Of a stretch of 64,000 bases of DNA, positions 1 to 64,000 are shown piece after piece. The DNA is from Alphaproteobacteria bacterium. GTDB taxonomy: Bacteria > Pseudomonadota > Alphaproteobacteria > MPNO01. The position numbers and the translations under genes are program-made. The stretch spans positions 2,016,001 through 2,080,000 of the forward strand of contig CBDFLJ010000001.1 of assembly GCA_965248835.1 (NCBI GenBank), read 5' to 3'. The notes beneath the pieces were generated by a model, which made no database searches, was not told the DNA's origin, and saw only the letters and a program-made list of their open reading frames with translations. The stretch's first letter is position 1; each line of letters begins with the position of its first letter.

Positions 1-448
1 TCGGGCCAAGCCGCTCCTCGAACGTCAGCACGTCGGCCATGAGCTGGCAGGGATGGGACCGGCCGGTCAGGCCGTTGATCACCGGGACCGTGGCGTGACG
101 GGCGAACTTGTCGAGCTTCTCCGCGCTGATCGTGCGGATCATGATCGCATCGACATAGCGCGACAGCACCTGGGCGGTATCTTCGATGGTCTCGCCACGG
201 CCGATCTGCATCTCGGCCGCGTTCAGCACCACCACGTCGCCGCCGAGGCTTTTCATCGCCACCTCGAAGGACACCCGGGTACGGGTCGAGGGCTTCTCGA
301 AGATCATCGCCAACGTCTGGCCGACCAGCGGCGGCGGGTCGCCCACCACGCCCGGATCGGCCTTCAGCGCCATCGAGCGGTCGACCAGCCGACGCAAATC
401 GGCCGGCGCATGACCGCCGAGATCGAGGAAATGGCGCGGCCCGCTCAC
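1..448 (-). CDS. argF: Ornithine carbamoyltransferase (3' part outside window)
   Basis: Manual translation from GTG at 448 gives (M)SGPRHFLDL...STRTRVSFE...HPCQL. It contains the carbamoyl-phosphate STRT motif and the HPCQ motif; the start overlaps the argD stop (GTGA). Confidence 0.95.
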
Positions 449-1617
449 CCGGCAAGTTCCGCGCAGCAAGCATCGATGATGTCGATCGCCTCGCGCAGGT
501 GCTCATCGGCGGCGATCAGCGGCGGCAGCAGCCGCACCACGTTCTCCGCGGCCGGCACGCTCAACAACCCGCGCCGGAACATCGCGCCGGCCAGCTCGGC
601 ATTGGGGATCGCGCACTTCATACCCCACATGAAGCCCACACCACGGACCTGTTCGACAACACCGGGATAGGTCGCGGCGAGGCCGGCCATCATCTCGCCC
701 AGACGGGCGCCGCGCGCCGCCACGCCGTCGAGGAAGCCGTCTTCGAGCACGATGTCGAGCACCGCGTTGGCCGCAGCGCAGGCCAGCGGGTTGCCGCCGA
801 AGGTGCTGCCATGGGTGCCGGGGACCATGCCGGCGGCCGCCCGTTCGGTGGCCAGGCACGCGCCGATCGGGAAACCGCCGCCGAGACCCTTGGCCAGCGC
901 CATCACGTCGGGCGCCACGCCGGCGGCCTGGTGGGCGAACAGATGCCCTGTCCGGCCCATCCCGCACTGGACTTCGTCACAGATCAGCAGCAGGTCGTGC
1001 GTGTCGCAGACCGCGCGCAGGCCGTGCAGGAAGGCCGGATCGCACAGGCGGATGCCGCCCTCGCCCTGGATCGGCTCGACCAGGATGCCGGCGGTCTGCG
1101 GCGTGACCGCCGCGTGCACCGCCTCGAGGTCGCCGTAGGCGACGCGGTCGAAGCCTTCGAGCAGCGGCCCGAAGCCCTTCTGGTGGGCCTCGCTCGCGCC
1201 GGCTGCGATCAGCGCCAGGGTCCTGCCGTGGAAGCTGCCGTCGAAGACGATGAACCGGGTGCGTTCGGGGTTGCCGGCTTCGAACTGGCACTTGCGGGCG
1301 GTCTTGAGGCTCGCCTCGACGGCTTCGGCGCCGGAATTGCAGAAAAAGACCGTGTCGGCGAAGCACGAAGCGGTCAGCCGGTCGGCTAGCCGGGTCTGCT
1401 CGGGGATCTGGTAGAGGTTGGAGGTGTGCCACAGCCTGCCCGCCTGATCGGTCAGCGCCGCGACAAGACGCGGATGGCAGTGGCCGGCCGCACACACGGC
1501 AATGCCGGCCCCGAAATCGAGGAACCGCCGCCCGTCGGTGGCAAAGAGGTAGCACCCCTCGCCGCGTTCGAAGGCGATTTCGGCGCGCCCGTAGTTCGGC
1601 ATCACGGCCGGTATCAT
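445..1617 (-). CDS. argD: Acetylornithine aminotransferase
   Basis: Class III aminotransferase motifs [30 protein letters not shown] and AKGLGGG; lies directly upstream of argF; GAGG RBS before ATG 1617. Confidence 0.93.
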
Positions 1618-1689
1618 GACTGGTCCTCGATCAAAAACGGGCCTCACGGCCCGCGACGGCTGAATATATGTTGCCCGGACCGAGAACTG

Positions 1690-2838
1690 TCAACGCCGCG
1701 CGCCGGGAGCTTCGGGCGGCACGAAGGGCTCCGCGCCCTCGGCCGCGATATAGACCGACCGGCTGGGGAAGGCGAACGCGCCGCCCGCGCCTTCGACGAT
1801 CTCCTTGATCCGGTAAGCCAGGCGCTCCTTCTCGGCCAGCCACTCGCCCCATACCGTGGTTCTGGTGAAGCAATAGACCATGATGTCGATCGAGGAGTCC
1901 GAGAAGCGGTCGATGCGCACGAACAGCGGCACCTCCGGCGGCTGGGCGAAGGCGCGGTCGCCGGTGATGAAGTCCTCGATCTCCTCGCGGATCCGGCCGA
2001 GCTGCTCGATCGTCGTGCCGTATTCCAGCCCGATCATCCAGGAGATCCGCCAATGGGTCATCCTGGTATGGTTGATCAGCGGGCTGTCGGACAGCTTGGC
2101 GTTGGGGACGTAGACCGGGGCCTTGTCGAACAGCCGGACCCGAGTCGAGCGGAAGCCGATCGCCTCCACCGTGCCGTCGACGACGCCCTCGACCGTGATC
2201 CAGTCGCCGCGGGCAAAGCGCTGCTCGCCGAGGATCAGGATGCCGGCGATGAGGTTGCGGAAGAGGTCCTGGGCGCCGAGGGCCACCGCGACGCCGATGA
2301 TCCCGAGCCCGGCCAGGATCGGCGCGACCTCGATCCCCCAGATCTCCAGGACGCTGACCGCGCCGAGGAAGACGAAGGCGACCTTGAGGCCGCGGATCAG
2401 CCAGTCGACCAGCTCGTCGGTCAACAGCGCCGCGATCCGTGGGGTCAGCACCCGCACCGCCTCGACCAGGCGGTAGAACGTCCAGAACAGCACGAAGGCC
2501 ACCAGCGAGCGCACGACATCGGTCGCCACCGCCGCGGCACCGCCCTCGAAGGGCAGGATCTCCTTGACGAAATAGGCGCCCACGACGATCGGCACGAACC
2601 GCAGGGGCGGCTCGAGCGCGGTGATCGCCGCGTCGTCGAGCGTGTTCTCGGTCCGCGCCGCCCAGCGCTGCAGCCGGGCGACCACGATGCGGGTGAACAG
2701 TCCGCGGATCAGGACGAAGACGACGAAGACGCCGAGAGCGCTGAGCACGTCGCTCAGGTCGACGCCGAGCGCGCCGACCTGCCAGACCTCGGCGACCAGC
2801 GCGGCGAAGCCTTCCAGGCGGTCAACGGTCGTTTCCAT
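1690..2838 (-). CDS. Small-conductance mechanosensitive channel (MscS/YnaI-like)
   Basis: Several TM helices followed by LAGLGIIGVAVALGAQD..NLIAG, GDWI, GTVEAIGFRST, VPN and FAFP. Confidence 0.9.
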   Translation of the reverse strand: METTVDRLEGFAALVAEVWQVGALGVDLSDVLSALGVFVVFVLIRGLFTRIVVARLQRWAARTENTLDDAAITALEPPLRFVPIVVGAYFVKEILPFEGGAAAVATDVVRSLVAFVLFWTFYRLVEAVRVLTPRIAALLTDELVDWLIRGLKVAFVFLGAVSVLEIWGIEVAPILAGLGIIGVAVALGAQDLFRNLIAGILILGEQRFARGDWITVEGVVDGTVEAIGFRSTRVRLFDKAPVYVPNAKLSDSPLINHTRMTHWRISWMIGLEYGTTIEQLGRIREEIEDFITGDRAFAQPPEVPLFVRIDRFSDSSIDIMVYCFTRTTVWGEWLAEKERLAYRIKEIVEGAGGAFAFPSRSVYIAAEGAEPFVPPEAPGARR

Positions 2839-3029
2839 CCTCTCTTCCCTTGCTTGCGGGAACACGTCGTTGTTGGCCGCGGGGCCATCCCCTATCATTC
2901 GCCTGCCGCAGAAGACAGAACAGATTTGCAGGCGATGCCGTGATCGGGCGTCCCGCGCCCGGTTGCGGGCGGCCGGCGGATTGATTATTGCATCGGCTGC
3001 GCGGCAAGCCGGATTGCGGGGAATAGAGG

Positions 3030-5348
3030 ATGGCCAAGTTCGGTATCGGTCAGGGCGTTCCACGGTGGGAGGACCCGCGGCTCCTGCGCGGCGGCGGCCG
3101 TTACAGCGACGACGTCAACATCGCCGGTCAGGCCTACGGCGCGGTCCTGCGCTCGCCCCATGCCCATGCGCGGATCATCGGCATCGATACCGCTGCGGCT
3201 TCCGCCGCGCCGGGCGTGCTCGCGGTCTATACCCACGCCGATGTCGCCGACCTCGGCGGCATCCCGTGCGTGGTGGCGCGCAGCAAGGCCGACGGAACGC
3301 CGATGTTCACCCCACCCAACCTGGCGCTGCGCAAGAACCGGGTCCGCATGGTGGGCGATCCCGTCGCCTTCGTCGTCGCCGAGACCGCCGCCCGGGCGCG
3401 CGATGCGGCCGAGTTGATCACCGTCGACTACGCGCCGTTGGGATCGGTCACCCGAACCGCCGACGCGCAGGCCGCGGGCACACAGGCGGTCTGGGACGAA
3501 TGCCCGGACAATGTCTGCTTCGTCTTCGATGAGGGCGACAAGGCGGCCGCCGAGGCTGCGTTCGCCGCCGCCCACCACGTCACCAGACTCGATTTCATCG
3601 TCACCCGCGTCGCCGTCGCCCCGATGGAGCCGCGCGCATGCATCGGCGAATACGACATTTTCACCGGCCGCTACACGCTGCATACCGGAGTGCAGGGGCC
3701 GCATTGGATGCGCCAGGCGACCGCGGGGCCGATCCTCAAGGTCTCGGAAGGCGACCTCAGGGTGATCAGCCGCGACATGGGCGGCGCGTTCGGGATGCGC
3801 TCCGGCCCCTATTGCGAGTACGTCCTGTGCCTGTTCGCGGCCAAGGCGCTCGGCCGGCCGGTCAAATGGACCGGCGAGCGCTCCGAAGGGTTCATGAGCG
3901 ACGACCAGGCGCGCGACAACGTCTCCCGGGCGGAGCTCGCGCTCGACGCGGACGGCCGGTTCCTCGCCCTGCGGGTCAGCACGACGGCCAATCTCGGCGC
4001 CTATCTCTCGCTCCTGGGGCCGCATTCCTCGACCAACAATCTCGGCACGCTGGCCGGGCCGTACGAGACGCCGGCGATCTACACCCACATCACCGGCGTG
4101 TTCACCAACACGCAATCCACCGGGCCCTACCGCGGCGCGGGGCGGCCCGAGGCGGCCTATGCGATCGAGCGGGTGATCGACACCGCGGCCGACGAGATGG
4201 GGATCGACGCCGCGGAGCTGCGCCGGCGCAACTACATCCCGGACGGTTCCTTCCCGTACAAGACCGGGCTGGTGTTCACTTACGATTCCGGCGCGTTCGA
4301 AGACAACATGGATGCCGCCTTGAAGATGGTCGACTACGCCGGCTTCGCCGGCCGCCGCGCGGCCGCCGAGGCGCGGGGCCGGCTCGCCGGGATCGGCATC
4401 GCCAACGTCATCGAGCAGTCCGCCGGCGGCTTTCCGGAATGGGCGCAGATCCGCTTCGACAGCTCGGGCTCGCTCACGCTGACCATGGGCACCCACAACC
4501 ACGGCCAGGGGCACGAGACCATCTTCCGCCAGATTCTGTCGGACAAGCTCGGGCTGGAATTCGAGCAGATCCGCATCTCCCAGGGCGACAGCGACGAGGT
4601 GATGGCGGGTAACGGGACCTTCGGCTCGCGTTCGTCGGGCGTCGGCGGGGCCGCGATCATGATGGCCGCCGACAAGGTGATCGACAAATGCCGCAAGGTC
4701 GCCGCCCACAAGCTCGAAGCGGCGGAGGAAGACGTCGAGTTCGTCGACGGCAATTTCACCGTCGCCGGCACCGACCGCAGCCTCGGGATGGTCGAGGCGG
4801 CCAAGCTCGCCAACGCCTTCATGGAGGTGCCGCCCGGGATGGAGCCCGGGCTCAACGAATGGGCCGCCTGGACCCCGCCGGCACCCACCTTCCCCAACGG
4901 CTGCCATGTCTGCGAGGTCGAGATCGACCCCGACACCGGGGACTGCGAGATCCTGCGCTATGCCGCGGTCGATGACGTGGGCACGGTGATCAACCCTCTG
5001 CTGATGGAAGGCCAGCTCCACGGCGGGATCGTCCAGGGTCTCGGCCAGATCATGATGGAGAACGTCGTCTGGGAGCCCGGATCGGGCCAGCTCCTGGCAG
5101 GCTCGTTCATGGACTACACCATGCCCAGGGCCGATAACCTGCCGAGCTTCGAGATGGGCATCAACGAGGTGCCGACGCCGACCAACCCGATGGGTATCAA
5201 GGGCGCCGGCGAGGCCGGCTGCGTCGGCGCGATGCCGGCGCTGATGAATGCGATCATGGATGCGCTGAGCCCGCTCGGCGTGCGCAGCTTCGACATGCCG
5301 GCCACGCCCGAACGGCTGTGGCGGGCGATCAACCGGGCGGCAGCCTGA
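3030..5348 (+). CDS. Xanthine dehydrogenase family molybdopterin-binding subunit (CoxL form II-like)
   Basis: IGQ.VPR.ED.RLL.G.G.Y.DD, RSPHAHARI, GGAFG, PYRGAGRPEA, HGQGHET, QLHGGIVQGLG, KGAGEAG. Confidence 0.92.
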   Translation: MAKFGIGQGVPRWEDPRLLRGGGRYSDDVNIAGQAYGAVLRSPHAHARIIGIDTAAASAAPGVLAVYTHADVADLGGIPCVVARSKADGTPMFTPPNLALRKNRVRMVGDPVAFVVAETAARARDAAELITVDYAPLGSVTRTADAQAAGTQAVWDECPDNVCFVFDEGDKAAAEAAFAAAHHVTRLDFIVTRVAVAPMEPRACIGEYDIFTGRYTLHTGVQGPHWMRQATAGPILKVSEGDLRVISRDMGGAFGMRSGPYCEYVLCLFAAKALGRPVKWTGERSEGFMSDDQARDNVSRAELALDADGRFLALRVSTTANLGAYLSLLGPHSSTNNLGTLAGPYETPAIYTHITGVFTNTQSTGPYRGAGRPEAAYAIERVIDTAADEMGIDAAELRRRNYIPDGSFPYKTGLVFTYDSGAFEDNMDAALKMVDYAGFAGRRAAAEARGRLAGIGIANVIEQSAGGFPEWAQIRFDSSGSLTLTMGTHNHGQGHETIFRQILSDKLGLEFEQIRISQGDSDEVMAGNGTFGSRSSGVGGAAIMMAADKVIDKCRKVAAHKLEAAEEDVEFVDGNFTVAGTDRSLGMVEAAKLANAFMEVPPGMEPGLNEWAAWTPPAPTFPNGCHVCEVEIDPDTGDCEILRYAAVDDVGTVINPLLMEGQLHGGIVQGLGQIMMENVVWEPGSGQLLAGSFMDYTMPRADNLPSFEMGINEVPTPTNPMGIKGAGEAGCVGAMPALMNAIMDALSPLGVRSFDMPATPERLWRAINRAAA

Positions 5349-5366
5349 CCGGCACGGAGGACGAGG

Positions 5367-5996
5367 ATGGAGTTCCAGAACCAGTTCAATGTCGACGTCC
5401 CGCCGGAGGAGGCGTGGACGATCCTGACCGACATCGAACGCATCGCACCGTGCATGCCAGGCGCCGCGGTCACCGAGGTGATCGACGAGAACACCTTCAA
5501 GGGCACGGTCTCGGTCCGGCTCGGCCCGGTCGCGCTGACCTTCGCCGGCGAGGCCAGCTTCGAGGACCGCGACGACGCCGGCCACTCCGCCCGGGTGAAG
5601 GCCCAGGGGCGCGATGCCAAGGGACGCGGCGGCGCCAACGCCGACGTCCGGTTCCGCCTAGTGCCGGCCGAAGGTTCAGCGACCACGGTGGAGATCCAGA
5701 CCGACCTGCAGCTCTCGGGCTCGGTTGCCCAGTACGGCCGCGGCGTCGGCATGATCAAGGATGTCGCCACCCAGCTCATCAACCAGTTCGCCGCCGCCCT
5801 TCACCAGCAGATCACCGCCGACCAGCAGGCGGCCGCCGAAGCCGAGGGCGCGGAGGAAGCTGCCGCGCCCGCCGCCGAGCCCCCTGCCCCGCCGGCCGCC
5901 AAGCCGATCTCGGGTGTCGGGCTCGGCCTGACGGTGACGTGGAACGCCTTCGTCCGCGGCCTCAAGCGGCTGTTGGGAATCCGCTCCGAGGGCTGA
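5367..5996 (+). CDS. CoxG / SRPBCC family protein
   Basis: W..LTDIERIAPCMPGA and LSGSVAQYGRG motifs, an Ala/Pro linker and a C-terminal anchor; follows the Mo-subunit gene. Confidence 0.88.
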   Translation: MEFQNQFNVDVPPEEAWTILTDIERIAPCMPGAAVTEVIDENTFKGTVSVRLGPVALTFAGEASFEDRDDAGHSARVKAQGRDAKGRGGANADVRFRLVPAEGSATTVEIQTDLQLSGSVAQYGRGVGMIKDVATQLINQFAAALHQQITADQQAAAEAEGAEEAAAPAAEPPAPPAAKPISGVGLGLTVTWNAFVRGLKRLLGIRSEG

Positions 5997-6053
5997 AAAT
6001 ATCGGCGCCGGAGCGTGCGGCCATACGCCGCCGCGATGGCGTGACGGAGACCC

Positions 6054-7205
6054 TCACCAGAGCTGGCTGGTCGCCAGTTTCGCGCCCTCGGCCATCGCCG
6101 CGAACTTGGCCCAGATCACCGTCGGGTGGACCTCGGTGTGATAGCACGCCTGGGACGAGAAGCCGCAATCGCCGCCGGCCAGGAGATTCTCGCGGCCGAC
6201 CAGCCTGGCGAAGCGCACGATACGCTCGGCGATCAGCTCGGGATGCTCGACGATGTTGCTGGCGTGGGTGATCACGCCGGGAATGAGCGCCTTGCCGTCG
6301 GCCAGCTTGACGTCCTCGAAGACATGGTACTCGTGCTCGTGCCGCGGGTTCGCCGCCTCGAAGGAATAGCTGCCGGCATCGATGTCGAGCATGTATTGGC
6401 AGACCTGGCGGAGCGGCGCCTCGTGGATCCGCGGCCCTTCATTGATGCCGTAGCAGGTGTGATAGCGGATCCTGTCCTGGTCGATGCCGCGGACCGCGTG
6501 GTTGAGCGCCTCGACGTAAAGCCGGCATTTGCGGTCCTTGCCGGCGTCATCGAGCGCCGGGTCGACCAGGATGTCGCACAGAAAAGGGTCGTCGATCTGA
6601 AGCAGGAACCCGGCCTCGACGATTGCGAGATACTCGGTGCGCAGGGCCTCGGCGACCGCCTCGGCATACGCCTCCTCGGTGGCGTAGTGGTCGTTGTAGC
6701 CCACGCCGGCCGGCGAGATCGCGGGCACGAACGCATCCTCGCACGCCAGCCCGTCGAGCGCGGTCTTGAGATTGTCGAGGTCGCGGCCGAGGGCCTCCCC
6801 GCCCTTGTAGCGCACCGGGCCGACGCAATAGATCGGCGCCATCGGCACGACCGCCCCGCCCATCATCACGCGGGCGAAATACTCCTCGTAATATTCGGGG
6901 AAGGCGGCGATCTCGGCCGCGAAGAGGTTGTATTTCTCGTCCTTCCTGACCTCGAAGCCGTCCATCCGTTCTTCGATATAGGCGAAGAAGCCGGGCTTGG
7001 ACATCTCGCCGTCGGCGACCACGTCGATGCCGAGATCGACCTGGCGCTTGACGATCTCGGCCACGCCGTCGCGGATCTTCTCGCGATAGGCGGCCTCGTC
7101 ATAGCCACCGCCGGTGTATTTGGCCTTCATGATATCGAGGACCTCGACGGTCCGGGGCAGGCTGCCCACGTGGGTGGTCAGAATGCGGTCGGAGTGTCCT
7201 TGCAT
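6054..7205 (-). CDS. Cobalamin-independent methionine synthase II family (MetE C-terminal-like) protein
   Basis: ILTTHVGSLPR, DGEMSK, and Zn-ligand motifs HTCYG, FEAANPRHEHE and DCGF; GGAGG RBS before ATG 7205. Confidence 0.88.
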   Translation of the reverse strand: MQGHSDRILTTHVGSLPRTVEVLDIMKAKYTGGGYDEAAYREKIRDGVAEIVKRQVDLGIDVVADGEMSKPGFFAYIEERMDGFEVRKDEKYNLFAAEIAAFPEYYEEYFARVMMGGAVVPMAPIYCVGPVRYKGGEALGRDLDNLKTALDGLACEDAFVPAISPAGVGYNDHYATEEAYAEAVAEALRTEYLAIVEAGFLLQIDDPFLCDILVDPALDDAGKDRKCRLYVEALNHAVRGIDQDRIRYHTCYGINEGPRIHEAPLRQVCQYMLDIDAGSYSFEAANPRHEHEYHVFEDVKLADGKALIPGVITHASNIVEHPELIAERIVRFARLVGRENLLAGGDCGFSSQACYHTEVHPTVIWAKFAAMAEGAKLATSQLW

Positions 7206-7267
7206 GGCTGCTGCCTCCGGTTGTCGGTGCGCGTTGGGCAAAGCTTTCCCGCCGGGCCCCGGCGGCG

Positions 7268-8461
7268 TCAATGCGCCTGGAGCCCGAGCACGTTCCAGCC
7301 CGCGCCCTCGGGCGCCGCGCCCAGCAGCACCGTGCCGCAGTCCTGGGTGATCTCGTCTGCGAGCAGCAGGTGCTGGGTGCCGCCATGGACGTCGCGGTAG
7401 CAGCGCTGGAGGGTGCTCGCGCGCAGCGAGATGCCGCGCGAGACGCGGTGGGCGAACGTCGCGTTCTCCGAGATCACGTTGTGGATGTGGCGCATCGCGA
7501 GCCGGATCAGCGCGATCTGCTCGACGCTGCCGGCGCGCCCTTGGGCGAAGCTCTCGCACAGATCGTCCCAGGCGGCGTAGACGAAGGCGCGCGCGGCGCG
7601 GTACTTGCCCTCGGCCTCGGCGAAGGCCTGCTTGAAGGACGGGCTGTCGGTCATTTTGCCGAAGGCGTCGACCCGCGCGCGGGCATGCCCGGCCAGCTCG
7701 TCCAGCGTCCGCCGCCCGATACCGAGCGCCCAGCTCGTATGACCCCAGGTGGTCGAGCCGACTAGGCCCGAGCCGTATTGGATGCCGCCGCGCATCAAAG
7801 TCGGGTTGTCGAACCGGTAGCAATGGCTCGCCGGCACGAACAGCTCGCCACCCTTGACCGTATAGTCGAAGCTGCCGGTGCCCCTGAGCCCCAGCACGTC
7901 CCAGTTGCCCTTGAGGTCGATCGTCTTCTTGGGGTGGTGGCACAACACGATCTCGGGATGGCCGTACGCGTTCATACGCATGTCTTCGCCGTCCATCACG
8001 AAGCATCCGGAGTGCACCCACTCGGCGTGATGAATCCCGCTGCCATAGGCCCAATTGCCTTTGATCCGGTAACCGCCGTCCTCCGGCCATGCATAGCCGC
8101 GCGGCACGCCCTGGCCGGACATGGTCACGTCCGGCCCGTCGGGGAAGACATCGCGCGCGCCTTCGTCGGGCAGGAACGGGCCGGAGGAGGAGACCTGGAC
8201 ATTCTGGACCATCAGGCACCACCCGGCCGAGCCTTCGGCGCGGGCCAGCATCTCGACGATCTCCATCGCCTCCACGAACGGCAATTCGATCCCGCCCAGC
8301 GGCTTCGGCAACAGCATCTGGTAAAGACCGGTGCGGCGCATCTCGGCGACCACCTGGTCGGTCTGGCGGTAAAGCGCCTCGGCCTCGTCGGCGTTGGCTT
8401 CGGCGAGCGGCGAAAGGTCCTTTACGGCCGCCTTCAGGTCGTCGAACGATGGCGTTGCCAT
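7268..8461 (-). CDS. Acyl-CoA dehydrogenase-fold flavin-dependent hydroxylase (HsaA-like)
   Basis: LPKPLGG.E, GSAGW, GYRIKGNWAYGSG..HAEW, WDVLGLRGTGS and LQRCYRDVH..TQH. Confidence 0.82.
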   Translation of the reverse strand: MATPSFDDLKAAVKDLSPLAEANADEAEALYRQTDQVVAEMRRTGLYQMLLPKPLGGIELPFVEAMEIVEMLARAEGSAGWCLMVQNVQVSSSGPFLPDEGARDVFPDGPDVTMSGQGVPRGYAWPEDGGYRIKGNWAYGSGIHHAEWVHSGCFVMDGEDMRMNAYGHPEIVLCHHPKKTIDLKGNWDVLGLRGTGSFDYTVKGGELFVPASHCYRFDNPTLMRGGIQYGSGLVGSTTWGHTSWALGIGRRTLDELAGHARARVDAFGKMTDSPSFKQAFAEAEGKYRAARAFVYAAWDDLCESFAQGRAGSVEQIALIRLAMRHIHNVISENATFAHRVSRGISLRASTLQRCYRDVHGGTQHLLLADEITQDCGTVLLGAAPEGAGWNVLGLQAH

Positions 8462-8690
8462 GAAATCCTCCCATAGTTCTTCCGCAAGGTTACGCCCTAA
8501 CGGGGCGCGGACGCTACAGCCATGGCGCTGGACGGGCGCACCGTAGCGGGGGAAGATGGCCGGCAACCGACGAACTGCGGGCGGGCGAGGCGCCGCGCAA
8601 AACTTCCGTTTTGCGACGGGAAGCTTCGCCCGCGATCCGCCGATCACGAGGTTCGATTGGCACCGGTGAAAACCGGCAGAGGAGGATCCG

Positions 8691-9557
8691 ATGGATCATG
8701 GACGGTTCGACTATCAGCCGATCATCGACCGCAAGCCGCTTAAGCTGCCGGGCGGCGCGCATGTCGCGGTATGGGTGATCCCCAATATCGAGTATTTCGC
8801 ATGGGGCGAGCCGGGGATCGGCATCACCCAGGTCACCGCCAATTTCAAGCCCGACGTGCTCAACCATTCCTGGCGCGACTTCGGGGTGCGGGTCGGCATC
8901 TGGCGGCTGATGGAGGTGCTGGAGAAGAACGGCGTCAAGGCCACCGTCGCGCTCAATTCCGACGTCTGCAAGCACCACCGGCGGATCATCGAAGAAGGCG
9001 AAAAGCTGGGCTGGGAATGGATGGGCCACGGCCGGACGAATTCCGAGATCATCAACGCCCAATCGCCGGACGACGAGCGCGCGCTGATCGAGGAAGTGGC
9101 CGGGACGATCGCCGAGGCGACCGGGCGGCGGCCGCGCGGTTGGCTGGGCCCGGCGCTCACCGAGTCATACAACACCCTCGATATCCTGGCCGAAGCCGGG
9201 TTCGAGTATGTCTGCGACTGGGTGAACGACGAGCAGCCCTACCCGATCCGCACCAAAGCGGGACCCTTGATCTCGATCCCCTACTCGATCGAGGTCAACG
9301 ACATCCCGACCTTCATCGACCGCGGCGGCAGCGCCGAGCAGTTCTACCGCATGGTGGTCGACCAGTTCGACTGGCTCTATCAGGAGGGCGCCGAAAACGC
9401 CCGGGTCATGGCGATCTGCCTGCACCCGTTCCTGATCGGCCATGCTTTCCGAGCCAAGTACCTCGACCGGGCTCTCGCCCACATCGCCGGCCACGACAAG
9501 GTCTGGCTGGCCCAGGGCGCGGAGATCCTCGACTGGTACACGGAAGATTTGAAATGA
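8691..9557 (+). CDS. Polysaccharide deacetylase family protein (PuuE allantoinase-like)
   Basis: VAVWVIPNIE, WRDFG.RVG.WR, WEWMGHG, PRGWLGP, DW.NDEQPY, PYS.EVND and LHPFLIG. Confidence 0.85.
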   Translation: MDHGRFDYQPIIDRKPLKLPGGAHVAVWVIPNIEYFAWGEPGIGITQVTANFKPDVLNHSWRDFGVRVGIWRLMEVLEKNGVKATVALNSDVCKHHRRIIEEGEKLGWEWMGHGRTNSEIINAQSPDDERALIEEVAGTIAEATGRRPRGWLGPALTESYNTLDILAEAGFEYVCDWVNDEQPYPIRTKAGPLISIPYSIEVNDIPTFIDRGGSAEQFYRMVVDQFDWLYQEGAENARVMAICLHPFLIGHAFRAKYLDRALAHIAGHDKVWLAQGAEILDWYTEDLK

Positions 9558-9566
9558 GGCAGGACC

Positions 9567-10106
9567 ATGGACCAAGGCGAAAATGGCAAGCCGCTTGAGG
9601 CGCGCCTGCGGGATATCGAAGACCGGCTGGCGATCTACGATCTGATCGCCTCGCACCCGCCGAGCGCCGACACCGCGGCCGACTATTACACCCGCGCGGT
9701 CTATACCGAAGACGGCGCCTTCGACCGCGGCGAAGGGCTGGCGGGCGCGTCGGGCAACGAGGCGATCGCCGCCATGACGTTGTCGGCCGGGCACCAGGAG
9801 GCAATCCGGGGCGGGCTCGCCCATTTCACCGGATTGCCGCATATCGTCCTCGACGGCGATACGGCCTGTGTCACCTCGTACCTGCAGATTCTCCACCCGG
9901 ACGCGCAGGGCGAGGACCGGGAGCTCGCAAATCACGGCCGCTCCCGAGGATTTCGCATCCACCGCGTCGCCGCCAACCGGTGGACCCTGATACGCACGCC
10001 GCAGGGCTGGAAGATCAAAAGCCGGCAACTGCGCCCGATCGACGGATCGGCGCCGGCCCGGGAAATCCTCGCACAGGCGCTCGCCGGCTTTCGTCCGGCG
10101 GAGTAA
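9567..10106 (+). CDS. SnoaL/NTF2-like family protein
   Basis: RL..IEDRLAIYDLIA, YTEDG.FD, DGDTA..TSY and C-terminal GWKIKSR. Confidence 0.8.
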   Translation: MDQGENGKPLEARLRDIEDRLAIYDLIASHPPSADTAADYYTRAVYTEDGAFDRGEGLAGASGNEAIAAMTLSAGHQEAIRGGLAHFTGLPHIVLDGDTACVTSYLQILHPDAQGEDRELANHGRSRGFRIHRVAANRWTLIRTPQGWKIKSRQLRPIDGSAPAREILAQALAGFRPAE

Positions 10107-10141
10107 ACGCCGTCCGCGCCGCGCCCGGTCAACGGCGCCTC

Positions 10142-11446
10142 TCAGCCGCGGGTCATCTGCTGCGGCAGGAAGGTGGCGATCTCCGGGAAGACGACGAGCA
10201 GGGCGACCGCGACCTGGAGCAGCAGGAAGAAGGGAATCGCCGCGCGCGCGATCTGCAGGATGTTGCGGCCCGTCAGACCTTGCAGCACGAACAGATTGAA
10301 GCCGACCGGCGGGGTGATCTGGGACATCTCGACCACCATGACCAGGTAGATGCCGAACCACATCAGGTCGATGCCGGCGGCCTGGACCATCGGCATGATG
10401 ATCGAGGTGGTGAGCAGCACCACAGAGATGCCGTCGAGAAAGCAGCCGAGGATGATGAAAAAGACCGTCAGCGCCGCGATCAGCCCGTAGCGGCCGAGCC
10501 CCATCTCGCCGATCCACTGGGCAAGCGCGCGCGGGATGCCGGTGAAGCCCATCGCTATGGTCAGGAACGACGCGCCGACGAAGATGAAGCTGATCATGCA
10601 GGTTGTGCGCGTCGCTCCCATCAGGCTGTCGGCCAGGACCTGCCGGCTGAGCCCGCCGGTCGCGCCTGACAGGACCAGCGATCCCAGGACGCCCACGACC
10701 GCCGCCTCGACCGGGGTGGCGATGCCGGCATAGATCGAGCCCAGGACGGCGACGATGAGCAGGACGATCGGCAGCAGCCGGCGGGATTCGTAGACCTTGC
10801 GCCAGAACGTCATCCGGATGTCGTTCTCCGGCGTCTTGCCCGGGTTGAGCAGCGCCCAGACGACGATGAAGCCCATGAACAGCGCGATCAGCATGAGGCC
10901 GGGCAGGATGCCGGCGATGAACAGCCGAGCGATCGAAAGCTCGGCCGCGACTCCGTAGACGATCAGGATGATGGACGGCGGGATCAGCAGGCCCAACGTG
11001 CCGGAGCCCGCGAGCGTTCCGATCGACATGCGCTCGTCATAGCCGCGCTTGTGCAACTCCGGCATCGACATTCGTCCGATGGTCACCGCGGTCGCCGCCG
11101 AGGAACCGGAGATCGCCGAGAAGATCCCGCAAGCGACCACGTTTACGTGCAGCAGGCGGCCTGGCAGCCGGGTCATCCAGGGCGCGATGCCGCGAAACAT
11201 GTCCTCGGACAGCCGCGTGCGGAACAGGATTTCGCCCATCCACACGAACAGCGGCAGGGCGATCAGCGAGAACGTCGTCGTCGAGCCCCAGGTCGTGGTG
11301 GCCAGCACCTGGCCCACCGGCGCGGTGGTGAACACCATCATGGCCAGCACCGCCACGCCGATCAGCGACAGCGCGACCCAGAGGCCGGACCCGAGCAACA
11401 GCAGCAGGACGAAGGTCAGCACCAGCGCGATCGACAGCAGATCCAT
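10142..11446 (-). CDS. dctM: TRAP transporter large permease
   Basis: ALPLF..MGE, SGSSAAT, GTLGLLIPPSI, GIATPVEAA and ITPPVGFNLFV. Confidence 0.93.
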   Translation of the reverse strand: MDLLSIALVLTFVLLLLLGSGLWVALSLIGVAVLAMMVFTTAPVGQVLATTTWGSTTTFSLIALPLFVWMGEILFRTRLSEDMFRGIAPWMTRLPGRLLHVNVVACGIFSAISGSSAATAVTIGRMSMPELHKRGYDERMSIGTLAGSGTLGLLIPPSIILIVYGVAAELSIARLFIAGILPGLMLIALFMGFIVVWALLNPGKTPENDIRMTFWRKVYESRRLLPIVLLIVAVLGSIYAGIATPVEAAVVGVLGSLVLSGATGGLSRQVLADSLMGATRTTCMISFIFVGASFLTIAMGFTGIPRALAQWIGEMGLGRYGLIAALTVFFIILGCFLDGISVVLLTTSIIMPMVQAAGIDLMWFGIYLVMVVEMSQITPPVGFNLFVLQGLTGRNILQIARAAIPFFLLLQVAVALLVVFPEIATFLPQQMTRG

Positions 11447-11462
11447 CTCCGTTCGCGCTCCC

Positions 11463-11999
11463 TTAAGGCTCGCCGCGGGCCTGCATGGCACGCGCGGCCT
11501 CGTCGGCCTCCATCACGACGTGCTGGGGCGTCCGGCCTGCGAGGATCGCGATGAACTCGTCGACGAAGGCGATCGCCAGCACGACGAGGCCGAGCGCGAG
11601 GCCGGATTGCGGGATCCACAACGGCGTCTTGATCAGCCCCTGGCCCAGGTCGCCGAACACGAAGGTCTCGTAGGCGAATGCGCAGAAATGCCAGGCGAAA
11701 TAGACGCTCAGCACGGTGCCCATGCCGAGGCACCAGATCTCGAGCCGGCGCCTCGCCGGCCCGGGCACGCGCTGGAGCAGCATCGAGACCCGGATGTGCT
11801 GGCCACTGGTCAGCGTGTGGGCGAGCCCCAGGAATACCGCCGAGGCGAGGCAGTAGCCGGCGAACTCGGTTGCGGCCGGGATCAGGATGCCGGCCATGCG
11901 CCCGACCACCTCCGCCAGAATGGACAGCGCGATGCACACGATCGACAGCGCGGCCAGGAAGCCGCACCCCTTGTAGAGCCGGTCGAGCAGTCCTCTCAT
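11463..11999 (-). CDS. dctQ: TRAP transporter small permease
   Basis: Four TM segments with an HIRV motif and PLWIP; lies between dctP and dctM. Confidence 0.9.
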   Translation of the reverse strand: MRGLLDRLYKGCGFLAALSIVCIALSILAEVVGRMAGILIPAATEFAGYCLASAVFLGLAHTLTSGQHIRVSMLLQRVPGPARRRLEIWCLGMGTVLSVYFAWHFCAFAYETFVFGDLGQGLIKTPLWIPQSGLALGLVVLAIAFVDEFIAILAGRTPQHVVMEADEAARAMQARGEP

Positions 12000-12008
12000 G
12001 GATCAGGG

Positions 12009-12039
12009 CGGCGGGACGGGCGGATCACCCGTCCCGCCG
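12009..12039 (-). terminator. Intercistronic stem-loop after dctP
   Basis: 12-bp perfect inverted repeat CGGCGGGACGGG / CCCGTCCCGCCG just downstream of the dctP stop. Confidence 0.55.
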
Positions 12040-12044
12040 AAACC

Positions 12045-13022
12045 TCATTTCGAGGCGTTGTAGGCGTCCAGGATCTTCTGGCCGTCGGGCCCCGCCTTGG
12101 ATAGCCACTCCTGGAGCAGTTTCGCCCCCACGGCGTGCAGCCCGTTCATCAGCGCGGGCTTGGCCGGTACCACGGTCAGGTTCTTGGCGAGGATACCGAC
12201 CATCTTGTCGTGCTCCTGGGAGCTCCAGCCCCAGCCGCGCGGCTCGGCGCGGGCGGCGGCATCGAGGATCGCCTGCCGGCTCGCCTTGCTCAGCCGCCGC
12301 AGGGCGCGGGTGTTGACCATGACCATGTTCTTGCCGAGCCCGGCCTTGGTGTCGTGATAGTGGCTGAGATAGTCCCACGACTTGGTGAGCACGCCGGTGG
12401 TCGCCGAGGTGACCATCGCATCGACGATCCCGGTCGAGAACGCCTGCGGGATATCGACGAGCTGCACCGTGGTCGGCGCGGCACCGACGGCGACGGCAAA
12501 CCGCGAGACGGTGGCGTTGTAGGCGCGGAACTTGAGCCCCTTGAAGTCGTCCGCCGTCACCAGCTCCTTCTTGGCGTAAAAGCCCTGCGGCGGCCACGGG
12601 ACCGAATAGAGCAGCGTCATGCCCTTCTTGGCCAGCCGGTCGGAGATGAAAGGCTTGGAGGCCTTCCACAGCCGCCTGCCCTCGTCATAGGTCTGGGCGA
12701 AGAACAGCAGCGAACCGACCTCGTAGACCCGATCCTCGTTGGCGAGCAGGGAGACCACCGTCTCGCCCATCTGGACCTGACCGGTCTGCACCGCCCGGCT
12801 GATCTCCGGCAGCTTGAACAGCGAGGACGCGCTGTGCACGGTGATCTGCACATCGCCCTTGGTCTCGGCTGCGATCTCCTTGACGAACTGATAGATGTTC
12901 TTGGTGTGGAAGAACGGATCGGGATAGGCCGTTGCCATGTTCCATTTGTTGGCGGCGAGCGCGCCGCCGCCCAGCATGCATCCCGCGATGCCGATCGCGA
13001 TTGCCGATGTCGTGATCCTCAT
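12045..13022 (-). CDS. dctP: TRAP transporter substrate-binding protein
   Basis: Signal peptide, then WNMATAYP, DFKGLKFR and AFSTGIVDA; heads the dctPQM operon. Confidence 0.92.
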   Translation of the reverse strand: MRITTSAIAIGIAGCMLGGGALAANKWNMATAYPDPFFHTKNIYQFVKEIAAETKGDVQITVHSASSLFKLPEISRAVQTGQVQMGETVVSLLANEDRVYEVGSLLFFAQTYDEGRRLWKASKPFISDRLAKKGMTLLYSVPWPPQGFYAKKELVTADDFKGLKFRAYNATVSRFAVAVGAAPTTVQLVDIPQAFSTGIVDAMVTSATTGVLTKSWDYLSHYHDTKAGLGKNMVMVNTRALRRLSKASRQAILDAAARAEPRGWGWSSQEHDKMVGILAKNLTVVPAKPALMNGLHAVGAKLLQEWLSKAGPDGQKILDAYNASK

Positions 13023-13066
13023 ATTCCGTGCCTCGCTGTTTCGATCCGCCGCTTCCGGCCGGCAGT

Positions 13067-13225
13067 GTCGCACCAACATCAAGGGCCATCAACCGTTGGG
13101 CAAAGGCACGATTACCGGCGAATGTCGCCGCCCGGCGCATGATCGGGGGATCGGATATGAACACACCGATGCCCAAGCCGGCGGCCCGGTCCGGGAGGGC
13201 GATGAAGCCGAAGATGAAGCCGCTC
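13067..13225 (+). repeat. Diverged ~160-bp direct repeat, copy 1 (upstream region plus first 23 codons of a cysteine-hydrolase paralog)
   Basis: GTCGCACCAACATCAAGGGCCATCAACCGTTGGGC is identical to the sequence at 15145. It encodes MNTPMPKPAARSGRAMKPKMKPL versus MNTSTPKQTSRPGRAVKPKMKPL at 15236. Confidence 0.9.
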
Positions 13226-13297
13226 ATGGGTTCTGAGCCTGGAGTCGCGAAGCCTCGTTTCCTGTAGGTTCCCGATCGGCACACCTGAATTCTTGGG

Positions 13298-13567
13298 TGG
13301 GAGCGGCTCAAGACGCTTGGCAGCGGAGAAGACAAGAAGGCGCAAGTAAATGCCCTTCTGGACCAAACTGCCGGTACATCCGCTCCCAAATTCCAAGAGG
13401 CGCTAGAGAACGAGGCGAAGGAACTAACCAAGATCGGCAATAATCGACAGATACGCCATTCCGAGACCAATCAAGAACGTCTTACCGACAGTAGGCACGT
13501 CGATTATCTCTTCCATCGCCTATTCGCCATCATTCAAGTGATACTCCGAATGAATGGGCGATCTTGA
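13298..13567 (+). pseudogene. C-terminal fragment of an AbiJ-type HEPN-domain protein
   Basis: Startless frame after an in-frame TGA at 13286: WERLKTLGSGEDKKAQ...LENEAKELTKIGNNRQIRHSETNQERL...VDYLFHRLF. The segment is visibly AT-richer than its flanks. Confidence 0.65.
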
Positions 13568-13614
13568 GGCCTTCGGAGGCATTGTTTGGTTTCGTTTCAA
13601 TTGGTTGTTGTCAA

Positions 13615-13714
13615 CGGCGCCGTGCAGAAACAGAAGCGGAGGGCCTTCGCCACCGCGCAGGACGCTCACGGTGCAGTCCCTCACTGTCAGAGGCGCTTTG
13701 GCAAGTCTGGTCAC
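13615..13714 (-). pseudogene. 5' fragment of an alpha/beta hydrolase
   Basis: MTRLAKAPLTVRDCTVSVLRGGEGPPLLFLHGA (G.G.PL..LHG motif) with a GAGGAG RBS; similarity stops abruptly at the AT-rich segment. Confidence 0.7.
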
Positions 13715-13851
13715 GTCGTTCCGCTCCTCACGTGTCGATAGCAGCGGGAAAAGCGACGGCTATCCTGCGGTGCAACTGTCGCCGATGAAATCGGCGGTGC
13801 CGGTGATGCCGCTGGCGGCCGGCCGCGCCACGGCATCCCGCCGCTCGCGAG

Positions 13852-13882
13852 ACGGTGCGCCGCCGCAGAGGCGGCGCACCGT
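13852..13882 (-). terminator. Strong stem-loop downstream of the second dctP
   Basis: 13-bp perfect stem ACGGTGCGCCGCC-GCAGA-GGCGGCGCACCGT. Confidence 0.55.
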
Positions 13883-13926
13883 GCCAATCGGGTGCTTGGT
13901 GCGGGCCGTCACCGGCGGCTGCAGCC

Positions 13927-14940
13927 TTAGTTGTACTTGGCGGCGGCGGCTTGGAGCATCTCGAAGACCTGCTTGACCTGCGGCAGGTCCTTGACCACCG
14001 ACTCGCCCACCGCGACCAGCCGTTTGCGCATCTCTTCCTTCTCGGCCGGGGTCAGGTCGTAGATCACGCCGCCATTGGTCTTCCACGCCCCTTCGTTCTT
14101 GGCCAGGAACGCTTCGCTGAACGACAGCGTCTCCCAGTCGGTGTTCTGGCCCTCTTCCATCAGGACCCGACGGATGTCGCCCGGCAGCTTTCGCATCCAT
14201 GCCGGGTTGGCGATGGTCTCGACGCAGATCGTCGATTCCAGGGTACGGGTCAGGTGCTTGGTCACCGACCAGTATTTGAAGGTCACGAAGATCGCCAGCC
14301 CGCTTTTCATGCCGTCGACCGTTCCGCGCTGCAGCGCCTGCAACGCCTCGAGCAGCGGGATCGGGGCGGGCGCGGCGCCGAGTTGACGTATGGTCTGGCG
14401 TTCCATGTCGCTGGCGAAGACACGGATCTTCTTGCCCTGGAAATCGGCCAGTCGCTTGATCGGCTTGCGCGAGACGTAATGCGCGAGATCCCCGCAATAG
14501 ATGCCGATCCCGGTGATGCTTTTGCTGTCGCCCATCGAGAAGAACATTTTCTTGAAGTCGGGATCGTGCAGCGCGTTCTGGGCGTGGCGCAGGTCGCGGA
14601 ACAGGCCGGGCGCGGAGGTCACCATGTAGCGCTTGTCGATGCCGACGAAGAAGTCCGGCGGCAGCAGGGTCATCTCCTGGGTGCCGAGCTGGACGCCTTC
14701 GATCTGGCGGGGGATGCCGCCGAGCTGGCCGGCCGGAAAGACACGGACATCGACCCGATTGCCGATGCGGCGCTCGACGTTCTTTTCGAAATTGAGCATC
14801 CACTGATGGACGGTGTCCTTGATGGTCACCGAGCCGATCTTGATGTCGATCTTCTTTTGCGCCGCGACCGGCGCGCCGCCGGCGACGGCCAGAAGCGCGA
14901 CGAAAGCGGCCAACACGGTCATTTTCACGGAAGCCGTCAT
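13927..14940 (-). CDS. dctP: TRAP transporter substrate-binding protein (second DctP, no adjacent permease)
   Basis: Signal peptide, VFPAGQLG...QIEGVQLGT, DFQGKKIR, LGA.P.PI..E...ALQRGTVDG. Confidence 0.88.
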   Translation of the reverse strand: MTASVKMTVLAAFVALLAVAGGAPVAAQKKIDIKIGSVTIKDTVHQWMLNFEKNVERRIGNRVDVRVFPAGQLGGIPRQIEGVQLGTQEMTLLPPDFFVGIDKRYMVTSAPGLFRDLRHAQNALHDPDFKKMFFSMGDSKSITGIGIYCGDLAHYVSRKPIKRLADFQGKKIRVFASDMERQTIRQLGAAPAPIPLLEALQALQRGTVDGMKSGLAIFVTFKYWSVTKHLTRTLESTICVETIANPAWMRKLPGDIRRVLMEEGQNTDWETLSFSEAFLAKNEGAWKTNGGVIYDLTPAEKEEMRKRLVAVGESVVKDLPQVKQVFEMLQAAAAKYN

Positions 14941-15024
14941 GAGATCCCCAACTGCCGATATGATGCTGTCGCCAGCAACATCGTCGGCCCATGCCGCAAA
15001 ATACCAGGCGTTCCCGATCCGCAT
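14941..15024 (-). pseudogene. 5' relic of a Rieske aromatic oxygenase/O-demethylase, in frame with dctP
   Basis: MRIGNAWYFAAWADDVAGDSIISA resembles the N.WY.AAW..E/D start of VanA-type oxygenases; it has its own AAGGA RBS. Confidence 0.55.
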
Positions 15025-15063
15025 TCGAGAATCCTTGTGCCGTTTGTCGTTTGATTTCTTGCT

Positions 15064-15075
15064 GTTGGTACCAAC
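15064..15075. promoter_or_regulatory. Perfect palindrome, candidate GntR/FadR-type operator
   Basis: GTTGGTACCAAC in the AT-rich divergent promoter region; a related GTGGTCCAC lies at 15085-15093. Confidence 0.45.
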
Positions 15076-15144
15076 CCTAAATATGTGGTCCACTATTTAC
15101 AATCATCAGAATTTGAGCGGCCAACGGGACGACGACCCCGCTAA

Positions 15145-15304
15145 GTCGCACCAACATCAAGGGCCATCAACCGTTGGGCGGCGGCACGATTGTCGGCTAA
15201 CGTCATCGCCCGGCGCATGATCAGGGGGATCCGACATGAACACATCGACGCCCAAGCAGACGAGCAGGCCCGGGAGGGCGGTGAAGCCGAAGATGAAGCC
15301 GCTC
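15145..15304 (+). repeat. Diverged ~160-bp direct repeat, copy 2
   Basis: Matches 13067-13225; this copy leads into the intact cysteine hydrolase gene. Confidence 0.9.
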
Positions 15305-16048
15305 GGCACCTGGCCGAGCCGTCAGTGGCTGGTCGGCGAGCGGGCGGTCGACATGGCAACGCCGGGGCCTGTGCCGCAGCCGCTGACCTTCGAGGCGCGC
15401 CCGCAACAACTGACCATCGACGTCGGACGATCGGCACTGATCGTCGTCGACATGCAGAACGATTTCTGCGGACCGGGCGGCTGGCTGGATTCGCTGGGTG
15501 TCGACATCGCGCCCAACCGGGCGCCGATCAAGCCGCTGGCCCGGCTGGTGCCGGGGTTGCGCAGGGCGGGCATGCCGATCATCTGGCTCAACTGGGGCAA
15601 CCGCCCGGACCGGCTGAACATGACGCCGGGCGATCTGCGCATGTGCACACCGACGGGCGAGGGCATCGGCTTCGGCGACCCGCTGCCCGGCAGCGGCGCA
15701 CGGGTGCTGGAAAAGGACAGTTGGGCGGCCGCGGTGGTCGACGAACTGAAGCAGAAGCCGCAGGATATACGGGTCGACAAGCATCGCCTGAGCGGGTTCT
15801 GGGGCACCCAGCTCGACCCCATCCTGCGCAATATGGGCGTCAACTGCCTCCTGTTCGCCGGCGTCAACACCGACGTCTGCGTGATGTCGACGCTGCAGGA
15901 CGCCCAGTTCAACGGCTTCGGCTGCGTGCTGGTGGAGGATTGCTGCGGCACGACCAGCCCGGATTTCTGCACCCGGGCGACGGTCTGGCAGGTCGAGAAC
16001 ATTTACGGCTTCGTCTCGGACTCGGCGAAGATCCTGGCCGCGCTATAG
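15236..16048 (+). CDS. Isochorismatase-family cysteine hydrolase (RutB/biuret-hydrolase-like)
   Basis: ALIVVDMQNDF (Asp), DKHRLSGF (Lys) and FAGVNTDVCV (Cys) form the catalytic triad. Confidence 0.87.
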   Translation: MNTSTPKQTSRPGRAVKPKMKPLGTWPSRQWLVGERAVDMATPGPVPQPLTFEARPQQLTIDVGRSALIVVDMQNDFCGPGGWLDSLGVDIAPNRAPIKPLARLVPGLRRAGMPIIWLNWGNRPDRLNMTPGDLRMCTPTGEGIGFGDPLPGSGARVLEKDSWAAAVVDELKQKPQDIRVDKHRLSGFWGTQLDPILRNMGVNCLLFAGVNTDVCVMSTLQDAQFNGFGCVLVEDCCGTTSPDFCTRATVWQVENIYGFVSDSAKILAAL

Positions 16049-16244
16049 GCCCGCGGTTCGGCAGCGTCTTGCCCCTTCCACGAAGCCGTCAACGCGCAAA
16101 TGTCGAGGTGGTGTTCCCGGCGACATGAACCAGGACACAATCTTGCGGCAGCGAGGAGGGCTTGTTACCGTGCTTGCCGACACAGGCGCACATCAAGCGG
16201 GCGCCAGGGCCGCCCAACAACAAGCAATTGGGAGGAAACGCAAC

Positions 16245-17480
16245 ATGTCCATCAAGCGTCGTTCATTCGTCAAGACCTCGGCTGCCGGCGCCGCGGCGCT
16301 GGCCGCGGGACCGTATTTCTGGCCGAAGGGAGCGTCGGCCGCCGACACCATCGTCGCCGGCGCGATCTACGACCTGTCTGGAGCGCTCCAACTCTTCGGC
16401 GTCAACCAGTGGGCCTGCGCCAAGATGGCGATCGACGAGATCAACGAGGCCGGCGGCGTGCTCGGCAAGAAGCTCGAGGTCAAGACCTACGATTCGCAGT
16501 CGCAGATGCAGTTCTACAACCAGTACGCCAAGAAGATGGCGCTGCGCGACAAGGCGGCAGTGGTCCAGGGCGGGCTGACGAGCTCCTCGCGCGAGGTGAT
16601 CCGTCCGCTGCTGAACCGGCTGAAGACGCTCTACATCTACAACACCAACTACGAAGGCGGCGTGTGCGACCGCAACTTCTTCTCCACCGGGGCGACACCG
16701 GGCGGCTATGTCGACCTGCTCTCGGGCGAGGCGATGAAGCGCTGGGGCAAGAGCGTCTACATCATGGCCGCGGACTACAATTACGGCCAGATCACCGCCA
16801 AATGGATCCGCAAGGCGGTCAAGGACGCCGGCGGCAAGGTGGTGGGCGAGGAGTTCTTCCCGCTCGACGTCAACCAGTTCGGCCCGACGATCAGCAAGAT
16901 CCAGGCGGCCAAGCCCGACTTCGTGATGAACGTCTTCGTCGGCCCGGCGCACGCCTCGTTCTACGGCCAGTGGGCGGCCGCGGGCATGAACAAGCGTATC
17001 CCGATGGTGTCCACCACCTTCGGCGCGAGCGGCGAGGTGGTGCGTATGCCGCCGGAAATCGCCGACGGCATTCTCACCTGCTATTCCTATTACGAGGACC
17101 TTGACCTGCCGTTCAACAAGACCTGGCTTGCCAAGTTCCGCCAGCGCAACGGCACCGACTACGGCTATCTGACCGACGTGCCGCCCAAGGACTGGTACGG
17201 CTGGCACATGTGGGCCGCGGCGGCCAACAAAGCCGGCTCGGTCGACCGCGAAAAGGTGATCGAGGCGCTGGAGGGCCTGACCATCGACGGCCCCGGCGGG
17301 CCGTTGACGATGGACAAGACGACCCACCACTGCTCGATGGACATGTATATCGGCCAGGCCAAGGGCGGGAAATTCGAGATCCAGAAGAAGTTCGCGAAGA
17401 TCCCGCCGACCAACACCGGCAACCAGTGCGACCTGGTCGCCCGGCCCGGCACCAACATCATGTACGAGCCCAAGATCTGA
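16245..17480 (+). CDS. UrtA/AmiC-like amide or urea ABC substrate-binding protein, Tat-exported
   Basis: MSIKRRSFVK twin-arginine signal; AIDEINEAGGVLG, GG.TSSSRE.IRP, Y.YNT.YEGG and ADYNYG. Confidence 0.85.
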   Translation: MSIKRRSFVKTSAAGAAALAAGPYFWPKGASAADTIVAGAIYDLSGALQLFGVNQWACAKMAIDEINEAGGVLGKKLEVKTYDSQSQMQFYNQYAKKMALRDKAAVVQGGLTSSSREVIRPLLNRLKTLYIYNTNYEGGVCDRNFFSTGATPGGYVDLLSGEAMKRWGKSVYIMAADYNYGQITAKWIRKAVKDAGGKVVGEEFFPLDVNQFGPTISKIQAAKPDFVMNVFVGPAHASFYGQWAAAGMNKRIPMVSTTFGASGEVVRMPPEIADGILTCYSYYEDLDLPFNKTWLAKFRQRNGTDYGYLTDVPPKDWYGWHMWAAAANKAGSVDREKVIEALEGLTIDGPGGPLTMDKTTHHCSMDMYIGQAKGGKFEIQKKFAKIPPTNTGNQCDLVARPGTNIMYEPKI

Positions 17481-17487
17481 TCTCCAG

Positions 17488-17525
17488 CCCACTGACGCCC
17501 GCCGCAATCGGCGGGCGTCAGTGGG
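17488..17525. terminator. Bidirectional terminator-like hairpin between convergent genes
   Basis: 17-bp perfect stem CCCACTGACGCCCGCCG-CAAT-CGGCGGGCGTCAGTGGG overlapping the stop codon of the minus-strand gene. Confidence 0.7.
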
Positions 17526-19215
17526 TGTCGAAGACCTCCTGATAGAGCTCGATCGCGGCGTGGATCGCCGACAACTCGGCTTGCGTCGGGTTGTCGGGAT
17601 CGGACGCGGCAGGCAGGCTGCCGAACTTCATCAAGCTGGCCATCAGCAACAGCCGCGCCTTGGTGGCGGTCAGGTTCGCGCCCGAGATGTGGCAGGGGTC
17701 GTAATCCGCCCACCCCTGGGGCTTGCCGCGCCCGACGCGGACCACCGGCAGGCCGCACATCACCGCCTTGAGCATCGCCCTGCGGCGCGCCTCCGAGGTC
17801 GGCAAGCCGTAGGGCACGAGCCCCTCATAGACGAAGCCGGCCAGCCGCCCGAGCCCGAGCTTGTGGTCGATCGAGGCGATCAGATCGGCCTCGATCGCGG
17901 GATCGTCGCCGACTTCGAGCCCGGCATAGCCGCCGTCCTTGACGATCGAGACCACGGGCACCGCATCGCCGCGCAGCTTGCCGTCCGCGTCCTTCACCGC
18001 GACCGCGATGCGTTCGATCCCGTTGCCGCCCCGGCGGACCGCGCCGGTCGTCTCGGGCAGACGTGTGAGGTTCACCTCCGAGAGATAGGTGTGCTTATAG
18101 ACCGGTAGATAGGTCATCATGATCCGGCCGGTATAGTGGATCTGGCCGATGATCCCGCCGTGGCCGCCGGTCGCGACATAGCCGCCCGGGCGCGCATCGA
18201 CCTTGGCGACCTCGCGGCCGGCGAAGATCTGCTGTTCCTGGATGACCACCGAGCCGCAGCGGTCGCGGCCCTCTTCATCGGCCCAGATGCGCGATGAGAT
18301 GTAGCGCACCGAATCGACGATGTTCGCCGGCCCGTCATTGCTGATCTGGCCCTGCGGGCGCTGGGCGGCGTTGCCGCAGATCGGCCGGGCGGTGTCGATC
18401 AGCAGGTTGAACCAATAGGCGCTGTCCTCGACATCGGGGCTGCCTTGGGTCCAGATCACCCCGTCATAGGCGCCGCCCGACGCCAGGGCCTGCATGTCAT
18501 TGGTCGCCTTGGCCAGCATCGGCCGGGTCGGCGCCGAGGTCAGGTGGAAGGGCTTGTAGGGGTAGAAGTGCTCGCCCCGGCGCTCGGGCGGGATGTCCCC
18601 CTCGCCGACATCGGCGCGCAGGTGGGCCGGCAGACCCTTCTTGAAGCCGCCCGGCGGCACGCCACGGTAGAAATCGACCTCGGCGCGCGAGGAAATCATG
18701 CTGGCATGGCCGGCATCATCGACCGACAGCCGGTCGATCTCCTCGAAGCTGCGCGAGCCGTCGGGGAAGAAGCCCTGGCGGGCCCCCTCCTCGGGCGCGC
18801 CGGGATGGGTGCACTCCTCTTCCCAGGCCTCGCCGTCGGCCTGGCGCGCCATGTAGGGCAGCGGATAGAGCCCGTCCTCGGGCCGGAGCTCGATCTCGTA
18901 GACCGGTTTGTCCTCGGCGGCCTGGCGTTCGCTGTGGAAGACGCCGTCGGCGCCTATGAAGCCGTCCGGCAGCCCGTAGAGCTCCGCCGCATCGGCCTCC
19001 AGCGGATGGGCCGAGAACTGCTCGACATAGACAGTCGCCGGCGCCGCAAGGCGTTGGGCGCGCAAGGCATCGAACTTGTGCGGCGTTCCGTCTGCGGCGC
19101 TCAGCAACTTCAGGCCGTGCCTGGCGCGCGCCTTGTTGGAGGTCACCAGCGGCGGCGTGTTCTGGATCGTCGCCAACGGCCCGGCCAGGTGTGCAATGCG
19201 GACTTTTTCGGACAT
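17518..19215 (-). CDS. Asparaginase/glutaminase-domain protein (large, atypical)
   Basis: YDGVIWTQGS..VED.AYW..L, AQRP.....NDGPANI, GLPVVRVGR and NL...KARLLLM. Confidence 0.7.
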   Translation of the reverse strand: MSEKVRIAHLAGPLATIQNTPPLVTSNKARARHGLKLLSAADGTPHKFDALRAQRLAAPATVYVEQFSAHPLEADAAELYGLPDGFIGADGVFHSERQAAEDKPVYEIELRPEDGLYPLPYMARQADGEAWEEECTHPGAPEEGARQGFFPDGSRSFEEIDRLSVDDAGHASMISSRAEVDFYRGVPPGGFKKGLPAHLRADVGEGDIPPERRGEHFYPYKPFHLTSAPTRPMLAKATNDMQALASGGAYDGVIWTQGSPDVEDSAYWFNLLIDTARPICGNAAQRPQGQISNDGPANIVDSVRYISSRIWADEEGRDRCGSVVIQEQQIFAGREVAKVDARPGGYVATGGHGGIIGQIHYTGRIMMTYLPVYKHTYLSEVNLTRLPETTGAVRRGGNGIERIAVAVKDADGKLRGDAVPVVSIVKDGGYAGLEVGDDPAIEADLIASIDHKLGLGRLAGFVYEGLVPYGLPTSEARRRAMLKAVMCGLPVVRVGRGKPQGWADYDPCHISGANLTATKARLLLMASLMKFGSLPAASDPDNPTQAELSAIHAAIELYQEVFDTH

Positions 19216-19309
19216 CGCTCGACTCCCCCTGTTTCAGGCGGAGTCTAGGGCGGTGGCGAGAAGCAGCGCAACAACGCATGACCGCGGCCCGACCGGCACC
19301 GTCGGCGTT

Positions 19310-19621
19310 TCACGGCCAGACCTGAAGATAGCCGAAGCCCTCTCGCGCGGACGTGGTGCCGAAATGGGCGTCGTACTCCCCGCGCAGGGTCTTCAGGTGG
19401 TCGGAGTCCATGAAGGCCTCGAAGATCTCCTGGCTCGCGAACTCGTAGACGGCGACATATTGCCACTTCTCATCGCCCATGATGCGCTTGTAGCGCCGGG
19501 CGCTGACCGCGCCGTTATATTGCAGCAATTGCGCGGCGTGTTCGTTGTTGTACCAGTCGTTGAAGGCCTCTTCCTGGTCGGCTTCGATGGTCGCCTTGAC
19601 GACGAAGACGGCGATCGCCAT
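19310..19621 (-). CDS. DUF4286/EthD-like dimeric alpha-beta barrel protein
   Basis: EEAFNDWYNNEH..., SARRY and Y.AVYEF. Confidence 0.7.
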   Translation of the reverse strand: MAIAVFVVKATIEADQEEAFNDWYNNEHAAQLLQYNGAVSARRYKRIMGDEKWQYVAVYEFASQEIFEAFMDSDHLKTLRGEYDAHFGTTSAREGFGYLQVWP

Positions 19622-19642
19622 GGGGGGGCTCCCTGGTTGGTC

Positions 19643-20854
19643 TCACGCTGCCCCACCGGCGAGCCGGGCCAGCGGGCGGTCGGGGATCGGCAGGTGAATC
19701 AGCGTGGCGGCGAACCCCGCGAGGATGGCAAAGGTCCAGATCGGGTCGTACGAGCCGGTCAGGTCGAACGACCTGCCGCCCAGCCAGACGCCGAGGAAGC
19801 TGCCGGTCTGGTGGCTCAGGAAGGCAACGGCGGCGAGCGTCGCCATGTAGCGCGGCCCGAAGATATGGGCGATCAGGCCCATGGTCAGGGGCACCGTGCT
19901 GAGCCACAACAGACCCATCGCCGCAGCGAAGACGATCACGCTGGTTTCCGACAGCGGCGCCGAGAGGAAGGCCAGCATCACCAGGCTCCTGATGGCGTAG
20001 ATGCCGCTCAGCAGGAATTTCACCCTGTAGCGGTCGCCCAGGCGTCCGGCGATCAGCGTACCGAACAGGTTGAACAGCCCGATGGTCGCGATTGCCGCCG
20101 CGCCGAGCCCCACGGGAAGACCGCCGTCGGTCAGATAGGCCGGGAGGTGGGTGGCGATGAACTGGACCTGGAGCCCGCAGACGAAATAGCCGCTGACCAG
20201 CATCACATAGCCGCGGTGGCCGGCAGCCTCGCGCAGCGCCTCGCCGAGGCTCTGCTGGGTCGTCTTGGCGAGCGCGGACGCGGTGCCGGCCCTCAGCGAC
20301 AGCGCCACCGGAACGGCGAGGAACATGGCAACCGCCATCGCCATAAACGCGCCGCGCCAGTCGAAGGCCGTGATCATCACCTGGGCGGCCGGGACGAAGA
20401 CGAACTGGCCCATCGTGCCGCCGGCGGCGGTGATCCCGAGCCAGGTCGTGCGCCGGTCATCGGGCGCGATCCGCCCGATCGTGGCGATCATCAGGCTGAG
20501 CCCGCACGCGCTCATCCCGATGCCCATCAGGAACCCCGTCCCCAGCAGGAACTCGGTCTGGGTCGAGATTTGCGAGGACATGGCGAGGCCCACCGCACCC
20601 ACGAAAGCCCCGGCGGCGATGACCCGGATGGGCCCCCATCGGTCGGCGATCATCGCGACCACGGGCGCTGCAAGGCCGATCACCAGGCTTTGCGTGGCGA
20701 TCGCGATCGAGATCGACTCGCGGCCCCAACCCAGATCGATGCTGACCGGCCGGACGAACAATCCGAACGACTGGCGGATGCCGGCCGTGACCAGCAGGAT
20801 GCAGGTCGCGCCGAACAGGACGAAGACCGGTGTCCGCCAGAACGCTCCAACCAC
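19643..20854 (-). CDS. MFS transporter
   Basis: About 12 TM segments; GIRQSFGLF, ADRWG and GDRY loop motifs; HQ.GSFLG.WLGG. Confidence 0.9.
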   Translation of the reverse strand: MVGAFWRTPVFVLFGATCILLVTAGIRQSFGLFVRPVSIDLGWGRESISIAIATQSLVIGLAAPVVAMIADRWGPIRVIAAGAFVGAVGLAMSSQISTQTEFLLGTGFLMGIGMSACGLSLMIATIGRIAPDDRRTTWLGITAAGGTMGQFVFVPAAQVMITAFDWRGAFMAMAVAMFLAVPVALSLRAGTASALAKTTQQSLGEALREAAGHRGYVMLVSGYFVCGLQVQFIATHLPAYLTDGGLPVGLGAAAIATIGLFNLFGTLIAGRLGDRYRVKFLLSGIYAIRSLVMLAFLSAPLSETSVIVFAAAMGLLWLSTVPLTMGLIAHIFGPRYMATLAAVAFLSHQTGSFLGVWLGGRSFDLTGSYDPIWTFAILAGFAATLIHLPIPDRPLARLAGGAA

Positions 20855-21007
20855 GACAGGATCTCCGAATCGGGTTTTCTACGCCACTCTATACAAGCCG
20901 GCCGATCTGCGCTTGACTTCATGGACGGCTGGGAGAAGGACGGGGCCCGACAAGGCGCCTGCCCTCCTCACCGCGCAGAGCCGATCCGCTCAAACCGGGA
21001 GAGACCG

Positions 21008-22129
21008 ATGGCCAAGCCCCGTATCGTCGATGCCGACGGCCATGTCTTCGAGGACACGGCCGCGATGGGCAAGCGCATGCCCAGGGTGTACCGCGACTGG
21101 AAATACGCCCACGGGATCTTCGCCAACCAGCCATGGTTCCCGCCGCTCGGCCATCTGCACACCCCGACCGGCACCAACCCGCCCGGTGCCTTCGGCGACG
21201 GCAAGCCGGTGGGCGTCGAGGCGTGGATGGCCTTCATCGAGGCCACCGGTATCGACAGCGCGGTGCTGTTCCCGACCAACGGGCTGACCATGGGCCACAT
21301 CGCCAACGCCGACTACGCGATCGCGGTCGCCAGGGCCTACAATGACTGGTTGGCCGAGACCTATGTCGACCGCTCCGAGGTGTTCAAGGGCATGGGGCTG
21401 ATCGCCCAGCAGGAGCCCGAAGCGGCGGTCGAGGAGCTCAGGCGCTGCATCGTCGAGCTCAAGATGACCGGCGTCATGCTCGCCGGCACCGGGATCAAGG
21501 GCAATCTCGGCTCCAAGGAGTACTGGCCGATCTATGCCGAGGCCGAGCGGCTGGGCTGCCCGCTGGCGGTCCATGCCGGCAACCATATCAATCTGGGCAT
21601 GGACGCGATGAATGTCTTCGCGCCGGCGCATGCGATCGGCCATCCGCTGGCGATGATGATCGGCCTGGGCGGGCTGGTGTTCAACGGCGTATTCGACAAG
21701 TTCCCGGCCCTCAGGTTCGGCTTCCTCGAGGGCGGCGTGGCGTGGCTGCTGTTCTGCATCGAGCGTTTCGATTCGAGCCACGAGAACTTCAAGCCGCTCG
21801 ACTGGCGCGGTGACCTGCTCAAGCTCGCGAACGGCCAGTCGGTCGGGGACTACGTGCTGGGGCTGATCGACGGGGGCCGGATCTTCGTCGGCGCGGAGGG
21901 CGACGAGTTCATGCTGGCCGCGGCGATCAAGGCCGTCGGCAACGCGCCCTTCATGTTCTCCTCGGACTTCCCCCACGAGGTCAACATCGAGAAGTGCCTG
22001 CACCATCTCGAGGAAATCTTCGAGAACGCGGAGCTGAGCGATGACGACCGCGACGCGATCCTGCACGCCAACGCCGAGCGGTTCTACGCCACAAGGCCGG
22101 CCGCCGCGGGCCAGGCCGCGGCGGAGTAG
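21008..22129 (+). CDS. Amidohydrolase_2 family metal-dependent hydrolase/decarboxylase
   Basis: IVDADGH, ARAYNDWL, LAVH, FDKFPALR..FLEGG and FSSDFPHE. Confidence 0.88.
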   Translation: MAKPRIVDADGHVFEDTAAMGKRMPRVYRDWKYAHGIFANQPWFPPLGHLHTPTGTNPPGAFGDGKPVGVEAWMAFIEATGIDSAVLFPTNGLTMGHIANADYAIAVARAYNDWLAETYVDRSEVFKGMGLIAQQEPEAAVEELRRCIVELKMTGVMLAGTGIKGNLGSKEYWPIYAEAERLGCPLAVHAGNHINLGMDAMNVFAPAHAIGHPLAMMIGLGGLVFNGVFDKFPALRFGFLEGGVAWLLFCIERFDSSHENFKPLDWRGDLLKLANGQSVGDYVLGLIDGGRIFVGAEGDEFMLAAAIKAVGNAPFMFSSDFPHEVNIEKCLHHLEEIFENAELSDDDRDAILHANAERFYATRPAAAGQAAAE

Positions 22130-22169
22130 GCGACTGGGCGAGCAGGGCGGGGCGACGGAACGGGCATGG

Positions 22170-22227
22170 ATCGTCGATAGCAGCAGCCATGTCTTCGAAG
22201 ATACCCGAGTGATGGCCAGGCATGCCG
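22170..22227 (+). pseudogene. Degenerate 5' relic of a paralogous amidohydrolase
   Basis: IVDSSSHVFEDTRVMARH versus IVDADGHVFEDTAAMGKR at 21023; the DNA similarity is also visible (ATCGTCGAT...CCATGTCTTCGA). Confidence 0.6.
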
Positions 22228-22524
22228 CAAGCCTACGGCGGTCGGGTCTATCCGGGCAGGTGGCTGATGCCGATGCAGGAGCTGGCGGCGGCGTGGTCTC
22301 TTGGACCAGTTGGACGCCAAACGTCGAGGTTCGATCGCCACACGGGCCGATTTTGGAATCGTGAAACGGCAAAGCCGTTCCGACCGTGATTTCCTCGTTC
22401 GGACGATTGAATATACCCTGAATGCCCCATTCCGATTTCGCACGATCCCAGATGTATAACAAAATTACAGGGTTATAAAACAATCTTGATATAATTTGAA
22501 AATTTTGGTAGAAAGCTTCTTACG

Positions 22525-23703
22525 ATGGACCCTGTATGCAACCCATTTGCGCCAGGCGCGGGCTCTCAACCTCCTGAGTTGGCAGGCCGTGACGAGATAA
22601 TCAGCGATGCTGAGATTGCCTTAAAGCGAGTCTTGGAGGGAAGGCATCACACCTCTCAAATCCTGTTGGGGCTTCGCGGAACCGGTAAGACAGTCCTACT
22701 AAATAGAATCGAGCAAATGGCTGAATCATTGGGCCATGAAACCTCATTTATCGAAGCGCCGGAGGACAAATCACTCGCCGATTTGCTCTACCCTAGGATC
22801 GCTCGATCTCTGCGTAGATTATCGACGATCGAGAACGCCAGAACCGCTGTACATTCCGCGATGCGGGCCTTGCGTGGATTTGCCAGCGCGTTTCGGATCT
22901 CGGTCGGCGATGTCGCGATTTCCGTGGATCCGGAACCAGGTGCCGCGGACAGCGGAAACTTGGAGTATGACTTGAGCGAGCTATTCGATCGCATCGGTCT
23001 GGCCGCCAAATCGGCAAACAAAGCATGGACGCTGTTGATCGATGAGGTCCAATACCTAGCGGAGGAAGATCTCTCTGCGCTGATTGTCTCAATACATCGG
23101 GTCAATCAACGTCAATTACCAATTATATTTTTTGGTGCGGGCTTGCCGCAGACTGCTGCTCTATCAGGCAATGCTAAATCTTATGCGGAGAGACTATTCA
23201 GCTATCCTCCCGTCGGCCCTCTAGATAATTCCGCTGCTATTTCTGCCATTAGACAGCCGATTATAAGCCAAGGTGAGAATATAACGGATGAGGCTCTCGA
23301 ATTGATTTTTGAAAAAACTGAAAACTATCCATATTTTCTCCAAGAATGGGGATATCAAGCATGGAACATTGCCGATGCGTCGCCGATCGATGCGAGAGAC
23401 ATTCACGGCGCGTCTTCGGCAGCACTTCGCCGGCTCGATGAAGGTTTCTTCCGTGTTCGCTTTGATCGACTTACGCCGAAGGAACGCGAGTACGTGATCG
23501 CAATGGCGAATCTCGGAAGCGGGCCCTATAGATCGTCGGATGTCGCTGATGCCCTCGGCGAACGCCTCCAATCTCTGGGCCCGCGTCGGGCGAAGATCAT
23601 CAACAAAGGCATGATATACAGCCCAGCCTATGGCGACGTTACATTCACCGTTCCAATGTTCGACGACTACCTAAGGCGCACCACAGATGCTTCCGCCGCG
23701 TAG
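22525..23703 (+). CDS. Stand-alone P-loop ATPase (AAA_16/archaeal-ATPase-like) with probable C-terminal winged helix; AT-richer insertion
   Basis: NPF.PGAG..P..LAGR, Walker A GLRGTGKT, Walker B LLIDE.Q, YPYFLQ and FTVPMF. Codon usage is visibly unlike the flanks. Confidence 0.85.
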   Translation: MDPVCNPFAPGAGSQPPELAGRDEIISDAEIALKRVLEGRHHTSQILLGLRGTGKTVLLNRIEQMAESLGHETSFIEAPEDKSLADLLYPRIARSLRRLSTIENARTAVHSAMRALRGFASAFRISVGDVAISVDPEPGAADSGNLEYDLSELFDRIGLAAKSANKAWTLLIDEVQYLAEEDLSALIVSIHRVNQRQLPIIFFGAGLPQTAALSGNAKSYAERLFSYPPVGPLDNSAAISAIRQPIISQGENITDEALELIFEKTENYPYFLQEWGYQAWNIADASPIDARDIHGASSAALRRLDEGFFRVRFDRLTPKEREYVIAMANLGSGPYRSSDVADALGERLQSLGPRRAKIINKGMIYSPAYGDVTFTVPMFDDYLRRTTDASAA

Positions 23704-23826
23704 AGCGAAACCGACTCAGACGGCGTGGGCGGGCCTCGAGCCCAGGCAACGAGAGCTGACGCAGCACGTCCCCGTCACGGAAGCGAAACCACTAATGATC
23801 TGCAGCCACGGCGACACTCGCGCGCG

Positions 23827-24633
23827 TTACAACCCCAGCACGTCGGCCATCGTGTAGACCCCGGGGGCGCGGCCGGGCGTCCACAGCGCGGCATGGACTG
23901 CGCCGCGCGAGAAGATGCGCCGCGAGGACGCCTTGTGGGTGAGTTCCAGCCGCTCGCCCTCGATCGCGAAGACCACCGAATGATCACCCACCACGTCGCC
24001 GCCTCGCAGCACCGCGAAGCCGATGTCGCCCTGATTGCGCGCGCCGGTATGGCCGTGGCGCGTCATCTGGGAAACCGTGTCGAGATCGACCCCGCGCCCG
24101 GCGGCCGCCGCCCGGCCGAGCCCGAGCGCGGTGCCCGATGGCGCATCGACCTTGTGCTTGTGGTGCATTTCGACGATCTCGATGTCGAAACGGTCATCGA
24201 GCAGGGAAGCGACCTGTCTGGTCAGCGCGAACAGGATATTGACGGCAAGGCTCATGTTGGGAGCAACGACGATCGGCGCGGTCTTGCCCGCCTCGGCGAT
24301 CGCGGCCTCGTGCTCGGCGCTGAAGCCGGTGGTGCCGATGACGTGCGCGGTCCGCGCTTGCGCGGCCAGCGCGGCATGGCGCGCTGTCGCCTCGGGCAGG
24401 GCGAACTCGATGACCACCGCGGCGCGCTCGAAGACCGCCGCCGGGTCGGCGCCGATGCTCACCCCTACCGTGCCCAGCCCCGCGACCTCGCCCACGTCGC
24501 GGCCGATCGCCGGATGGCCCGGCCCCTCGGCGGCCGCGGCGATCACGCATCCGTCGGTCTCGAAAATCTCCCGGGCGACGGTCGTTCCCATCCGCCCGCC
24601 GGCCCCGATCACCCCGATCGCCAAATCCGCCAT
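23827..24633 (-). CDS. dapB: 4-hydroxy-tetrahydrodipicolinate reductase
   Basis: GAGGRMG, VIGTTG and EMHHKHKVDAPSGTA. Confidence 0.97.
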   Translation of the reverse strand: MADLAIGVIGAGGRMGTTVAREIFETDGCVIAAAAEGPGHPAIGRDVGEVAGLGTVGVSIGADPAAVFERAAVVIEFALPEATARHAALAAQARTAHVIGTTGFSAEHEAAIAEAGKTAPIVVAPNMSLAVNILFALTRQVASLLDDRFDIEIVEMHHKHKVDAPSGTALGLGRAAAAGRGVDLDTVSQMTRHGHTGARNQGDIGFAVLRGGDVVGDHSVVFAIEGERLELTHKASSRRIFSRGAVHAALWTPGRAPGVYTMADVLGL

Positions 24634-24686
24634 CGCCTGCCTCTCTCGCCCCGAAGTCTGTTCCAATCCGATCGGGTCAGCCCGGC

Positions 24687-25835
24687 TCAGTCGGTGAGGT
24701 CTTCCCAGAGCTCCTTCACCTTAGTGAAGAAGCCTTCGGACTCCGGGCTGGTCGAGCGGGCCTCGCCGGTGCCGCCCGGGGCCTCGAACTCGCGCAGCAG
24801 CGCCTGCTGGCGCTTGTTCAGGTTGACCGGCGTCTCGACCTGGATCTCGATGACCATGTCACCACGGCCGCGGCCGTGCAGCCCGGTCATGCCCTTGCCG
24901 CGCAGCCGGAACTGGCGCGCCGACTGGGTGCCGGCCGGAATCGTCACCTTGGCCAGCGTGCCGTCGATCGTCGGCACCTCGACCGTGCCGCCGAGCGCGG
25001 CGGTGGTCATCGGGATCGGCACACGGCAGAACAGCGTCATTGCCTCGCGCTCGAACAGCGCGTGCGAGGCGATGCTGACGAAGATGTAGAGATCGCCGGT
25101 CGAGGCCCCGTTGAGCCCGGCTTCGCCTTCGCCGGCAAGCCGGATTCGGGTGCCGTCCTCCACGCCCCGCGGGATGGTGACCGCCAGCGTCTTTTCGCGC
25201 CGCACGCGGCCTGAGCCGGTGCACGCCTTGCACGCATCCTCGATCACCTGGCCGACGCCGCCGCAGGTCGGGCAGGTCCTCTCGATGGTGAAGAAGCCCT
25301 GCTGGGCGCGGACCTTGCCGCGGCCCTGGCACATGCCGCAATTGGCCGGCCGGCTGCCCGGCGCGGCGCCGGAGCCGTGGCAGGTGTCGCAGCTCACCGA
25401 GGCCGGGATCCTGATCTTGGTCTCGTGGCCGCGATAGGCCTGCTCGAGCGAGATTTCCATGTTGTAGCGCAGGTCCGCGCCGCGGGCGCCGCCGGTGCCG
25501 CCGCCGCGCCGACCGCCCATGAAATCGCCGAACATCTCGTCGAAGATGTCGGCGAAGCCCGAGCCGAAATCAAACCCGCCGCCCTGGCCGCCCGCGCCCG
25601 GTCCGCCGTTCTCGAACGCCGCATGGCCGAAGCGGTCATAGGCCGCGCGCTTCTGGTCGTCCTTCAGGACGTCATAGGCCTCGCTGATTTCCTTGAACTT
25701 CTGCTCTGCCCCCGCATCACCCTGGTTGCGGTCGGGGTGATACTTCATGGCCAGCTTGCGGTAAGCCTTCTTGACCGTCTCGGCATCGTCGCCCTTGGCG
25801 ACGCCCAACATGTCGTAATAGTCCTGCTTGGCCAT
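24687..25835 (-). CDS. dnaJ: Chaperone DnaJ
   Basis: J-domain HPD, G/F region and four CxxCxGxG repeats. Confidence 0.98.
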
Positions 25836-25940
25836 ACTCCCGAACCCTGAATCGACGGCCACTCAGCTCATTGGCAGACGGCCCCGAGAATGCGGCGGCG
25901 CACCATCGAGGCCTGTCCTGAAATCTGCAAGGGAAACGGC

Positions 25941-27884
<1,944 letters not shown>

Positions 27885-27980
27885 TTCAATCCTCACTCAT
27901 TGCGGCGAACGCACGCGGCCCTTTGCGGCGCCGCCCGCGTCCCCTACGGTTAAAGCACGAGAACGTCAATTGCCGGCGAT

Positions 27981-28008
27981 ATATAGGAATGCAGCCCCGG
28001 CGGTACAA
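27981..28008 (-). promoter_or_regulatory. RpoH (sigma-32)-type promoter of dnaK
   Basis: Minus strand reads TTG-N18-CCTATAT, matching the alphaproteobacterial heat-shock promoter pattern. Confidence 0.65.
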
Positions 28009-28047
28009 CCGCAGACCGCCAGTTTACCGGCGTTCGGACAAGATTGC

Positions 28048-28908
28048 ATGATCATATCGGCGAGCTATCGAACCGATATCCCGGCGTTCTACGGCGCGTG
28101 GTTCGAAAACCGCCTGGCGGCCGGATACTGCCTGGTCGCCAACCCCTATGGCGGCAAGCCGTACCGGGTCGGCCTGGAGCGGGATGCCGTCGACGGCCTG
28201 GTCTTCTGGACCCGCAATCCCGGGCCGTTCCTGCCCACGCTCGCCCGCCTTGCGGACACCGGCTATCCGTTCGTGGTCCAGCTTACCGTCACCGGTCACC
28301 CCAGGGTGCTGGAGAGCTCGGTTCCCGAACCGGCCCGCGCAGTCGGGTACGCGCGCCGGATCGCCGGGGATTTCGGCCCGCGGGCGCTGGTCTGGCGCTA
28401 CGACCCGATCATCCAGACCGATTCGAGCCCGCTGGAGAGGCATGGCGAGGCGTTCGCGCGTCTGGCCGATGCGATGGCCGGAAGCACCGACGAGGTCGTG
28501 GTCTCGTTTGCGAGCCTCTACCGGAAGACGGTTCGCAACCTGGTACGGGCCGGCATCGCCTATGCCGACCCGCCGGTCGAGGCCAAGAAGTCGCTGCTTG
28601 CCGATCTGGCCCGGATGGCCGCCGAACGCGGCATCGCGCTCGCCGTCTGCAGCCAGCCCGACCTCGCCGTCCCGGGCACCCGGCCGGCGCGTTGCGTCGA
28701 CGCCGATCGGCTCGCCGAGATCGCCGGTCGGCCGATCGCGGCCCCCGAGAAGGGCAACCGGCCGGATTGCGCCTGTCACCGATCCAGGGACATCGGGGCC
28801 TACGACACCTGCCCGCATGGCTGCGTGTACTGCTACGCGGTCGCGAGCCGCGCCAAGGCCCGTGCGCGGCATGCCGGCCACGATCCCGACAGCGAATTTC
28901 TGATCTAG
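28048..28908 (+). CDS. DUF1848 family protein
   Basis: MIISASYRTDIPAFY, VFWTRN, WRYDPI and C-terminal DIG.YDTCPHGCVYCYA. Confidence 0.88.
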   Translation: MIISASYRTDIPAFYGAWFENRLAAGYCLVANPYGGKPYRVGLERDAVDGLVFWTRNPGPFLPTLARLADTGYPFVVQLTVTGHPRVLESSVPEPARAVGYARRIAGDFGPRALVWRYDPIIQTDSSPLERHGEAFARLADAMAGSTDEVVVSFASLYRKTVRNLVRAGIAYADPPVEAKKSLLADLARMAAERGIALAVCSQPDLAVPGTRPARCVDADRLAEIAGRPIAAPEKGNRPDCACHRSRDIGAYDTCPHGCVYCYAVASRAKARARHAGHDPDSEFLI

Positions 28909-30452
28909 GAGTCGTCTCCCCGCTTGAACCCGCCTTGCACGATGCGGTCGATGATCATGGCGCAGAAGAGAATGGCGAGGCCGGCCAGAAGGCCTTGACC
29001 CTTGGCCGCGTATTGCAGGGCGACGAGGACGTCGCTGCCGAGGCCCTCGGCGCCGATCAGCGATGCGATCACCACCATCGACAGACACATCAGGATGGTC
29101 TGGTTGACCCCGGTCATGATCGACGGCAAGGCCAGCGGCAGTTCGACGTCGAACAGCAGCTTTCGTTTCCGGCAGCCGAAGGCCAGGGCCGCCTCCTTGA
29201 TCGATCCTGGAACCCCCCTGATGCCGAGTGGCGTCAGCCGCACCACCGGGGGCATCCCGAAGACGATGGTTGCCAAGATCCCCGGCGGCTTGCCGGTGCC
29301 GAAAAACGCGATCACCGGAATCAGATAGACGAACGACGGCATGGTCTGCATGAAGTCGAGGATCGGCCGCGCGATGGCATAGACGGTCCGACTCTTGGCG
29401 CACCACACGCCCAAGGGAAGCCCCATGACGACACACAGGACCGCCGCCGTTCCCGGCAGCGCCACCGTCGCCATCGACTTCTCCCAGTAGCCCATGAAGG
29501 CCAGATAGGCCAGAGCCGCCACCGTAAAGACCGCCACGCGCGGGCCGGCCAGACGCCATGCCAGAACCACGATCACCAGCATGGTCACCGGCCAGGGCGT
29601 ACCGACCAAAATCGCCTCCAAACCGTCGAGAAGCCCTCGAATCGCCGCGTTAATGCCGTCGAAAACACCGGCTCCCTTGACCGCGATAAGGTCGAACTGC
29701 GCATCGAGCCAGGTCGACGTCCTGTTGTATATGCCCTTGTCCGCGGGAAAGACGGTGATGAAATCCGCCGGCTTGGAAACGGTGAAACGATAAAGCGTCA
29801 GCGGATACATGATCAGGATCATCGCAATTCCGAATATTGTCTCCCGCCTCCGGATACCGCCGCCCTCGGCGGGAGCGATCCGCCAGCGCCCGTACTTCTT
29901 CTCATGGGCCGGGTTGGCCAGAAACCCTTGTGCCAGCATGGCTGCCGCAACCAGGACAAGCCCGATGATCAGAAGCGTCGTTGCTCCCGCGGCTGCCTGT
30001 TCGGCGGCGGCCAGCGCCTTCGCGGCCGCCTTCTGCAGGTTCTCCGCATTGTGCATCAAGAACTCCGCGTTCGACGCGCCCGTCTCGATGGCCGCCTGCG
30101 CCCTAGCCGCCATCTCCATGGATTTGGTGTGCAAACGCTCGGCCCGCGCCAGCTTGTCCGCTCCCAAGTCGCCCCATAGACCCCGGCCCAATTGCACCAG
30201 CGCAAAGAGATCGATGATCAAGAAAGTCCAGAAGAACCCCCACACGCCTCGGGACGCCGCCCACACCGGCCCCATCAAGGCCGCCGCTCGATTGAACGAC
30301 CAGGCGAACCCACCGGCGCTCTGGATCTTCACGAACTCGGACGCATAGTAGTCGCCGTTCCGCTCGGCAAAGGTCCTTATCGAGTCGATCAGCGCCGCCG
30401 AGGACGGGTCCGCTCCGCCCATCGCTGCCGCGGCTTCCGTCGTGGCCGCCAT
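28905..30452 (-). CDS. Glycine betaine/proline-type ABC permease (ProW-like) with long N-terminal extension
   Basis: PILDFMQTMPSFVYLIP, EAA.AFG, GVNQTI...LSMVVIAS.IGA.GLG. Confidence 0.9.
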   Translation of the reverse strand: MAATTEAAAAMGGADPSSAALIDSIRTFAERNGDYYASEFVKIQSAGGFAWSFNRAAALMGPVWAASRGVWGFFWTFLIIDLFALVQLGRGLWGDLGADKLARAERLHTKSMEMAARAQAAIETGASNAEFLMHNAENLQKAAAKALAAAEQAAAGATTLLIIGLVLVAAAMLAQGFLANPAHEKKYGRWRIAPAEGGGIRRRETIFGIAMILIMYPLTLYRFTVSKPADFITVFPADKGIYNRTSTWLDAQFDLIAVKGAGVFDGINAAIRGLLDGLEAILVGTPWPVTMLVIVVLAWRLAGPRVAVFTVAALAYLAFMGYWEKSMATVALPGTAAVLCVVMGLPLGVWCAKSRTVYAIARPILDFMQTMPSFVYLIPVIAFFGTGKPPGILATIVFGMPPVVRLTPLGIRGVPGSIKEAALAFGCRKRKLLFDVELPLALPSIMTGVNQTILMCLSMVVIASLIGAEGLGSDVLVALQYAAKGQGLLAGLAILFCAMIIDRIVQGGFKRGDDS

Positions 30453-31514
30453 CTACTTGCCTCCCTGAATGCCCTGCAGCAATCGCGACTTGGTCACGAT
30501 CCCGATGTCGTTGTTCTCTTGATCGGTAATGACGATCGGCAATTCGGTCGTCACCGAGATGTCGATCAAATGATCCAGGTCGACGTTCTCCCCGGCGCGG
30601 GGCGCCCGGCTCAGATCCTCTCCCGGTGCCGGCGCGTAGCCGTCGATCGGTTCCATCACCGAACGGGCAGAGACGAGCTTGAGCTTCGAGATGTCCCGAA
30701 CAAAATCGGCGACATAGGCGTCCGCCGGGTTGAGCACGATTTCCTCTGGCGTACCGGTCGGGACGATCCGGCCGTCCTTCATGATGGCGATGCGGTCGCC
30801 GAGGCGGATCGCCTCGTCGAGATCATGGGTGATGAAAAGTGTCGTTTTGTGGAGGGTCTTGGCGAGCTCCAGGAATTGCTGTTGCAACTGCCGGCGAATC
30901 AAGGGATCGAGTGCCGAGAACGGCTCGTCCATCAACAGCACCGACGGGTCGCTGGCCAACACCCGGGCCAAGCCGACGCGCTGCTGCATGCCGCCCGAAA
31001 GCTCGTTCGGCAGCCGGTCCTGGAAGCCGTCGAGCTTGACCAGGGAGAGAGCCTGCCGGGATATTTCCCAGCGGCGGAACTTGGGCTCGCCGCGCACTTC
31101 CAGCGGAAAGGCGACATTGTCGCGAACCGACCGATGCGGCATCAGCGCTATGTGCTGGAACACCATGCCGATGTCCTTGGCTCGGAAGGCCCGGAGCTGC
31201 GCCTCGCCCATCGCCGAGACGTCGTTGCCGAGGACATGGATCGAGCCCGCCGTCGGTTCGATAAGGCGATTCAGGTGGCGCACCAGGGTCGACTTGCCGC
31301 TGCCGGACAAACCCATGATGCAGAAGATTTCGCCGCGGCGAACCGAGAAGGACACGTCGGCGATCCCGACGACACAGCCGAAACGCTCCAGGACTTCGGT
31401 CTTGTCCAGCCCTTCGCGCACGATCGCCGCCATGGCGTCTTCGGCCTTCGCGCCGAAGATTTTCCAAACGCCGTCGAGCTTGATGACCTCGTCCGCATCG
31501 ACCCGCATACCCAC
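30453..31514 (-). CDS. Glycine betaine/proline-type ABC ATPase (ProV-like)
   Basis: GLSGSGKST, LSGGMQQRVGLAR, LMDEPFSALDP, ITHDLDEA and a C-terminal CBS-like region. Confidence 0.93.
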   Translation of the reverse strand: MGMRVDADEVIKLDGVWKIFGAKAEDAMAAIVREGLDKTEVLERFGCVVGIADVSFSVRRGEIFCIMGLSGSGKSTLVRHLNRLIEPTAGSIHVLGNDVSAMGEAQLRAFRAKDIGMVFQHIALMPHRSVRDNVAFPLEVRGEPKFRRWEISRQALSLVKLDGFQDRLPNELSGGMQQRVGLARVLASDPSVLLMDEPFSALDPLIRRQLQQQFLELAKTLHKTTLFITHDLDEAIRLGDRIAIMKDGRIVPTGTPEEIVLNPADAYVADFVRDISKLKLVSARSVMEPIDGYAPAPGEDLSRAPRAGENVDLDHLIDISVTTELPIVITDQENNDIGIVTKSRLLQGIQGGK

Positions 31515-31670
31515 GGCAGCTTACCCTCCGGACCGAACGCGCACCCGCGCCATCGCCATCGCCGATTCGGGCCGCCCGGAGGCGCCTTCCGGCAACGAGA
31601 CCGCCGGTTCCAGGGCAAGCCGAGTGGGCATGCGCGCGGCCTCGGGGACCTCTCGAAATCCCGGCGGCGT

Positions 31671-32642
31671 CTAGTTGGACATCCAGGAGGCGACAAGGTC
31701 GGCGTTCTCCTCGACCCAAGCCGTCGCGTAGGCGTCGGGATCCTGCTTTTGCACCACCAGCGCGTAGCTCATGCGGCTCACCATGTCGACGTCGAGCTTC
31801 ACCTTGCCGAGCAGGTTCGCCGCCTCCGGATGGCTTTCTTCCAGAGCCTTGGCGAAATAAATGTGCAGGTAAGCCGAGTCCCAGGCGCTGCCGGCCTCCG
31901 ACTTGGCGAGCCAGTCCGGATCGTCGGTCGGCTGGATCACGTTCCAGTTGGAGGCTCCGTGCGGCGGCTCCTTCAGAATAACCAGCTCGTGAAGCGCGAA
32001 CATGTGATGCGGCGTATAGCAATAGAGCACGAAGGGCTTGTCCGCCTTGACAGCGGCATCGAGCGCGGCCAACGCCAAGGTTTCGTCCATCTCCAGGAGC
32101 TTCATGGTCTCGTCGTACCCATAGCTCTTGGCGCGAATCTTCTCGATATTCGTGGAGGCCCACCCCGATGCGCCGATCCAGGCTTCGCCGAGGCCGTCGC
32201 CGTCGCTATCGAATAGCGCCGCTTTGTCTGGATCGGTCAAATCATAGATCGCGGTCACGCCGTGGTTCTCGGCCGTTGACTTGGTCGCGCAAAACCCCTG
32301 AAACGCCTCGACGCCGTTCGGGTTCATGACGACCGTACCGCGCTCCTTGACGAACTTGTCGTGCAGATTCGCTTGATTGGGAAGCCAGACCTCGGGATGG
32401 ACATGCATGGAGCCTCGGTCCATGGCCTCGAAGACGACCGGATTGGTGCTGTTCTGCAGCTCGACCTCGAGGCCCAAATTGTCTCCGAGGATGACCTTGA
32501 GTATATGCGCCGTAACCTGGACCGAGGGCCAATTGGGCACGCCGATCACCACATCGGCGGCTTTGGCCGCGCCAATCGTCGTCAACGCCGCGACGGCACA
32601 GATTGCCAAACAGATTGCCGAGACTTTCGAACGCGGTTTCAT
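31671..32642 (-). CDS. Glycine betaine/proline-type ABC substrate-binding protein (ProX-like)
   Basis: Signal peptide; PNWPS, HPEVWLPNQ, DSDGDG.GE.WIG..GW and Y.YTPH. Confidence 0.88.
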   Translation of the reverse strand: MKPRSKVSAICLAICAVAALTTIGAAKAADVVIGVPNWPSVQVTAHILKVILGDNLGLEVELQNSTNPVVFEAMDRGSMHVHPEVWLPNQANLHDKFVKERGTVVMNPNGVEAFQGFCATKSTAENHGVTAIYDLTDPDKAALFDSDGDGLGEAWIGASGWASTNIEKIRAKSYGYDETMKLLEMDETLALAALDAAVKADKPFVLYCYTPHHMFALHELVILKEPPHGASNWNVIQPTDDPDWLAKSEAGSAWDSAYLHIYFAKALEESHPEAANLLGKVKLDVDMVSRMSYALVVQKQDPDAYATAWVEENADLVASWMSN

Positions 32643-32821
32643 TTTCCAACCTCCTTTCGGGGTTGTTGCCTGACCCATGCTCGACATATTGGTTTACCCC
32701 GGATTATTCGTTCCGATCCTGAATTCGAGTTGGCGGGCATGGCGCAATCGATTGTTCCGGCGCGGAAATTCGTTGTCGAGCCGCGTTTCTTCGGGAGCAA
32801 CGAAACGCCACACCCGCCACG

Positions 32822-32925
32822 ACCGAATGCGCCGCCCTCAAGCTGCGCCTGCTCAAGATCGACGCCCGCGTCATCGAAAAGGCCGCGCGCGCATGCTGGT
32901 CAAGCACCTCGCAACCGCAGCATGA
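32822..32925 (+). mobile_element. Probable IS1380-family transposase C-terminal scar
   Basis: TECAALKLRLLKIDARVIEKAAR resembles the A.F.TLRLRLLKI.ARV.E tail of IS1380 transposases; it has no start and is frameshifted. Confidence 0.5.
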
Positions 32926-32935
32926 AGGGGTCAGG

Positions 32936-33610
32936 CTAGACGCTGGTATCCGTATCCTCGGGCGGCGCGGGGGCAACGGGCGGACTCTTGGCGACGCCGA
33001 CGCGTGCCGCGCGCAGCAGGCGGCCGTTGAGCACATAACCCGCCTCGACAACCTGGACGACCGTGCCGGGCGCCGCCTCGGCGGTCGGCACCTCGAACAT
33101 CGCCTCGTGCAGATTGTGGTCGAATTTATCGCCCGCCGGATCGACCTTCTCCACGCCATGCCGCTGGAGGATGCCCAGCAGATCCCGCTCGGTCAGCGCG
33201 ACACCCTCGATGAATGACTTCAGCGGACCGTCTTCGGTGTCCGAGCCCTCCGGCAACGTCTCCAGCGCGCGGCGAAGGTTGTCGCCGACGCCCAGGACAT
33301 CGCGGGCAAAACCGGCGATGGCGTATTTCAGGGTCTCCTCGCGCTCGCGCTGGGCGCGGCGGCGCAGGTTCTCGCCCTCGGCGAGGGTGCGCAGCAACCT
33401 GTCGTTGAGCTCGGCAATCTCGGCCTCGTAGTCGCGCTCCTCCGGCTGGTCGGGCTCGGCGGCGGCGCCTTCCTGTTGCGCCGGGTCTTCGGCTTCGGGC
33501 AGCGCCTCTTCGGGCAACGCCTCTTCGGGCAGCGCCTCCTCGGGCGCCTCCTCCTCGGGCGGCGGCTCGGGCTCGGCCTGTTCAGCTTCGGTCTTTTCGA
33601 TCTCACTCAT
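32936..33610 (-). CDS. grpE: Nucleotide exchange factor GrpE
   Basis: LR.LAE.ENLRRR, DNL.RAL, FD.NLHEA.F and GY.LNGRLLRAA.V.V; follows hrcA. Confidence 0.96.
   Translation of the reverse strand: MSEIEKTEAEQAEPEPPPEEEAPEEALPEEALPEEALPEAEDPAQQEGAAAEPDQPEERDYEAEIAELNDRLLRTLAEGENLRRRAQREREETLKYAIAGFARDVLGVGDNLRRALETLPEGSDTEDGPLKSFIEGVALTERDLLGILQRHGVEKVDPAGDKFDHNLHEAMFEVPTAEAAPGTVVQVVEAGYVLNGRLLRAARVGVAKSPPVAPAPPEDTDTSV
33496..33560 (-). repeat. 15-bp coding tandem repeat (EEALP x3) in the grpE N-terminus
   Basis: PEEEAPEEALPEEALPEEALPE. Confidence 0.85.
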
Positions 33611-33636
33611 GGCAACGCCTTCCGATATGCCGTGGA

Positions 33637-34692
33637 CTAGCCGATCAGCCGGCCGACCACCTGCGCGGTATAGTCGACGATCGGAATGATGCGCGAGTAG
33701 TTGATCCGGGTCGGCCCGATGACGCCGATCGCACCGACAACGGTGCTGGAGCGGTCGGTGAACGGCGAGACGACCATCGAACAGCCGGTCATGTCGAACA
33801 GCGTGTTCTCCGAGCCGATGAAAATCTGCACTCCATCGCCGGTTCGCGTCAGATCGAGCAGCCGGACCGACAGCTCCTGGGTCTCCAGGGCCTCGAACAG
33901 GTTGCGGACGCGCTCCAGATCGCTGAGCGCGGCGATGTCGTCGAGCAGATGCGCTTGGCCCTTGACGATCAGCGCGCCGGTCGCCGCCTCGCCGGTCCAG
34001 GTCGCAAGCCCGGTCTCGACCAGCCTGGCGGTGATCGCATCGATCCGCACGCGGCGGTCCTCGATCTCGGCCTTGATGTCGCCGACCGCCTCGTCGACGG
34101 TGCGGCCCACCAGGCGGGCATTGAGGTAGTTGCCGGCCTCGGTGAGCGCCGAGGGCGGTGTGCCGACCGGCAGGTCGATCAGCCGGTTCTCGACGATGCC
34201 GTCCTCGGTCATCATCACCACCAGCGCACGGCCATCGCCCAGATTGACGAACTCGATGTGCTTGAGCGGCCGGTCGGTCTTGGGCGCGATCACCAGACCG
34301 GCGCATCCGGACAGGTCGGACATCGCGGCCGTCGCGTCGCTGAGCGCCTGGTTCAGGCTGGTGCCCTGGGCGGCACACTGCGCCTCGATGGTCTGGCGCT
34401 CGTCGCGGGACAGTTCGCCGATCTGCAACAGCCCGTCGACGAACAGGCGGAGCCCGGCCTCGGTCGGGATGCGTCCGGCCGAGGTGTGCGGCGAGACCAG
34501 CAGACCCATATCTTCGAGGTCGGCCATCACGTTGCGGATGGTCGCGGGCGACAGCGGCTGCGGCAGGCGGCGCGACAGCGTGCGCGAGCCGACCGGCTCG
34601 CCGGTCTGGACGAACGTCTCCACGAGCTCGCGAAAGACCGCGCGAGACCGCTCGTTGAGCTCGCCGATGACACCGGTTGGAGCGCTCTGCAT
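33637..34692 (-). CDS. hrcA: Heat-inducible transcription repressor HrcA
   Basis: GEPVGSR, SPATIRNVM.DLE, PHTSAGRIPT and GVIGPTR.NY. Confidence 0.97.
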   Translation of the reverse strand: MQSAPTGVIGELNERSRAVFRELVETFVQTGEPVGSRTLSRRLPQPLSPATIRNVMADLEDMGLLVSPHTSAGRIPTEAGLRLFVDGLLQIGELSRDERQTIEAQCAAQGTSLNQALSDATAAMSDLSGCAGLVIAPKTDRPLKHIEFVNLGDGRALVVMMTEDGIVENRLIDLPVGTPPSALTEAGNYLNARLVGRTVDEAVGDIKAEIEDRRVRIDAITARLVETGLATWTGEAATGALIVKGQAHLLDDIAALSDLERVRNLFEALETQELSVRLLDLTRTGDGVQIFIGSENTLFDMTGCSMVVSPFTDRSSTVVGAIGVIGPTRINYSRIIPIVDYTAQVVGRLIG

Positions 34693-34716
34693 CGAGTCCT
34701 CTCTTGGGCGGCAGGA

Positions 34717-34744
34717 ATGTAGTGTTGGTCCTGGTGGGCGTCAA
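34717..34744 (-). promoter_or_regulatory. Candidate RpoH-type promoter of hrcA-grpE
   Basis: Minus strand reads TTG-N18-ACTACAT, the same geometry as the dnaK promoter. Confidence 0.45.
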
Positions 34745-34844
34745 TGTGATGTGCCCCGTCTGCCGGGATGCAAACCGCTGGACGGCCCGGTCGGGCCGGG
34801 ATAGCTTCCCCCGCCATTCTCGGGCGGGCCGTTAGGGGAACGCG

Positions 34845-35588
34845 ATGTCATCATCCGGTCAGCCGGCCGGCCGGCCCTCCGGTCGGGCACGGGACGAGCT
34901 TCGAAAGATCGTCCTGGAAGCCGGATTTTCCAAGCATGCGGAGGGCTCGTGCCTGGTGCGGTTCGGCGACACCCACGTGCTGTGCACCGCATCGGTGGAG
35001 GGCCGCGTCCCGCCGTTCATCAAGAACACCGGCAGCGGCTGGGTGACAGCCGAATACGGCATGTTGCCGCGCTCGACCCACGAACGCACCGACCGCGAGG
35101 CCGCCCGCGGCAAACAGGGTGGCAGGACGCTGGAAATCCAGCGTCTGATCGGCCGTTCGCTGCGCGCGGTCGTCGATCTGCGGGCACTGGGCGAGCGCCA
35201 GATCCGACTCGACTGCGACGTGATCCAAGCCGACGGCGGCACCCGGACCGCGAGCGTCACCGGTGCCTGGGTCGCACTGCGCATGGCGATCGACGACCTG
35301 ATGGACAAGGGCGTCCTGACCGCCGATCCGATCTCGGATTCGGTCGCGGCGATCTCGTGCGGCATCGTCGGCGGCGTGCCGTGCCTGGACCTCGACTATC
35401 TCGAGGACAGCAGCGCGGATGTGGACGCGAACTTCGTGCTGACCGGCACCGGCGGCATTGTCGAAGTCCAGGGCACCGCGGAGACCGAACCCTTCGGGCG
35501 CAAAGCCTTCGAGGGCCTGCTCGACCTGGCGGAGAAGGGAACGACCGCGCTGACCCGGCTGCAACGCCAAGCCGTGCGGCGCGGTTGA
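34845..35588 (+). CDS. rph: Ribonuclease PH
   Basis: [30 protein letters not shown] and DGGTRTA. Confidence 0.97.
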
Positions 35589-35589
35589 A

Positions 35590-36198
35590 ATGGCGCGGGC
35601 CTTCACCGATCCATGTCTGGTGGTGGCTTCGCACAACCAGGGAAAGATCGGCGAAATCGCCGATCTGCTGGCACCGTTCGATGTCGCGATCACCTCCGCG
35701 GCCGCGCTGGGCCTGGCCGAGCCCGAGGAGACGGGCGAGAGCTTCCGGGCCAACGCGGAGATCAAGGCCCACGCGGCGGCCAAAGCCGCTCGCCTGCCTG
35801 CCCTGAGCGACGATTCGGGGCTGGCAATCGCCGTGCTCGGCGGCGCGCCGGGCATCCATTCGGCCCGCTGGGCGGGAGCCGAACGTGACTTCGCGGCCGC
35901 CATGGCGCGTGTCAAGGCGGCGCTGCCGGCGGACGCGGACCGGGCGGCCGCATTCGTCTGCGCGCTGGCGCTCGCTTGGCCCGACGGGCATTGCGAGACC
36001 GTCGAGGGGCGTGTGCAGGGTCGTCTCGTCTGGCCGCCGCGCGGCACCAACGGCTTCGGCTATGACCCGATATTCGTCGCCGACGGTCACGCCCTGACCT
36101 TCGGCGAGATGGAACCGGCGGACAAGCACGCGATCAGCCACCGCGCCGATGCCTTTGCCAAGCTCGTCACCGCCTGCTTCGGCGGCCGCGCGTCATGA
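35590..36198 (+). CDS. rdgB: Non-canonical purine NTP pyrophosphatase
   Basis: [19 protein letters not shown] and ISHR. Confidence 0.96.
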
Positions 36199-37385
36199 GC
36201 CCGGCAGGCGGCTTCGTCCCGGACAAGGACTCGCTCGGCCTCTACGTCCACTGGCCGTTCTGCAAGTCCAAATGCCCCTATTGCGACTTCAACAGCCACG
36301 TCGAGATGGAGATCGATGAGACCCGCTGGCGCAAGGCGCTGCTGGCGGAGATCGACCATTACGCGGCACGGACGGCAGGCCGCCGGCTGGAGACCATCTT
36401 CTTCGGCGGCGGCACGCCCTCGCTGATGCGGCCGGAGACCGTGGCTGCGGTGATCGACAAGGCGGTCGGCTGTTGGCCGACCAGCTCGGACCTCGAGGTC
36501 ACGCTGGAGGCCAACCCGACCTCGGTCGAGGCCGGCCGCCTTGCCGGCTTCCGCGACGCCGGGGCAGGCCGGCTGTCGCTGGGCGTCCAGTCGTTCGACC
36601 CGGACGGGCTGGCGGTGCTGGGGCGCGAGCACGGGCCCGGAGAGGCGATCGCGGCGATCGCCGTCGCCCAGAGCCTGTTCGCGCGCACCTCGTTCGACCT
36701 GATCTACGCTCGACCAGGCCAGACGCCGGAAGCCTGGCGGGGCGAACTCGCCCGCGCGCTCGATCACGTGCCGACCGACGGCGCAGGCCACATTTCGGTC
36801 TACCAGCTCACCATCGAGCCCGGCACCGCCTTCCACGCGGCTCACCGGCGCGGCAGGCTCGACCTGCCGGACGAGAACGATCAGGCCGCGATGTACCAGG
36901 ACACCCAGGACAGGCTCGAAGCGGCGGGTCTGCCGGCCTATGAGATCTCCAGCCACGCAGCCGCCGGCATGGCGTGCCGCCACAATCTCATCTATTGGCT
37001 ATCGGCGGATTATGTCGGCGTCGGGCCGGGCGCGCACGGCCGGATCACCACGGACGGCGCGACGACCGCCTATGCCCAGCGCCGCGCGCCGCTTGCCTGG
37101 TGCGCCGATGTCGAAGCCCGCGGCCACGCCACCGAGACGGCGGCACCGATCACACCGCGGGAGCGCCTGGAGGAGGTGTTGATGATGGGCCTCCGGCTCA
37201 CAACCGGCTTGCCGCGGCAGCGTTTCGTCGCACTCACCGGCGCAATGCCCGAGGACGCGCTCGACCGGGCGGCGCTGAACCGACTGACAGAGGCCGGTTT
37301 CATGGAGAACGACGATCGAGGCCTGCGCGCGACCGCCGCCGGCCGTATGCGTCTGGACGCTGTGTTGGCTGCCCTGCTCGCTTGA
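36195..37385 (+). CDS. hemW: Radical SAM heme chaperone HemW
   Basis: [23 protein letters not shown] and HN..YW; rph-rdgB-hemW synteny. Confidence 0.93.
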
Positions 37386-37399
37386 GCGGCGGCCGGGAT

Positions 37400-38815
37400 T
37401 CAGTTGACCAGCACCTCGAATTTCTCCGGCGCACGGCTGATCTCCCGCGGGGCGCCCGAGCCGATCTCGAAGACCGAAAGCCCGCGCTCGGACTCGCCGG
37501 TCTCGCGGAAGCGAAAGACGCCGGTGGTGCCCATGAACCCGCTGGCGTCGGTCAGCGCGGCGAGGTTGAAGTCCGGGCCTGTTTCGCGGCGCGCGAGCGT
37601 CGCGACCAGCGCCGCGGCATCGTAGGCCAGGTTCGCCAGCGGGTTGGGTGCGGTGCCGAACGCCGACCGGTAGCGGGTCTGGAAATCGCCGAGGGCTTCA
37701 ACCGAAGGTGCGGCGTACCACGCGCCGACCAGCGGCCGCTCGCGGCCGAGCCCATCGGTATGCCACGACGACAGGCCGAGCACCTTGATCCGCGTGGTGT
37801 CGATGTCGTAGTACGGCAGCAGTGCCGCGATCTCCGCAAGGCGGGTGCCGCTGACCGCGACCAGCAGCGCATCGAAGCCGAGGTCGGTCAGCCCGTCGAT
37901 GCTCTCCATTTCGACCATCATCCGAGCGGTGACGTCCTGGCCGGCGGCCTGGATCGCGGCGCGCTGCTCGAGCAGCGCCGCCTGCCGGCCGTCGTATTTG
38001 GCGAGCCTGCGAACCGCGGCCGTGGCGTCCTCGGACCGGTCGCCGACCCGCTCGATCCGGGCGAGGACGCCGCCGACCTCCTGAACGGCGCGCTCGAAAT
38101 ACCGCTCGACCCGACGCCCGAAGGCGCTGTCGGGAAGCAGTGCGGCGAAGCGCAGGATGCCCTGGCCGCGGGCGTACCGGACGACGCGGTGGATCTGCTG
38201 GCGCGGCAACAGTCCCATCAGGAACGTGCCGCGCTCGGCCACCGACCGGTCGTTGGAAAATGCGATCACGTTGATCCCGGCTTTCCGGGCAATCGGCGCG
38301 ACGGCCGCGACCGATGCGGCGAAAACCGGCCCCAGAAGAATCAAGGCGCCGCCGTCGATCGCTGCGCGGGCGGCCGCCTCGGCGCCGGCGGGCGTGCCGC
38401 GTGTGTCGTGGGGCAGGATGGTGAAGCCGTCGCCGGTCGCATCGAACAGCGCGAGTTGGGCGGCGTTGAGCAACGAGCGGCCGAGCGCGGTTTCCGGTCC
38501 GCTCAAGGGCAGCAGCAGGCCGACGCGGATCTGACCGGACGCCGCTCCGGCATCACCGATCGGTCCGCTCGAGGCATCGCCGACGGGTCCGCTTGAGGCA
38601 TCTGCGGAGGGGCGATCGGGGCGCGACGGCGAGGAGACCGCGGGCTCGGTCATGGTCGGCGTGCCCACCGTGCGCGGTTCTTGCGCCGGACCGGAGGGCG
38701 CGGATACGTTGGTCGGGGCACAGGCGGCAAGCACCACGAGGATCGGAGCGAGCCATGCCACGACGGCCATCGGCTTCGACAACCTGGTCGGGAACGGCGG
38801 GCGAGCACTCCTCAT
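37400..38815 (-). CDS. Penicillin-binding protein activator (LpoA/LppC-like lipoprotein); start may instead be 38770
   Basis: Lipobox LAAC; VGLLLPLSG, ILGPVF, LAYDA and GF.G..G.FRF; divergent from rsmI. Confidence 0.82.
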   Translation of the reverse strand: MRSARPPFPTRLSKPMAVVAWLAPILVVLAACAPTNVSAPSGPAQEPRTVGTPTMTEPAVSSPSRPDRPSADASSGPVGDASSGPIGDAGAASGQIRVGLLLPLSGPETALGRSLLNAAQLALFDATGDGFTILPHDTRGTPAGAEAAARAAIDGGALILLGPVFAASVAAVAPIARKAGINVIAFSNDRSVAERGTFLMGLLPRQQIHRVVRYARGQGILRFAALLPDSAFGRRVERYFERAVQEVGGVLARIERVGDRSEDATAAVRRLAKYDGRQAALLEQRAAIQAAGQDVTARMMVEMESIDGLTDLGFDALLVAVSGTRLAEIAALLPYYDIDTTRIKVLGLSSWHTDGLGRERPLVGAWYAAPSVEALGDFQTRYRSAFGTAPNPLANLAYDAAALVATLARRETGPDFNLAALTDASGFMGTTGVFRFRETGESERGLSVFEIGSGAPREISRAPEKFEVLVN

Positions 38816-39693
38816 CACAGGACGACCGTGCAGCGGGCCGCCGGCGGGCCACCTCCGCCGGTCTCCATCTGGTGGCGACACCGATCGGGAACCTGCGCGA
38901 TATCACGCTGCGCGCCCTGGACACTCTGCGCGATGCCGACGTCATCGCCTGCGAGGACACGCGCGTGACGCGAAAATTGCTCGCAGCGCATGGTATCGCC
39001 TCTCCGTTGACGGCCTATCACGAGCATAACGCACCGCGCGCGCGCCCGGCACTCATTAAACGGCTGGAATCGGGCCAAATCGTGGCACTGGTTTCCGATG
39101 CCGGAATGCCGCTGATATCCGATCCGGGCTACCGGCTGGTGCGCGCGGCGCTGGCGGCGGGGATCGCGGTGACGGTCTTGCCGGGCGCGTCGGCGCCGCT
39201 TGCGGCCCTGGTTCTGTCGGGCCTGCCCACCGACCGCTTTCATTTCGCCGGATACCTGCCCGCCAAGCGGGCCGCAAGACGGTCGGTCCTGGCGGAGCTT
39301 GCCGGCATCGACGCCACGCTGGTGCTTCTGGACTCGCCGCACCGGCTGGCCGCGAGCCTTGCCGATATGGCAGCGGTGCTGGGCGACCGGCAGGCTGCGG
39401 TCGCCCGGGAGCTGACCAAGCGCCATGAAGAGGTGCTGCGCGGCCGTCTGGGCGAACTCGCCGATCGGGTGGCGGCGACCGGCCCGCCCAAGGGCGAGGT
39501 CGTGCTGGTCATCGCCCCGCCGGAGGCCCTGCCCGAGGCCCCGACCGAACGGATCGATGCCGCGTTGGTCCGCGCACTCCAGAGCCTGTCGGTGCGCGAC
39601 GCTGCGGCCACGGTGGCCGCCGCGCTGGGCGCGCCGCGGCGCATCGTCTACGAGCGGGCGCTGGCGCTGGGGAGCGGGCAGCACACGAAATGA
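38755..39693 (+). CDS. rsmI: 16S rRNA C1402 2'-O-methyltransferase
   Basis: LVATPIGNL.DIT.RAL, ACEDTR, SDAG.P.ISDPG, ARELTK and KGE. Confidence 0.95.
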   Translation: MPRRPSASTTWSGTAGEHSSSQDDRAAGRRRATSAGLHLVATPIGNLRDITLRALDTLRDADVIACEDTRVTRKLLAAHGIASPLTAYHEHNAPRARPALIKRLESGQIVALVSDAGMPLISDPGYRLVRAALAAGIAVTVLPGASAPLAALVLSGLPTDRFHFAGYLPAKRAARRSVLAELAGIDATLVLLDSPHRLAASLADMAAVLGDRQAAVARELTKRHEEVLRGRLGELADRVAATGPPKGEVVLVIAPPEALPEAPTERIDAALVRALQSLSVRDAAATVAAALGAPRRIVYERALALGSGQHTK

Positions 39694-40046
39694 CCGGATC
39701 GGCCCGGACCGAGCGTTACGGGCGCTTTGCCGAAAGCCTTTCGCTCGCCCTGCTGCGGCTCAAAGGCTACCGCGTGATCGCGCGGCGGTTCCGCTCGCCG
39801 GCCGGTGAGATCGACCTGATCGTTCGCCGCGGCAGCCTGGTCGCCTATGTCGAGGTCAAGGCGCGGCGCGATATCGCGAGCGCCGCGGAGTCCTTGGGGC
39901 CGGCGCAGCGCCAGCGCATCCGCCGGGCCGCGGGGCACTTTCTCAAGGGCCGCCCGGACCTGGCGGGGCTCGACCACCGTTTCGACGTCATGCTGGTCCT
40001 GCCCTGGTCGGTGCCCAATCATATCGTCGATGCCTGGCGTGATTGA
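39690..40046 (+). CDS. yraN: YraN family (UPF0102) nuclease-like protein
   Basis: G..AE, GEIDLI, VEVKAR and RFDV. Confidence 0.93.
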   Translation: MTGSARTERYGRFAESLSLALLRLKGYRVIARRFRSPAGEIDLIVRRGSLVAYVEVKARRDIASAAESLGPAQRQRIRRAAGHFLKGRPDLAGLDHRFDVMLVLPWSVPNHIVDAWRD

Positions 40047-40088
40047 GGTTGGGCACGATTGAGGTTGGGCGCGATTGAGGTTGGGCGG
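40041..40088. repeat. 16-bp tandem repeat x3
   Basis: GATTGAGGTTGGGCAC / GATTGAGGTTGGGCGC / GATTGAGGTTGGGCGG; the first unit contains the yraN stop. Confidence 0.9.
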
Positions 40089-40138
40089 GGCCGGAAAACG
40101 GCGGCACAATGCCGGAGAGAGGGGTCCACCACAGCAGG

Positions 40139-40474
40139 ATGAGCATGCCCTGGCTCGGAGTTTCGGCCGGCGCCGTCGTGATCGCGCTTTGCGCTGCCCT
40201 GATCTCGGCCTGTGCCGGCGTGGTGGTCGCGGGCGGTGCCGGCGCGGTCTCCGCGGCAACCCAGGAACGCGGCTCCACCGGCACCATCAGCGATACCGCG
40301 GGCAAGATCGTCCACCGGATGGGAATCGCCCGGAACGCGGGCGCGCTTGCCCGTCTCGAAACCCATGCGCGTGAGGTCTCGTACGTCAAGCGCGTGGTCC
40401 GCTATGTTGTGCTCAACAACGATCCGAAACGAAAGGCCCCGCGGCACCGGGGCCGGAGTCGGGGCTGGACGTGA
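40139..40474 (+). pseudogene. BON-domain lipoprotein (YraP/DolP-like) with a large internal in-frame deletion
   Basis: Lipobox ISAC plus GAGA..AATQER...D is joined directly to a BON2-end-like V..MGIAR...AREVSYVKRVV. The position after yraN is the usual one for this gene. Confidence 0.6.
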
Positions 40475-41301
40475 GACAACATCATGAAGCGGAACGGCTG
40501 CTCAAGGACCTGGCGAACACGGCCGATGAAGATGTCCGCCTGGCCGAGGCGGCGTTGGCGTTGGCGGCCCTGACGATCGGCGAGATCGACCTCGATTACT
40601 ACCGCGCCCACCTGGCCGGCATCGTCGAGGCGGTGGCGCACCGGATACCGGGAACCTGTTCGCTCACCGAGCGCATCGCGACGCTCAACGAGGTCATCAT
40701 CGACCAGGAGCGGTATTGCGGCGACACGACGGCCTATGACGATCTCGACAACGCCAACCTGGTGCGGGTGATCGACCGCCGCCGCGGCCTGCCGGTGGCG
40801 CTGGGCATTATCTATCTCGATGTCGCCCACCGCCTCGGCTGGCGGGCGACGGGGCTGAACTTCCCCGGCCATTTCCTGATCCGGATCGAGGACGCCGAGG
40901 CGCGCGCAATCGTCGATCCGTTCGAAGGCGGGGCAATCCGCGAGGACGCCGACCTGCGGGCGCTGATCAAGCTTACCGCCGGCGAGAACGCGGAACTGGC
41001 GGCCGAGCATTTCGAGCCGGTCGAGCGCCGCGGCGTGTTGCTGAGGCTGCAGAACAACATCAAAATTCGCCAGCTCCGCGCCGGGCATATCGAGGACGCC
41101 GCCGCGACTGTGGACAGGATGCTGCTGTTCATGCCCGAACAGGCCGTGCTGCGCCGCGAGGCGGGGCTGCTGCACGCCCGGCTCGGCCACCTGGTCGCAG
41201 CACGGCGCCATCTGGAGGCCTACCGCGACCGCTGCGCCGGCCCGGCCGAGCGCGATGAGGCCGAGGCGCTGCTGCGCCGCGTCTCCCGCCGGCTCAACTA
41301 G
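40471..41301 (+). CDS. SirB1-like transglutaminase-domain/TPR protein
   Basis: Y.GD...YDD..NA.L..V.DRRRGLPV.L, G.NFPGHFL, DPF.GG and L.RLQNN.K. Confidence 0.85.
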   Translation: MRQHHEAERLLKDLANTADEDVRLAEAALALAALTIGEIDLDYYRAHLAGIVEAVAHRIPGTCSLTERIATLNEVIIDQERYCGDTTAYDDLDNANLVRVIDRRRGLPVALGIIYLDVAHRLGWRATGLNFPGHFLIRIEDAEARAIVDPFEGGAIREDADLRALIKLTAGENAELAAEHFEPVERRGVLLRLQNNIKIRQLRAGHIEDAAATVDRMLLFMPEQAVLRREAGLLHARLGHLVAARRHLEAYRDRCAGPAERDEAEALLRRVSRRLN

Positions 41302-41310
41302 GCGGCAGCG

Positions 41311-42267
41311 ATGAGCCTTACCGTCGCCATTCAGATGGACCCGATCGAATCGGTCGACATCGATGCCGATTCCACGTTCGTGCTGGCGCTGGAGGCGCAG
41401 GCCCGCGGCCACGCCCTGTTCCACTATCTACCGGGCGAGATGTCGTTTCGCGACCACCGGATCTATGCCAAGGCGCGCCCGCTCTCGGTCCGGCGGCAGC
41501 GCGGCGATCACGCGAAGCTTGGGGCGCCCGAGGTTCTGGATCTCGCCGGGGTCGATATCGTCTTGATGCGCCAGGATCCGCCGTTCGACATGGCCTATAT
41601 CACCGCCACGCACCTCCTGGAGCACATCCACCCGCGGACCCTGGTGGTCAACGACCCTTTCCACGTCCGCAACGCGCCCGAAAAGCTGTTCGTCGCCCAT
41701 TTCGAGGGGCTGATGCCGCCGACGCTGATCACCGCGGACCGCGAGGAGATCGTGGCCTTCCGGGCCGAGCATCGCGACATCATCGTCAAACCGCTTTTCG
41801 GCAATGGCGGGGCGGGGGTGTTCCACGTTACGCCGGAGGATGAGAACCTGGGCTCGCTGCTGGAGATGTTCACCGGTATGTACCGCGAGCCGATCATCGT
41901 CCAGCGCTACCTGCCGGAGATCCGCCGGGGCGACAAGCGCATCATCCTGGTCGACGGCGAGCCGGCCGGCGGGGTGAGCCGGATCCCGCCGGACGGCGAG
42001 GCGCGGGCCAACTTCCACGCCGGCGGCGCGCCGCAAAAGGCCGATCTGACCACGCGCGAGCGCGACATCTGTGCGGCCATCGGCCCCGCGCTGCGCGACC
42101 GCGGCCTGGTCTTCGTCGGTATCGACGTGATCGGCGATTACCTGACCGAGATCAACGTCACCTCGCCGACCGGCATCCAGGAAATCAATCGCCTGGACGG
42201 CGTCCGGATCGAGGCGATGATCTGGGACGCCATTGAACGCCGCGTGGACGCCGCACGAACGGCGTAG
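41311..42267 (+). CDS. gshB: Glutathione synthetase
   Basis: [26 protein letters not shown] and EINVTSPTG. Confidence 0.97.
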
Positions 42268-42326
42268 CGGCCGGTCCCGGCTCGCCTCATCACCCCTGGA
42301 TTGATAGGATCGGCGCCCGGTCACGC

Positions 42327-43856
42327 ATGGTGAGAAGCGAGAGTCCTTTGGTTGCCCGCGTCCACACCGCCGCATTCCAAGGGATCGAGGTCCTCGATAT
42401 CGAAGTCCAGGTCCAGGTGGCGAGCGGGTTGCCGGCGTTCACGATCGTCGGGTTGCCGGACAAGGCGGTCGTGGAGTCGCGCGAGCGGGTGCGCGCGGCC
42501 CTGGTCTCGATCGGGCTTGCGCTGCCGCCCCGGCGGATCACGGTCAACCTGTCGCCGGCCGACGTGCTGAAGGAAGGCAGTCATTTCGACCTGCCGATCG
42601 CGCTCGCCGTGCTGATCGCGATGGAGGTTCTGCCGTCGGATGCCGCCGACGGCTACACCGTGCTCGGCGAGCTCGCGCTCGACGGATCGATCCGCCCGGT
42701 TGCGGGCGTTCTGCTGGCCGCAATGGGGGCCGCCGCGCAGGACCGCGGGATCATCTGCCCGGCGTCGGCCGGCGGGGAGGCCGCCTTCGCCGGCGAGATC
42801 GACGTGCTGGCGCCCGAGGGGCTGATCCAACTGGTGAACCATTACAAGGGCGTCCAGGTGCTCACCCCGCCCGAGCCGCGGCTTGCCGAGCCCGACGCCG
42901 CGACCTCCGATCTGCGCGACATCAAAGGCCAGGAATCCGCCAAGCGCGCGCTCGAGATCGCGGCCTCGGGAGGCCACAACCTGCTGATGATCGGCCCGCC
43001 GGGCGCCGGGAAGTCGATGCTGGCAGCCCGCCTCCCCGGCATCCTGCCGCCGCTCGACGCCGCCGAGACGCTGGAGATCTCGATGATCCATTCGGTTGCC
43101 GGCGCGATCACCGACGGAACGCTGTCGCGCACCCGGCCATTCCGCGACCCGCACCATTCGGCCTCGGTCGCCGCGATCGTCGGCGGCGGCACCCGCGCGC
43201 GCCCAGGCGAGGTCTCGCTCGCCCATAACGGGGTGCTGTTCCTCGATGAGCTGCCGGAGTTCAGCCGCGCCGCGCTGGAGGCGCTGCGCCAGCCGATCGA
43301 GTCGGGCCAGGCGGTGATCGCACGCGCCAACGCGCACGTGCGCTACCCCGCGCGGTTCCAGCTCGTTGCCGCGATGAACCCCTGTCGGTGCGGCTGGCTC
43401 GACGATCCGGGCCAGGCCTGCAGCCGCGCGCCGCGCTGTGCGACGGACTACCAGGCGCGGATCTCCGGGCCGTTGTTCGACCGCATCGAGATGCATATCG
43501 ACGTGCCGGCCGTCAGCCCTGCCGACCTCGACCTGCCGCCGCCGGCCGAGGGCTCGGCCGAGATCGCCGCCCGCGTGACCGCGGCCCGCGCGGTCCAGGC
43601 CGCGCGCTACGACGGCGAGGGGATCCGCACCAATGCCGAGGCCGAGGGCGAGCGCCTGGAAGAAGCCGCCGCGCCCGAAGCCGACGGCCGCAAGCTGCTG
43701 GTCGAAGCGGCCGAGCGTCTCAGGCTCACCGCGCGCGGTTACCACCGCGTGATGCGCGTTGCGCGGACCATCGCCGATCTCGACGGCGCCGAGACCGTCC
43801 GCCGCCCGCACGTCGCCGAGGCGCTAAGCTATCGCCGCATCGCACCGGGGCGGTGA
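42327..43856 (+). CDS. comM: YifB/ComM Mg-chelatase-like AAA ATPase
   Basis: IVGLPD..V.ESRERV, GPPGAGKSMLA, PGEVSLAHNGVLFLDE and AMNPCRCG. Confidence 0.93.
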   Translation: MVRSESPLVARVHTAAFQGIEVLDIEVQVQVASGLPAFTIVGLPDKAVVESRERVRAALVSIGLALPPRRITVNLSPADVLKEGSHFDLPIALAVLIAMEVLPSDAADGYTVLGELALDGSIRPVAGVLLAAMGAAAQDRGIICPASAGGEAAFAGEIDVLAPEGLIQLVNHYKGVQVLTPPEPRLAEPDAATSDLRDIKGQESAKRALEIAASGGHNLLMIGPPGAGKSMLAARLPGILPPLDAAETLEISMIHSVAGAITDGTLSRTRPFRDPHHSASVAAIVGGGTRARPGEVSLAHNGVLFLDELPEFSRAALEALRQPIESGQAVIARANAHVRYPARFQLVAAMNPCRCGWLDDPGQACSRAPRCATDYQARISGPLFDRIEMHIDVPAVSPADLDLPPPAEGSAEIAARVTAARAVQAARYDGEGIRTNAEAEGERLEEAAAPEADGRKLLVEAAERLRLTARGYHRVMRVARTIADLDGAETVRRPHVAEALSYRRIAPGR

Positions 43857-43908
43857 CATATGAGCTTCCGCAAGCCCCGGGGCCGGTCCGGCTCGTTGGG
43901 GACAGGCT

Positions 43909-44961
43909 CTATCGCCAGCCAACACTGTCGAAGATCTTGACCGCCTTGGCGTTGTTCTCGCCCAGCACCCTGAGCGCGAGCCCGTCGCCGTTGAATTCGC
44001 CCAGCGCGGCGAGGGCGGCGGAGGGCGAGATGCCCTCGCGGACCGGGAACTCGTGGCCTACGGTGGCATAGATGCGCTGGGCCTCGGGACCGGCGAGGTA
44101 TTCGATCAGGCGCACCGCGTTATCCCGGTTTTTGGCATGCTTGGTGACGGCCGCGCCGCTGATGTTGAGATGGACGCCGCGGCCCCGCTGGTTGGGCCAG
44201 AACAGCTTGACCTTGGCGACGACCTCCTTGTCGCGCCGCTTGGTCGAGGTCATCAGACGCACATAGTAGTAATGGTTGGCGATCGCCACGCCGCCGACGC
44301 CCGCGGCCAGCCCGCGGAGTTGGTCGGTATCCCCGCCCTGCGGCTTGCGGGCGAGGTTTGCGACCATCCCGCGCGCCCAGGCCTCGGCCGCCGCGGCGCC
44401 GTGATGGTGGATCAGCGAGGCCAGCAGCGACTGGTTGTAGATGTTCGATGAGGACCGGATCAGGATGCGGCCCTTCCATGCCGCGTCCGCAAGCGCCTCA
44501 TAGCTCGACAGGTCGGCCGGCTTGACCCGGTCGACGGCGTAGAACAGCGCACGCGCGCGAACACCGAGCCCGAACCAGTAGCCGTCGGGGTCGCGGTAGC
44601 GTGCCGGGATCGAGCGCGTGAGCACGTCCGAGCGCACCGCCTGGAGGATCGCCATGCGTTTGGCGCGGACCAGTCGGCCGGCATCGACGGTCAACAGGAC
44701 GTCGGCCGGCGTGTTGCGCCCCTCGGCCTTGATTCGTTGGGCCAACGCGTCGGCCTTTCCCGTCACCAAATTGTAGCCGATGCCTGTCGCCGCTCCGAAG
44801 GCGTCGAGCTGCGGCTTGATAAGCCGCTCCTTGCGGTAGGAGTAGATGTTAACCTCGCCCGCGCACGCCGCGATGTCGCCGGCAAGCATTGCCGCGCTTG
44901 CGGCCACCAGCAACGAAGCGGCGCATCGGACACCCCGTGGGAACGACCCAATCGCGTTCAT
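43909..44961 (-). CDS. Fe(III) ABC substrate-binding protein (FutA/AfuA-like), no adjacent permease
   Basis: VNIYSYR, PADV..TVDAGRL, RSS.NIYNQSL, GGDTDQ and tandem-Tyr ligand motif NHYY. Confidence 0.9.
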   Translation of the reverse strand: MNAIGSFPRGVRCAASLLVAASAAMLAGDIAACAGEVNIYSYRKERLIKPQLDAFGAATGIGYNLVTGKADALAQRIKAEGRNTPADVLLTVDAGRLVRAKRMAILQAVRSDVLTRSIPARYRDPDGYWFGLGVRARALFYAVDRVKPADLSSYEALADAAWKGRILIRSSSNIYNQSLLASLIHHHGAAAAEAWARGMVANLARKPQGGDTDQLRGLAAGVGGVAIANHYYYVRLMTSTKRRDKEVVAKVKLFWPNQRGRGVHLNISGAAVTKHAKNRDNAVRLIEYLAGPEAQRIYATVGHEFPVREGISPSAALAALGEFNGDGLALRVLGENNAKAVKIFDSVGWR

Positions 44962-44993
44962 CCTGTCAACCTCCGAACCATCAGAAAACGTAG

Positions 44994-45025
44994 TTGCAAA
45001 TGCGAATGACTTGCAGTCGCAATTT
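44994..45025. promoter_or_regulatory. Candidate Fur-type iron box
   Basis: TTGCAAATGCGAATGACTTGCAGTCGCAATTT shows overlapping TGCnA-N5-TnGCA dyads immediately upstream of the Fe(III)-binding protein gene. Confidence 0.55.
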
Positions 45026-45141
45026 ATCGCCACGCCGCCCCCACAGCAAGACCGCCGCGCGCCTTTGCGCGGTTCCGCGACGTTTCGCCGCACCTTGCAA
45101 CGCCGGCCGGCGGAGCCCCCAGAACTTGTTCCGAACAAGCC

Positions 45142-47934
<2,793 letters not shown>

Positions 47935-48013
47935 CGCCCCTTCCCGCCGAATGGCCTGGACAAGCCCGGAGGATGCTAGATGGCCCGGCCCGTGTCGAGA
48001 CCGCGCCGCGGTG

Positions 48014-49285
48014 TCAGGGCGCGTTCCGTGCGAGCACGCTGCCGACCAGGTAGAGCGAGCCGCAGATCAGGATCCGCGAAGGCGTCGGATCCTCGCGTGC
48101 GATCGCGGTGACCGCTTCGGCCACGTCGGCGTGTGCCGAGGCCGGCACGCCCAACGCCGAGCCCGCGGCAACCAGGGTGTCCGGGCTGTGGCATTCGGCG
48201 GCGCCGGGAATCGGCACTGCCCGCAGCGAGCGGGCGTGGCGGGCGAGCGGGATCAGGAACTCCGCCGGCGGCCGGTTGGCGAGATGGCCCATCACGATGT
48301 GGAGCGGACGGTCGCCCCATCCGCGCGCGACCTCGGCAAGCGCCGCACCGGCGGCCCCGTTATGGCCGCCATCGAGCCACAGCTCGTGCCGCGGCCCGGC
48401 CTTGCGGGGCAGGCTGCCCTCCGGCAGGTGCTGGAGCCGACCCGGCCAGCGCGCCGCGGCGATGCCCTCGGCGATCGCCTCGACCGCGATCTTCGGCGCG
48501 GGCAGGGCTCGGACCGCCGCCGCAGAGAGCGCCGCGTTGGCGCGCTGGTGCGGGCCGAACAATCCCGGGGCAGGCAGGTCCAGCGCCAGCGTGCCGTCGC
48601 TATAGGTCGTTGCGGAATGGCACCACTCCCGTCCGTGCCGACGCAGCGGCGCGCCGACCTCGGCCGCGCGCGCGGCGATCACCGCCGCGGCTTCCTCGGT
48701 CTGCTCGCCGATCACCGCGGTGACGCCGGGCTTCAGGATGCCGGCCTTCTCGAAGGCGATCGCAGCGATCGTCTCGCCCAGGAAGCGCGTGTGATCGCGC
48801 GAGACCGGGGTGATGATCGACAGCACCGGGTCGTCCAGCACGTTGGTCGCATCGAACCGGCCGCCCAGCCCGGTCTCGACCAGCGCGAGGTCCGCAGCGC
48901 TGCGTGACATCGCAAGCAACCCCGCCGCCGTCGTGATCTCGAAGAACGTGATCGGCTGGTTCCGGTTGGCGCGCTCGCATTCGGCCAGGATCTCGCCCAG
49001 CAAATCGTCCTCGATCGGCCGGCCGCCGAGCACGATGCGCTCGTTGAACCGGACCAGATGGGGCGAGGTGTAGGCATGGACCGAAAGCCCGGCCGCTCGG
49101 CAAATCGCCGCCAGGAAGGCGATCACCGAGCCCTTGCCGTTGGTGCCCGCGATATGGATCACCGGCGGCAGCCGGTCCTCGGGGCGGTCGAGCGCATCGA
49201 GCAGGCGCCGGATGCGCTCCAGGCTCAGGTCGATGAGCTTGGGATGCAGACGGGTAAGCCGTTGCAGGACGGGCTCACTCGCCAA
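48014..49285 (-). CDS. folC: Folylpolyglutamate/dihydrofolate synthase
   Basis: HIAGTNGKGS, YTSPHL..FNERI, ETGLGGRFDATN, DGGHN and CGSLYL; the TTG start is inferred. Confidence 0.95.
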   Translation of the reverse strand: MASEPVLQRLTRLHPKLIDLSLERIRRLLDALDRPEDRLPPVIHIAGTNGKGSVIAFLAAICRAAGLSVHAYTSPHLVRFNERIVLGGRPIEDDLLGEILAECERANRNQPITFFEITTAAGLLAMSRSAADLALVETGLGGRFDATNVLDDPVLSIITPVSRDHTRFLGETIAAIAFEKAGILKPGVTAVIGEQTEEAAAVIAARAAEVGAPLRRHGREWCHSATTYSDGTLALDLPAPGLFGPHQRANAALSAAAVRALPAPKIAVEAIAEGIAAARWPGRLQHLPEGSLPRKAGPRHELWLDGGHNGAAGAALAEVARGWGDRPLHIVMGHLANRPPAEFLIPLARHARSLRAVPIPGAAECHSPDTLVAAGSALGVPASAHADVAEAVTAIAREDPTPSRILICGSLYLVGSVLARNAP

Positions 49286-50255
49286 CGGCTGCGCCCGGGG
49301 CATCCTCGACGGGTTCTTCGGCGGTCTCCGCTGCCTCGACCTCCTGCGCCGGCGCGTCGTCCGCGCCGGGCTCATCGGACGGCTCCGCGCCGGTCTGCGG
49401 CACGGCCGCGGTCTTGTTCATCAACAGATCGACCACATCGATCAGCGTCTCGCGCAGGTCCGTCCGGGGCACCACCATATCGACCATTCCGTGCTCGAGC
49501 AGATACTCGGCTCTCTGGAAGCCCTCAGGCAGGGTCTCGCGGATGGTCTCCTCGATCACCCGCCGGCCGGCGAAGCCGATCAGCGCGCCCGGCTCGGCCA
49601 AGGCGATGTCGCCCAGCATGGCGAACGACGCCGACACGCCGCCGGTGGTGGGATCGGCCAGGACGACGATGAAGGGCAAGCCGGCCTCCCTGACCCGCTG
49701 CACCCCGATGGTCGAGCGCGGCATCTGCATCAGCGACAGGATGCCTTCCTGCATCCGCGCACCGCCCGAGGACGGGAAGACGATCAGCGCGGCGCCATCG
49801 GCCACCGCGCGGTCCGCCGCGGCAACGATGCCGTTGCCGACCGCGATGCCCATCGAGCCGCCCATGAACTGGAAGTCGAAAGCCGCGAGCACCGCCGGGT
49901 TGCCGCCCAGGCTGCCGGCAGCAACAGTGATCGCATCCCGGGCGCCGGAGGACGAACGGCTGTCGCGCAGCCGTTCGGAATAGCGCTTGCGGTCGCGGAA
50001 GCGCAGCGGGTCGACATTGCAGGGCGGCAGGTCGACCAGCGTCCAGCTATCGGCATCGAGTATCGACACGATGCGCTTTTGCGCATCCAGCCGCATGTGG
50101 TGGTCGCAGTGGGGGCACACGTTGAGCGTCAGCTCGAGCTCGCGATGAAAGATCATCTGTTCGCAGGCCGGGCATTGCGACCAGAGGTTTTCGGGAATCT
50201 CCGGCTTTTTGACCAGCGCCCGGATCTTGGGAGGGATGTTGGTAAGCCAGCTCAT
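49275..50255 (-). CDS. accD: Acetyl-CoA carboxylase carboxyltransferase beta subunit
   Basis: C4 zinc ribbon, FMGGSMG, SGGARMQEG and PTTGGV.ASF. Confidence 0.97.
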   Translation of the reverse strand: MSWLTNIPPKIRALVKKPEIPENLWSQCPACEQMIFHRELELTLNVCPHCDHHMRLDAQKRIVSILDADSWTLVDLPPCNVDPLRFRDRKRYSERLRDSRSSSGARDAITVAAGSLGGNPAVLAAFDFQFMGGSMGIAVGNGIVAAADRAVADGAALIVFPSSGGARMQEGILSLMQMPRSTIGVQRVREAGLPFIVVLADPTTGGVSASFAMLGDIALAEPGALIGFAGRRVIEETIRETLPEGFQRAEYLLEHGMVDMVVPRTDLRETLIDVVDLLMNKTAAVPQTGAEPSDEPGADDAPAQEVEAAETAEEPVEDAPGAAVGE

Positions 50256-50281
50256 CGATCGATGCTCTCACCCTGCCGTCG

Positions 50282-51124
50282 TCACCCGCCGCGGGCGGGG
50301 CCATGGACGCCCTGGGCCAGCGTGCGCACGAAGTCGGCCACCGCCTGCGCGCATGACGGTCGCGCCCTGCCGGCCTCATCCAGGCTCTGCGCGATGCGCT
50401 CGACGATCGCCGAACCGACCACCACGGCATCGGCGACGGCGGCGATCTCGGCGGCCTGTTCGGGGCTGCGGACGCCGAATCCGACCGCGACGGGCAACGG
50501 CGACGCGGCGCGGATGCGCGCCAGCCCGCGCTCGACCTCGCCGCGCACGGCCGACTTGGTGCCGGTGATGCCGGTCACCGAGACGTAATAGATGAATCCG
50601 TCGCAGTTTACCAAGATTTGGTGAAGCCGGGCTTCGTCGGTGGTCGGCGCGACCAGGCGGATCACCGCGAGCCCTGCCGCCCGTGCCGGCGCGCGCAGGC
50701 AGGCGTCCTCTTCCGGCGGCAGGTCGACCACGATCAGCCCGTCGACCCCGGAAGCGGCGGCGTCGGCGAGGAACGCCTCGGTTCCATAGCGGTGGATCGG
50801 GTTGAAATAGCCCATCAGCACCAGCGGGGTGGACTGATCGGATCGCCGGAAGTCGCCCACCATCGACAGGGTGCGCGCCATGGTCTGGCCGGCCGCCAAC
50901 GCCCGGTCGCCGGCATGCTGGATCGACGGGCCGTCGGCCATCGGGTCGCTGAACGGCATGCCGATCTCGATCAGGTCGGCGCCCGCCTCAGGCAGCCGGG
51001 CGAGGATCGCCGCCGAGGTCTCCGCGTCGGGATCGCCGGCGGTCACGAACGGGATAAAGGCCGCCCGTCCTTCGGCTCTCAGGGCCGAAAAGCGTTGGGC
51101 GATGCGTGCGGCACCGGCGGTCAC
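50282..51124 (-). CDS. trpA: Tryptophan synthase alpha
   Basis: [20 protein letters not shown] and VGFG. Confidence 0.97.
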
Positions 51125-52359
51125 AGAGACACCCCCAGCGCTTCGGCAACGGTGAAGACGTCCTTGTCGCCGCGCCCGCACATATTCATGACCAGCAGGT
51201 GATCGGCGGGCAGCGCAGGTGCGATCCGCGCCACATGGGCCAGCGCGTGGGCGGGCTCCAGCGCGGGCAGAATACCCTCCAGCCGGCTGCAGAGCTGGAA
51301 GGCCTCCAGCGCCTGCGCATCGGTCACCGAGACATAGCTGACCCGCCCGAGGTCATGCAGCCAGGCATGCTCCGGCCCGACGCCGGGATAGTCGAGCCCG
51401 GCGGAGATCGAATGAGCCTCCTGGATCTGGCCGTCGTCGTCCTGCAGCAGATAGGTCCGGTTGCCGTGCAGCACACCCGGTCTGCCGGCGGTGAGCGAGG
51501 CGGCGTGGCGGCCGGATTCCAGGCCGAGACCGGCCGCCTCGACCGCGTCGATACGGATGTCCGGCTCGTCGAGGAAGGGATGGAACAGGCCCATCGCGTT
51601 CGATCCGCCGCCGATGCAGGCAACCAGCGTATCGGGCAACCGGCCCTCGGCGGCGATGATCTGCTCGCGCACCTCCCTGCCGATCACCGACTGAAAGTCG
51701 CGCACCATCTCGGGATAGGGGTGCGGGCCGGCAACGGTGCCGATCACGTAGAACGTGTCCTCGACGTTGGCGACCCAGTCGCGCAGGGTTTCGTTCATCG
51801 CGTCCTTGAGCGTCCGGCTGCCCGAGGTGACCGGCACGACTTCGGCACCGAGGAGCTTCATGCGGAAGACGTTGGGCGCCTGGCGCACGATATCGGTCTC
51901 ACCCATGTAGACCGTGCAAGGCAGATCGAACAGCGCGCAGACCGTTGCTGTAGCGACCCCGTGCTGACCGGCGCCGGTCTCTGCGATGATCCGTGTCTTG
52001 CCCATGCGCCGGGCGAGCAGGATCTGGCCCATGGTGTTGTTGATCTTGTGCGCGCCGGTGTGGTTGAGCTCGTCGCGCTTGAAATAGATCTTCGCCCCGC
52101 CCAAATGCTCGCTCAGCCGCCTTGCATGGTATAGTGGGCTCGGCCGGCCGACATAATGGGCGAGGTAGTAAGAGAGCTCGACCGCGAAGTCCGGGTCCGC
52201 CTGGACATCCCGGTAGGCGCGCTCGACCTCCAGGACGAGCGGCATGAGGGTTTCGGCGACATAGCGGCCGCCGAACGGTCCGAAATGGCCCTCGGCGTCG
52301 GGCCCGTCGCGATAGGTGTTGCGGCTCTCCATCGGCTGATCCGTTCCGCCGGGGCTCAA
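51121..52359 (-). CDS. trpB: Tryptophan synthase beta (start may instead be 52332)
   Basis: [23 protein letters not shown] and GRGDKD. Confidence 0.98.
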
Positions 52360-53003
52360 AGCGCCGCCACCGCGGCGAGAAAGGCCGCGACCCTGGCGGG
52401 GTCCTTCACGCCCGGCGCGACCTCGACGCCGGAAGATACATCAACCGCCGGCGCGCCGCTGGTGCGCACCGCCTCGGCCACGTTCTCCGGCGTCAGCCCG
52501 CCGGACAGCATCCACGGCCAGGACCGGTCCCGCCCGCCAAGGATGCGCCAGTCGAAGCTCAATGCGTTGCCCCCCGGCATGAAATCGCCGCCCGAGGCGG
52601 GCGCCTTGGCGTCGAACAGCAGCCTGTCGGCAACCCCGGCATAGCTCTCGGCGAGCGCAAGGTCCTCGGCGGCCGAGACCTTGATCGCCTTCATCACCGG
52701 GCGTCCGGTACGCCGCTTGATCTCGGCCACGCGCGCAGGGCTTTCGCTGCCGTGGAGTTGCAAGAGGTCGAGCCGGACGGTCTCCAGCATCGCCTCCAGC
52801 GCTTCGTCCGGCGGGTCGACGAACAGCCCGACGACGGTCATCTCCCGCGGCGCGGCGGCGGCGAGGAGCGCCGCCTCCTCAGCGCTGACATTGCGCGGGG
52901 ATCTGGGAAAGAACACCAGCCCGATCTCGGCCGCGCCATGGGCGACGGCGGCTTGCAGGATTTCCGGCCGGCGCACGCCGCAGATCTTCGCGCTCACGGC
53001 CAT
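52356..53003 (-). CDS. trpF: Phosphoribosylanthranilate isomerase
   Basis: KICG, QLHGSE, LSGGL.PENV and DVSSGVE. Confidence 0.96.
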
Positions 53004-53116
53004 CACGCCGCCGCCTCGCGCGCGGGCTCCGCCGTGGTGAGGTCCTCCAGCGCTGTGCAGGGTGCGCGGAAAGCCGTGCGCGCGCCGTCGATCTCTTCGG
53101 CGGAGATGTAACGCAT
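53003..53116 (-). pseudogene. 37-aa relic of an ornithine cyclodeaminase/mu-crystallin family gene
   Basis: MRYISAEEIDGARTAFRAPCTALEDLTTAEPAREAAA*: an OCD-like start (M..I.A.E) and OCD-like end (ALEDL..A) joined together; TGATG coupling to trpF. Confidence 0.55.
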
Positions 53117-53125
53117 CGGTCCGGC

Positions 53126-53491
53126 TTACCGGGCCCGCGAGCGCAGGCCAAGCCTGGGTATCAGGCTCCTGGGCAGCGCGACCGCCCGGGTGGCCGGGCC
53201 GCCGGCCTGGGCCGATTGCTCCTGCGCGCTCGACAGCTCGCGGGCAAGCGCGCTCGCCTTGCGCTCGCCCACCCGCGCCTTGCGGCGCCATCTGGTATCG
53301 GAGAGCCACTGCACCAAGCCGCCGATCAGCACGCCGATCACCAGCGCGCCCAGCACCGCCAGATAGACCGGCAGATCGACCGCGAACGGCAGCGGCCACA
53401 GCTCCAGCGTGACCGGTTGCCGGTTCGCCACAGCGAAAACGATGACGATCGCGGCAACCGGGATGAAGACGAGCCTGGAGAGAAGCTTCAT
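53126..53491 (-). CDS. lapA: LapA-domain (DUF1049) membrane protein
   Basis: FAVANR..V.L.LWP, two TM helices and a coiled tail; follows ihfB. Confidence 0.82.
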   Translation of the reverse strand: MKLLSRLVFIPVAAIVIVFAVANRQPVTLELWPLPFAVDLPVYLAVLGALVIGVLIGGLVQWLSDTRWRRKARVGERKASALARELSSAQEQSAQAGGPATRAVALPRSLIPRLGLRSRAR

Positions 53492-53531
53492 CCGCGGCCT
53501 AGCGCGCGTCCGGCGCCCGGCAGCGGTCGGT

Positions 53532-53816
53532 TCAGGGCTGGGTGTTCAGCCGGTCGCGCAGGTCTCTGCCGGCCTTGAAGAAGGGGACATGCTTCTGCTC
53601 GACCGCGACCGACTCGCCGGTCCGCGGGTTGCGGCCGATGCGGGCGGCGCGCGCCTTGACCGAGAACGCGCCGAAGCCGCGCAGCTCGACCCTGTCGCCG
53701 CGCGAAAGCGCGCCGGAAATCTCCTCGAAGATGGTCGAGACGATGCGTTCCACGTCGCGCTGGTAGAGATGGGGGTTGCGTTCCGCCAAGCGCTGGATCA
53801 GCTCGGACTTGGTCAT
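53532..53816 (-). CDS. ihfB: Integration host factor beta
   Basis: [18 protein letters not shown] and GRNPRTG. Confidence 0.97.
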
Positions 53817-53885
53817 CGTGGATCGCGCCCCCGCCCCGCTCTGCGTGCCGCCGCCATGGTGCCGCACGGCCGTCCTGAAGAGACA

Positions 53886-54797
53886 TCAACGCGACCAAGG
53901 GTGCCAGACCGACACGAGACCGTCAAGGGTAAGCCGTTCAGAGAAAATCGTTTTTTCACCCAGCGCGGTCGCACGCCGGAGCATGTCGGCGAACCTTTTC
54001 CGGTCTTGGACATCGCGTACGGGAAGGTCCTCGGCCAGACCCTTGGTGTGCTCCAGCCAAGCGACCGCCTCGTCCTCGCCGCCGATCGCATCGATGAGCT
54101 TTGCCTCCAGCGCGCGGCGGCCGGAATAGACCCGGCCGTCGCCGACCCGGGCCAGCGCCTCGCCACCGAGCTTGCGCCGCTCGCCCACCATGTCGAGGAA
54201 CATCTTATGGGAGTCCGCGATCATCTCGCGCAGTGCGGCGCGGACCGGCTCGGTCATCGGCTCGAACGGTGAGGGGGTGGCCTTGAGCGGGCCGCTCTTG
54301 ATCGCCTCGGCCGAGATCCCGAGCTTGTTCAGCAGGCCGGAGATCTCGGTCGTCTGCATGACCACGCCGACGGAGCCGGTGATCGTCCCCTCGCGGGCGT
54401 AGACCCGGTCGGCTGCGATTGCCGTCATGTATCCTGCCGAGGTTGCGATCTCGCCCATGACCGCGACCACCGGCTTGGACTTCGCGACCGCTCGGAGGGC
54501 GCGGTGAAGCGCCTCGCCGCCGACCACCGAGCCGCCGGGGCTGTCGATATGGAGGATCAGAGCCTCCGCATCGCCGTCTTCGGCGATCTGGGCAAGGGTT
54601 TCGCGGCGCGTTCTGTCGTCGCTGATGATCCCGTCGACCGCGTAGCGCGCGATATAGGCGCCACCCGACAGCCCGTTGAACCGGCCGACCGCGGCCACTG
54701 CCGCGCCCGCCAAGGCGACGATCGCCAGCGCCCGCCACCACGACAGCCGCCTCGCAAGGCGGCGCCGGTCGAGAAGAAAATCGCCATCGATCGACAT
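53886..54797 (-). CDS. sppA: Signal peptide peptidase SppA (short form)
   Basis: IDSPGG, KPVVA, A.SAGY and TGSVGV. Confidence 0.93.
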   Translation of the reverse strand: MSIDGDFLLDRRRLARRLSWWRALAIVALAGAAVAAVGRFNGLSGGAYIARYAVDGIISDDRTRRETLAQIAEDGDAEALILHIDSPGGSVVGGEALHRALRAVAKSKPVVAVMGEIATSAGYMTAIAADRVYAREGTITGSVGVVMQTTEISGLLNKLGISAEAIKSGPLKATPSPFEPMTEPVRAALREMIADSHKMFLDMVGERRKLGGEALARVGDGRVYSGRRALEAKLIDAIGGEDEAVAWLEHTKGLAEDLPVRDVQDRKRFADMLRRATALGEKTIFSERLTLDGLVSVWHPWSR

Positions 54798-54840
54798 GAT
54801 CAACCCGTGCCGCGGCGATCATGCGGTCCGGCGGGCGGGC

Positions 54841-56913
54841 TCAGCGCTGCGGTGCGTCGTCGGCCGCCTCGGGCTCGGGCTCGGACGCGGCTTCCGGCTC
54901 GGGCTGTGCTTCGGGCTCGGCCTCGGAGGCCGCTTCGGCTTCGGCCTCGGCCTCGGAGGCGGCTTCGGCCTCGGGCTCGGAGGTGGCTTCGGCTTCGGGC
55001 TCGGGCTCGAGCTCGGCTTCGGGCTCAGGCTCGGAGGCGGCTTCGGCCTCGGAGGCGGCTTCGGCCTCGGAGGCGGTTTCGGGCTCAGGCTGGGCTTCGG
55101 GCTCGGAGGCGGCTTCGGCCTCGGGCTCGGCTTCGGGCTCGGAGACGGCTTCCGCATCCGAGCCGGCGGCCTGCACCGCACCGCGTTCGGCAGCCGCCCT
55201 CTCCTGGTTGGCCCGGTTGATGGCCGCGCCGAGGATGTCGCCCAGGCTGGCGCCGGAATCCGAGGAGCCATACTCGGCCATCGCCTTCTTTTCCTCGGCC
55301 ATTTCCTGGGCCTTGATCGACAGGGTCAGCCTGCGGTCGCGCCGGTCGATGTTGGTGACCCGGGCATCAATCCGGTCGCCGGGTGCGAACCGGTCGGGGC
55401 GCTGGTCGGCCCGGTCGCGCGACAGTTCCGCCCGGCGGATGAAGCCCGGCAGCCCGCCTGCGGCGGTCACCTCGAGCCCGCCGTCGGTGACCTGGGTCAC
55501 CGTGCAGGTGATGACGTCGCCGCGTTTGACCTCGCTCCTGGCCGAGTCGAAGGGGTCGTCTTCGAGCTGCTTGATGCCGAGCGAGATCCGCTCCTTCTCC
55601 GCATCGACATCGAGCACCTTGGCCTTGACGATCTCGCCCTTCTTGAAGTCCGCGACCGCCTCTTCGCCCGGGCGCCGCCAGTCGATGTCCGACAGGTGCA
55701 CCATGCCGTCGATTTCGCCTTCGAGCCCGACGAACAGGCCGAACTCGGTGATGTTCTTGATCTCGCCCTCGATGGTCGAGCCGACCGGGAAGCGCTCGAG
55801 GAACTGATCCCACGGGTTGTCGCGGCACTGCTTGAGGCCGAGGCTGATTCGGCGCTTGTTGGGATCGACCTCCAGCACCATGACCTCGACCTCCTGGCTG
55901 GTCGAGACGATCTTGCCGGGGTGAACGTTCTTCTTGGTCCAGCTCATCTCCGAGATGTGGACCAGGCCCTCCACCCCGGGCTCGAGCTCGACGAAGGCGC
56001 CGTAGTCGGTGATATTGCTGACCCGGCCGGTATACTTCGCTCTGACCGGATATTTGTGCTCGACCCCGTCCCACGGATCGGCTTCGAGCTGTTTCATGCC
56101 GAGCGAGATGCGCTGGGTCTCCGCGTTGTAGCGGATCACCTGGACCCTGACGGTCTGGCCGATGCCGAGCGCTTCGGTTGGATGGTTGATGCGCCGCCAG
56201 GCGATGTCGGTGACGTGCAGCAGGCCGTCGACGCCGCCGAGGTCGACGAAGGCGCCGTAGTCGGTGATGTTCTTGACGATCCCCTCGAGGATCTGGCGCT
56301 CCTTGAGGTTGGCGAGCAGCTCGTTGCGGGCCTCTGCGCGCGACTCTTCGAGGACCGCGCGGCGCGAGACCACGATGTTGCCGCGGCGGCGGTCCATCTT
56401 CAGGATCTGGAAGGGCTGCGGCGAGCCCATCAGCGGCGAGACGTCGCGCATCGGACGGACGTCGACCTGGCTGCCCGGCAGGAACGCGACCGCGCCGGAC
56501 AGATCGACCGTGAAGCCGCCCTTGACCCGGCCGAAGATGGTCCCCGAGACCCGCTCGGTGGCCTTGAATGCCTGTTCGAGCAAGGTCCAGGCCTCCTCGC
56601 GCCGCGCCCGCTCGCGCGAAAGCACCGCCTCGCCGTTGCGGTCCTCCATGCGCTCGAGATAGACGTCCACGCAATCGCCGACCTTGATCTCGGCGTCCAT
56701 CCCGGGGGTGCTGAATTCCTTCAGCGCCACGCGGCCCTCGGACTTCAGCCCGACATCGATCAGCGCGGAATCGTTCTCGATACTGATCACGGTTCCCTTC
56801 ACCACCGATCCCTCGGTCAGCTCGCCCTCGGCGAAGCTTTCCTCCAGCAGGTGCGCGAAATTCTCTATGGCCGCGTCTGCCACCGGGCCTTCAGTGGCTA
56901 ATTCGTTCGACAT
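54841..56913 (-). CDS. rpsA: 30S ribosomal protein S1 with long acidic C-terminal tail
   Basis: Six S1 repeats (DVGLKSEG, YGAFVDLGG.DGLLH and others) and SSDSGASLGDIL; cmk-rpsA-sppA-ihfB synteny. Confidence 0.98.
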   Translation of the reverse strand: MSNELATEGPVADAAIENFAHLLEESFAEGELTEGSVVKGTVISIENDSALIDVGLKSEGRVALKEFSTPGMDAEIKVGDCVDVYLERMEDRNGEAVLSRERARREEAWTLLEQAFKATERVSGTIFGRVKGGFTVDLSGAVAFLPGSQVDVRPMRDVSPLMGSPQPFQILKMDRRRGNIVVSRRAVLEESRAEARNELLANLKERQILEGIVKNITDYGAFVDLGGVDGLLHVTDIAWRRINHPTEALGIGQTVRVQVIRYNAETQRISLGMKQLEADPWDGVEHKYPVRAKYTGRVSNITDYGAFVELEPGVEGLVHISEMSWTKKNVHPGKIVSTSQEVEVMVLEVDPNKRRISLGLKQCRDNPWDQFLERFPVGSTIEGEIKNITEFGLFVGLEGEIDGMVHLSDIDWRRPGEEAVADFKKGEIVKAKVLDVDAEKERISLGIKQLEDDPFDSARSEVKRGDVITCTVTQVTDGGLEVTAAGGLPGFIRRAELSRDRADQRPDRFAPGDRIDARVTNIDRRDRRLTLSIKAQEMAEEKKAMAEYGSSDSGASLGDILGAAINRANQERAAAERGAVQAAGSDAEAVSEPEAEPEAEAASEPEAQPEPETASEAEAASEAEAASEPEPEAELEPEPEAEATSEPEAEAASEAEAEAEAASEAEPEAQPEPEAASEPEPEAADDAPQR
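54862..55155 (-). repeat. Degenerate coding tandem repeats (EPEAEAAS / EAEAAS) in the rpsA tail
   Basis: The plus strand shows repeated GGCTTCGGCCTCGGAGGC and GGCTCGGGCTC units. Confidence 0.9.
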
Positions 56914-57014
56914 CGGTATTCCTTGTTCCGACCAACCCTCGTTTGCACAGCGTGCCGACCCCGAAAGAGGCCGGCCGTGGGACGGTCATCGCTATGCGTG
57001 TCGTCCGGGTGGCA

Positions 57015-57674
57015 CTACTTTTCGGGCGTTGCCCGCGAGACGATGAACGCCAGCACCGCTTCGAATGCTTCGTCCGCATTCATCGCCGAGGTATCGATCA
57101 CGAACGCATCCCCGGCCGGCACCAACGGCGCGGTGCTTCGGGTACGATCCCGGGCATCGCGCGCTTCCATGTCACGCAGAACGCGCGAATATATACTCTC
57201 TAGCCCCCGATCCTGCAACTCGCGTCGGCGCCGTTCGGCGCGTACCGCCAGGTCGGCGTCCACGAAGATCTTGTGAGCGGCGTCGGGACAGATCACCGTG
57301 CCGATGTCGCGACCGTCGAGCACGGCGCCGGGCCGGCCATCGGGCGGCGAAGCGGAGAATCCCCGCTGGAAGTCGACCAGCGCTTTCCGGGCGCCGGGAT
57401 GGATGGCGACCACGCTTGCGGCCGCGGTGATCTCTTCGGCGCGCAACCCGTCTGCCTGCAGTTCGTCCGCGCCGATGGCCAGGGCGGCATCTTCGGCCGA
57501 TGCCGCATCGCCGGGGTCCAGCCCGGCATCGATAAGCCGCTTGGCGAGGGCGCGATAGAGCAGCCCGGTGTCGAAATAGGCGTAGCCGAAATGCCGGGCA
57601 AGGCGCCTGGCGATCGTGCCCTTACCGCTGGCCGCCGGGCCGTCGACGGCGATCACCGTGACGGGCTCAGTCAT
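57015..57674 (-). CDS. cmk: Cytidylate kinase
   Basis: IAVDGPAASGKGT, DTGLLYRA and LDGRDIGT. Confidence 0.97.
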   Translation of the reverse strand: MTEPVTVIAVDGPAASGKGTIARRLARHFGYAYFDTGLLYRALAKRLIDAGLDPGDAASAEDAALAIGADELQADGLRAEEITAAASVVAIHPGARKALVDFQRGFSASPPDGRPGAVLDGRDIGTVICPDAAHKIFVDADLAVRAERRRRELQDRGLESIYSRVLRDMEARDARDRTRSTAPLVPAGDAFVIDTSAMNADEAFEAVLAFIVSRATPEK

Positions 57675-59013
57675 CCTCGTCCAGCGGGGAGATCCGGGCG
57701 CCCAACCGGTTCATCGCGGCGGCAAAGCCAGGGAAGCTGGTCTCGATGGTCTCCGCCCCGGCCACCGTCATCGGCTTGTCGGCGGCAAGCCCGAGCACCA
57801 GGAAGGCCATCGCGATGCGGTGATCGAGCGCGCAGTCGACATGGCCGCCGCCCGGCGCCGGACCGCCGCGGCCGGTGACGATCAGCGTATCGCCCTCGAT
57901 CGCGGCAGCGATCCCGGCGGCGCCGAGCCCCGCTGCGATCGCGGCCAGCCGGTCGCTCTCCTTGACCCGCAGCTCGGCGAGCCCGTGCATGCGCGTCGTC
58001 CCCGACGCCATGGAAGCAGCGACCGCGAGGATCGGGTACTCGTCGATCATCCGCGGCGCGCGCTCGGCCGGCACTTCGATCCCGGCAAGCGCGCCCGGAT
58101 CGCCGCCGTGGAAGGTGAGGTCCGCCACCGGCTCGCCCGCGGCAGTGCGCCGGTTGTCGATGTCGAGCCTTGCCCCCATCTCGGTGAGGCAGTCGAGCAG
58201 CCCGGTCCTGGTCGGGTTGAGCCCGACGCCGGGGATCCGGACCCGTGCGCCGGGGTGCAGCAGCGCCGCGACTCCGGGAAAGGCGGCCGAGGACGGATCG
58301 CCCGGCACCTCGACCGGACGGCCCTCGATCTCCGGGTGGCCGGCGAGCCTGATCGTTCGAGCGCCGGCGCCGTCTTCCGTGATGTCCAGGGCGACGCCGA
58401 AATGGCGGAACATCAGTTCGGTATGATCGCGGCTCGGGCGCGGCTCGATCACGGTCGTCTGACCCGGCGCGTTGAGACCGGCCAGAAGGACGGCCGACTT
58501 CACCTGGGCCGAGGGCACCGGCAGTTCATAGCTGATCGGCATCGCCTCGTCCGGGCCGATCACCGCCAGCGGCATCAGCCCGCCCTCACGGGCGATGACC
58601 TCGGCCCCCATCATGCGGACCGGATCGGCGATACGGTTCATCGGCCGGCGGCGCAGCGAAGCATCGCCGGTCAGGAAACAGGTGATCGGGTGGCTCGCGA
58701 CCACGCCCATGATCAGCCGCGCCGCCGTGCCGGAATTGCCCAGATCGAGCACCGTGTCCGGCTCGGCAAGCCCGCCGATCCCGACGCCGGTGACCGTCCA
58801 GAGCCCGTCCCCGCTCCGTTCGACCCCGGCGCCCAGCGCGCGCAAGGCCGCCGCGGTCGCCAGCAGGTCCTCGCCCTCGAGCAGGCCGGTCACCGTGGTC
58901 CGGCCAACCGCCAGCGCGCCCATGATCAGCGCCCTGTGGGAGATCGACTTGTCGCCGGGAACCCGCACCGTTCCGGTGAGCGTTTCCGCGGTCCCGGAAT
59001 CGAGTATCGCCAT
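57667..59013 (-). CDS. aroA: EPSP synthase (class II)
   Basis: PGDKSISHR, GNSGT, SAQVKSA, RDHTE, KESDR and DHRIAM. Confidence 0.98.
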   Translation of the reverse strand: MAILDSGTAETLTGTVRVPGDKSISHRALIMGALAVGRTTVTGLLEGEDLLATAAALRALGAGVERSGDGLWTVTGVGIGGLAEPDTVLDLGNSGTAARLIMGVVASHPITCFLTGDASLRRRPMNRIADPVRMMGAEVIAREGGLMPLAVIGPDEAMPISYELPVPSAQVKSAVLLAGLNAPGQTTVIEPRPSRDHTELMFRHFGVALDITEDGAGARTIRLAGHPEIEGRPVEVPGDPSSAAFPGVAALLHPGARVRIPGVGLNPTRTGLLDCLTEMGARLDIDNRRTAAGEPVADLTFHGGDPGALAGIEVPAERAPRMIDEYPILAVAASMASGTTRMHGLAELRVKESDRLAAIAAGLGAAGIAAAIEGDTLIVTGRGGPAPGGGHVDCALDHRIAMAFLVLGLAADKPMTVAGAETIETSFPGFAAAMNRLGARISPLDEDD

Positions 59014-59180
59014 GTGTCCGCGTCCGGGTCCGCCGTGGCCTTGCCTTACCGGCGTGGTTTAACACAACGCGGCCGGACGGCAACAGCACGGGCGGCGATT
59101 CAAAGCCCGTCCAATTTGGCTTTGACACCACGGCGGCTTCGTGGCAATGGCTCGCTCGATCAAAGAGGACGGAGAAAACC

Positions 59181-59558
59181 TTGGCGAAACCCGAATGGGG
59201 ACTGAAGCGCGCCTGCCACGGCTGCGGCACGCGGTTCTATGACCTCAGACGCAACCCGATCGTCTGCCCGAGCTGCGGCGCGACCTTCGATCCGCTGGCG
59301 ATGCTGCGGCCGCGCCGCAGCCGCGCGGCCGCAGCCGTCCAGGAGGCCAAGCCTCCGGTCGTGGTGGCCGAGAGCGTCGCGGACGTGGTCGAAGCCGATG
59401 TCGACGAGGAAGTCGACGACGAGGTGAGCCTGGAAGCGGTCGCGGCCGATGACGACGAGGACGAGGACGTGATCGAAGACGTCTCCGAACTCGGAGAGGA
59501 TGGCGACGACGTGTCCGAGGTCATCGAAGGCGGCAGCGTCAGCGCCAAGGATCCTTAG
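59181..59558 (+). CDS. TIGR02300 / FYDLN-acid family protein
   Basis: AKPEWG.KR.C..CG.RFYDL...P..CP.C followed by an acidic tail; sits between aroA and tRNA-Ala. Confidence 0.92.
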   Translation: MAKPEWGLKRACHGCGTRFYDLRRNPIVCPSCGATFDPLAMLRPRRSRAAAAVQEAKPPVVVAESVADVVEADVDEEVDDEVSLEAVAADDDEDEDVIEDVSELGEDGDDVSEVIEGGSVSAKDP

Positions 59559-59609
59559 GAACGGAGGACTCGCCGGCAGCCGGCGTAGACAGGACGAAAA
59601 ACCGGATTC

Positions 59610-59685
<76 letters not shown>

Positions 59686-59754
59686 AATTTTTCAACGGGT
59701 TACGCCGGGAGTGAGGCGTCCGGCGGCCCGTCTTAGACAGTCCGGTCAGGCGCC

Positions 59755-60428
59755 TTAGACACTACCTGCTCTCGTTTCGAGCTTCACGATCGCCGCCCGG
59801 GCGAGCCTTTCCTGGTCGGCCTTGCGGGTGTAGCGGACCACCATCGCGACCGTCCGGTGGCCGAGAATTGCCATGATCTTGCGGTCGGTGCATCCCCGGC
59901 CTCGGCCAGCCTCGCGGCCGCCGTGTGACGCAGGCCGTGGAACTGTAGCGCCCCCAATCCTAGCCGCTTCTTTTCCCGGTAGAAGATCGAATGGAACCCC
60001 GAGGCCGTGTACGGCCGGCCGTCCTGGCGGTGGACGATAAACATGTGCTCGCGGGGGATCTGATCGAGTACGTCGGCAAGGTGCTGGTGGATCGGGATCG
60101 CCAGCCGGTCGCCGGTCTTGGCCTGGACGACCCAGATCAGTCCCTCGTTGATATGACGCCATTGCATCGCGAGCACATCGCCGCGGCGCTGGCCGGTGTG
60201 CAGGGCGAGATCAAGCGCCCACACCATGCGAGGATTGGCACCCTTGCGGAACCGCTCGATCGCGACATCCGGCCAGGGTTCGTAGCTCTTGGTTGCTCGA
60301 AGTTTCTTGACCCGCACCGCCGGATTGTCCGCACGCAGTCCGCGATCGACCGCGAAGCCGAGCAGGATCGACATGATAGAGAGCGTCATATCGGCGGTGC
60401 GCGGAGTGTCCGCCAAGTTGTCCCGCAT
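59755..60428 (-). pseudogene. Tyrosine recombinase/integrase, 5'-truncated and frameshifted
   Basis: TGQRRGD, QAKTG and FHGLRHT lie in one frame, while LGHRT..MV.RY lies in another. The shift is at the G4 run 59894-59897, and the gene abuts the tRNA 3' end. Confidence 0.88.
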
Positions 60429-60430
60429 TT

Positions 60431-60540
60431 CGTACGGTAACCGTCTTGCCCTCGTAAAACTCCGACACCGGATCCGCGAGCGCCGGAACCGTCCACAACA
60501 ACGACGCCGACACCAGTCCCAGAACGATATGTCGATTCAC
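60431..60540 (-). pseudogene. 5' relic of a Bug/TctC-like periplasmic binding protein
   Basis: GGAGG RBS, GTG start, signal peptide and ADPVSEFYEGKTVT; cut off at the integrase junction. Confidence 0.55.
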
Positions 60541-60805
60541 CGCTCCATCCTCCCGTTTTATGTTCAGACCGCCGGTTTTCCCCTCGTCACGCATCTTGCG
60601 CGCTCGCATGCGCATGGACAGCAAGCATGTGCGTTGCAGGGTTTTCCGTATCGGCGGCTTTCCCGGTCGCGGGGGCGTTGGTCCGCTGCGGTGACGCGGA
60701 CGAGCAACTTTCGCCGGTTTTCGGAACCATAGCTGACGGCCGGACCGGGACCGCCGCGGACGGGGCGGCACGTTGGTCTTGCCCAAGATCGCCGCCGGTG
60801 CAGTG

Positions 60806-60961
60806 CACCGGACACAGCAACAGGTCGTATTCGGCAAAGAAATCACGCCATTTCCGCCGCATCCGCTGGCGTTGCTCGTTGAAACCCAGCCAGTCGCGGT
60901 GAGACAGCGTCACGCCGCGCAGCATGCGCGCCCATTTGTCGTCATCGTCGTCGTCGCGCGC
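60806..60961 (-). pseudogene. Internal fragment of an amidase-signature enzyme
   Basis: SHRDWL..NE.R.R.RRKW.DFFAEYDLLLCPV matches the FF..YD.LL.P region of amidases. Confidence 0.6.
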
Positions 60962-61117
60962 CGCACGCCCAGCCTTCCTTGCACTCGAAGACATCCGCTG
61001 ATAATTATACGAAACTGCCTTGTAGGGAAGGATGTGCCGACGCGCGCCAGGATCGGCTACGATCTCTATACGTAAGCCCGTTGCGGTCTAGCACAACAGC
61101 GCGAGGAGGCATTTGGA

Positions 61118-62254
61118 ATGCAAAGAGTCAGAGTGGCCATCGCCGGTATTGGCAACTGCGCGAGTTCTCTTATCCAGGGTCTGGAATACTACAAGAGACA
61201 GAGCGCGGAAGCGTTTGTCGGTCTCATGCATGCCCGGATCGGCGATTGGGGTCCGAGCGACATCGAGATTGTGGCCGCTTTTGATATTGATCGGCGCAAG
61301 GTGGGCAAGCGGGTGGAGGACGCGATTTTCGCCAAACCGAACTGCGCCAAGATTTTTCAGCGCATTCTACCAGTTTCCAACATCGTGGTGCGGATGGGGC
61401 CGGTTCTCGACGGTGTAGCGTCTCACATGGCCGATTATCCCGATGACGAGGCATTCCGCCCCTCTGACGAGGACCCGGTCGATGTCGTCCAAACCCTCAA
61501 GGATGCCAAGACTGAAGTTCTGGTCTGCTATATGCCGGTAGGCTCTGAAGCTGCGGTTCGGGGTTATGCCCGGGCATGCTTGGAGGCCGGGGTCGCCATG
61601 ATCAACTGCGTTCCGGTATTCATCGCTTCCGATCCCGAGTGGGCTGAGAAATTCCGTCGTGCGGCCCTGCCTATCGTCGGCGACGACATCAAAAGCCAGG
61701 TCGGCGCCACTATCGTGCACAGATCCCTGACCCGACTATTCGGGGATAGGGGGGTGTCGCTTGATCGCACCTATCAGTTGAACACGGGTGGCAACACGGA
61801 TTTCCTCAATATGAAGGCGTTAGACCGCCTGGAGTCCAAAAAGGTTTCCAAGACGGAGTCCGTGCAGTCGCAATTGGACGATCGGCTGGTTTCTCGGGAC
61901 ATTCATATTGGACCGTCCGACTACGTGCCGTGGCAGGGCGACAACAAGGTTGCCTTCATCCGGATGGAGGGCCGCGGTTTCGGGGACGTGCCGTTGGAAC
62001 TCGAACTCAGGTTGTCGGTCCAGGATTCCCCCAACAGCGCCGGCGTGGTCATCGATGCCATCCGTTGCGCCAAACTGGGGTTGGAGCGCGGCATCGGCGG
62101 ACCATTAGAGGCGCCTTCCGCCTACTACATGAAAAGCCCTCCGAAACAGATGCGTGATTCGGTGGCCTATGATTTAGCTGAGGCATTTATTCAAGGCTGT
62201 GATGCCGACGGTACTTCCGATACGGAGGCTGTTCGAACAACCGCCGGTGAATAG
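61118..62254 (+). CDS. ino1: myo-inositol-1-phosphate (inositol-3-phosphate) synthase
   Basis: G.GNCASSL.QG, AAFDID..KVG, YMPVGSE.A, GDDIKSQVGAT, QLNTGGNTDFLNM, SKK.SKT.SV, DNK and DSPNSAG. Confidence 0.96.
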   Translation: MQRVRVAIAGIGNCASSLIQGLEYYKRQSAEAFVGLMHARIGDWGPSDIEIVAAFDIDRRKVGKRVEDAIFAKPNCAKIFQRILPVSNIVVRMGPVLDGVASHMADYPDDEAFRPSDEDPVDVVQTLKDAKTEVLVCYMPVGSEAAVRGYARACLEAGVAMINCVPVFIASDPEWAEKFRRAALPIVGDDIKSQVGATIVHRSLTRLFGDRGVSLDRTYQLNTGGNTDFLNMKALDRLESKKVSKTESVQSQLDDRLVSRDIHIGPSDYVPWQGDNKVAFIRMEGRGFGDVPLELELRLSVQDSPNSAGVVIDAIRCAKLGLERGIGGPLEAPSAYYMKSPPKQMRDSVAYDLAEAFIQGCDADGTSDTEAVRTTAGE

Positions 62255-63122
62255 CTCCGACAATCAGACTGCCGATAATGATCCTGGCAGTGTGAACGCG
62301 TCCCGGACCGCAGCCTTGCCCTGGGTGGAGCGGTTACTCATGCTCCACCACCAAGTGCGGAACGCGGTAGCGACTGCCGACCGCGCTGGAACCGGATCCA
62401 GAAACGCGAAGGGCGACGAAATCAAACGCTTCGACCTGATTGCCAATGACGCGGCTTTGACTGTCCTCCGGGAACTTCAGTTGCCGATCGTCGTCGATTC
62501 CGAGGAGAGCGAACCTCTGCAAATCGGTTTCGGCACGCCGCGACACCGTCTCATCCTCGATCCAGTGGATGGTTCCGACAACTGGGCGCGGGGGTTGCCG
62601 CTGTCAGCCTTGTCCTGCGCCGTGCTGCCGGCTGACGCTCCCCTCCATCCCGATTGGGTCGAAGCGGCTCTGGTTGGGCCGCTCGAGCCGGGCACGACCC
62701 TGATCGCGCTCAAGGGCTCTGGTGCTTGGCGCGGGAAGGAATCCCTCCATATATCCGACGTCCGCAACGTCGCCGAGGCCACGATCTCGGTCGAACTCAA
62801 TCATCATTCTCCGTCGCCGGGCATTGCCCGTCTGACGGCCGCTGCCAGAAGCGTGCGGTGTTACGGTTGCGCGTCACGCGCCATCTCCCTGGTCGCCGAG
62901 GGCGTGACCGACGCCCATGTGGACGCGCGTGGCCGTTTGACCGCAGAAAGCTACCTCGCCGCCGCACGGTTGGTAATCGAGGCGGGGGGCTGGGTTGTCG
63001 GCCTTGATGGCGCGCCCCTGGCGGCGCCGGAAAGTTTGACCGACCGCGTCAGCCTGATCGCGGCGGCGAGCCGGGACCTGTGCGATGAGATCGTGGATGT
63101 TTTGGGCGATGAACAACCCTGA
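62247..63122 (+). CDS. Inositol monophosphatase / FBPase-IMPase family phosphatase
   Basis: FD..AN, DSEES, ILDPVDGSDN, R.YG and EAGG; the inferred GTG start overlaps the ino1 end. Confidence 0.85.
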   Translation: MNSSDNQTADNDPGSVNASRTAALPWVERLLMLHHQVRNAVATADRAGTGSRNAKGDEIKRFDLIANDAALTVLRELQLPIVVDSEESEPLQIGFGTPRHRLILDPVDGSDNWARGLPLSALSCAVLPADAPLHPDWVEAALVGPLEPGTTLIALKGSGAWRGKESLHISDVRNVAEATISVELNHHSPSPGIARLTAAARSVRCYGCASRAISLVAEGVTDAHVDARGRLTAESYLAAARLVIEAGGWVVGLDGAPLAAPESLTDRVSLIAAASRDLCDEIVDVLGDEQP

Positions 63123-64000
63123 CTTGACCACGGCGGCACCGGAGATGGTGCTGATCCTTGCCGCCGGATTGGGGTCGCGGCTTCGACCGCATACCAATAG
63201 ACCAAAACCGCTGACCAGAGTGCTCGGATTGACCCTCGCGGAACGGACCGTGTGGACATTGCTGGACGCCGGCATCAGACGTTTCCTTGTCACCCTCGGT
63301 CATGAATCCGAAGCGGTCAGGACCCATTTTTCCGATATCGCCCAGCGTCGCGGCGTCACGATTGACTTTATCGAAGCCGAAGGCTGGGGGCGCGGCAATG
63401 GTGCCAGCGCCCTGGCAGCCAAGGGTCGCACCGGCGAGGCGCCCTTCTTCCTAGTTATGGTCGATCATCTTTTCGATCCCCGTATCGCGCGGGCACTGGC
63501 CGGTGACCCTCCCGCACCAGGAGAAATGTGCCTCGCCGTGGACCGCGACAAGGATGGCATCTTCGATCTCGGCGATGTCACTCGGGTCAAGATCGACGAC
63601 GGACGCATTCAAGAGATCGAGAAGACGCTCGATGATTGGGATGCCGGCGACACCGGAGTTATGCTTTGTACGTCCGGCCTGTTCGAAGGTCTTGAGCGCG
63701 CGGCAGCGCGGAATAAGCATGGACTCTCCGACGGGCTCAGGGAAATGGCGCGTGAAGGCCGGGCGAGCACCGTCGATGTGACGGGAATGCCGTGGCTCGA
63801 CGTTGATACACCCAAAGCCTTGCGTGAGGCGGAGAGAAGGCTCATGCGCGACCAAGCCTGGAAAATCCAGGACGGACCGGTGGCGCGCCATTTCAACCGA
63901 CGGGTTTCCCGCTGGCTCAGCCGCTATCTGGTTGGCACAGCCGTGACGCCCAACCAAATTTCCCTAGCCTCCTGGCTCCTGTCGTGTATCGCGGCGGGAT
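63109..64000 (+). CDS. Bifunctional NTP-transferase + CDP-alcohol phosphotransferase (IPCT/DIPPS-like); 3' end outside window
   Basis: Manual translation (absent from the ORF track): LILAAGLGSRL...PKPL, GNGAS, MVDH, DTG, WLDVDTP, then K..DGPVARHFNRRVSR...TPNQIS starting the membrane domain. Confidence 0.9.
   Translation, partial: MNNPDLTTAAPEMVLILAAGLGSRLRPHTNRPKPLTRVLGLTLAERTVWTLLDAGIRRFLVTLGHESEAVRTHFSDIAQRRGVTIDFIEAEGWGRGNGASALAAKGRTGEAPFFLVMVDHLFDPRIARALAGDPPAPGEMCLAVDRDKDGIFDLGDVTRVKIDDGRIQEIEKTLDDWDAGDTGVMLCTSGLFEGLERAAARNKHGLSDGLREMAREGRASTVDVTGMPWLDVDTPKALREAERRLMRDQAWKIQDGPVARHFNRRVSRWLSRYLVGTAVTPNQISLASWLLSCIAAG

Follow-up and report, generated by a model that had tools for sequence, protein, structure and literature searches.

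The operon for di-myo-inositol phosphate (DIP) in Thermotoga maritima is said, after work of Rodionov et al. from 2007, to carry an inositol-phosphate synthase, an inositol monophosphatase (IMPase) and an IPCT/DIPPS, that is, a CTP:inositol-1-phosphate cytidylyltransferase (IPCT) with a DIP-phosphate (DIPP) synthase. In Rhodothermus marinus, ino1, IPCT and BEPIS lead to an ether inositol lipid and not to DIP, as summarized in PMC4587543 from Jorge et al. (2015). DIP synthesis has also been predicted outside thermophiles, in hadal Thaumarchaeota, Atribacteria and SAR116. The hadal Thaumarchaeota have an island with IPCT/DIPPS and an extra IMPase, and the Atribacteria have MIPS and IPCT-DIPPS; the fused enzyme of these non-thermophiles is described as horizontally acquired and as lying beside a copy of IMPase, and is proposed to help in adapting to pressure or osmotic stress (PMC7265257, PMC10773090, bioRxiv 10.1101/536078). 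In the literature on non-thermophile IPCT/DIPPS we found no description of a tRNA-linked alphaproteobacterial copy, and no published report of DIP measured in a mesophile was found.

The DNA analysed here (the window) is a stretch of 64 000 nucleotides of the alphaproteobacterial contig CBDFLJ010000001.1. The ORF listing places three overlapping genes on its plus strand at 61118-64000, the third being cut by the window end (table 1). The overlaps are 56 nt between ino1 and the phosphatase gene and 38 nt between the latter and the fused gene (gene 3), which was absent from the ORF list because its ORF runs off the window end. A sequence-only reading had recognized here ino1, an IMPase-like gene and a fused IPCT/CDP-alcohol phosphotransferase, and this set is confirmed by Pfam and NCBIfam matches. 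The cassette is far beyond chance, because three family matches fall in one operon-like arrangement and this arrangement recurs elsewhere. A promoter scan of 59500-64000 gave no sigma-70-like site (1.2 expected), no riboswitch was found ahead of ino1, the tRNA being the only Rfam match, and the single terminator-like site, on the minus strand within ino1, is judged to be a chance hit (3.9 expected).

Table 1. Features of the cassette and of the region preceding it in the window.
Feature	Position	Strand	Basis and remarks
tRNA-Ala, anticodon GGC, likely integration site	59610-59685	+	ARAGORN; Rfam RF00005, 67.4 bits
Tyrosine integrase remnant, N-terminally truncated, frameshifted as read by eye	59755-60428	-	PF00589
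Amidase gene fragment, pseudogene remnant	60587-60994	-	NF004816
Shine-Dalgarno-like GAGGAGG	61103-61109	+	8 nt ahead of the ino1 ATG, from sequence
ino1: myo-inositol-1-phosphate (inositol-3-phosphate) synthase, 378 aa	61118-62254	+	ATG start; PF01658, TIGR03450
IMPase/FBPase-family phosphatase, 307 aa, proposed DIPP phosphatase	62199-63122	+	PF00459, NF009321
Fused CTP:inositol-1-phosphate cytidylyltransferase/CDP-alcohol phosphotransferase	63085-64000 (305-aa ORF to 63999)	+	PF12804, PF00483, NF041135

The ino1 product has the features of a MIPS: a PF01658 domain (Inos-1-P_synth, 118 bits, cut-off 27) and a full-length match to the MIPS model TIGR03450 (471.7 bits over positions 1-355 of 355, short of the 638 bits set as its mycothiol-specific cut-off). 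It is 85% identical to its counterpart in another copy of the cassette (locus L001, see below) and 60% identical to a Sphingomonas plasmid copy. The phosphatase belongs to the IMPase/FBPase superfamily, as indicated by its PF00459 score (Inositol_P, 46 bits, cut-off 27) together with the metal-binding motifs GDE, SEE, DPxDG(S/T) and a later D; its best NCBIfam match is NF009321, bifunctional FBPase/IMPase (124 bits, below the cut-off of 264). The best solved relative is the Methanocaldococcus jannaschii inositol monophosphatase 1dk4 (61 bits), with whose corresponding residues GDE, SEE, DPVDGS and VDxR align. The start codon of this gene is ambiguous (GTG 62199 or ATG 62202).

The first 305 of about 464 codons of gene 3 are known from the window, which ends within the first membrane helix; the last ~155 codons, where the catalytic motif of the phosphotransferase would be expected, lie outside. 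Within the 305 aa, PF12804 and PF00483 (NTP-transferase) score above their cut-offs, the signature GxG(S/T)R..K is present as LILAAGLGSRL..PKPL, and NF041135 (IPCT/DIPPS) is matched at positions 4-267 of 419 with 161.6 bits, below the cut-off of 580 for this gene cut by the window. A database protein of 460 aa, P0001, is identical to the gene 3 product at 300 of the 301 common residues. It carries PF01066 and the complete motif D1xxD2G1xxAR..G2xxxD3xxxD4, read as DGCDGEIAR-x8-G-x3-D-x3-D; the downstream motif DG..AR...G...D...D, whose absence or frameshift the sequence-only reading had named as the point on which it could fail, is thus complete in this near-identical protein. P0001 covers positions 2-416 of the 419 of NF041135 with 269.2 bits, below the equivalog cut-off of 580 of a model built for Thermococcales; therefore, the gene 3 protein is predicted to be IPCT/DIPPS-like and is not filed as an equivalog. 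[quoted passage not shown]

The cassette has been acquired and is foreign to its host, as the sequence-only reading had inferred; this is supported by composition, by a tRNA with an integrase remnant and by an 80%-identical copy located between transposases. The GC content falls from 0.672 (positions 1-59600) to 0.617 (59700-64000), and GC3 is 0.68-0.72 in the cassette genes versus 0.79-0.89 in host genes. The host itself is alphaproteobacterial, the named relatives of AroA being Defluviicoccus, Stellaceae and Alphaproteobacteria at 65-69% identity; AroA has only three relatives above 80% identity, gene 3 more than 100. The copy at L001 is 80% identical over 2878 nt, has an IS1595 transposase on one side and a gene with an rve integrase core on the other, and has a GC content of 0.636 against 0.516 for the remaining contig.

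Two marks of a tRNA-linked island are found in the window, a neighbouring tRNA gene (1.4 kb from the cassette) and a shifted base composition; the other end of the island falls outside the window. The integrase is not intact, and there is no convincing direct repeat of the tRNA 3' end, an att-like search of 59500-64000 giving chance-level pairs only (best 14 nt at 86%). The integrase ORF 59784-60428 matches PF00589 with 60.7 bits at profile positions 26-144 of 172 alone, and an ORF in another frame, 59755-60162, ends in ...ILGHRTVAMVVRYTRKA, which resembles a recombinase C-terminal box; Pfam gave no match for this second frame or for the other ORFs among the four further ones between the tRNA and ino1. 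The amidase fragment covers positions 341-407 of 493 of NF004816 only (60.1 bits, cut-off 503) and stays under the PF01425 cut-off (19.5 bits, cut-off 27). Such fragments adjoining the cassette, and a gene 3 whose 3' end lies beyond the window, would suit a decaying passenger, non-functional in its host like its neighbours. We consider this very unlikely, since three frames are open over 2.9 kb behind a strong ribosome-binding site, the catalytic motifs are kept and the 300/301-identical copy is full-length.

The best 120 database matches to gene 3 are all 77-100% identical, and those among them that bear a name are assigned to Hyphomicrobiaceae, Rhizobiales, Alphaproteobacteria, Proteobacteria and, once, Pirellulaceae. 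Of 51 cluster members listed for the representatives, six bear a name, in no case that of a cultured organism, and for P0152 the cluster names are generic. The wider family comprises 510 clusters at E<=1e-30, and species-representative genomes give at least 569 matches, mostly in bins from the sea and from sediments that span many phyla, with identities to gene 3 of at most 79% among the matches listed. A protein search of a plasmid collection gave 82 records with a best identity of 35.7%; in each of them less than 80% of the query was covered, so that the cassette is on no plasmid of this collection. The 120 matches listed for a homologue search with a Hydrothermarchaeota protein include none from Archaeoglobus, Thermococcus, Thermotoga or Rhodothermus, and the family trees contain no characterised DIPPS or BEPIS sequence. 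The label 'hyperthermophile-type', which the sequence-only reading had used as a mark of rarity, is misleading for so large a radiation, found mostly in marine and sediment genome bins, and DIP synthesis in non-thermophiles had already been predicted. That reading had also weighed whether the operon is a widespread, already described vertical trait of its lineage: widespread it is, yet patchy and horizontal rather than vertical. Its observation, gene identities and acquired origin hold; the rarity is not supported.

The neighbours of the fused gene are few in kind. Of the 64 loci that extend at least 1300 nt upstream of the fused gene, 39 have ino1 ahead of it on the same strand and no more than 1500 nt away. 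An IMPase-like gene is immediately upstream in nine of 80 loci, and a gene of the HD-domain family DUF4202 overlaps the 3' end in 29 of 72. Fusions at the C-terminus, scanned in 19 long forms, add DUF4202 (four) and HAD (seven) domains, with L071 as an additional case. In the 58 loci for which both flanks are available, IMPase and HD partners never occur together (0/58) and 27 lack a phosphatase beside the fused gene; the partner has changed on the tree at least five times for IMPase and at least 13 times for HD. An apparent ino1 fusion of 796 aa at L069 was rejected, as this ORF contains a stop codon.

Conserved partners are ino1 and phosphatases only. CDP-activated alcohols decorate bacterial surface polymers, and phospho-inositol could likewise be attached to a surface polymer or glycan rather than to a small molecule, an option already named by the sequence-only reading; with this pattern of partners, and with genes for a glycosyltransferase, a flippase or a polysaccharide missing from the neighbourhood in the window, L001 and L075, such a decoration is highly improbable. 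The association of the fused gene with three unrelated types of predicted phosphohydrolase implies a phosphorylated product. A phosphatase partner points to a phosphorylated acceptor, because with CDP-inositol as donor only such an acceptor leaves a phosphate to be removed.

The AlphaFold model of P0001 (pLDDT 92.9, pTM 0.88) shows a membrane domain of six helices with a cytosolic cytidylyltransferase domain above it, the arrangement of the Archaeoglobus fulgidus IPCT/DIPPS structure 4mnd, and no extra helices at the C-terminus (helices 261-278, 285-304, 308-334, 340-369, 372-402, 413-425 and 429-459). The best structural match is 4mnd itself (TM-score 0.78/0.87 over 443 columns, E 2.3e-29), which the sequence also matches across both domains (E 3.8e-49). 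For the N-domain, the solved IPCTs 2xme and 4jd0 rank above every other nucleotidyltransferase. In the membrane domain, R413 and R416 do not vary among 42 aligned sequences. Their counterparts in the mycobacterial PIP synthase are R152/R155, and the S of SYT corresponds to S132 of that enzyme; according to PMC4634129, R155 and S132 bind inositol phosphate.

These features bear on the inositol phospholipid that a Rhodothermus/BEPIS-like enzyme would make from CDP-inositol, with diacyl- or dialkyl-glycerol or ceramide as acceptor and the IMPase-like enzyme balancing the pools of I1P and inositol. The fused enzyme is by its model an integral membrane protein, and ino1, IPCT and a CDP-alcohol transferase make up the lipid operon outlined for Rhodothermus (PMC4587543 citing Jorge 2015). 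Clusters of NTP-transferase, CDP-alcohol transferase and HAD genes in Bacteroides and Prevotella are proposed to make inositol lipids (PMC9246714), and a split cluster of this type lies on an alphaproteobacterial plasmid (Sphingomonas parapaucimobilis). However, the six-helix form goes with soluble acceptors and enzymes with lipid acceptors have 3-4 more helices, according to PMC4634129; the RxxR pair that binds the acceptor phosphate in PIP synthases is invariant here; and a lipid acceptor would leave the three recurrent phosphatase partners no phosphate to remove. With the stand-alone transferase of Sphingomonas, identity reaches only 25.6% over 125 residues (E 5.7e-4), and that protein has an insert of roughly 60 residues and no RxxR. 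A fusion to the lipid-related LPG_synthase_TM domain occurs in P0248, a member of a subfamily (24 of 129 representatives) without the motifs LDR + R[DEP]xR, and again in P0240, in which a regex finds no core motif. An earlier motif rule, SYT..K[YF], proved too strict (20/129 representatives passed) and was replaced by LDR + R[DEP]xR. We regard the lipid as unlikely.

The product was rightly left open by the sequence-only reading, since it cannot be fixed from the window; the comparative evidence now leans to a soluble phosphodiester, and DIP is the most likely one, with a probability we put slightly above even. In the proposed pathway, Ino1 would convert glucose-6-phosphate to L-myo-inositol-1-phosphate (I1P), and the N-terminal cytidylyltransferase domain of gene 3 would make CDP-inositol from I1P and CTP. 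The six-helix phosphotransferase domain would then pass phosphoinositol from CDP-inositol to a second I1P, giving DIPP, and the IMPase-family enzyme encoded between the other two genes would remove the remaining phosphate. These predicted domain substrates and this product would fit a role in protection against stress by salt, pressure or temperature. Against DIP, the substrate does not follow from an IPCT-like fold: CpgD of Caulobacter, whose best structural match is the T. maritima IPCT, uses phosphoglycerate (PMC12275187). Nor does a hydrolase partner prove a solute, since the Bacteroides clusters proposed to make inositol lipids, which count here against DIP, include HAD genes (PMC9246714). 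The loci without a phosphatase beside the fused gene, the repeated changes of partner on the tree, the NF041135 score of P0001 under the equivalog cut-off and the lipid product of the Rhodothermus pathway count against DIP as well.

A further point against DIP is the membrane domain, whose closest solved relative is AF2299 of A. fulgidus (PDB 4o6m, 4o6n, 4q7c; 146.5 bits over residues 258-451), compared with only 75 bits for the proven DIPP synthase AF0263. It shares SYTxDK, RDxR and E..RRI with AF2299. This nearness favours another soluble inositol phosphodiester, either glycerophosphoinositol, with glycerol-3-phosphate as acceptor, or the product of AF2299-like enzymes. Glycerophosphoinositol is accumulated by A. 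fulgidus and Aquifex, and the argument from phosphatases needs only a phosphorylated acceptor. AF2299 was crystallised with CDP-glycerol (PMC4634129, PMC8633023), and its reaction is disputed, PMC4634129 calling it a CDP-glycerol enzyme and PMC8633023 probably an enzyme of PI-phosphate synthesis. Its N-domain, described in PMC4634129 only as cytidylyltransferase-like, matches that of P0001 marginally (first stretch -0.9 bits), whereas in the window protein the NTP-transferase domain is complete and retains R28, K37 and D123, the invariant residues of an active cytidylyltransferase. Moreover, ino1 is the sole substrate-supplying gene of the cassette, and no glycerol-phosphate or CDP-glycerol gene is linked to it in the window, L001, L002 or L007; we therefore hold these other phosphodiesters to be unlikely.

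A broader interpretation, which we put forward tentatively and rate below an even chance, is that cold-marine, deep-sea and sediment microbes commonly use DIP, or an inositol phosphodiester close to it, as a compatible solute, which would then be no hallmark of hot life, and that a small mobile ino1-phosphatase-IPCT/DIPPS cassette has carried it across phyla. The long-unassigned DIPP phosphatase would then have been supplied independently by at least three folds, possibly the IMPase-like fold of the window, the HD-domain family DUF4202 and HAD; DUF4202 would gain its first predicted function. The pattern of neighbours marks these enzymes as candidates for that step. Should the product be DIP, an ordinary-looking alphaproteobacterium would have gained by gene transfer a solute that is regarded as marking life above about 60 °C, and the case would join the hints that genomes of hadal archaea and Atribacteria give of a role against pressure, salt or cold. 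If it is a lipid, the rare CDP-inositol lipid route would extend to a new and very large enzyme clade. Being self-contained and only about 3.4 kb long, the cassette is directly testable by expression.

Among the known systems, A. fulgidus IPCT/DIPPS (AF0263; PDB 4mnd, IPCT domain 2xme) resembles P0001 in its two-domain fusion, catalytic signature and six-helix membrane domain, at about 28% identity; the host of the window is an alphaproteobacterium whose relatives of the cassette are mostly marine and sediment bins. The T. maritima DIP operon has the same three enzyme families, a likeness of family content alone, and the structure of its IPCT, 4jd0, is among the top N-domain matches. The Rhodothermus pathway is similar in that ino1 and IPCT make CDP-inositol for a CDP-alcohol phosphotransferase, and different in its lipid product, no phosphatase being part of the pathway as outlined in PMC4587543. 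Its likely alphaproteobacterial counterpart is the Sphingomonas plasmid, with split genes and a transferase of 283 aa remotely similar to the membrane domain of the window. The sampled loci include one from Nitrosopumilaceae (L056) and one from Atribacterota (L038), both in other clades of the tree than the window gene, and the IMPases of L056 and of the window share only 27% identity. As described, the gene sets of hadal Thaumarchaeota and Atribacteria have in common with the window an acquired, fused IPCT/DIPPS in a non-thermophile with an IMPase as neighbour. The cassette thus belongs to an already known kind of gene set, widespread in marine and sediment microbes.

The final 2.9 kb of the window holds three genes on one strand, with reading frames that overlap by 56 nt (genes 1 and 2) and 38 nt (genes 2 and 3); a GAGGAGG box lies 8 nt 5′ of the ino1 ATG. 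Open-ended ORFs and family matches confirm this set, which the sequence-only reading had described; the third gene, reported there as absent from the ORF track, is present once open ends are listed and was missed because it has no stop codon within the window. Gene 1 is matched end to end by TIGR03450 (471.7 bits, below the model's mycothiol-specific cut-off). The top NCBIfam model for gene 2 is NF009321 (bifunctional FBPase/IMPase), which it matches with 124 bits, under cut-off, and the protein retains the metal-binding motifs of the Methanocaldococcus jannaschii enzyme 1dk4. For gene 3 the top model is NF041135, the Thermococcales equivalog of fused inositol-phosphate cytidylyltransferase (IPCT) and DIPP synthase (DIPPS), with 161.6 bits over model positions 4–267 of 419.

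Features of the window and of the related loci (positions without a locus prefix refer to the window)
Feature	Position	Strand	Remarks
Long ORF flanking AAA-ATPase	20990-22483	-	no Pfam match
Second GC dip	21000-25100		
AAA-ATPase ORF	22525-23703		in second GC dip
Long ORF flanking AAA-ATPase	23725-25089	+	no Pfam match
rpsA C-terminus	54841-55250	-	
FYDLN_acid gene	59181-59558		TIGR02300
tRNA-Ala(GGC)	59610-59685		
Gene 1, ino1, myo-inositol-1-phosphate synthase	61118-62254	+	378 aa; PF01658, 118 bits
Gene 2, IMPase superfamily	62199-63122	+	307 aa; PF00459, 46 bits
Gene 3, NTP-transferase	63085-63999	+	305 aa in open-ended ORF listing; runs off window end
IS1595-family transposase and rve integrase-core gene	L001:5192-6091 and L001:11929-12480		flanks of the L001 cassette
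DUF4202 gene	L006:11271-11894		
DUF4202 gene	L026:11314-11874		
IPCT, CDP-alcohol phosphotransferase and HAD triple fusion	L071:2786-4846		
Split CDP-inositol genes	L081:4050-6717		Sphingomonas parapaucimobilis plasmid NZ_CP155750.1
Distant CDP-alcohol phosphatidyltransferase cluster	L082:1495-6699		Agrobacterium vitis plasmid pAvCG412

A homologue search recovered a full-length copy of gene 3, the database protein P0001 (460 aa, encoded on a 51-kb contig), with 300 of 301 shared residues the same. It bears PF01066 and the full signature DGCDGEIAR-x8-G-x3-D-x3-D, so the earlier concern that the downstream part might lack this motif or be frameshifted does not hold for the closest available copy. 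NF041135 covers P0001 at model positions 2–416 of 419, with 269 bits against a cut-off of 580, which is not reached. Its predicted fold (42-sequence alignment; pLDDT 92.9, pTM 0.88) would place an α/β domain in the cytosol, followed by a juxtamembrane helix and then six membrane helices, and end at residue 460. The top structural match is the Archaeoglobus fulgidus IPCT-DIPPS 4mnd (E 2.3e-29, TM-score 0.78/0.87), with AF2299 second, and for the N-domain the A. fulgidus and Thermotoga maritima IPCT structures rank above RmlA, GalU and MurU. An IPCT-like fold is compatible with other substrates, phosphoglycerate in the case of Caulobacter CpgD (PMC12275187).

This is a real, well-delimited and laterally acquired CDP-inositol cassette. 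Its acquired origin, proposed earlier, is borne out by composition (GC3 of 0.68–0.72 in its genes versus 0.79–0.89 in the upstream aroA, rpsA, cmk and FYDLN genes), by the tRNA-Ala with its integrase remnant, and by a copy in a distant bin. A tyrosine-integrase remnant and an amidase fragment separate the tRNA from ino1. The former matches PF00589 at profile positions 26–144 of 172 only, with its C-terminal box, by eye, in a different frame, and the latter covers positions 341–407 of 493 of its model; the element has thus had time for its own genes to decay. That the cassette itself is a dead passenger we regard as highly unlikely. No repeat of the tRNA-Ala end is visible in the window, and the far border of the island lies outside it. 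Relatives of the host AroA show 88, 84 and 81% identity, then at most 73%, the named ones (Defluviicoccus, Stellaceae, Alphaproteobacteria) being at 65–69%. Every one of the 120 matches listed for gene 3 is 77–100% identical, those with a name being labelled Hyphomicrobiaceae, Rhizobiales, Alphaproteobacteria, Proteobacteria and one Pirellulaceae.

Mobility shows most clearly in L001, a contig from a Thermodesulfobacteriota bin, where these three genes recur with 80% nucleotide identity across 2878 nt, starting 10 nt inside ino1, flanked by an IS1595-family transposase on one side and by an rve integrase-core gene on the other. The GC content of this cassette is 0.636 versus 0.516 for the remaining contig, which reflects either a recent transfer or a mis-binned contig. 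In L075 (Thalassospiraceae, 79% identity) the downstream genes, a sulfite reductase among them, are unrelated, and the mobile unit is therefore just the three genes.

Elsewhere in the window, the last native-looking gene before the tRNA encodes a FYDLN_acid zinc-ribbon protein with an acidic tail. Ribosomal protein S1 has a C-terminal tail in which acidic Pro/Glu/Ala/Ser repeats (SEPEAEPEAEAA...) extend over about 110 residues and weakly match the procyclin repeat family. A second GC dip, reaching 0.564 at 22–24 kb, may be another acquired segment.

Relatives of gene 3 are widespread. An exhaustive profile-free search gave 12 965 cluster representatives at a threshold of E ≤ 0.001, of which 510 reach E ≤ 1e-30, and a scan of one genome per species gave at least 569 confirmed relatives. 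The best 80 of these come from bacteria and archaea belonging to more than 25 phyla, and include Nitrosopumilaceae, Thermoplasmata, Helarchaeota, Atribacterota and two SAR11 genomes. Metagenome bins make up nearly all of the 80, with names that suggest marine, seep, vent, trench or sediment sources. The description of the pathway as hyperthermophile-type thus survives as a historical label and does not give the gene's habitat. A FastTree tree of 78 rows (five database proteins and the 73 locus proteins with a length of 400 aa or more, seven shorter ones being omitted), whose rows include no characterised DIPPS or Rhodothermus-type CDP-inositol lipid synthase (BEPIS), does not follow organismal phylogeny, with 43 phylum-label changes versus a minimum of 26. 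The window's clade, starred in this tree, contains L001, L002 (Bryobacterales) and L007 (Methyloligella, Hyphomicrobiaceae). The SAR11 copies (L054 and L067) group with each other on long branches, and no other of the 76 full-length locus proteins lacks RxxR; L054 also has its ino1 on the downstream side of the fused gene rather than upstream.

Neighbours of the fused gene were clustered in the same best 80 of at least 569 loci. The usual upstream partner is ino1 (39 of the 64 loci with enough upstream sequence), and the fused gene is repeatedly joined to a predicted phosphohydrolase that differs between lineages. In 9 of the 80 loci, with the window's clade and its sister clade represented, the gene immediately upstream is IMPase-like. 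In 29 of 72 loci (within the range L003–L072) the fused gene overlaps at its 3′ end with a gene for an HD-domain protein of about 200 aa, DUF4202. Among 19 long forms scanned, end-to-end fusions join the enzyme to DUF4202 in four (P0127, P0151, P0156 and P0524) and to a HAD hydrolase in seven (P0171, P0207, P0208, P0211, P0220, P0245 and P0264), to which the Scalindua locus L071 is added. Like the window's class, all these triple HAD fusions, one of them from Candidatus Scalindua sediminis, carry the LDR and RxxR motifs. IMPase and HD genes occur together in none of 58 loci, and 27 have neither. The tree requires at least five changes for the IMPase link and at least 13 for the HD link, so the partnerships are patchy and not single events. 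No paper on DUF4202 was found in the literature searched, and no solved relative by sequence. The most useful by-product of the analysis is this three-fold partnership, which nominates candidates for the DIPP phosphatase, DUF4202 among them.

Judged from sequence, the product of the cassette is moderately likely to be di-myo-inositol phosphate (DIP). L-myo-inositol-1-phosphate (I1P), supplied by ino1, the sole substrate gene of the cassette, would be converted to CDP-inositol by the fused N-domain, then to DIP-phosphate (DIPP) and finally to DIP. With CDP-inositol as donor, the product would retain a phosphate only if the acceptor alcohol is phosphorylated. R413 and R416, invariant in the 42-sequence alignment, align to R152 and R155 of the mycobacterial PIP synthase, whose S132 corresponds to the serine of SYT; binding of inositol phosphate is ascribed to R155 and S132, and the same source pairs the six-helix form with soluble acceptors, lipid-acceptor enzymes having three or four extra helices (PMC4634129). 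The membrane domain scores 146.5 bits with AF2299 and is far more distant, at 75 bits, from AF0263, the proven DIPP synthase. Since the reaction of AF2299 is not settled (PMC4634129, PMC8633023), a different soluble diester such as glycerophosphoinositol could be made, which we consider quite improbable.

An inositol lipid is also an unlikely product, and a surface decoration is a very improbable one. Rhodothermus directs CDP-inositol into an ether inositol lipid (as cited in PMC4587543), and for Bacteroides clusters that include a HAD hydrolase, inositol lipids are the proposed product (PMC9246714). A better lipid candidate than the window's class is a second subfamily of about 480 aa with the same fusion (P0152, P0165, P0166, P0197, P0209, P0248 and others), comprising the 24 of 129 representatives that lack RxxR and related motifs. 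These have an insert after helix 4 and, in 20 of 24, N, D or E after the fourth aspartate; the subfamily may be the lipid-making, BEPIS-like class. Fusions to LPG_synthase_TM occur in P0248 and in P0240, which has no core-motif match. Together, the phosphatase partners, acceptor-site residues, six-helix architecture, contrasting subfamily and IMPase motifs favour the DIP route.

Hadal Thaumarchaeota have a small island with fused IPCT/DIPPS and an extra IMPase copy, described as horizontally acquired and proposed as a pressure adaptation (PMC7265257, PMC10773090). For Atribacteria from cold sediments bearing hydrate, MIPS and IPCT-DIPPS have been described (bioRxiv 10.1101/536078), and ‘DIP synthesis’ is genome-annotated in SAR116 and entered as ‘+/−’ for SAR11 (PMC12262181, PMC6018831). 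The kind of enzyme is already known, and DIP genes outside thermophiles are already in print. In the available portions of the literature, no description of this cassette was found under CDP-inositol or di-myo-inositol in Alphaproteobacteria, and these portions contain no report of the solute being measured in a non-thermophile.

Jorge et al. 2015 reportedly refer in their abstract to alphaproteobacterial homologues of BEPIS. In conjugative plasmids of Agrobacterium and Rhizobium, exemplified by L082, a distant CDP-alcohol phosphatidyltransferase follows a PEP mutase (aepX), an aminotransferase, a phosphocholine-cytidylyltransferase-family gene and an oxidoreductase, in what looks like a phosphonate head-group or phosphonolipid cluster. 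The Sphingomonas plasmid locus L081 has a split form, with a 283-aa transferase, an inositol-3-phosphate synthase and an NTP-transferase (IPCT) as separate genes and without a phosphatase. This arrangement is that reported for the Rhodothermus inositol-lipid pathway, and the genus Sphingomonas makes sphingolipids. The L081 transferase shares only 25.6% identity with the window's domain, over 125 residues; Alphaproteobacteria therefore have two different CDP-inositol systems.
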